A stretch of 64,000 nucleotides of DNA from positions 6,820,001 to 6,884,000 of the forward strand of contig CM119372.1 of the NCBI GenBank assembly GCA_051294905.1, read 5' to 3'. Of the stretch, positions 1 through 64,000 are shown piece after piece. The translations under genes were made by a program, and so were the position numbers. The notes under the pieces were generated by a model that worked only from the letters and a program-made list of their open reading frames with translations, was not told the DNA's origin and ran no database searches. Within the stretch, counting starts at the first letter, position 1; each line of letters starts with the position of its first letter. The stretch is from Botryllus schlosseri. Its lineage: Eukaryota.

Positions 1-1074
1 GCACAAAGGAGTTTCGCTAACAAACAGTAATGGCCAACATGACGCGAACGCGCGACGCGTTACTTTATTGACCGGCGCACAATATTACAATCCCATCAAT
101 GTATCTTACTGCGACAATATGTAAAACGGGATGGAAGTGTAATATCACAAATGCGGCATTGCGGCTTGGGTGATGTGAATACGGCTATAGGTCGAACAGT
201 ATTGATACGATCGTTGATAATACATGATGGATGCGGGAACGGTTATCTTGCGAAATGACAGATTTTCGTCGTCGATTACGTATGGTACAGCCGTCATATT
301 TGCGAAGGCGTCGTTGCTTTCTAACTGATCTTTGTTATCGCACATTATGAGAATTCCTTCGAAAGTTCACGACTTTCCGCCGCTTGTCAAATCGGAAGAG
401 TACATGTAATTGACTCTATTTCGTGTCTTGAGTTTGTGGTACGACAGAACGCTGCTCTGTCTAGTTGAAGCGTTACGGTAGCTAATGCGAGTTCGGTACC
501 CCCGTTCGTGCACGGATTCTTAAACTTTTTTGGTCGCGGAGCCCGTCAAATTTCATGGGCGTTAGTGTGCACCCCCACAATTTCACAAGCTGGTGATTAG
601 AAAAAGGTGTCTACTCTGTGACCAATCTCGAAATTTAGGCTATTGGCGTCTAAAAAGCTACCTGATAACTGATAAAAATGGCAATGGCACCAAGCTCAAC
701 TTTATATAGGCTATTCCATGCCTGAAACAACTTAACTTAGAACTAGACAAGTTTTAATCACTCACGCCGTCATTCCCGACGGGTAATCTGATTTTGTAGT
801 TACCGGTACTTGAAGTTCAACATTCCGCTTTCATATATACCCAAATAAACTAGTTCGCAGAACCCAGTTTGAGAACCATTACGACAGTGCTTTTCCGGAG
901 CTGGTTAACTGCTTTAGGACGTCTATGGTACAAAGTGAAACAGTGAACGCAACGCCTTTGAGCAAAACGGTAAGCAACGCTAGCTTAAAACTTTATCGAA
1001 ACTCAATCATATCACCGGCACACGACACGGCATTTTTCTGATATGGTGATCGAGTGTAGAAGATGATGAGGATA

Positions 1075-1990
1075 TTGCAAATGGTTGCCCGACATTAGGG
1101 CTGTTCAAAAATAACTTATTTTTCTGGATTCCAGTCGTTCAGTTTTCAAATTGTCAGGTTACCCTAAAAAACGTTGCACACCGAATTTGGTTCAATTCTA
1201 ACAAGTATAGGGCTCCGCGGATCCAATTAAAATTTTTAATTGAAACAGGAGAATTAAAAAAAAAATTTAAATTTTTCTGTCAACCCCATGAAATTGTTGA
1301 GCTGTCTTAAGAGACGATGCAAAACAAATTTGACTCAATTCCAACTAGTAGAAGTGGAGTTATTAAAGTTTTTCGTTGATAATCCTCGGATTATACACCA
1401 ATCAAGGATAATCCGAGAAATATCAACGAAAAACTCCAATAACTCCGCTTCTACAAGTTGGAATTGAGTCAAATTTGTTTTGCATCGTCTTTGCAGCCAG
1501 CTCAACAATTTCATGGGGTTGACAGAAAAATTTAAAATATTTTTTTTTAATTTTCCTGTTTAAATTAAAAATTTTAATTGGATCCGCGGAGCCCTATACT
1601 TGTTAGAATTGAACCAAATTTGGTGTGCAGCGTTTTTTTTAGGGTAACCTGACAATTTCGGCTGGAATCTAGGAAAAAAAAGTTATTTTTGAACAGCCCT
1701 ACCCGACATATGAGCATGCGACACAATAGAAAACGACAGTTCAGCAAGGAACACATCAGCATGCGTCACTTCAACATGTGACTGTATAACCCAAAAACTT
1801 ACCCTAACCAGAAACATAGCCCTGAAATTAACCCTTAGATATATCCTAACCCTAACCCAATCATAAAGCCTAACCCTAACCCAACCATAAACTCAGCCCT
1901 AACCCGTAATTTAACCCACATGCTCATGTGTCGCATGCCAAATTGTCGCATGCTGTAATGTCGCATGCTCATATGTCCACGGACCATTGC
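1075..1990. mobile_element. Short element with 18-bp subterminal inverted repeats and a degenerate (CCCTAA)-like core, interrupted by the 1096-1701 hAT
   Basis: gacatatgagcatgcgac at 1705-1722 and its exact reverse complement at 1960-1977; internal ccctaac/cctaac repeats and gtcgcatg tandem units; a homologous inverted copy lies at 32461-32906. Confidence 0.75.
1096..1701. mobile_element. Non-autonomous hAT-type foldback MITE (606 bp, almost fully palindromic)
   Basis: TIRs tagggctgttcaaaaataactt.../...aagttatttttgaacagcccta; exact 8-bp TSD cccgacat (1088-1095, 1702-1709); arms complementary to a ~13-nt loop near 1400-1415. Confidence 0.93.
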
Positions 1991-2124
1991 AAATGTACGA
2001 CGTAATATCGATGACAGTTGATTCGTCACCATCTCACATAGTATATGGGTAATTATGGACAATGTCCGCTGAAGGTATGTCAGTGTAGAATTCCCTGGAT
2101 TATCTCGGCTACTAACGTGTGTAT

Positions 2125-3075
2125 TAGGGATGGTGTGAACGTGAGGTTCACGTTCGCGTTCTGTGTGTGAACCTCGGAAAATTTGAGGTTCGCGTTCACA
2201 ACAGAACCTTGGTAGGTTCTGCACTGTGAACCTTTTTCATATATTGCAATTTTCACTTCATTATAACATCTTTGGTTCAAATTTATTGACTTTCAACTGC
2301 GGGCCACTCTATGCATGGAGCTGGCAGCATAAACATTCAACACTAAACGAGCATGCCCCTGACAATCTCAAAAATTTACATGTATTGTTACAAAAGTTTG
2401 CTCGAAATATCCAGCATTCCGTTTGTGCATATTAGTGTCTCTGTGCTGTGAGCTTGACCCGCAATCACATGACATCAAGAGCGAAATACACTGTATTTTG
2501 TCAGCAAATGATCCTTATTCAACCAATCAATGAGATTGATATCGTCTTCTGATGTAAAAATCTAGCAGGCGCGCGTACGGGGTCAATCTTGACTACATAT
2601 GTATACTGTATCATAAAAACCAAATCCGTGCGACTGGAGTGTTGGCTATACTGCTGTATAACTTGTTAATCGGTAGCAAGTATAAAAACCCATTTTACAC
2701 TCTGCTCAATATCCATGTGGCAATACTCAGACGCCGAACACATTGTCCGATCAGGTCGAAATTGTTGGCAAAGCGACGCAAGATACTGATTTTATGGGAT
2801 TATTATATCATTTGATTGCCCCAGTTGATACATTTGGCGACGTTTCAAACGTCAATATCTACTTAAGTACTGAGCTATTATGTGGCCCCGAGTCGTCGCT
2901 CGGTATCGTGTACAGTAGATTAATATAGGCAATCACCTAATTGAAATATGGGGTTGAAATTACCAATATGACGTCACGTGACGTCATGAGGTTCACGTTC
3001 GTGTTCACACAGAACCTTTCAAAAAGGTTCACGTTCACACGAACCTGAACCTTTCAGAGGTTCACACCATCCCTA
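2125..3075 (+). mobile_element. Non-autonomous hAT element, family A copy 1 (951 bp)
   Basis: TIR tagggatggtgtgaac/gttcacaccatcccta; exact 8-bp TSD gtgtgtat (2117-2124, 3076-3083); subterminal ggttca/gttcac repeats. Strand is arbitrary. Confidence 0.95.
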
Positions 3076-4439
3076 GTGTGTATTGCGTCACAACTAGGGA
3101 TTTGTGGAGCTGTCGACATCTGCTATTCCGGGCCCGTACTAGGAAGTCGCACGTAAACACGTGACACATCCGGTCTAGTCAACATCGGAAACAAGAGAGC
3201 CTGGGTTGCTTCGATCACACGCCAAGCAACGTAAACTAATCTCGACAAGCGAGAACGAATAGCAACCTATATGCGAAACAGATTGTAACCTTTATTGCTC
3301 TGCAACATTTACCGACTCAATTTAGGTCAAATTATGATACGGACACAGCTGCTTTCACATTCGCGAATGTTACGAGACGTGGTATTTATAATGCCAAATA
3401 CAATGGCGTTGGATTACGGGCGCTTACGCGTTTGCTGTAAAATATCGACTGTAATTTATCTTGACGTTTGTGACGGCGGAACTGACCGAAATTCATTCGC
3501 ACCACAAACAAGGGTCTCGAATTCGTTAATTTTCGCGCAACCTCATCAACAGAGGACATCAACAATCGTGCACTGATCTACAATACGTGACGTTGGAGTC
3601 GATTCGAGCACGGCGCGCAACGTTTCTGCGCGCCGGAGGTAAAGCTTTCGATGAATCGTGTTTGGCAGACGTTGCACCGTGATAAATGCGAACTGCAAGT
3701 GTGAGAAGTCACGTGCGGCAGTTTGTGTTGGTATCGATGCGTGAGATGGTACGCAAACAAGCCGTAAGTGATATTAATGAGCATACAAATACAGGCTTTT
3801 GGGAAATCGAAACGAAAAGGCTGACCAAATGCTATCTTTCGTAAGAAAATCAGTTTATGACCACGTTTTGTAAGACTAGGGTCTCACTTTGACAAAAAAA
3901 AAAACAATGTAATGTGGAATTTTCTGGCATCGAACAAGCATGTATGGGACATATGGACCGGATTCGGATACGTGCTTTTTTTCCAATACGGCCGGAGTTG
4001 AACCGCAGTCGGATTCCATTTTAAGGAATAAGGATTGCAGTCGGAACCCACAAAGCCCCGGAGATGTCACTAAGGAAGTATTTATATCAACGCAGAGAGC
4101 TCCCGTAGACGCTCTCCAACTGATGCTACTTATGCGATATGTTCAAATAGTTTCAGCCGTTTCCTTGTTCGGAATACTTCTGCGCTTCAGATTACTTTAA
4201 CCAACTCCGCGGGTCAGTGAGAGAGCTAAACATGTTGGCACGAAAGAACACCGATGTGATGACACGCGCGTTCACGTGGCTTTATACCCGCTTAAGCACG
4301 GCCTCTTAGAAGCCACACAATGAAAATTGCATCCCAGTTCCTGCACCATAGCATATTCATTGTGGAGAACTCTGTCTCCACTAAGGAGACAGGACGTTAT
4401 ATATTTTTGTCCTTGATGTTTCTGCGGCATATACACCCA

Positions 4440-4632
4440 CCCTGTATTTACATGGTTGCGCAGCATGCATGATGTGGATATGCCGCTAGACGACGAAGGT
4501 GCAGACATAGCCGTGAAAGGCGTTCTAAGTCTTGCACCACCTCCATGCTATCCCGGAAATGGTCAGCGTTCGGGGATTGAACCCACGACCTGCCGATCAA
4601 GTGGGACGCTCACGCTCAAATATCACGCTATC
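4440..4632 (-). mobile_element. Diverged tRNA-derived SINE
   Basis: Minus strand reads gatagcgtgata...ggcaggtcgtgggttcaatcccc (degenerate A box, B box GGTTCAATCCC), then gatagcatggagg, which resembles the other SINE copies. Confidence 0.65.
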
Positions 4633-4789
4633 TTGTCGGAATAACCATTTGTGTGCCCGGATACGTGGTAGTTATAGATTAAAATTGACACTTATCAATT
4701 GGGATACCCATGAGGCTGAAATTGTCACGACGAAAGTATACCGAAAGACCGAAACGTAGGATAAAGATAACAAAGCCCCATTCTCTTAC

Positions 4790-4994
4790 CGGGACAAACG
4801 AGGCATATTCCGCACAGTAGCGACGTCTCCGAATCGTCGAGCTTCATTGACAGTATGTGTCTCGCGAAATAAAACACGGAGTCGGTCAACGGACCGAAGC
4901 CGCACCTTTCTATTTGATCTCGATTCAAGGTTAATCCGTCTGAGAACGTCAGCGTTTCTTGTTCCGGGTCGTAGCTATTGCATATTCGAAGAAG
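4790..4994 (-). CDS. RAR: RAR exon: LBD helix 5 to helix 9
   Basis: Acceptor gtttcAG, donor GTAAGA; 205 nt; [68 protein letters not shown]. Confidence 0.96.
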
Positions 4995-7900
4995 CTGAAA
5001 CGGACAAGAGAGGCTTACCCCCCATCCCGGCGGCGCCTATGAAGTTGTGCACAGAGAGGAGATATTGCACCACACAATAGAGTTGGTCAACTACAACATG
5101 TACACATTGGAACTACATTTATACCTACAGAGTTTTTTTTAATTAGACCATAATTATGATTACTGAATTCGCAAAAACGAAAACTGAACTAAATTCCTAA
5201 CGACAAAAATCAAGTTCACTTTATATCGATTCCTAGTTCATTTTCAGAAGAATCAAAATGGCAAATGTCTGTACACCACGCTCGGCTCGTTTAGCACTAT
5301 ATGCAGTTCTCCCGTACCAATTTCAAGAAACCCAGAAATTAGATTAAAATTAAAATCAGAGTCTAGAAAATTTCATAAATTAGATTATAATTTGATTACA
5401 CGCATTTCGCTTTCATAGACAACTAGTATTATCTACGAAGACTGCCTCACAACGCATGTAAAATTTTCGTGGCAAATGGGTCCGAGCTTTCAGATATCCA
5501 AGCCTGCGTTGGACAGATAAACACTGCAAGTACCGATGATCGGCTAGTACTGCAGTTACAAACGATGCGGCCATAAGATGGCGACTGTGGCATTATGACA
5601 TCACCAAGCCTCATTCAATGAGGCATCTCCCACTATCCATCAGACCGCGTATAGGCACTAAAATATTTTGAGTGATTTTCCTATTTTTGTTGTGTTCAAA
5701 AATCGAAGGGATAACCGCATACGTCACCCGAATCCTAGTTTCGGTATCTCCTACTTACTAGTCGACGTCAACATGCAACCGGCTTACACGGAACATATTT
5801 ACGACTTGGCCCCGACAACCATGAGAGTGGGGTTGCATAATGTAGCACCCGGATCATTTCGTTTATAGCCGCTAAACCAATTATTAACCTCATTCGACCT
5901 CAAGGCAATGCCGTAAACAACATACTTTCGATTCATGCCGAATGCCTAATCATACCCATAAAGGGAGTATGTTCATGTCGCTGTTGAAATCAGCTCTGCG
6001 TAAAAATGGTCTGTGTGCCCACTGCCCATAGTGCCCAAACAAGTAAATTACAGGCACCATCCACTATTTTGGACAGAGTCTCACGTTCGGCCTACCATAA
6101 CCTCAATCGTCCTCGTTCGATACGTTGTTTACGCAATTGAACGCATGCGAAGGGCGCGTTTGAACAGATGGCAAATTCATTTTTAGCAATCAAACGCAAT
6201 ACGACGCCCTGGCTTTCGGGCGCATATTTCTCGTAAACGCTCTCGTTAATGTTAATGACGTTATCGGTGTTTTACGACAGTCGCGTAGCATACAGGAATG
6301 GAAACGTTATCATTATCATTATCGTAACTTTATTTCTTTGAGGAATTCTTACTAGTATATCCAGGCAAGCTGCTTTCAGCATGGTGACTTGGTCTGGAGT
6401 GGAGCACTCGTCGAAGCCCGGAACTCGCTTGGCGAATTGCACGATGTTGACAATACATTTCGCCGAACGATCGCAAAATTCTTGCCACAGTGTCAAATCT
6501 AATGAGCCGTCAGTAGACATCGGCGTCTCGCGCTGAAAAACATCGGTCCATGAGACGTCAACGCCTTGATAACACGCGGAGATACGTAGCCAGACACCAG
6601 TAGGAGGTCACTGTGCCAAAGGACAATTCAGCGTGTTGATGATGATGAGAATAACATTAACTTTGAAACACAATCGTTTCGGAAAAACGAAATTCATCCG
6701 TCGACACATTACTGATGTACAAAGACATTGTAAGTAACCAGTCGCTAGTAAATAACTAGATTTAGGCGACGCCTCGTGAATGGAGAAATTTTATTCTAGG
6801 TTAAAATGACAATGTGATTTATACAACGGCTCCTTCCTGAGATAAAGCATGTATAAGTTATCGGGATAATCGAAATATCATTATAACATTGATAGATTAC
6901 ACAATGTGAGTCATAGCGCGATATGATGGAAAGCATTCTGCAACTAGACGACAGAAATTGATAACGACGGGCCTCTCTAAACAGAAACAGCCCGCATTTA
7001 TTGTTCCCGATGTCTACAAGGCGCAGTGACAGAAGCGGCGCATTTCATCTTTTTAAAACAATGAGGAAGTTAGAAGATGCGCATGATCGACGATCATTGA
7101 TTGTTTACGCGTAATGGCAAAGTTAAAATGACATCAGACTGTTAATGCGTAAAATATTGCCGAGCTGTGTTCTTGATATATTTTCACACCCAAGATCATT
7201 GATGTGCATGTGCATTACTCATACTAGGTCACGTGAGAATTGAGGGCTGGGGCAACTAACATGTTGTCCCATGACCGCTACTAAGCCATGGATGTAACTG
7301 GGTGATCTTTTAGGGCAGTACTCGTCAAACGGTGTGCACGGTGCGCCAGAGGGTACATCCAAACATGCATGCGTACACAAGTACGAAAACGGACGCAAGG
7401 GTGCATGATAAACTTGTCACACTATAGCAGTAGTTCTAAACCTAGGGGTGTCGTTCGCGAATGGGCTGAACTTTTCTAGTTATAGGCAACCAATTACATG
7501 CAATATACATACATTGAATGCTTCTAAGCATACAAGGTGCACGAGTTCGTCACAACAACTTTAGGGGTTCACCACAAAAAAGGATGAAGAAAACTGCTTC
7601 AAGGTACGCCGAAATTTCCGCTATTACGTCAACGGGTATGAGATGACATTACATTCCTGCCGAGCTGCGGGCTTGAATCCATGCGATTCAGCGGCATATT
7701 TCTCAAGCACATGATTAGTGAAAACGGCCTCACTGCTGCCATTCCGTCAGTAAATTTATACTGGTAAAGACGCTATGCTGAGAATTTCGGACCCGAAGTT
7801 TCTATTATAAAACAGCATCAACGAAACTGTTAGGTGATTTCCCAAGAAGTGCCGACCCCACTTGCGGTTAACATGGCACGATAACTGCTGCGTAGGCCCT

Positions 7901-10900
7901 ACTCACCGAACGAAATTTGTTCACGTCTTTAATGTCGACAAACGTTTCAACGTGGGCACGAGTGATAGTATCGATAAGTCGTCTGATTTGCACCATTGAA
8001 GTTGTGAATTCCACCGACGGACGGGCAGGCAAGCACGACTTTTCCTTCCCCCTCTTTTTTCGGCGATCGTTTCGGACAGCTGAAATAGAAATGAGTACAC
8101 TTACTGCATACGACACCAACGTACTCCATTCTAGCGTAGAATTCAGTTGTGTATCACAACGCTCATACAAGACCATTTGTCAATACTTGACAGCGGCGAA
8201 GATACCGTTGTCTGGTAGGTATGTGAGTCTAGGTTCGGCTTGACCGATGAGCAGTAACTTGTAGGGATGGTGTGAACCTCTGAAAGGTTCGGGTTCGTGT
8301 GAACGCGAACCTTTTTGAAAGGTTCTGTGTGAACACGAACGTGAACCTCGTGACGTCATATTGCTAATTCCAACCCTATCTTTCAATGAAGTGATAGCCT
8401 ATATTAATGTACACGATACCTAGCGAAGACTCGGGTCACATAATGTCACATTGCTGAAGTACATATTGGCGTTTTAAACGCCGCTAAATGTTATCAACGG
8501 ATATAATAATCTCATAATATCAATACATTCCGACGCTTTGCCAACAATTTCGACGAGGACTTACTAGGGAATATAAGCTTACGCCTTAACGGTCTTTGCC
8601 AGACCGGACAATGTGTTCGGAGTCTGAGTATTGCTACATTGATATTGAGCAGAGTGTAAAACGAGTTTCTATACTCGCTACCGATACCATAAGCAACAAG
8701 TTGTATAGCAGTAGCCAGCACCTTAATCGCACGGATTTGGTTTTAATGATACAGTAAAGATATGAAGTCAAGATTGACCCCGTACGCCCGCTCGATATTT
8801 TACATTAAAAAACGATATCAATGTCATTGATTGGTTGAATAAGCATCATTCGCTGACTACGTATATCGCTCGTGATGTTGTGTGATTGCGGGTCAAGCTC
8901 ATAGCAGAGAGTCACTAAATATTCACAAACGGAAAGCTGGATATTTCGAGAAATTTTTTGTAACAAAAAAGCAAGTAAAACTTTTAAGGTTGTCAAGGTG
9001 CATGCTCGTTTATTAGTGTTGATTTTTTATGCTGCCAGCGCCATGCATACAGTGACACGCAGTTGAAATGCAATAAATTTGAACCAAAGATCTTATAACG
9101 AAGTGCAAATTACAATTTACCAAAAAGGTTCACAGTGCAGAACCTACCAAGGTTCTGTTGTGAACACGAACCTCTAAATTTCCGAGGTTCACACACAGAA
9201 CGCGAACGTGAACCTCACGTTCACACCATCCCTAGTAACTTGCCTTCGCAAAACACCGCGACTCTTGTTTACTTAACTCTGATTAATGATTGATATCAAA
9301 GCACCGCGCCTTACAGCGTATGTTTTTGATAGCTGCATGCTCGAAAACCACTGTTCCCCTTCGATGTGCGTTGTCAAAAATAGAATGGGCTGATAATTAG
9401 GCTTCGTATCCGACTTTGCGGACTGGTGTGCTATGTTTTTTACAATAATCAATCACAAAATAAGGCGAAGCCGTTTCGAACATGCATTACGTACGCGAGT
9501 TCTTACTGCACCGGTACATCCTGCGAGGCGGAAATGTGAATAGTGAACGAACGATCAAACAAAGATGACACCATTCACCATCAGTTTTTGCATGACTTTC
9601 AGCGACGACCCGTGACATTATTTAGTTAGGATTGCGTCACCTCGTCTGGCGAAATAACTTCAAATATCCTCTAGTCCGAAAAAACATACGAGACATGTAG
9701 TACAAAGTAACTGGGAAGTCGTATTCAACCTGCAGCATTGTCACACAGTGCAATGAAATAGGTATGGTCGACAAAGTACCAAATTTCCTTTAATGTGATG
9801 TTGAACTGGCTATTATGCAGCCATCGGTCTGTATCACAAAGACGTTTTCAAGATCTATATAATCGCCGCTCTAAAGCGCGTTCCGTCGCACACAGCTTCG
9901 AAATAGTTCAACGGCGGCCGAGGTCATCGAGTACACGCCAGCAATCCCAAGAGAGGTGAGAAAATTAGTTCTGCACGTAGCGTCTCGCTATCGCAAACCA
10001 ATAAAATATTGAACGCGCGGCCTCGGGGTCATCAGTTCATAGGACGGATGAAGTTAAAAGTGTCATAGTAGATCGAATATCTTGCGCTTGAGAACTACCG
10101 GATGCAGACAACTTGAGTAATTTGCTTTACCGCGAGCGTAATAATCACAAGTTGACCTTGCGATTATATAGTAAAGCTGTCGGGAATATTCAAAATGTAT
10201 GCCCCACGCGTGAACTGAGTTCATATGAACTCACTTAAACGAGGAAGACGGAGAGCGTGAACTGCGTTACACTTTTACACACGTTAATAAATTTGGGTGC
10301 ATCACATTGCCAAGTTCACAGTGTATGACATTGTCATTAAGAGACGGGAAATATAGTCCGAAGGCCTGGACGTGAGAGGACAAATCGCGTATGGACAAAT
10401 AACCAATGGATGCTCAATATTAAGTTCATTCAAACGCGAAACGACGAAACAGCATAAAGCTAAACGCTAGTTACTGAGCGTCGACGTCATTCATGATTGC
10501 CGTTGGTTTCCAATCTCATATTGTAGTTCCATTGCGTTTCCTGACTAGAAACAGGCGCTAGCAATCTGAGCATACGAAACAAATGGCTGAACGTTCGGTT
10601 GAATGAGAACACGCGGCATTTTGCGGTAGAAGGCTGAGTCGAATTCACCACCAGAATATCGGCGTCACGAAAGGGCGTACAAAGACTGCCGGCACCGATA
10701 TGCCGCTCCGCGAACAGCAAAATATATTGGCATCATGACATGAGTAATGCAACCGTGTCAACATGTTTGCTACTATGCGAGCATATCGATATCGCGCCTT
10801 CCCGTACGCCGGCATGAACTCGGCGAAGTCAAATGATTCATTGGCCTGAAATCCACTCCAGCGAAAGTTCACAAACGGACAAATATTCCAAGTTGACGCG

Positions 10901-13900
10901 TAGCCAACTGGCCATTCGCGGTCGTTTTCCATAACAAGACGCAAGCAGTCTAAACACGCCGCGCCCCTGAATCGATGCTAGGTTTGCAATTTGAGAAATG
11001 AAAGGTACACACGACGATAAATAGGCGCCGTGTGTATACTACGGGGATAGGCGTTTAGTCTACCGTTATCGAAAAGGCCTGCGTATAATATCAGGCATAG
11101 CGACTGGACGCCAGTACGAATATAAATCACTGAACGAGAATTCTCGCGAAAGAAACGCATATACGGCACAGGTCGCGCCTAACCTTGAGCTATCAATTTT
11201 CGGGTCGTGATATTCGTTCACACCCAAGACCGGGCCCCGGGGTCGTGTGTATTGAATCGAATGTTCCTATAGGTTGTTCTCTGATTGGAGTTCAGCTTTG
11301 GACCCTGCCTAATTTTGGCCGACTATGTATACAAACGATTCAATATCTTTAATGTACTTATGTAGGGTCACCATACGTCCTCTTTTAAGAGGATTTATCC
11401 TCTTTTTTGACTTCGGAGGACGCCCAAATGTCATTTTTTGAGAATTTGTCCTCTTTTTTGAGAATTCTGGTTAAATACAGGGTAAAATTCGACCGATACA
11501 CGGTACATCATCACTGAAGTAACGCTTCGGCGGCTATTTCGGGATCTGAGCCGGAAAAATGACTTTTTTTAAATTGTGCCCTTGGCAACAGACTTGCACA
11601 ACTAGACAATTCTTCTCGTTGTCTACAGTTAGACCAATTGAAGCGAAATGCCTGTAAACTATTTCTAATGTAATTTGAAAAATATTTCTTTGCAGTAATT
11701 CTAATCATAATTTAATCTGTGACATGTTTTTATGCTCAAATTTCAACGCCTATCTATTTTATGGTTTTCCTGAAAATGCTAGAGGAGAACTGTATAGGGC
11801 GAAACGAGCCAAGCTTACTGTACGGTACAGACATTTTACATTCTCGCGCTTATCAGAATAAACTCTGGTTTCATATGAACTGATCTTGGTTCGATTTCCA
11901 AGTTTTCGAAAATTCAGTAATTTAATTCTACCGTAATCTACTTTGAAAAAAATGTGTAGCTATAATTATAATTCTAGTCTAATTTAGAAAATACTGTGTA
12001 GCTATAATTATAATTCTAGTCTAATTTAGAAAATACTGTGTAGCTATAATTGCAATTAGAATCTAATGTGGCAAGGCTGAAAATTATCTACTTCTTCAAC
12101 TCATTTTGCCCAACAAATAATGCGGACTGGGAATGTTGGTCGAAAATTAGCTTAAAACACGGGTCCGTCAATTTATACGGTCCGGGACATACTGACGTTT
12201 ATATATTCGAAATGTTTAGAGGTACAATCGTACGTAAACTAGATTAATATACTAGACGCGAAAGCAAACGGACATTCGTGATGAAGTGCAGAGTGCAGAC
12301 CAGAGCCACGTTCAAAGCTGCGCGTCTAGTAAGCCAGACGCTAAGATCGTGCTCTGTAAATAGCAGCACGAAACCGCTTGGCGGTCGAAACATGTTCCTA
12401 CAAGGGTCGTAAACCACGCCGTGAACTATCGCGAACTTTCAAGCTACAGCAAACGACCTTGGTTCGGGCTTGCGCATTTCGTCACCACCTCTTGACCTGT
12501 GTCATTCGGGTAATTATGTTTTCAAAACTCGTCCATAAAGTTCTGAGTCACCCTTTTCGCCACTTTTTAACCGTTTATAAGTCACTCTTGAATCACCACT
12601 TCAGAAAACCTATTTCTGTTATCGGTGATTTAACAAGAAAGGCATCGCAATAGGAAAATCAGATCTCTTATCGACGGCAAATAGGGCGGCCGGCTGGAAA
12701 TAGAAAAGGAACGCACGTAGCAGATTTCGAAGCGATACGGGAACACATGATTGCGCCTCAAGAATCAGATGTGACCTTACGTCCTTTCGATACAGTCGCA
12801 TATATCGCTATTAACATCGATTTTTTTGCACAGTACAACTCACCATATTATCTTTAAGATTTATGAAGGACGCAGCTAATCTTATATGTATTCGTCGTGG
12901 AAATCTGAATGACGCGAATATGCACTATTTATATACTGTATCAAGTCAAGTATTGAAAAAAATGCAGCGATAACGGAGAATCGACAAGGTGTTATTACGA
13001 TGTGCAACAATCTTGTCATTCAATTTTGAAGGGGATTTAGTATATCTTTGGCAACGTTCTTATCCTTAGCATAAAGCAGGTATATAACGTAAAGGTTGCA
13101 TTGGCTCTATCTTCGTCAGAGAACGGACGAGCATGAGCATATAGTTCTGGATTCGAAAAATTAACAGATTCCAAGATTTTGACCGGGTTTGATTTTACGA
13201 TTTCCTGGGATCTGAAGACCAAATTAGGAGTAAGATTTGTATTTGTATATTAAGCCCTCTCGTTTGATCATTGTGGTGATGAATCTGATAATTTCTCCGG
13301 CCAAGAAACGGAATGAGAAAGTTAGTTTATGATTAATGCACAATCGCAAAAAAAGCCACTAAACACATCCCTTCACACTTGTAAGCAGAATAACTGACAG
13401 CAGGGACGAAATATAATGATTGCTGTTACCGTTCCTAGAAAATTACCAAAACACGACTCAAAGGTATTGATTTCGTGACGCCTTCGGATTGGAGAGGATT
13501 TTAGTTGCGGATTACAACCCAAAGGCGTTAAACTCGATTTCAGGATAATCTTGACCTTTTGATACAGGAGAAACAGCGAAGTATTACGTCATTCCTAATC
13601 TCCTCCAATCGCGAGAAATACGGGTTTAAGAGATATACTTTAATCTAGTTTTTACGGCCATCGGTGCCACTTAACGTTAAAAGCGGATAACAACCCGGCA
13701 GGAAAAATGCAACGCGATCCACGTGACTATATGAGCATGACTAAATCGTATTAAAATCGAAGGCAAATTCATTTTTACACTAGTACATCGCATTTAATTT
13801 CAGTGTTCAGGACAGCAGGACTATTTCTTTAGCGCACCTACTGTCGTAAAATTGTAACGCCGGAATTACGACTAGGTATCCTAGAAGCACATAGAAGTAT

Positions 13901-16900
13901 GCAAAACTGTATATCATATATCATATTTCGTATTCATTCATTCTATCCATACATTAGTCGTATTCAACAATCCATAGTGGTACCACAATTGGAATCGATA
14001 AACGTGAAATTGACTTACATTCTCTGAGCATACCGGACTTGATACATTTCTGAAAACGACAATATTGACACCGGCTCCTCGTCTGTTTATTGATTATGCA
14101 GGATTTATTTCGATGACACGAGTATTCCACGTTCTTCTGGACAGTCCTTCTGAAGAATCCCTGTAGTGCAAATTAGCAACTGTAACAGCCCGACCATACC
14201 ACGTGGCAACAGTATATACATCAAACTTGCTAATTGCAATCCGTAATGGCAGATTTACAAACGGATGGAACGTATAACTTACCAGTCAAGATAGACTTGA
14301 AATTTCAATCAAAAGTCAAATGCAAAGAGACGATTTCAAAGTGGTAAGACCTATTTGAAGATTCGTAAAGTCATCCTAACACAGCACTACAGATTGCAAC
14401 AAATCATTAGGATTAACAACGCCAACTTCGACGACAATTCGACGCACACAGATGGCGACGAAGTACAGAAAGACCGATGAAACGAGCAGTCGGGTAACAG
14501 CGCAAGATTCATATTTACGAAAGTATCAAATGAAAAATTGATGACGCTGGCGCCATATACAGCCCAATCCAAAAGCGTTTTACATGGTCACGTAAAACCG
14601 TATTTGAGTAATCATTAAATTGTCACGTGTTTCCAAGACTCCTTCCCAGTCAATAAAATCGATTATCGACGTACTCAACAGGTCAAATACATTGAGTGTT
14701 TTAAGACTATCGACCGAGTCCCAGTAGACACCTACACTCCATAGATGCTATAAATTGAAAGGTCATTGGTCGTGGTTCTTCTGCTTCGTTTATTTATTAT
14801 TTTTATCATTTCAAAACACCACAAGATTGCGATACAATGAAGAGATAGGACGGTGTAGAAAAGACTTGGGCTAGTCTTTCAATCAGACACCTCCACTGGC
14901 CCAGTGAGCGTGTAGTTATAAGAGACATGGAATTGGAGATACCATAAAACAAAAAAGGACATGAAATGAACCGGTATGTGTCCGTTATAGAAATCCATAG
15001 TCTGTTCGTGGGCCGGTAATCTCGAACAAGGATTAGTAAAACAGTTATGGTTACATAGTCCTGATGTAACCCAACTGTATAACCGACATTGAGGGCCGCA
15101 GAGCACTACGAGTGTCCAGTACTTTTTCAGAACGCAATAAGCCGGGTCATTATTAGAGGTGACGTCTACTAGAATAAGTACTTTTTCAGATATTGCTTCC
15201 GCATTCACGCCTTGTGACTTGGTAATTGGGTCCAAACGGCTAACACATGACAGCCGATAAGGTGTCGGCGTATTTACGTATGGGGCGTGTATCATTTCAT
15301 GAACACTGCAAATAGCAGCGCTCTGCGAATTTAGATGTTGCCGATGCTTCTTTGACACAGGGTGAGAAAGGCTTGAAAAGCCTGCTATCATTATTCCTCG
15401 ACTCAGTAATGTCAACAACGCAAAGAGCGCTTTCGGCCGCGTTGGAATGTGACTTTATAGATTACGGCGTTGTTTACCAACGTACCAGTACCATTGATTA
15501 TTCACCTAGTCTGTCCAACTTCTTTGCACAGTAAGCACACACACAACCTGTGTGAACCGTTTTCAAAGATTGTTGTTGATATTCAGCCAAAGGATTTTCA
15601 TTTTTGTGAATTTAACCACAAGATGTTACCAGGTCCAAAGGAATTGATGATTTTCACTTCAGTTTTATATTATCGTACTCTGATTCCAGATCCCTTCATT
15701 AAATACCACGATTGGAATCAGATAAGTCACTTGTTATTACATAAATCATATATCATCGCAAGCTCCAAACATATGTGCGTAATCCAGATGATAGAATACA
15801 TAGATGCTCGCGCGCTGTATACATAACAAGTATAGTACAGTGATCGGGAAGCGTATACCAGCTCGTATACCAACGGTTCGCGACACGAGTTCATTCAAAG
15901 CCTAAAGGGATAAACCATTAAATCCAAGTGTTGAAAATCGAATGCCAGTAAAGCGAAAACGCACCGAATCACGATTTGTGCAGTGCGCACGAACTCGCCA
16001 GACAGAGTTCAATCGCGTATCAGCGGACATAGCCGAACTCGATAAAGCCAGACGGGTTGAATCAACAGAGAGGCAGCGGAGGAAGGTAACAGTACCGAGA
16101 TAATTACAACCGACGCGCACCCGAACGTTAGGTCAAGCCGTGACATTACTTCTGTTCGTTTACGCGGCTCTGCGATCCTACGGGCGAATCGCAAGCGTTG
16201 CGAAAACCTTCACGCAAATGCTAGCCCGACAAATTATGCGATTACAAATACTGACTTGCGACCAGGGCACAGTATGGCATGGTATGGAACGAAACGAAAT
16301 TGGCGTGGAAATTTCAAAGTATGGTATGGGAACGTTTGGCAGTTTTGCCAGAACCATGAAAAAGGCTCTACTTTTGATTTGTCAAGTCGATTGCATACCT
16401 CCCAAAACACAGACAGATCTCTGTTCAAATCTCAAATTTTAACTCAGACCCTGGTCAAGATATTTTTGAAGAGAACAATGCGACGATGATTAGGCAACCT
16501 ATACATCGCTGATATATGACACAAAGACCTTGGGAATTGAATTGATGCATCACGGCTTGTTGTATGAATAATTCCATTCAAAATAATTACAATGCAAACG
16601 CTGGATAATTTCAACACATGACAAATAGATCTGAAAAATCTGAAATATTGGGGAAACGAGAAAGTATGGAAAATATATCATATATCTTATGGAAGAATGT
16701 TGCTATTGTATTGAAAATTGTAAGTATGGTAGGGAACCAGTGCAGCGGGTATGGAATATTGAAATTTCCTGTCCCATACCATACCAACCATACTATGCCC
16801 TGCGATTGAAACTATGACGGACTGCCCGTACAATCGGCATTCGCTTTACACAGGATAACGAATCAAGTCAAAACAAGGTATCGCGGAATTCATAACTCCA

Positions 16901-18163
16901 ACCAAAACAATCCCGACAGAATCTGTAATCCCTAGAATGCAATTCAGTTTAACGGCGACAATGGCCTGGAAACTGGTGAATAGTACGCTTTCAATGCAGC
17001 GAAACGCCGCATTATGCCTTCCACAATTCTTACGCTCTCATCACGTTTCCGCGTATTGGCGAGAGCGCAATCATGTGCACATTGTGCAGTTGCAGAATGC
17101 TGTAGCAACGTGCATACGCCCGAAAATGCCCATACGACGTTACCTGTTATACACGCTTGATATAGAGAATGGATATGGGCGCTATTACGGTTCGTATCGA
17201 AAATGCTGATTTCAATAGTCGCGCTATAATGCCGTGGAATTCGACCTGACAGATGTATTGCATCCGAGGGTATTACCGAACGTATTCCTCAACGCGACTG
17301 TGAGAGTGTGATGTGAGTACACGAGCTAGTTGCCGCCCGGCGTACTCACGTTTGCTAGTTATCCGCTTTGATGGCAGATGTGGCATCATATTGCGTGATA
17401 TCGTCGCGACAGCTACATAAAATACGTGGAATGTGTTAACGTCAAAAACGCGGCCATGTTTTTAAATAACGATTCTGCGTCAAAGTTGCTTTCATAAAAT
17501 TAATGCCGTTGGCCGCGAACGAAGGCATGTATCGAGAATGTAGAATATTTCCTCAATAATGTCGTGGTGCACAAGAGCCTACCCAATTAGTTTCGACTGA
17601 TTACGAAATATTACAGGTCAACAGTATTGTAAATGCAATCGTTTATGAGTTAGGTCAAGTTTTACTTCGCGCACGGCTCTAAAATGTCGAAAACTACCGT
17701 ATGTATTTGCGACGAGGTTCACAGATCATATAAGAGAGGTTAATGAACTTTTCGGCCGGGAGTTACCTGATACGTAGACGCTGTCTGTGGAAAAACAGAA
17801 TAAGATGCGACCAAATGGTCAGTACATTTCTAGCAGAAGCGGACTTCGTTACGAGTCATACAGTTTCCATACATCAATCACACGGCTACTATGACAGACT
17901 TTGAACAACACCGTTAAACTATAGATAACTAACCTACATAGTTAAACAGACCAATCATGCCCACAATTATGTCACGCGGAAAAGAATACTGGTCTTTACC
18001 TTGCAGCCTTCGCACGATGATACGCCGTAGTGATACCCCGATGATCGATCGGAACAAACCAAACACGGTTTATATACTCGGGGAGGGGGCGATGGCGAAG
18101 TCGCGGAGCCCATCGAGTCCAAATCGGATGACCCGTCGCTATAACATGCCAGCATGTCTCTCC
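4790..18163 (-). CDS. RAR: Retinoic acid receptor (NR1B), partial gene model: five coding exons 18163-18000, 14160-14019, 8079-7907, 6532-6353, 4994-4790; N-terminal and helix 9-12 exons not located
   Basis: All five exons have AG/GT boundaries and join in one frame (phases 1,0,1,0,0,1). Translation gives [33 protein letters not shown]|[21 protein letters not shown]...GMLRE|[10 protein letters not shown]...|...[26 protein letters not shown]...LKAACLDIL|LLRIC...[10 protein letters not shown]...[10 protein letters not shown]. Motifs and intron positions match vertebrate RAR genes as I recall them. Confidence 0.97.
5155..5425 (+). repeat. Old interspersed repeat, inverted homolog of 11620-11925
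   Basis: Shared blocks ttactgaatt, aaatgtctgtac, ggctcgttt, cagttctcc and gcatttcgctt are colinear with the reverse complement of 11620-11925. Strand is arbitrary. Confidence 0.7.
6353..6532 (-). CDS. RAR: RAR exon: LBD helices 3-5
   Basis: Acceptor tttttcAG, donor GTAAGA; 180 nt; [30 protein letters not shown]...[14 protein letters not shown]. Confidence 0.96.
7315..7440 (+). repeat. hAT-like MITE fragment shared with 61987-62080
   Basis: cagtactcgtcaaacggtgtgcac...caagggtgcatgataaacttgtcacactatagcag aligns with cagtgttcttcaaccgttgtgcac...caagggtgcatggcgtacttgtcacactaaagcag. Confidence 0.55.
7907..8079 (-). CDS. RAR: RAR exon: T-box/hinge and helix 1
   Basis: Acceptor ttctatttcAG, donor GTGAGT; 173 nt; [14 protein letters not shown]...[13 protein letters not shown]. 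Confidence 0.95.
8262..9234 (-). mobile_element. Non-autonomous hAT element, family A copy 2 (973 bp), inverted relative to copy 1
   Basis: Same TIRs; exact 8-bp TSD gtaacttg (8254-8261, 9235-9242). Its reverse complement is colinear with 2125-3075: first ~50 nt identical, interior roughly 80-85% by eye. Confidence 0.95.
9680..9810 (+). repeat. Relic of the interior of the family B hAT (22475-23502)
   Basis: catacgagacatgtagtacaaag...ttgtcacacagtgcaatgaaataggtatggtcgacaaagtaccaaa aligns with the internal region of both family B copies; no TIRs visible. Confidence 0.65.
10026..10039 (+). promoter_or_regulatory. Perfect DR2 retinoic acid response element (candidate)
   Basis: GGGTCA-tc-AGTTCA matches RGKTCA-N2-RGKTCA and sits in a cluster of 11 perfect half-sites (9905-10428). 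Function untested. Confidence 0.6.
11620..11925 (-). repeat. Old interspersed repeat, inverted homolog of 5155-5425
   Basis: See 5155-5425. Confidence 0.7.
11953..12051. repeat. Perfect 42-bp tandem repeat, ~2.35 copies
   Basis: Unit tgtgtagctataattataattctagtctaatttagaaaatac starts at 11953, 11995 and 12037. Confidence 0.95.
14019..14160 (-). CDS. RAR: RAR exon: recognition helix and second zinc finger (not in the supplied ORF track)
   Basis: Acceptor gcactacAG, donor GTAAGT; 142 nt; [47 protein letters not shown]. Confidence 0.97.
14789..15035 (-). mobile_element. 3' end of a CR1/L2-type LINE (or LINE-tailed SINE)
   Basis: Shares caccacaagattgcgatacaatgaa...agtctttcaatcagaca with the ORF2-bearing copy at 35241-35853. 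Confidence 0.8.
16263..16802. mobile_element. MITE with 15-bp TIRs (hAT-like CAGGG end)
   Basis: cagggcacagtatgg / ccatactatgccctg (1 mismatch), subterminal tatgg/ccata repeats; no matching 8-bp TSD seen. Confidence 0.7.
18000..18163 (-). CDS. RAR: RAR exon: proline-rich B region and first zinc finger to the P-box (CEGCK)
   Basis: Acceptor tttttcctcAG (intron ends 18164), donor GTAAAG at 17999; 164 nt; encodes [32 protein letters not shown]. Confidence 0.96.
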
Positions 18164-19143
18164 CTGAGGAAAAAAGTTAATTCGGTCATTTATCCAAACA
18201 CTCACTATGTTCTGTTCATACACCCGAATACGTCGCTTCGGTCACTACGAAATAAATATGTAAGCTACTAACTGCTGTGATGTTGTGAAAGGGATGTATG
18301 ATTGTAGGTAATCAGAAGTCACAATAACGCATGCCCAGCACTTGGCGCCCGATACGTGCCATTCAAGCAGAAGGGGGCATTAGCGAAGTGTTCCAACTTT
18401 TTCGGATTACTACTTCATTGGTTCTTCCAGTGCTTCTACTTGACAGTTTTCATTTTTTAGTCCAGACTTAATTTTTACACATTTCGAAATCGTTACTGCT
18501 ACTTGTACTAGGGTATAAATTTTCGACGTAATTTTCACTTCTACACGAGCACCATCTGGGACTACTTTGACCGCACCTGCATTCAAGTATGCGACCCGGA
18601 AGCACCCACCCCGAAATATTAACACTCGAGATTAATGATGAATATGCCGTGCACTTAACGTAACGCTGTCACTATAATTACTAAACAAGCCCCGAAATAT
18701 TCCACAAGTCTCACAGGCTTTCCGATGATATTTCAGCTACGCGTTTATCAGTTGTTACCCGTGTTTCGAAAATTCTAGTCACTCTCTTATCGGGAAGTCA
18801 GAGGCGTTTTCCGAGACCTGCCATGACGCTTTCTTCGTTTCAACCTCACGCAACTTGATTGATCGCGGGGTTTGTTTGGGCAGACCTTTGTTAGCCGAGT
18901 GGGAAAAGTAATCGATCAAGTAAAGGAAGATGGGAGAGAGCAGCTCGACGATACTCAACGGGTTAGAGTCATGTTGACTCTTGAAGGAACGTCAGAATTT
19001 TACCCGCCACCCCCGTAAAATCTCACCCGATAACATACACCACGGTCTCGAATATATTTTAGCAGCTAAAAACCCGCAGAGCCACGATTGAAAAGAATGT
19101 ATTGTCAAGGCGAACACGCCGGGTAAAATGCGCGACGTCGCAC

Positions 19144-19160
19144 AGTTCAATTGTGGGTCA
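19144..19160 (+). promoter_or_regulatory. Perfect DR5 retinoic acid response element (candidate)
   Basis: AGTTCA-attgt-GGGTCA, ~980 bp 5' of the RAR DBD1 exon; TATATAAA at 19208-19215. Function untested. Confidence 0.62.
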
Positions 19161-22100
19161 CACGACGAATTTGGATGCAGTTACACCGGCCGCCGGATCG
19201 GCGGAAGTATATAAAGTCGTTAGGACAGACTGTCATTGAAGGTTGCAAAGCCGATAAATATTTTACAGCCGTGTTTGACCTCGCCAATTACTCTTTTTCG
19301 GCCAAAGGTTATGCCCAATGCAACTTTCAACGGCGAATTGAACTCAGCGCGAGCTGTTCGTTATATTGGTGACAATACTCCAGGATTTAATACTGGAATG
19401 CGGATTAAAAACTTGCGCGTACGTTTAACAAAGAATCAACAAAGACCTATTATTAAACTCGAGCGTCAACGCACTGCCGAATGCTGGACATAAACGAACC
19501 TCTATTTGCAACTTACACAAGAGACATATCATACGAATATACATTACCCCAGTAAATTGCGAGACAGTTACTATTAAGGAGTCATCTAAGGGGTAATAAG
19601 AAAGCGCGTCATAAGTTTGACAGCGCGTTACCACCAACACGTATACCGTACTAAAAGAACGAGCAAACACTACATATGTTGTATACCCTCCGCATTGGGC
19701 CAACACCCGAAGTCTAGTAAATATACATATGTAAACGTATTTGCCACGAGAAGTCAATGTCCGCTGTGAATAAATGTATTTCTAGTTTCTAATTGATTGC
19801 ATCATGGCTGTCATCCCACGCGCCATGCAAGTATATATAAAGTTACACAGTCGCACACCCTAAGGCAACAACGCATTAATAAGGTTCACTTCATTGATCT
19901 AAATCACGCCAATGCGCCACGTTCGCACGTATTTCTATACCAAGACATATTCAGGTATACGCACATCGGCACAAACACCATGGTGCGTTGCAGGGATATC
20001 TAAAACTAGTTATCCATGGTGCGTTGGAAGATACCCTCTCTGATGAGCTCATACTTACTTGAAGTTAACCAATCGTATGCAGTGGTTTGGTATCCGATGG
20101 AGGTTGAACTTTTAGCGATGTGTTTATCCTCGAATGTTTTCTGAAATGTGAAACGAATTGAACAATCTTTTAGTGACGCACCCGAGGTGTCATATTTCCC
20201 GGCTTAACAATATCAGAAATGTACTATGTAGGGCAGCATACATCCCATAACTGTGGAAATTATCAGTTCACTCGAGTGCACGTCGAACCGGCCAAACACG
20301 GGAAATGAATGACAGCGAGCCATACGTGTTCATCAGTAATGATTAATATCAACTTGTCGGAGACGTGAGGGCGACAATAGGGCACAAAGTCTACAATCGT
20401 TATCAAGGCCTTTCGGGCGCATCGATTACATTTGAACCGGCAACCGACATAATATGCTGTCAAACCGAAATGTCGTACACGCAAAAGTCATAAGTTCATG
20501 CAGTCGACGTGCCTGCACATTGCGGTCATAAGGTTGTATTCTTCGTACAGTATACGCAACTCATACATAGTAAAACATGCGAGAGTCACTCACTGGAAAA
20601 TGCATATCTGCTTTGATCTCTTTTTTGACTGAACTTTCCTCAGACGTACCTTCCGATTTCATAGAGTCCTCCATAGCAAACTTAGGTAAATGGATATTAA
20701 ATATTAATGACTAGTATTCATTGCTACAGAAATATTAGAACACACATGATATACGGTAGGTAGAAGACATATAGTTAAACAAATCAGCTAGCACTCAAAG
20801 GCATGCACTCATTTAGTCGGAATATGCTCGGCTTAATATGTGGCAGCAAATATGCCTATAGCTTGTCCGCAGCTAAATATACGTAACTCAAATTGAAGGC
20901 TGAGGTGTCTAATTACGAAAATCGTTTATAGTAATATTCTAATGCTGACCTTCTACCTCTTCATCAAATGTTAAAACCGAGGCATAATAAAGTGACTGAT
21001 TAACAGATAGCAGGCTACAGCGTGGGGGACTTGAGTTTACCATCACCAGCTGAATAAAACTCGCTTTGCGGGGTTCGACCGGCCAACGACCACACTTGGT
21101 AATCGCAAAATAACAGTGTCGATAACGCGCAAATCCCTACTCTTGCTAACCATATAATTGCTAGCGGCATGACTCGAAACAGGCTGTTCCAAAAATGGAA
21201 GAAAGCAATCCATAGCTGGTGGCTGCTCACGATGCCGAAGTTCATTTGATATTCTCTCGTAGCGTAGACCTGTGTTTCTAATGACTCTGAACTGGCTGCG
21301 AAGGTCAATCGCGACAATGTATTTACCGCGACGCAGTTCCATACGAATGAGGCGAATGCATTCTGTCAAATATTTCCATCTAGGCGTAGCATCATAGAAC
21401 CTTCAACCTTTCGTGTCGATCAGCATACCAATTGCTATCAAAACATTTCATGTCTGACTAGTCTGGAATTCTACTGTGTCAGAGTTCAGGTTCAATTTTT
21501 GATCACACAGCTGTAGTTCCTTGTTAGTCTTAGGTAACCACAGCATCACCAAATCCGAAAAATCGTCTTTCTCCCCAAACTATTGATCATTGGCTGGTAC
21601 TACCGCTGAAGCATACCGTTGCCTACGAGGGTAAGCAAATGCACGAGCCCAAACAAAGCTACTGTTGTATATTTAAGATTCTACATTTCAATGTATCTAC
21701 AGGTTGGTAAACGCAAACGAATCTAGAAAGTAATCCTATTAATCACAGTGTAGCGGCGCCCTAACTGAGTACAGAATCGCCTAGTAGGTGCTAATGTGAC
21801 TTGTACCAGCCATAATTTTTTGCGTCTTGGACTGTTGGGTCGAATAAATTTTCTCGGCCAGATCAAGTATCTAATTTTTAAAATAAAATTCCCTGATAAG
21901 CTGTTCAGGTCGTGACATCTTTTATAAGCGCTAAATCTCGTAAATACAATCCTCGTGAAACAAGTAGAGGCTGATTTAAGTAACAGGCATTCACCTAAGG
22001 TTTAAACCAACGGACATACCACGTTACTTTTATCAGTGGGTTAGAAAATGGAGGAAGCTTTTAATACAATAATATCTATCCTGCTACAACCCAATGTGAT

Positions 22101-22233
22101 ATTAGAGAAATCATTCGGGGCAGAAGATCCTTTCCCTCGTGAGTTAGAGAATTTAAGAGTAACTTAAGGTATAGCGACATCCAACGACTAATTATAGCAC
22201 ACTAGCACCAATCATCAAGCACTTGATGAATCG

Positions 22234-22276
<43 letters not shown>

Positions 22277-22474
22277 TGATATTCTTTTTCGCCTGCACCA
22301 TCGAGATGCTTTGACGACGGAGTTGCGATACGGCCCCATGAGGTCATCTAGTCTGCGCCCCCGTTTATTTTTTCTCCTCCATACTATCCGTGATTGCTGA
22401 GCGCCTAGCAGGATAGCTGCGGATACCAATTTTCGAGTCTTTGGTATGACCCGACCGGGGATCGAACTCACGAC

Positions 22475-22989
22475 TAGGGCTGGGCACAATGATTCGAGTA
22501 CTCGAATCTGAATCGAGCATTAATTTTAATGATTCGAGTCGAGTAGTAAAAAACGTTTTTTTCGAGTAATGAAAATATACGCTCCTCGCAAATGAAAGTT
22601 GATTTACTAACGGGAATTATAGTTTTGATACTATTTTCCACCGACGAAGCCTTGAAATCTTGATTGGCCGTGTCGCAGCATACGAGACATTGTACAGAGC
22701 TACGAACGTTACTGGAAATAACATATTTCCGAAGTCATGATCATCCCACAACATTGTCACGAAGTGCAATGAAATCGGTATTGTCGAAAAAATATCAAAG
22801 TATCTTTATTGTAACGGATGCCAGGCATTATATTCTTTGTGGTGGCATAAAAGGTACATATTCGAAATTTCACATAGTTCATTCTGTTGTGACGTCATAA
22901 TGAGTGATACTCGAATACTCGACTCGACTCGAAGCATAAAACGTGATTCAGAATCGAATCACTCACGTACTCGATTTTGCCCAGCCCTA
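22475..22989 (+). mobile_element. Non-autonomous hAT element, family B copy 1 (515 bp)
   Basis: TIR tagggctgggca/tgcccagcccta; flanked by ctcacgac (22467-22474) and ctcacgac (22990-22997). Confidence 0.93.
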
Positions 22990-22997
22990 CTCACGAC

Positions 22998-23502
22998 TAG
23001 GGCTGGGCACAATGATTCGAGTACTCGAATCTGAATCGAGTATTAATTTTAATGATTCGAGTCGAGTAGTAAAATACGATTTTTTTCGAGTACTGAAATT
23101 ATACTCTCCTCGCCACTGAAAGCTAAGTTATCAACGAGAATCGATACTAATTTTCACTGCTGAAGCCTGGGAGCCTCTATTGGCCGTATCGTAGCATACG
23201 AAACATATAGTACAAAGCTACTAACGTTACTAGAAATAACCCAGTTCCGAAGTCATGATCATCCCACAACTTTGTCACCAAGTGCAATGAAATCGGCATG
23301 GTCGAAAAAATACCAAAATCTCTTTAATGTGATGGATAACATGAATTATAGTCTTTGTGGTCGCATAAAAGGTACAGATTTGAAATTCGACATATTACAT
23401 TCTGTTGTGACGCTATAATGGGTGATACTCGATTACTCGACTCGAAGCATTTCACGTGATTCAGAATCGAATCACTCAGGTACTCGATTTTGCCCAGCCC
23501 TA
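22998..23502 (+). mobile_element. Non-autonomous hAT element, family B copy 2 (505 bp), head-to-tail with copy 1
   Basis: Same TIRs; flanked by ctcacgac (22990-22997) and cccacgac (23503-23510). Confidence 0.93.
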
Positions 23503-24064
23503 CCCACGACCTACCGCTCGAGAAGCCGGACGCATAACCATTACACTATCTCGCTCGGCACATATAAGTTGTCATCGTCGGTACTCAAGTAGAAGTAGAA
23601 GTAGCGACTTACAAGTAAGTAAAAAATTAAGTATTCTAGGCCTGGTTTTACCTAAAAAACTAAAAACGTATAAGTAGTCAATATTTTGACTTAATTAGGC
23701 TAAGTCATAACCACTCGAGGAAGTGGTGCAAGTATAGGCAAAATCGACTTGAAGTAGCCTACTTCGTTACTGACCACTTCTGAGTGCCATCCAGTGTCAT
23801 GCGGTGGGGTTTATGATTCGGCAAGCAGATTCAGATTTGCAAATACAGTATATCAAACTTAAAATATATTAGCTGATTCAGTTGACGACATTTTTGTTAT
23901 CGAGTTTATTATTACCGTTTCTTGGGGAAATATATCCACACGGAAATTTCCTAATATGAATATTATGGATTTCAGTGCTTAGTAAGACATTAGACATAAA
24001 CAGGTAAGTTTGGAGTGCGCTTTTACCTAATCCGGCTCGTTCGTGAATCGCATGATGGTTTAGG

Positions 24065-24740
24065 GCAGCCCTTGGCAAAGTGCGGCCCGCGGAGGTATTC
24101 TGAGTGGCCCACGAAAAGATGCTTGGAATTCAAAACATAAAACCTACTTTTTAATGTTGCTGCGTGGACCAAAACCATAGGCTGTATAAATTGAATCGGA
24201 AATTCGTTTACTTGAAAGTCTGTTGTTCATTAATATGCCGTGATTACGTAGCCTGTGTACTTCACATGCGTAGTCCAGATTCAAAATAGAGCCAATGTAG
24301 CAAAGTATGCCGTAACAATTTAAGTCACAAGAAGTCCCCCTTTCTATGTAGTTTAGTTTTAGTTTACACCTTCTTTGTTGCCATTGTCACATCACACGTA
24401 ATGTGCTTGGAGTTGTTACGTGATACGTTTCCAAATCTCGTAAAACAAGTCATCCAGTGCTCCTGATTACTATGAGTCATCATCACCCACAAAGGATGAA
24501 CGGACACGGGCATGTCAAAATATAAAGCCGAAAGCTTAAATTCAAAGGTTGGGAGCACTAAATATTTGGTTACTGGAGTCAGGGGTAAACCCGCAATTTC
24601 AGTTTGTGCCGAGCAGGTGGCCATGTTTAAGGAGTATAATTTTAGTCTGTCTTGTGACAAAAGCACAAAGAAAGACACTCGGTCAAGGGAGGGCGAATTT
24701 CAGAAAGACTCCAAGCTTCGCTAAACGACAAGGCTAATTC
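24065..24740 (+). mobile_element. Decayed hAT (SPIN/Buster/GTF2IRD2-like) fragment with N-terminal transposase remnant
   Basis: Left-end motif gtgcggcccgcgg; ORF 24512-24724 contains KYLVTGVRGKP..VCAEQVAMFKEYNF, resembling the BED-finger N-terminus of SPIN-type transposases (recalled motif). Confidence 0.7.
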
Positions 24741-25267
24741 ACCAAGCTGCACAATGCTCGGAAGGCAGCATTTGTGGTATCCCAAATACACTTTATTGCT
24801 TTAGAAAAACGCGGATGCTTTAACAGAACAACGCGGATAGGGGTTTAAAGGGAGTTTAAAATGTAACATGTTCAACATTATTCTGAATTATGGCGGCCAA
24901 TTATTATTATTATTTTTAGGGCAAGTTTTTGCAACTTTTGCAATTTTTTTACAGCTTCCGGCAGCTTCCTAAATACACGGAAGTTTTGTAGCATGGTGTT
25001 TTAAGCCGTTTGGATGATTATTTCACTGTCGTTTAAATTTGAGGTCCTTTTCTGATTATATTTTCACCGGATCAGATTTTTCAGTCTAATGATTTTGTTG
25101 AAGGCGCCAACATTGGGTTTTTCTACAGTGCCTTGGATACGGATCGATTCCAGTATCTCATACCCTAATAATTTCAAGGAACTTGTCCATGAATGCAACT
25201 TTTTAGTGCAACTTTGTGAAATATAAATGCGGCTTTCCACGAATTTGACTGCAACAAAAACCTGCCC

Positions 25268-25725
25268 GAGTTACTACCATATGTCCTTCTTTTTCAGGAA
25301 ATTGAAAATGTCCTCCGAGGACGCATAAATGTCCTCCGTTTTGGGAATTCGACCTCATTTACAGCTTTCACAGCTAGGCTAATGGACAAGGTCAACTGAA
25401 AATCGGCATAAATGACGCGAAACAGGTAATGGGGACGTTCGAGCGGGTCATTCAGGAGTTGAGTCACAGTGAAGACCTTTTTTGTTCAACACCACAAAAG
25501 AAACGTAAAAAAGCGGGTAATTCGGAAGCCGACGACCTTTTTTTATTCAACACCACTGAAATATCGTAAAAAGTGGGTATTGTGGGACAGTCAAGACTTT
25601 TTTAGTGAACACAACAAGATTTCCAGTAAATATTTCGAAATCAGCTGTTTTCAATTTTGGTAAACTAAATTTCAGGGTTTTTAAAAAGCTTCCTCATTTC
25701 CGGAGTCGAAAATATGGTAACTCTA
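25268..25725. mobile_element. Degenerate hAT-like MITE (tagggtNaccata-type ends); related left end at 11363
   Basis: Right end atatggtaactcta; shared gtcctc/gaggacgc blocks with 11363-11460. Confidence 0.45.
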
Positions 25726-25862
25726 CGTATTACCAGACTTTTAGTTCGCTACGGAAAGACTGTTTGCCTGTGAAATATATGTAACGATGACATGTAGGGG
25801 TAGCTTATAACGATTAAATTGCCTGTAGATGACAGGACGTCTTGGAGGCGAAGCCCTCGTTT

Positions 25863-26112
25863 GATAGTGTGATGGTGATGCACCTGGCTTCTTGATTTTC
25901 AGGTCGTGGGTTCGATTCCCGGCGGGGTCAGACGCAAGACTCGAAAACTGGTATCCGCGGCTATCCTGCTAGTCGCTCAGCGCCCACAAACGGAATGGAG
26001 GAGAAAGGAACGGGGGTGCAGAGTGGGTGACCTTACGGTCGTATCGCATCTCCGTCGTCAAAGCATCTCGATGGTGCAGGCGAAAACGACTGCCCATTTC
26101 TACCTATCTCTC
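25863..26112 (+). mobile_element. Intact tRNA-derived SINE
   Basis: A box gatagtgtgatgg, B box ggttcgattccc, body shared with 22236-23550, ends in tctctc. Confidence 0.9.
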
Positions 26113-27746
26113 AGTAGTTGTGTTTGGGCCGGTACCATCATTATTATAGTTAATTAATTTTATATTTATTACTTTTAATATTTGCCCCCCCCCGATATAT
26201 TTTTATGGCTACGCTACTGGTTGACCGCCGCAACTTCACAATTCATACTGCCTCGTTGGTTCGCGAAGTTGAGAGCAGATAGCACATTGTTTCACTTTGC
26301 TGCGATTGTCGGAGTACTAGGCCAACAATCTGTGGGGCAGATTTATTTGCGGGCTGGTTTTGGTGTGCGATATGTGCTGCAATAGCATTCGATCGATACC
26401 AGGTATTAGCAATTCTGGGCTTGCGCCGCTATCAAAGGTGGCGTCGATGGCTCGGCGCTGCCCACCTTCACTTTCGTCCCATTTGTGAACAATAGCCTAA
26501 TTATGATAATTGCGTAATTTGGGGTGCAAAAATATTCACAATTACTCATTCATGAACATTAGTGGACAAATACTAATAACCGTTGAAGGTTGTCACTATT
26601 TTGTTTTATTTATTATGACGGTAGGTGTTGCCCTGTCTCACTTTGCTTTCCCTGATCGCGCGTCACTGGTGTCACCGTTGCTGGCATGAAATTTTTGGTG
26701 CTCGGAAGCAATGGCCTTGTGCACCAGGTCAATTAGTTATATATGCATTATTCCATTAAATCTTTCTTCTGGACAACAAAACAAATTCTATTGCCGAGGA
26801 AATCGTGGCGGGAAGGGTCAGTATGTTTTCTATGAGGAAAGGCACGCCGTGTTCGCGAGCTACGCCTTCCAGGTACTCCCGTTCTCATGAATATTTAGGG
26901 TAATGAATGAGGAAATGTTCCAGTTTCTTGCCGCTGACAAGTACGACATAGCCCGTCTTCGTGGCTTCCAATTCGAAGCAGGTTGTTGGCAAGTCGGCAA
27001 TGCCCCGTCTGTAGACGTACGAGGACTGACGATTGGATTCGTAACGATAGCGGGAAACCGGGATTTCGTTATGCTGCGAGAAAATTCGCTTGGATTGGGG
27101 ATCGTCCGTATGCTCCTTGATCTTGCCAATCCATTTCTCACATTGTTTGGAGACGCGAACTTTGGCTTACGAATAATCGAACACGTTCGAAATTTGTTGT
27201 CTTGAATTCAGGACAAGACGCTTCATATTGGCGACCTACTTTCATGACCTAAAACGTCGTGACCCGACATTCGAATGTAACAAAATCACTCCACAACATA
27301 TTCACTAATATTCATATATATTATAAAATATTTCTACCGTAACTACTCCTCTAGGCATTGCGTCAAACAAAGAAGGAAACGACACGAGTGCGAAACTATG
27401 TAGAGGACGCCATTTGATCAATTTCACAGTGAAGACAAACATTTGGTGAATTTTTATGGATGCTATGAAAATTACTTTGGTCATGAAATCACACGAAAAG
27501 ATTAATAAGATATTTTCATATTATCGATATTTAAAGGTGAAAAGTGCTGTTTCTATCGACCAAAGAGCAAAATTATTTGGTATATGTTCCTTAATTCCGC
27601 GGCTATCACAGAGAGACAAAAGACAGATATACGAGATAGCTGGCTACGCTTTTTTAGATCTAGAATCGAGCCTATTCTAATATTTTCATTTTTGTGTGTC
27701 TTGAACAAAAACTATAAACAATAAACAAAAGGTAACGTAAACACCA

Positions 27747-63391
<35,645 letters not shown>

Positions 63392-63519
63392 CTGTACGTG
63401 AATAGCGTCAACAGAATTTTGACATTACACAATAACAACCGCGCAAAGCAACCCGCGTTATTGAACATTACTCATGTCCATATTACTCAATTTCTATTAC
63501 TAATTCCTAAAACGGATTT

Positions 63520-63828
63520 ACAATTAAGTTCCATTCGCCGCCAATATCCTAATAATTTATCCCTTTACCATTCCACGACCGAACATATCGATCTCGCCTA
63601 CCGTCACATGCCACCTTATTTTGTCGCCTGTCCTTTTATCTTAACTTCTTTTACTTTTCATTCAGTGTGCACGCCACCTCTTTACATCGCCTAGGTCCAG
63701 GTGGGTGTCTGATTTCAAAGACTACTCCAAGTCGTTTCGACACCTTCCTATTCTTTTGTTGTGTCGCAGTCTTGTAGTGTTTTGAAATGATGAAATTTTA
63801 ATACTGAACTGAACTGAATTGAACTGAT
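63520..63828 (+). mobile_element. LINE 3' end, (ACTGA)n tail
   Basis: catatcgatctc...ccaggtgggtgtctgatttcaaagactactccaagtcgtttcgac...actgaactgaactgaa; the reverse complement of the 35241-35500 type. Confidence 0.82.
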
Positions 63829-64000
63829 TTGATTAAAGCACATAATGGAAAGTTATTGAAGAAGAACAGTTCAGACTAAATCAATTTACTGACGTCCAAA
63901 TACATACCGTTTATTTTCAATTGCGCTACAATTAATGGGTACCGATGTAATAATGTAATACTTCTACTTTTTGCAGTACTCAAGTAGTTTCCAAACTTGA

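What the first reader, a model, noticed from the sequence alone, without database searches (positions are those of the whole stretch)
2125..9234. Inverted ~1-kb hAT pair brackets a 558-nt RAR exon cassette that could circularise into a stop-free ORF
Seen: family A copies at 2125-3075 and 8262-9234 are in opposite orientation in the introns flanking exons 8079-7907, 6532-6353 and 4994-4790. One copy is only 183 nt from the upstream acceptor. The exons total 173+180+205=558 nt (186 codons) and the cassette starts and ends in phase 1. A back-splice junction would read G+CT (Ala), with no stop around the circle and internal ATGs. Established: inverted intronic repeats promote back-splicing, exon skipping and A-to-I editing. 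Inference: a TE-driven circRAR with rolling-circle coding potential, and/or an in-frame skipped isoform that keeps the DBD and lacks most of the LBD.
Basis: partly seen in the sequence, partly recalled or inferred. Interest (0 to 1): 0.7.

Follow-up and report, generated by a model that had tools for sequence, protein, structure and literature searches.

The report
Inverted hAT transposon pair around RAR exons
Two short hAT transposon copies sit in opposite orientation in the introns around three retinoic-acid-receptor exons and could pair in the pre-mRNA, but the RNA data available show only normal linear splicing, so the proposed circular RNA remains an untested and rather generic prediction.

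Summary
Copies at 2125-3075 and 8262-9234 are non-autonomous hAT elements. They have 16-bp terminal inverted repeats and perfect 8-bp target-site duplications. A 3.1-kb autonomous partner elsewhere in the genome encodes a BED plus hAT-dimerisation transposase. The two copies are inverted and lie in the introns flanking RAR exons 8079-7907, 6532-6353 and 4994-4790.

RNA joints in four runs confirm those exon borders. The cassette is 558 nt, starts and ends in phase 1, and has no stop round the circle. In silico the arms form about 836 intermolecular base pairs.

No back-splice joint appeared in one raw RNA-seq run or in three contig sets, but exon depth was only about 10 reads, so the test is badly underpowered. 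The skipped isoform and editing in the repeats could not be tested.

The stop-free circle follows automatically from phase symmetry. The family has thousands of copies, so on the order of a hundred such inverted pairs are expected per genome.

Most likely these are two independent, neutral intronic insertions, with at most by-product circRNA. This is a known kind of arrangement and of low interest. The scan has no similar note on other DNA.

The parts
8262..9234 (-). Right (upstream in the pre-mRNA) non-autonomous hAT copy, 973 bp, older subfamily
   Evidence: Limits set by the terminal inverted repeats. At least 40 genomic copies are 93-97% identical. It lies in the 5,939-nt intron 8080-14018, 183 nt from the acceptor at 8079.
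8254..8261 (.). 8-bp target-site duplication GTAACTTG of the right copy (second copy at 9235-9242)
   Evidence: Perfect match of both flanks (locus L014).
2125..3075 (+). Left (downstream in the pre-mRNA) non-autonomous hAT copy, 951 bp, younger subfamily
   Evidence: Limits set by the terminal inverted repeats. At least 40 genomic copies are 95-99% identical. It lies in the 5,572-nt intron between 4790 and the next exon, which starts 783 nt before the window.
2117..2124 (.). 8-bp target-site duplication GTGTGTAT of the left copy (second copy at 3076-3083)
   Evidence: Perfect match of both flanks (locus L001).
7907..8079 (-). RAR cassette exon 1 (173 nt): T-box/hinge and helix 1 of the ligand-binding domain
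   Evidence: AG/GT borders and translation VRNDRRKK.... RNA joint 6532>7907 in 4 runs. The contig loose end at 8079 reads into the upstream exon.
6353..6532 (-). RAR cassette exon 2 (180 nt): helices 3 to 4/5 of the ligand-binding domain
   Evidence: Translation matches RAR gamma/beta/alpha ligand-binding domains at E about 1e-15. RNA joints on both sides.
4790..4994 (-). RAR cassette exon 3 (205 nt): helix 5 to about helix 8 of the ligand-binding domain
   Evidence: Translation matches RAR alpha/beta/gamma at E about 1e-25. RNA joint 4994>6353. The loose end at 4790 reads into the downstream exon.
14019..14160 (-). Upstream RAR exon (142 nt): second zinc finger of the DNA-binding domain, ending ...GMLRE plus one base T
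   Evidence: Sequence read. The last 30 nt equal the contig loose ends at 8079. The acceptor at 14160 is inferred from sequence only.

Best explanation
The stretch is the middle of a retinoic acid receptor (RAR) gene on the minus strand. Two non-autonomous hAT DNA transposons of about 950 bp inserted independently, and in opposite orientation, into the two introns flanking the three hinge and ligand-binding-domain exons. They belong to two subfamilies of one abundant family, which shares its ends with a 3.1-kb autonomous hAT element that encodes a 620-aa open reading frame with BED and hAT-dimerisation domains and would be the likely source of transposase (inferred; no mobilisation was tested).

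Shown: the gene is expressed, and the three exons are spliced linearly to each other and to their normal neighbours. Also shown in silico: in the pre-mRNA the two copies can form an imperfect duplex of about 840 bp that loops out 5.2 kb containing the three exons.

Inferred: by analogy with Alu pairs and the Drosophila laccase2 DNAREP1 pair, this duplex may occasionally bring donor 4790 and acceptor 8079 together and yield a 558-nt circle. This would most likely be a low-level splicing by-product with no coding role. I put detectable back-splicing in deep total RNA at about 35%, and a translated circle at about 1%. The in-frame, stop-free property comes from the phase 1/phase 1 exon structure of the RAR gene, not from the transposons.
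For: - hAT identity. The terminal inverted repeats are present and 8-bp target-site duplications are perfect in 13 of 18 copies examined. An autonomous copy at L050:4827-7965 has the same terminal repeats and a perfect 8-bp duplication, and its termini align to the short copies at 81-92%. Its 620-aa ORF carries zf-BED and Dimer_Tnp_hAT. The short copies have no ORF above 69 aa.
- Independent insertions. The two copies have different target-site duplications. Each is much closer to copies elsewhere in the genome (99% and 97%) than to the other (80% gapped).
- RAR identity.
- Linear splicing. Joints 4994>6353 and 6532>7907 appear in four runs. Transcript contigs of 1,006-1,404 nt span all three exons and continue into the neighbouring exons.
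- No back-splice joint.
- Pairing. RNAcofold gives 836 intermolecular pairs and a gain of -738 kcal/mol, against 0 for a shuffled arm. No other copy of the family lies in 74 kb, so nothing competes for pairing.
- By-product view of circles driven by young transposons: PMC8516420. Not every complementary pair supports circularisation: PMC4201285.
Against: The negative RNA result is weak. Exon depth was about 10 reads, only 6% of the raw run was read, the library is not known to be ribo-depleted, and contigs drop rare variants. An appreciable circRNA is therefore not excluded.

Several features are more favourable than many validated cases. The arms are long (about 950 nt), one arm lies 183 nt from the acceptor, and no competing copy exists within either intron. 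For comparison, laccase2 has 75% identity over 106 nt and 69% over 272 nt (PMC4617980). Neutrality of the insertions is inferred, not measured.
Confidence: 0.7

Rival explanations
1. The pair drives appreciable production of a 558-nt exonic circRNA (circRAR). This competes with linear splicing and so tunes RAR mRNA output, or acts as a regulatory RNA.
For: The predicted inter-arm duplex is very strong. One arm is 183 nt from the acceptor. No competing copies lie in the same introns. The mechanism is established for Alu pairs and for DNAREP1 pairs (PMC4201285, PMC4617980).
Against: No back-splice joint in four runs (underpowered). Linear contigs dominate. Very stable hairpins can inhibit circularisation, and not all repeats work (PMC4201285). 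The left copy is 1.7 kb from the donor. Most circles driven by young transposons look like by-products (PMC8516420).
Confidence: 0.12
2. The circle is translated by rolling-circle read-through of its stop-free 186-codon frame. The product would be a concatemer or fragment of the RAR hinge and ligand-binding domain.
For: The frame has 0 stops round the circle and four in-frame ATG codons. Rolling-circle translation of artificial stop-free circles has been shown in human cells (PMC4639774).
Against: The circle itself has not been observed. There is no evidence of an internal ribosome entry element. Being stop-free follows automatically from a 558-nt in-frame cassette. Translation of endogenous circRNAs is generally rare and debated (PMC11724312).
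Confidence: 0.01
3. Pairing of the arms loops out the cassette and promotes skipping from 14019 to the downstream exon. The junction codon would be T+AT (Tyr), in frame. The isoform would keep the DNA-binding domain but lack the hinge and about the first two thirds of the ligand-binding domain.
For: The frame is preserved, because 558 is a multiple of 3 and the flanking exon borders are confirmed. Exon skipping and circle formation are mechanistically linked through lariat precursors (PMC4479058).
Against: All transcript contigs at 8079 and 4790 continue linearly through the cassette. No skip junction could be examined. The truncated domain would probably not fold.
Confidence: 0.05
4. The intramolecular double-stranded RNA formed by the arms is a substrate for A-to-I editing or small-RNA production, without affecting splicing. 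This does not exclude the other readings.
For: A predicted duplex of about 840 bp. Long intronic inverted repeats are the classical substrates, from general knowledge of ADAR and endo-siRNA pathways.
Against: Not tested: the arms were left out of the laid stretch. With thousands of near-identical copies, reads could not be assigned to this locus. In the 5.2 kb between the arms there is no excess of T>C changes on the + strand, which is how editing of this minus-strand transcript would appear. The differences seen are present in all reads and so look like alleles.
Confidence: 0.15

Closest known systems
Drosophila laccase2 and PlexA circRNAs flanked by inverted DNAREP1_DM transposons (PMC4617980)
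   Same: An invertebrate gene in which two copies of a DNA-transposon family lie inverted in the introns on either side of coding exons. Base-pairing is predicted to bring the back-splice sites together.
   Different: There the circle is abundant and its dependence on the repeats was shown by mutagenesis. Here no circle has been seen. The arms here are longer and more complementary (about 950 nt, 80% identical with gaps counted (85-97% within ungapped segments)), they enclose three exons rather than one, and one arm is 1.7 kb from its splice site.
Human circRNAs driven by inverted Alu pairs, such as ZKSCAN1, HIPK3 and EPHB4 (PMC4201285), and the link between young transposons and circRNAs in mammals (PMC8516420)
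   Same: Young, abundant, species-specific repeats in flanking introns form reverse-complementary pairs. Multi-exon circles use the canonical splice sites.
   Different: The repeats here are class II hAT deletion derivatives, not SINEs. The product is unverified.
Non-autonomous (MITE-like) hAT elements
   Same: 8-bp target-site duplications, short terminal inverted repeats, no coding capacity, termini shared with an autonomous BED/hAT transposase element, and high copy number.
   Different: Nothing unusual. At about 950 bp they are at the long end for MITE-like elements.
Stop-free ('infinite ORF') circular RNAs translated by a rolling-circle mechanism (PMC4639774)
   Same: A circle whose length is a multiple of three with no in-frame stop.
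   Different: Those were engineered RNAs. Here neither the circle nor its translation is shown.

Membership tests
hAT superfamily, non-autonomous element | 8-bp target-site duplication | tested here: met
   Both RAR copies have perfect 8-bp duplications. Across the family, 13 of 18 copies are perfect and 14 of 18 have at most 1 mismatch.
hAT superfamily, non-autonomous element | Short terminal inverted repeats shared with an autonomous element that encodes a hAT transposase | tested here: met
   A 16-bp perfect terminal inverted repeat. L050:4827-7965 has the same repeats, an 8-bp duplication, termini 81-92% identical to the short copies, and a 620-aa ORF with zf-BED (E 2.7e-7) and Dimer_Tnp_hAT (E 6.9e-18).
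hAT superfamily, non-autonomous element | No transposase coding capacity in the short copies | tested here: met
   The longest ORFs inside 2125-3075 and 8262-9234 are 69 aa or shorter.
Retinoic acid receptor (NR1B) | Ligand-binding domain closest to RARs among nuclear receptors | tested here: met
   The exon 3 translation scores E 6.5e-25 against RAR alpha, against 1.6e-9 for the thyroid hormone receptor. Exon 2 scores 6.9e-16 against RAR gamma.
Retinoic acid receptor (NR1B) | Two C4 zinc fingers followed by the T-box/hinge | tested here: met
   Cys-rich ORFs at 17967-18155 and 13954-14130. The hinge VRNDRRKK lies in cassette exon 1. These were read from the sequence; no profile search of the DNA-binding domain was run.
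Retinoic acid receptor (NR1B) | Retinoic acid binding | not testable with these tools
   Another note of the scan (s1-300866) claims loss of a ligand-anchoring Arg. This was not examined here.
Exonic circRNA driven by flanking inverted repeats | Reverse-complementary sequences in the introns on both sides of the circularised exons | tested here: met
Exonic circRNA driven by flanking inverted repeats | Functional canonical acceptor and donor at the would-be back-splice sites | tested here: met
   The AG at 8080-8081 and the GT at 4788-4789, read on the minus strand, are both used in linear splicing.
Exonic circRNA driven by flanking inverted repeats | Back-splice junction reads (donor 4790 joined to acceptor 8079) | tested here: inconclusive
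   None in X23 raw reads or in the contigs of X1, X3 and X4. Depth was too low to exclude a minor species.
Exonic circRNA driven by flanking inverted repeats | Resistance to RNase R / lack of a poly(A) tail | not testable with these tools
   This is a bench assay.
Translated stop-free circRNA | Open frame round the whole circle with an in-frame AUG | tested here: met
   0 stops in the coding frame of the 558-nt circle and four Met codons. This follows automatically from the phase 1/phase 1 cassette.
Translated stop-free circRNA | Cap-independent initiation, ribosome association, and a peptide across the junction | not testable with these tools
   No ribosome-profiling or proteome data were available.

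The most novel reading that the evidence does not exclude
A recently inserted hAT copy created an inverted pair that makes the RAR gene of this animal produce a 558-nt circle of its hinge and ligand-binding-domain exons. The circle would be translated round and round into a ligand-binding-domain fragment or concatemer that interferes with retinoid signalling. That would be a transposon-born, possibly polymorphic, regulator of a key developmental receptor.
Probability: 0.01. Interest if true: 0.65.

Novelty: new member of a known kind. Interest (0 to 1): 0.15.

Why it matters
If a circle were shown, this would be a clean natural example outside mammals and flies of a class II transposon pair creating a circRNA in a developmental transcription-factor gene. 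The left copy is up to 99% identical to its relatives, so it may be polymorphic in the population, which would allow a natural with-versus-without comparison. As it stands, the case shows that such arrangements are expected by chance in a genome with thousands of copies. It also shows that the 'coding' look of the circle is a by-product of exon phases. That is useful calibration for the scan, not a discovery.

Tried and rejected
1. Protein-database search for fragments carrying a permuted (exon 3 to exon 1) junction, using cassette exon 1 (57 aa) as query. No candidates were found at all. The length limit of 31-100 aa excludes normal RAR products, so the blank means nothing.
2. The one protein-representative search (exon 3) gave only RAR-like proteins at 63% identity or less, with no names. 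It confirmed the family but did not give a full-length protein from this species to use as a probe.
3. Sampling 20 further family copies with 20-kb flanks, to measure how often inverted partners occur. The chance estimate therefore rests on first-look candidate counts.
4. Rfam scan of 1-14200: no RNA family at gathering score.
5. First RNAduplex/cofold script timed out and was rerun successfully.
6. I considered laying reads on the repeats to look for editing and rejected it.
7. I considered whether the 'hAT dimer' noted at 22236-23550 belongs to the same family. It does not: blastn finds only two copies in 74 kb.
8. Literature on RAR-derived circRNAs: one passing mention of circRARA in a goat testis data set (PMC10172654) and nothing functional.
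Full report
**Observation**

The window is G000:C2:6820001-6884000 of a 495.5-Mb animal genome. Ten collinear inverted segments, each 85-97% complementary, link 2122-3075 to 8262-9237. A gapped alignment and blastn give 80% identity over about 1,015 columns.

The three exons have AG acceptors and GT donors and measure 173, 180 and 205 nt. The 558-nt cassette starts and ends in phase 1 and has no stop in the coding frame round the circle. The junction codon would be G+CT (Ala), and the cassette contains four in-frame Met codons.

**What the repeats are**

- Both copies begin with TAGGGATGGTGTGAAC and end with its reverse complement.
- Both are flanked by perfect 8-bp duplications, GTGTGTAT for the left copy and GTAACTTG for the right one.
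- Among 18 copies fetched from the genome, 13 have perfect 8-bp duplications and one more has a single mismatch.
- The copies have no ORF longer than 69 aa.
- The genome holds many hAT transposase genes: 150 scored matches to Dimer_Tnp_hAT, all over the cut-off.
- One of these, L050:4827-7965, is a 3,139-bp element with the same terminal inverted repeats and a perfect 8-bp duplication. Its termini align to the short copies at 81-92%.
- That element has an open 620-aa frame carrying zf-BED and the hAT dimerisation domain.

These are non-autonomous, internally deleted relatives of an autonomous hAT.

The left copy is up to 99% identical to copies elsewhere, and at least 40 copies are 95-99% identical to it. 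The right copy belongs to a second subfamily, with at least 40 copies at 93-97%. The two have different target-site duplications. They are thus two independent insertions, and the left one is probably very recent.

**What the gene is**

Translations of exons 2 and 3 match the ligand-binding domains of RAR alpha, beta and gamma at E about 1e-15 and 1e-25. This is far better than the match to thyroid hormone receptors or Rev-erb. Exon 1 carries the hinge VRNDRRKK. The two zinc-finger exons lie upstream at about 18.1 kb and at 14160-14019.

The next exon downstream is 159 nt and begins DRPGLEEPEKV. It starts 783 nt before the window, at C2:6819217.

The right copy therefore lies in the 5,939-nt upstream intron, 183 nt from the acceptor. 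The left copy lies in the 5,572-nt downstream intron, 1,714 nt from the donor. By the structure alignments, the cassette covers the hinge plus roughly the first 155 of about 235 residues of the ligand-binding domain.

**RNA evidence**

I laid one raw bulk RNA-seq run (X23) and the contigs of three further runs from three other studies (X1, X3, X4) on window:3100-8255.

- All four runs show the joints 4994>6353 and 6532>7907, with CT..AC ends on the + strand, which is GT..AG on the minus strand.
- Transcript contigs of 1,006, 1,404 and 1,008 nt cover all three exons.
- The loose ends of those contigs at 8079 and 4790 read exactly into the upstream exon ending at 14019 and into the downstream exon.
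- The gene is therefore expressed, and the cassette is spliced linearly as predicted.
- No joint that goes back from 4790 to 8079 was listed in any run.

This negative result is weak, for four reasons:

- Only about 6% of X23 was read.
- Exon depth was about 10 reads and the two linear joints had 4 and 14 reads, while a joint needs at least 3 reads to be listed.
- X23 shows no depth in most intron bins, which fits a poly(A)-type library.
- Contigs drop rare variants.

I left the repeats out of the laid stretch on purpose, so editing in them is untested. Between the arms the differences from the genome are present in all reads and look like alleles. There is no excess of T>C on the + strand, which is how A-to-I editing of this minus-strand transcript would appear.

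**Pairing potential**

RNAcofold of the two arms as transcribed gives 836 intermolecular base pairs and a gain of -738 kcal/mol over the separately folded arms. A shuffled arm gives zero intermolecular pairs and zero gain.

No other copy of the family lies in the 74 kb examined. The only other inverted matches in the gene are:

- a self-contained palindrome at 1096-1701;
- a small 59-nt pair at 1705-1763 / 1919-1977, 78% complementary;
- a 30-nt match between the region just before the window (-244 to -215) and 1717-1746;
- a weak pair, 69% complementary, at 5208-5399 / 11695-11891.

By the rules learned from Alu pairs and from the laccase2 DNAREP1 pair, the geometry is therefore favourable. 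In those systems 30-40 nt of complementarity suffices, but not all repeats work, and very stable hairpins can inhibit circularisation (PMC4201285, PMC4617980).

**How special is it?**

The family gives more than 5,000 first-look candidates in 495.5 Mb (these are lower bounds). That is about one copy per 95 kb. On that density, about 7% of copies should have an inverted partner within 7 kb. This predicts on the order of 10^2 such pairs per genome.

The stop-free frame is not an added coincidence either. Any run of coding exons whose total length is a multiple of three is open round the circle unless the junction codon is a stop. Here that property comes from the phase 1/phase 1 structure of the RAR gene. 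In mammals, circles driven by young transposons appear to be mostly species-specific by-products of splicing (PMC8516420).

**Verdict**

The anatomy is confirmed in full. The mechanism proposed is the standard one and is physically plausible, but no product has been seen.

- My best reading, at confidence 0.7, is two neutral, independent hAT insertions in RAR introns, with at most low-level by-product back-splicing.
- I put detectable back-splicing in deep total RNA at about 35%.
- I put a quantitatively meaningful circRAR at about 12%.
- I put a skipped isoform at about 5%.
- I put translation of a circle at about 1%.

This is a new instance of a known kind and of low interest, unless the simple RNA tests listed above turn out positive.

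Noticed in passing
window 1096-1701: A palindromic element of about 600 bp in the same intron as the left hAT copy. It has nested arm pairs, 1166-1264/1540-1638 (96%) and 1256-1394/1408-1546 (91%, 13-nt loop), and both strands give near-identical 59-aa ORFs. It is a foldback-type repeat that would form a long hairpin in the RAR pre-mRNA.
   Followed up: partly
window 4391-4437 (and 4540-4620): A piece of about 47 nt in the intron, 350 nt from the donor of cassette exon 3, attracts thousands of reads and contigs that match only this piece and then run on into unlike sequence or poly-T. It is probably the tail of an abundant expressed repeat. Next to it lies a tRNA-like SINE segment (...GGGATTGAACCC...). 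Rfam gave no hit.
   Followed up: partly
window 5208-5399 and 11695-11891: A second, weak inverted pair (69% over 199 nt) brackets only the first two cassette exons, which total 353 nt and are not a multiple of three. The region 5178-5360 also shows raised contig depth, so it is another repeat family.
   Followed up: no
L050:4827-7965 (G000:C7:22227827-22230965): An apparently intact autonomous hAT: 3,139 bp, perfect terminal inverted repeats, 8-bp duplication GTGTTTAG, and an open 620-aa BED plus hAT-dimerisation ORF. A 1,006-bp non-autonomous copy with its own duplication lies 1 kb away at L050:2805-3810. Together with short copies that are 99% identical to one another, this suggests the family may still be active.
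   Followed up: partly
window 4872, 4890, 4947, 6511-6512: Exonic differences between the assembly and all RNA reads or contigs of several runs. They are fixed within each run, so they look like allelic or strain differences in the RAR coding sequence, not editing. DNA runs of the species hold only about half of the 31-letter words, which points to high polymorphism.
   Followed up: no
window 4950-4975 (cassette exon 3): The helix-5 stretch reads ...[12 protein letters not shown].... From memory, vertebrate RARs have an Arg-containing ...RICTRY... here, and another note of the scan (s1-300866) addresses this possible loss of the ligand-anchoring Arg. It was not examined here.
   Followed up: no

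What the first reader, a model, noticed from the sequence alone, without database searches (positions are those of the whole stretch)
4974..6469. RAR ligand pocket: the carboxylate-anchoring Arg is lost from helix 5 and a new Arg appears in helix 3
Seen: the LBD reads FCDRSAKC (codon CGT, 6469-6467) and LLRICNSY (codon AGC, 4976-4974). Aligned without gaps to human RARalpha (FSELSTKC; ILRICTRY), these are L231->R and R276->S. Established: R276 (RARgamma R278) forms the salt bridge to the retinoic acid carboxylate, and L231 (RARgamma L233) lies next to the carboxylate. W225, F228, S232, C235, L269, R272, F286, S287 and F302 are all retained; I270 is Leu. Inference: a compensatory relocation of the anchoring charge from H5 to H3, or a receptor with altered or lost RA affinity or a different ligand.
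Basis: partly seen in the sequence, partly recalled or inferred. Interest (0 to 1): 0.82.

Follow-up and report, generated by a model that had tools for sequence, protein, structure and literature searches.

The report
Second sea-squirt RAR with moved arginine
This sea-squirt gene is a second copy of the retinoic acid receptor. Its ligand pocket is almost identical to the vertebrate one, but the arginine that normally grips the hormone's acid group has been lost from helix 5 and an arginine sits opposite it on helix 3. A distant relative conserves the same arrangement, so it is a natural, testable case of a hormone receptor with a rebuilt anchor.

Summary
CGT at 6469-6467 puts Arg at the position of human RARalpha L231, and AGC at 4976-4974 puts Ser at R276. 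Both lie in canonical GT-AG exons of a minus-strand RAR gene.

The gene is not the classical ascidian RAR. It is the ortholog (85% identity over 282 codons) of a second Styela clava RAR, P0167. S. clava also has a canonical RAR with Leu and Arg at these sites. P0167 has the same Arg/Ser pair, written with different codons, and synonymous sites between the two species are saturated. Selection is therefore holding the pair.

Of 26 RARgamma ligand-contact positions, P0167 differs from vertebrates only at these two and at I412F. In a tree the gene groups with six unnamed, probably tunicate, RAR-like sequences. Five of them already have the H3 Arg and all six keep the H5 Arg. On the favoured topology the H3 Arg therefore came first and the H5 Arg was lost later.

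Whether the H3 Arg anchors a carboxylate is inference only. No binding data exist, and the model's coordinates could not be read. I found no paper on this swap. Two Rar paralogs were reported in salps in 2026.

Verdict: a real, conserved new variant of a known receptor kind; moderately to highly interesting. The scan had not reported this swap on other DNA.

The parts
20063..20098 (-). Candidate A/B-domain exon fragment (IGYQTTAYDWLT)
   Evidence: Weak tblastn match (E 0.26) to residues 44-55 of the Styela clava ortholog P0167 (LPYQTTAFDWLS), upstream of the DBD exon and in the right order. Exon borders were not determined.
18000..18163 (-). Exon for the end of the A/B domain and the first zinc finger (…[29 protein letters not shown]). 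An in-frame ATG lies at 18155, just after the acceptor.
   Evidence: Acceptor cag|G and donor AAG|GTAAAG. 81% identical to P0167 residues 54-111.
14019..14160 (-). Exon for the second zinc finger ([47 protein letters not shown])
   Evidence: Acceptor acag|GGATTC and donor AAT|GTAAGT, ending in phase 1. tblastn matches to tunicate RARs.
7907..8079 (-). Hinge and helix 1 exon ([14 protein letters not shown] … [16 protein letters not shown] … KFRS)
   Evidence: Acceptor ttcag|CT completes the split Ser codon; donor TCG|GTGAGT. 72% identical to P0167.
6353..6532 (-). Exon for helices 3-4 of the ligand-binding domain (180 nt)
   Evidence: Acceptor tttcag|CGC and donor CTA|GTAAGA. Gapless alignment to RARgamma, alpha and beta ligand-binding domains.
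6467..6469 (-). CGT = Arg at the helix 3 position of human RARalpha L231 / RARgamma L233
   Evidence: S. clava has AGA (Arg) at the same position.
4790..4994 (-). Exon for helices 5-7 of the ligand-binding domain (205 nt)
   Evidence: Acceptor tttcag|CTT and donor CCC G|GTAAGA. Gapless alignment to RARalpha, beta and gamma ligand-binding domains, E 1e-23.
4974..4976 (-). AGC = Ser at the helix 5 position of human RARalpha R276 / RARgamma R278, the carboxylate-anchoring Arg
   Evidence: S. clava has AGT (Ser) at the same position.

Best explanation
The window holds the 5' two thirds of a functional second retinoic acid receptor gene of an ascidian: the DBD, the hinge and helices 1-7 of the ligand-binding domain. 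It is the ortholog of Styela clava XP 'retinoic acid receptor beta-like' (P0167). This gene lineage arose by a duplication inside tunicates and exists alongside the classical tunicate RAR, which keeps the usual Leu(H3)/Arg(H5).

In this paralog the hydrophobic retinoid cavity is held in the vertebrate state. The polar end is rebuilt. The helix 5 Arg that salt-bridges the retinoic acid carboxylate is Ser. The helix 3 residue whose backbone contacts the carboxylate through a water molecule is Arg. Lys (RARgamma K236) and Ser (S289) are kept.

Most likely mechanism (inferred, not shown): the receptor still binds a retinoid acid or a close metabolite. The carboxylate is held by the helix 3 Arg together with the retained Lys and Ser, probably with changed affinity or isomer preference. 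This would give ascidians a second, pharmacologically distinct retinoid receptor.

Shown here: gene structure, orthology, conservation of both residues under purifying selection, and conservation of the rest of the pocket. Favoured but not secure: the H3 Arg predates the H5 loss. Not shown: any ligand binding, and the direction in which the H3 Arg side chain points.

The confidence given (0.5) is for the whole statement including the inferred mechanism. The identity of the gene and the conservation of the pair taken alone I would put at about 0.9.
For: Gene and residues.

Ortholog: P0167 shares 239 of 282 aligned residues and the motifs [11 protein letters not shown] and LRICNSY. Both key residues are kept with different codons. 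71 of 96 four-fold sites differ, which is saturation, and dN is 0.106; only exons align at the DNA level. This indicates long-term purifying selection.

Two genes in one species: in S. clava the canonical RAR P0099 and P0167 lie on contigs of 32.7 Mb and 25.6 Mb.

Pocket: 23 of 26 RARgamma ligand-contact positions in P0167 are in the vertebrate state, and all 16 of the 18 visible in the window apart from the swap pair. Canonical tunicate RARs differ at five or six other positions.

Coactivator surface: in P0167 the AF-2 Glu (IFTEML) and the helix 3 FAKR Lys are intact.

Fold: the AlphaFold2 model of the P0167 ligand-binding domain has pLDDT 85. The Arg lies inside helix 3 and the Ser at the end of helix 5, both in blocks with pLDDT of 90 or more. 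The model superposes on agonist-bound RARalpha and RARgamma with TM 0.95-0.96 and rmsd 1.5-1.6 A.

Tree: window + P0167 (100/100) is sister to six RAR-like sequences (94/84). That group is sister to the canonical tunicate RARs (95/88), apart from vertebrates. Grouping the paralog with vertebrates is rejected, p-AU 0.033. All three tunicate groups share a one-residue insertion in the H11-H12 loop that vertebrates and the invertebrate outgroup lack.

Sister group: Arg(H3) in 5 of 6 sequences, Arg(H5) in 6 of 6.

[quoted passage not shown] Leu233 is one of the 25 ligand-contact residues (PMC6947571). An annelid RAR binds ATRA with the carboxylate near the N-terminal part of H3 and without using the H5 Arg (PMC5821490).
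Against: There are no binding, transactivation or structural data for this paralog in any species.

From memory of 1990s mutagenesis (Soprano laboratory; those papers are not in the searchable library), changing this Arg in RARalpha or RARbeta greatly weakens RA binding. Loss of RA binding is therefore the simple default.

The sister group carries both arginines, so the H3 Arg has some role that does not depend on the loss of the H5 Arg.

The long stem branch of the paralog (1.2 substitutions per site) and an AU test that does not reject a position next to the canonical tunicate RARs (p = 0.08) leave the order of events open.

An unchecked first-stage note (s1-237987) says that the AF-2 Glu of this very gene, outside my window, is Gln. 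If true, that would argue for altered activation in this species.

No cDNA of the window species was found.
Confidence: 0.5

Rival explanations
1. Changed ligand. The paralog keeps a retinoid-shaped cavity but no longer recognises a carboxylate through the classical clamp. It senses a different head group (retinal, retinol, an oxidised or conjugated retinoid) or another lipid. The H3 Arg has a role unrelated to anchoring.
For: The H5 Arg is the main anchor in vertebrate RARs (PMC11203493; PMC5821490). The cavity-lining residues are conserved, which argues for a ligand of retinoid shape. A canonical RAR coexists in S. clava, so the duplicate is free to take on a new function. From memory, mutating the equivalent Arg in RARbeta shifted retinoid specificity (Tairis et al. 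1995; not checked here).
Against: Lys236 and Ser289, the other polar partners of the carboxylate, are kept, and a new basic residue appears right at the carboxylate end. A neutral head group would not need this. No candidate ligand is known.
Confidence: 0.27
2. Ligand-independent receptor. The paralog has lost hormone binding and acts as a constitutive repressor or activator, or as a competitor for RXR and for RAR response elements. The pocket residues are conserved only because they form the hydrophobic core.
For: Loss of the anchoring Arg. Mollusc RARs show that RAR orthologs can lose RA binding and stay functional (PMC5398557; PMC6947571). The DBD is strongly conserved. An unchecked note reports an altered AF-2 in this species (s1-237987).
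Against: Mollusc RARs that do not bind RA differ from human RARgamma at 9 to 11 of the 25 contact residues (PMC6947571). This paralog differs at 3 of 26, and it is closer to vertebrates there than the ATRA-responsive canonical tunicate RAR is (PmRAR, PMC1500811). The S. clava ortholog keeps the AF-2 Glu and both charge-clamp lysines.
Confidence: 0.18
3. Artefact or decaying gene: an assembly error, or a pseudogene drifting after duplication.
For: The H8-H12 exons are not in the window, so the whole reading frame could not be checked here. No transcript of this species was found in the protein collections.
Against: Five exons are intact, with canonical splice sites and conserved phases. Protein identity to the S. 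clava ortholog is 85% although synonymous sites are saturated. Both residues are the same in the two species with different codons.
Confidence: 0.02

Closest known systems
Vertebrate retinoic acid receptors RARalpha, RARbeta and RARgamma (NR1B1-3)
   Same: Same domain order, the CEGCKGFFRR P-box, and the same exon phases. The LBD exons are 54-62% identical. Best sequence and fold matches are to solved RAR ligand-binding domains. In the S. clava ortholog 23 of 26 ligand-contact residues are identical.
   Different: The helix 5 Arg that salt-bridges the carboxylate is Ser. The helix 3 Leu is Arg. I412 is Phe in the S. clava ortholog. The H11-H12 loop is one residue longer.
Canonical tunicate RAR (Polyandrocarpa PmRAR P0092, Styela clava P0099, Ciona P0101, Clavelina P0164)
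   Same: Same animal group. Shares the one-residue insertion in the H11-H12 loop and TRSRCQ in the DBD. Falls in the same clade against vertebrates (95/88).
   Different: A separate gene: S. clava has both. The canonical copy keeps Leu(H3)/Arg(H5), and PmRAR is activated by ATRA (PMC1500811). It differs from vertebrates at other pocket positions (C237S, M272F, L307M/I, L400I/V, I412M) where the paralog does not.
Salp Rar.a / Rar.b paralogs (PMC12994792, 2026) and the three NR_LBD_RAR genes listed for Botrylloides leachii (PMC5882950)
   Same: Published notices that tunicates can have more than one Rar gene. The six unnamed sister sequences found here may be of the salp Rar paralog kind. Two of them come from what I recall to be ocean plankton metatranscriptomes.
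   Different: Those papers do not examine ligand-pocket residues. I could not obtain their sequences, so identity with the clade found here is not shown.
Platynereis dumerilii RAR (PDB 6EU9, PMC5821490)
   Same: An RAR that binds ATRA without using the helix 5 Arg, with the carboxylate lying near the N-terminal part of helix 3.
   Different: It keeps all four polar residues and binds loosely, with no hydrogen bond to the carboxylate. Here the Arg itself has changed helix.
Thyroid hormone receptors (NR1A), whose carboxylate pocket uses arginines on both helix 3 and helix 5
   Same: The sister-group sequences carry Arg on both H3 and H5, so they have a basic cluster on both helices. The model's next-best fold matches after the RARs are TRs.
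   Different: By my own alignment from memory, the TR helix 3 Arg lies about two turns further along the helix. Sequence scores to TR are far lower (40 against 85 bits).

Membership tests
Nuclear receptor superfamily | C4 zinc-finger DBD followed by a helical ligand-binding domain | tested here: met
   Both zinc-finger exons and the H1-H7 exons are read from the window. The ortholog P0167 carries PF00105 and PF00104.
RAR (NR1B) | Closest sequence and fold relatives are RARs rather than TR, Rev-erb or ROR | tested here: met
   The H5-H7 exon scores 84-86 bits to RARalpha, beta and gamma against 40 bits to TR. The H3 exon scores 60 against 29 bits. The model of the ortholog's ligand-binding domain has TM 0.95-0.96 to RARs and 0.84-0.87 to TRs.
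RAR (NR1B) | Phylogenetic position inside the RAR clade | tested here: met
   The gene nests among tunicate RARs, sister to vertebrate RARs, when rooted on an invertebrate RAR. No TR was in the tree, so exclusion from NR1A rests on the score gap above.
RAR (NR1B) | Conserved retinoid cavity (ligand-contact residues of RARgamma) | tested here: met
   16 of the 18 positions visible in the window, and 23 of 26 in the S. clava ortholog, are in the vertebrate state.
RAR (NR1B) | Helix 5 Arg (RARalpha R276 / RARgamma R278) that salt-bridges the carboxylate of retinoic acid | tested here: not met
   Ser (AGC, 4976-4974). Ser also in S. clava (AGT).
RAR (NR1B) | Binds and is activated by all-trans retinoic acid | not testable with these tools
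   No assay data were found for this paralog in the searchable literature.
Tunicate second RAR lineage (provisional; perhaps the 'Rar.b' of PMC12994792) | A separate gene coexisting with the canonical RAR in one genome | tested here: met
   In S. clava, P0099 and P0167 lie on different chromosome-scale contigs. This was not tested for the window's own genome.
Tunicate second RAR lineage (provisional; perhaps the 'Rar.b' of PMC12994792) | Forms one clade with the unnamed Arg(H3)-bearing sequences (L001, L002, L003, P0329-P0331) | tested here: inconclusive
   Support is 94/84. The alternative, next to the canonical tunicate RARs, is not rejected (p-AU 0.08). The species of origin of those sequences are unknown.

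The most novel reading that the evidence does not exclude
Ascidians carry a second, functional retinoid receptor in which the ligand's anchoring arginine has moved stepwise from helix 5 to helix 3. The helix 3 Arg was gained first, in the paralog lineage. The helix 5 Arg was lost later, on the branch leading to this species and Styela clava. The retinoid cavity stayed in the vertebrate state throughout. This would be a natural relocation of a hormone-anchoring residue that yields a receptor with its own retinoid pharmacology.
Probability: 0.33. Interest if true: 0.78.

Novelty: new variant of a known kind. Interest (0 to 1): 0.64.

Why it matters
RARs are a textbook case for how receptor-ligand pairs evolve. 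The helix 5 Arg is treated as the fixed point of retinoic acid recognition. Invertebrate RARs known to bind RA poorly or not at all keep this Arg, or carry Lys in its place (brachiopod), and differ elsewhere.

Here the reverse is seen. The cavity is kept, the anchor is gone, and a new basic residue sits across the pocket. Selection has maintained this in two deeply diverged ascidians.

If the helix 3 Arg takes over the anchor, this shows a stepwise path by which a binding determinant can change place without loss of function. It would also mean that RA signalling in ascidians runs through two receptors rather than one, which matters for budding, regeneration and retinoid or endocrine-disruptor studies.

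If it does not, the gene is a clean natural experiment on what an RAR does without its clamp.

Either way, four constructs and standard reporter assays would settle it.

Tried and rejected
1. A possible next exon at window ~345-187 (DQLESNDAFANM…) came up as a weak match (E 0.96). I rejected it. It has no proper acceptor or donor and no similarity beyond 12 residues. The S. clava protein finds no H8-H12 exon anywhere in the window.

2. The whole-library protein search with the 66-residue exon returned mostly vertebrate fragments and no close relative. The ortholog was found only when the window exons were aligned to a longer relative and the alignment was used as the query.

3. I tried to name the species behind the unnamed sister sequences through sample accessions, the papers library and a search for the Ciona spliced leader. 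Nothing was found.

4. The ESM Atlas look-up gave only generic nuclear receptor clusters.

5. I looked for the salp Rar alignment in the supplements of PMC12994792. It is not held.

6. The 1990s mutagenesis papers on RAR Arg269 and Arg276 are not in the library. What I say about them is from memory.

7. dN/dS could not be given as a ratio, because dS is saturated.

8. The orientation of the helix 3 Arg in the AlphaFold2 model could not be measured. The tool returns no coordinates.

9. The spliced protein of the window itself was not submitted to structure prediction or to full-length searches, because it has no reference and would have had to be typed. The S. clava ortholog was used instead.
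Full report
**Observation.** Read on the minus strand, 6472-6461 is GAT CGT TCG GCG and 4979-4971 is AAT AGC TAC.

The exons that hold them were searched against all solved structures. The best matches are human RARalpha, beta and gamma ligand-binding domains, and the alignments have no gaps. The H5-H7 exon gives E 1e-23 and 84-86 bits. The H3-H4 exon gives E 7e-16 to 3e-15. Thyroid hormone receptors follow far behind, at about 40 and 29 bits.

In these alignments Arg faces RARalpha L231 (RARgamma L233) and Ser faces R276 (R278).

**Gene model.** Five minus-strand exons lie in the window, all with GT-AG borders and matching phases.

- First zinc finger: 18163-18000, with an ATG at 18155 right after the acceptor.
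- Second zinc finger: 14160-14019.
- Hinge and H1: 8079-7907.
- H3-H4: 6532-6353.
- H5-H7: 4994-4790 (205 nt).

Together they give 285 uninterrupted codons. A weak match at 20098-20063 is probably an upstream A/B exon. No H8-H12 exon is in the window. An earlier first-stage note places the last exons just before the window start. The three exons 173 + 180 + 205 add up to the 558 nt that another note calls an exon cassette.

**What the gene is.** The scan's earlier notes call this a sea-squirt genome.

The classical tunicate RARs all read Leu in H3 and Arg in H5. These are Polyandrocarpa PmRAR (P0092), Styela clava P0099, Ciona P0101, C. savignyi P0163 and Clavelina P0164. They are only about 50-55% identical to the window's LBD exons.

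A profile search that combined the window's exons with a longer relative found P0167, a second Styela clava protein annotated 'retinoic acid receptor beta-like' (429 aa). It is 85% identical to the window over 282 aligned codons and carries the same motifs, [12 protein letters not shown] and MLRICNSY.

S. clava therefore has two RAR genes, on different chromosome-scale contigs. The window gene is the ortholog of the second one in another ascidian.

**Is the pair maintained by selection?** Between the window and the S. clava gene, 239 of 282 aligned codons encode the same residue, but only 94 codons are identical. 71 of 96 four-fold degenerate sites differ. That is saturation, since random expectation is 75%. 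dN is 0.106, and only the exons align at the DNA level.

The H3 Arg is CGT here and AGA in S. clava. The H5 Ser is AGC here and AGT there. Both residues have thus been held through a very long divergence. This rules out an assembly slip, and it rules out drift in a dying gene.

**The rest of the pocket.** In P0167, 23 of 26 contact positions are in the vertebrate state (RARalpha-like S234 and V397). The exceptions are L233R, R278S and I412F. In the window, 16 of the 18 visible positions are in the vertebrate state, and the other two are the swap itself.

The canonical tunicate RARs differ from vertebrates at five or six other positions, yet PmRAR is activated by ATRA (PMC1500811).

P0167 also keeps the AF-2 Glu (IFTEML) and the H3 and H4 lysines of the coactivator clamp.

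An AlphaFold2 model of its ligand-binding domain has mean pLDDT 85. The Arg lies inside helix 3 and the Ser at the end of helix 5, both in high-confidence stretches. The model superposes on agonist-bound RARalpha and RARgamma with TM 0.95-0.96 and rmsd 1.5-1.6 A.

This is the profile of a receptor that still houses a retinoid-shaped ligand.

**History.** I built a maximum-likelihood tree (LG+C20+F+G4) of 28 sequences, rooted on an unnamed invertebrate RAR reconstructed from locus L006.

- Vertebrate RARs fall on one side and all tunicate-type sequences on the other (95/88).
- Within the tunicate side, the canonical tunicate RARs form one clade (100/99).
- Window + P0167 (100/100, stem branch 1.2 substitutions per site) is sister to six unnamed sequences (94/84).

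Forcing the paralog to sit with vertebrates is rejected (p-AU 0.033). Forcing it next to the canonical tunicate RARs is not (p-AU 0.08).

A one-residue insertion in the H11-H12 loop is shared by all three tunicate groups and is absent from vertebrates and the outgroup. This independently supports a duplication within tunicates.

The six sister sequences are a genomic contig, transcripts from sequencing runs, and two contigs from what I recall to be ocean plankton metatranscriptomes. Their species are unknown. Five of the six have Arg at the H3 position, and all six keep the H5 Arg.

On the favoured tree the H3 Arg was therefore present before the H5 Arg was lost, on the branch leading to this species and S. 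clava. If the alternative topology is true, the H3 Arg arose twice.

[quoted passage not shown] Position 233 thus sits at the carboxylate end of the pocket, on the helix facing R278.

My best reading is that the Arg side chain from helix 3 reaches the space left by the lost helix 5 Arg and, with the retained Lys and Ser, still anchors an acidic retinoid. Affinity or isomer preference is probably changed.

There is a precedent for an RAR binding ATRA without the H5 Arg. In the annelid receptor the carboxylate lies near the N-terminal part of H3.

This step is inference.

The rivals are a changed head-group specificity and a ligand-independent receptor. The second is weakened by the pocket's conservation: mollusc RARs that do not bind RA differ at 9-11 of 25 contact residues, against three here.

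**Literature.**

- A 2021 review states that most bilaterian genomes hold a single RAR (PMC7827873).
- A 2026 paper reports two Rar paralogs in salps, without looking at the pocket (PMC12994792).
- The Botrylloides leachii genome paper lists three genes with the RAR ligand-binding-domain signature, labelled as RxR (PMC5882950).

I found nothing on the Arg/Ser exchange. The library lacks most subscription journals, so absence there is weak evidence.

**Verdict.** This is a conserved second RAR of ascidians with a rebuilt polar end in an otherwise vertebrate-like pocket. It is a new variant of a known kind, and it is worth bench tests.

Noticed in passing
window 18155-18163 (-): The first zinc-finger exon has an in-frame ATG eight bases after its acceptor (cag|GGAGAGAC ATG). 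In a trans-splicing animal this could be the start of a short, leader-spliced isoform lacking the upstream A/B exons that the S. clava model has.
   Followed up: no
window 28768-29506 (-): ORFs here read like the C-terminal exons of a dynein heavy chain (…[38 protein letters not shown]…). A second gene therefore lies upstream of the RAR on the same strand.
   Followed up: no
window 1288-1514: Two ORFs on opposite strands encode nearly the same 59-residue peptide (MKLLS.L.RRCKTNLTQFQLVE…). This is a near-perfect palindrome of about 230 bp, probably a small foldback or MITE-like element in the RAR intron.
   Followed up: no
window 1835-2224 (-) and 9135-9293 (+): The same repeat-derived ORF ([30 protein letters not shown]…) occurs in inverted orientation on either side of the three exons 8079-4790. 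This agrees with the inverted transposon pair described in note s1-300934.
   Followed up: no
P0144 / P0147 (ENA fragments): An unnamed invertebrate RAR fragment reads MLRLSSNY, with Asn at the position of the H5 anchoring Arg. Loss of this Arg may therefore have happened independently in another animal lineage.
   Followed up: no
L001:7231-11561 (ENA ERZ21736675): This sister-group RAR-like gene is very compact: all exons from the DBD to AF-2 lie within about 4.3 kb. Its H3 reads Q-R-S-A-R-C, so it has basic residues at both positions 233 and 236 as well as the H5 Arg.
   Followed up: partly
P0099 (Styela clava canonical RAR): One NCBI record names this canonical RAR ortholog 'thyroid hormone receptor beta-like isoform X2'. 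The automatic names of the two S. clava RAR genes are unreliable.
   Followed up: no
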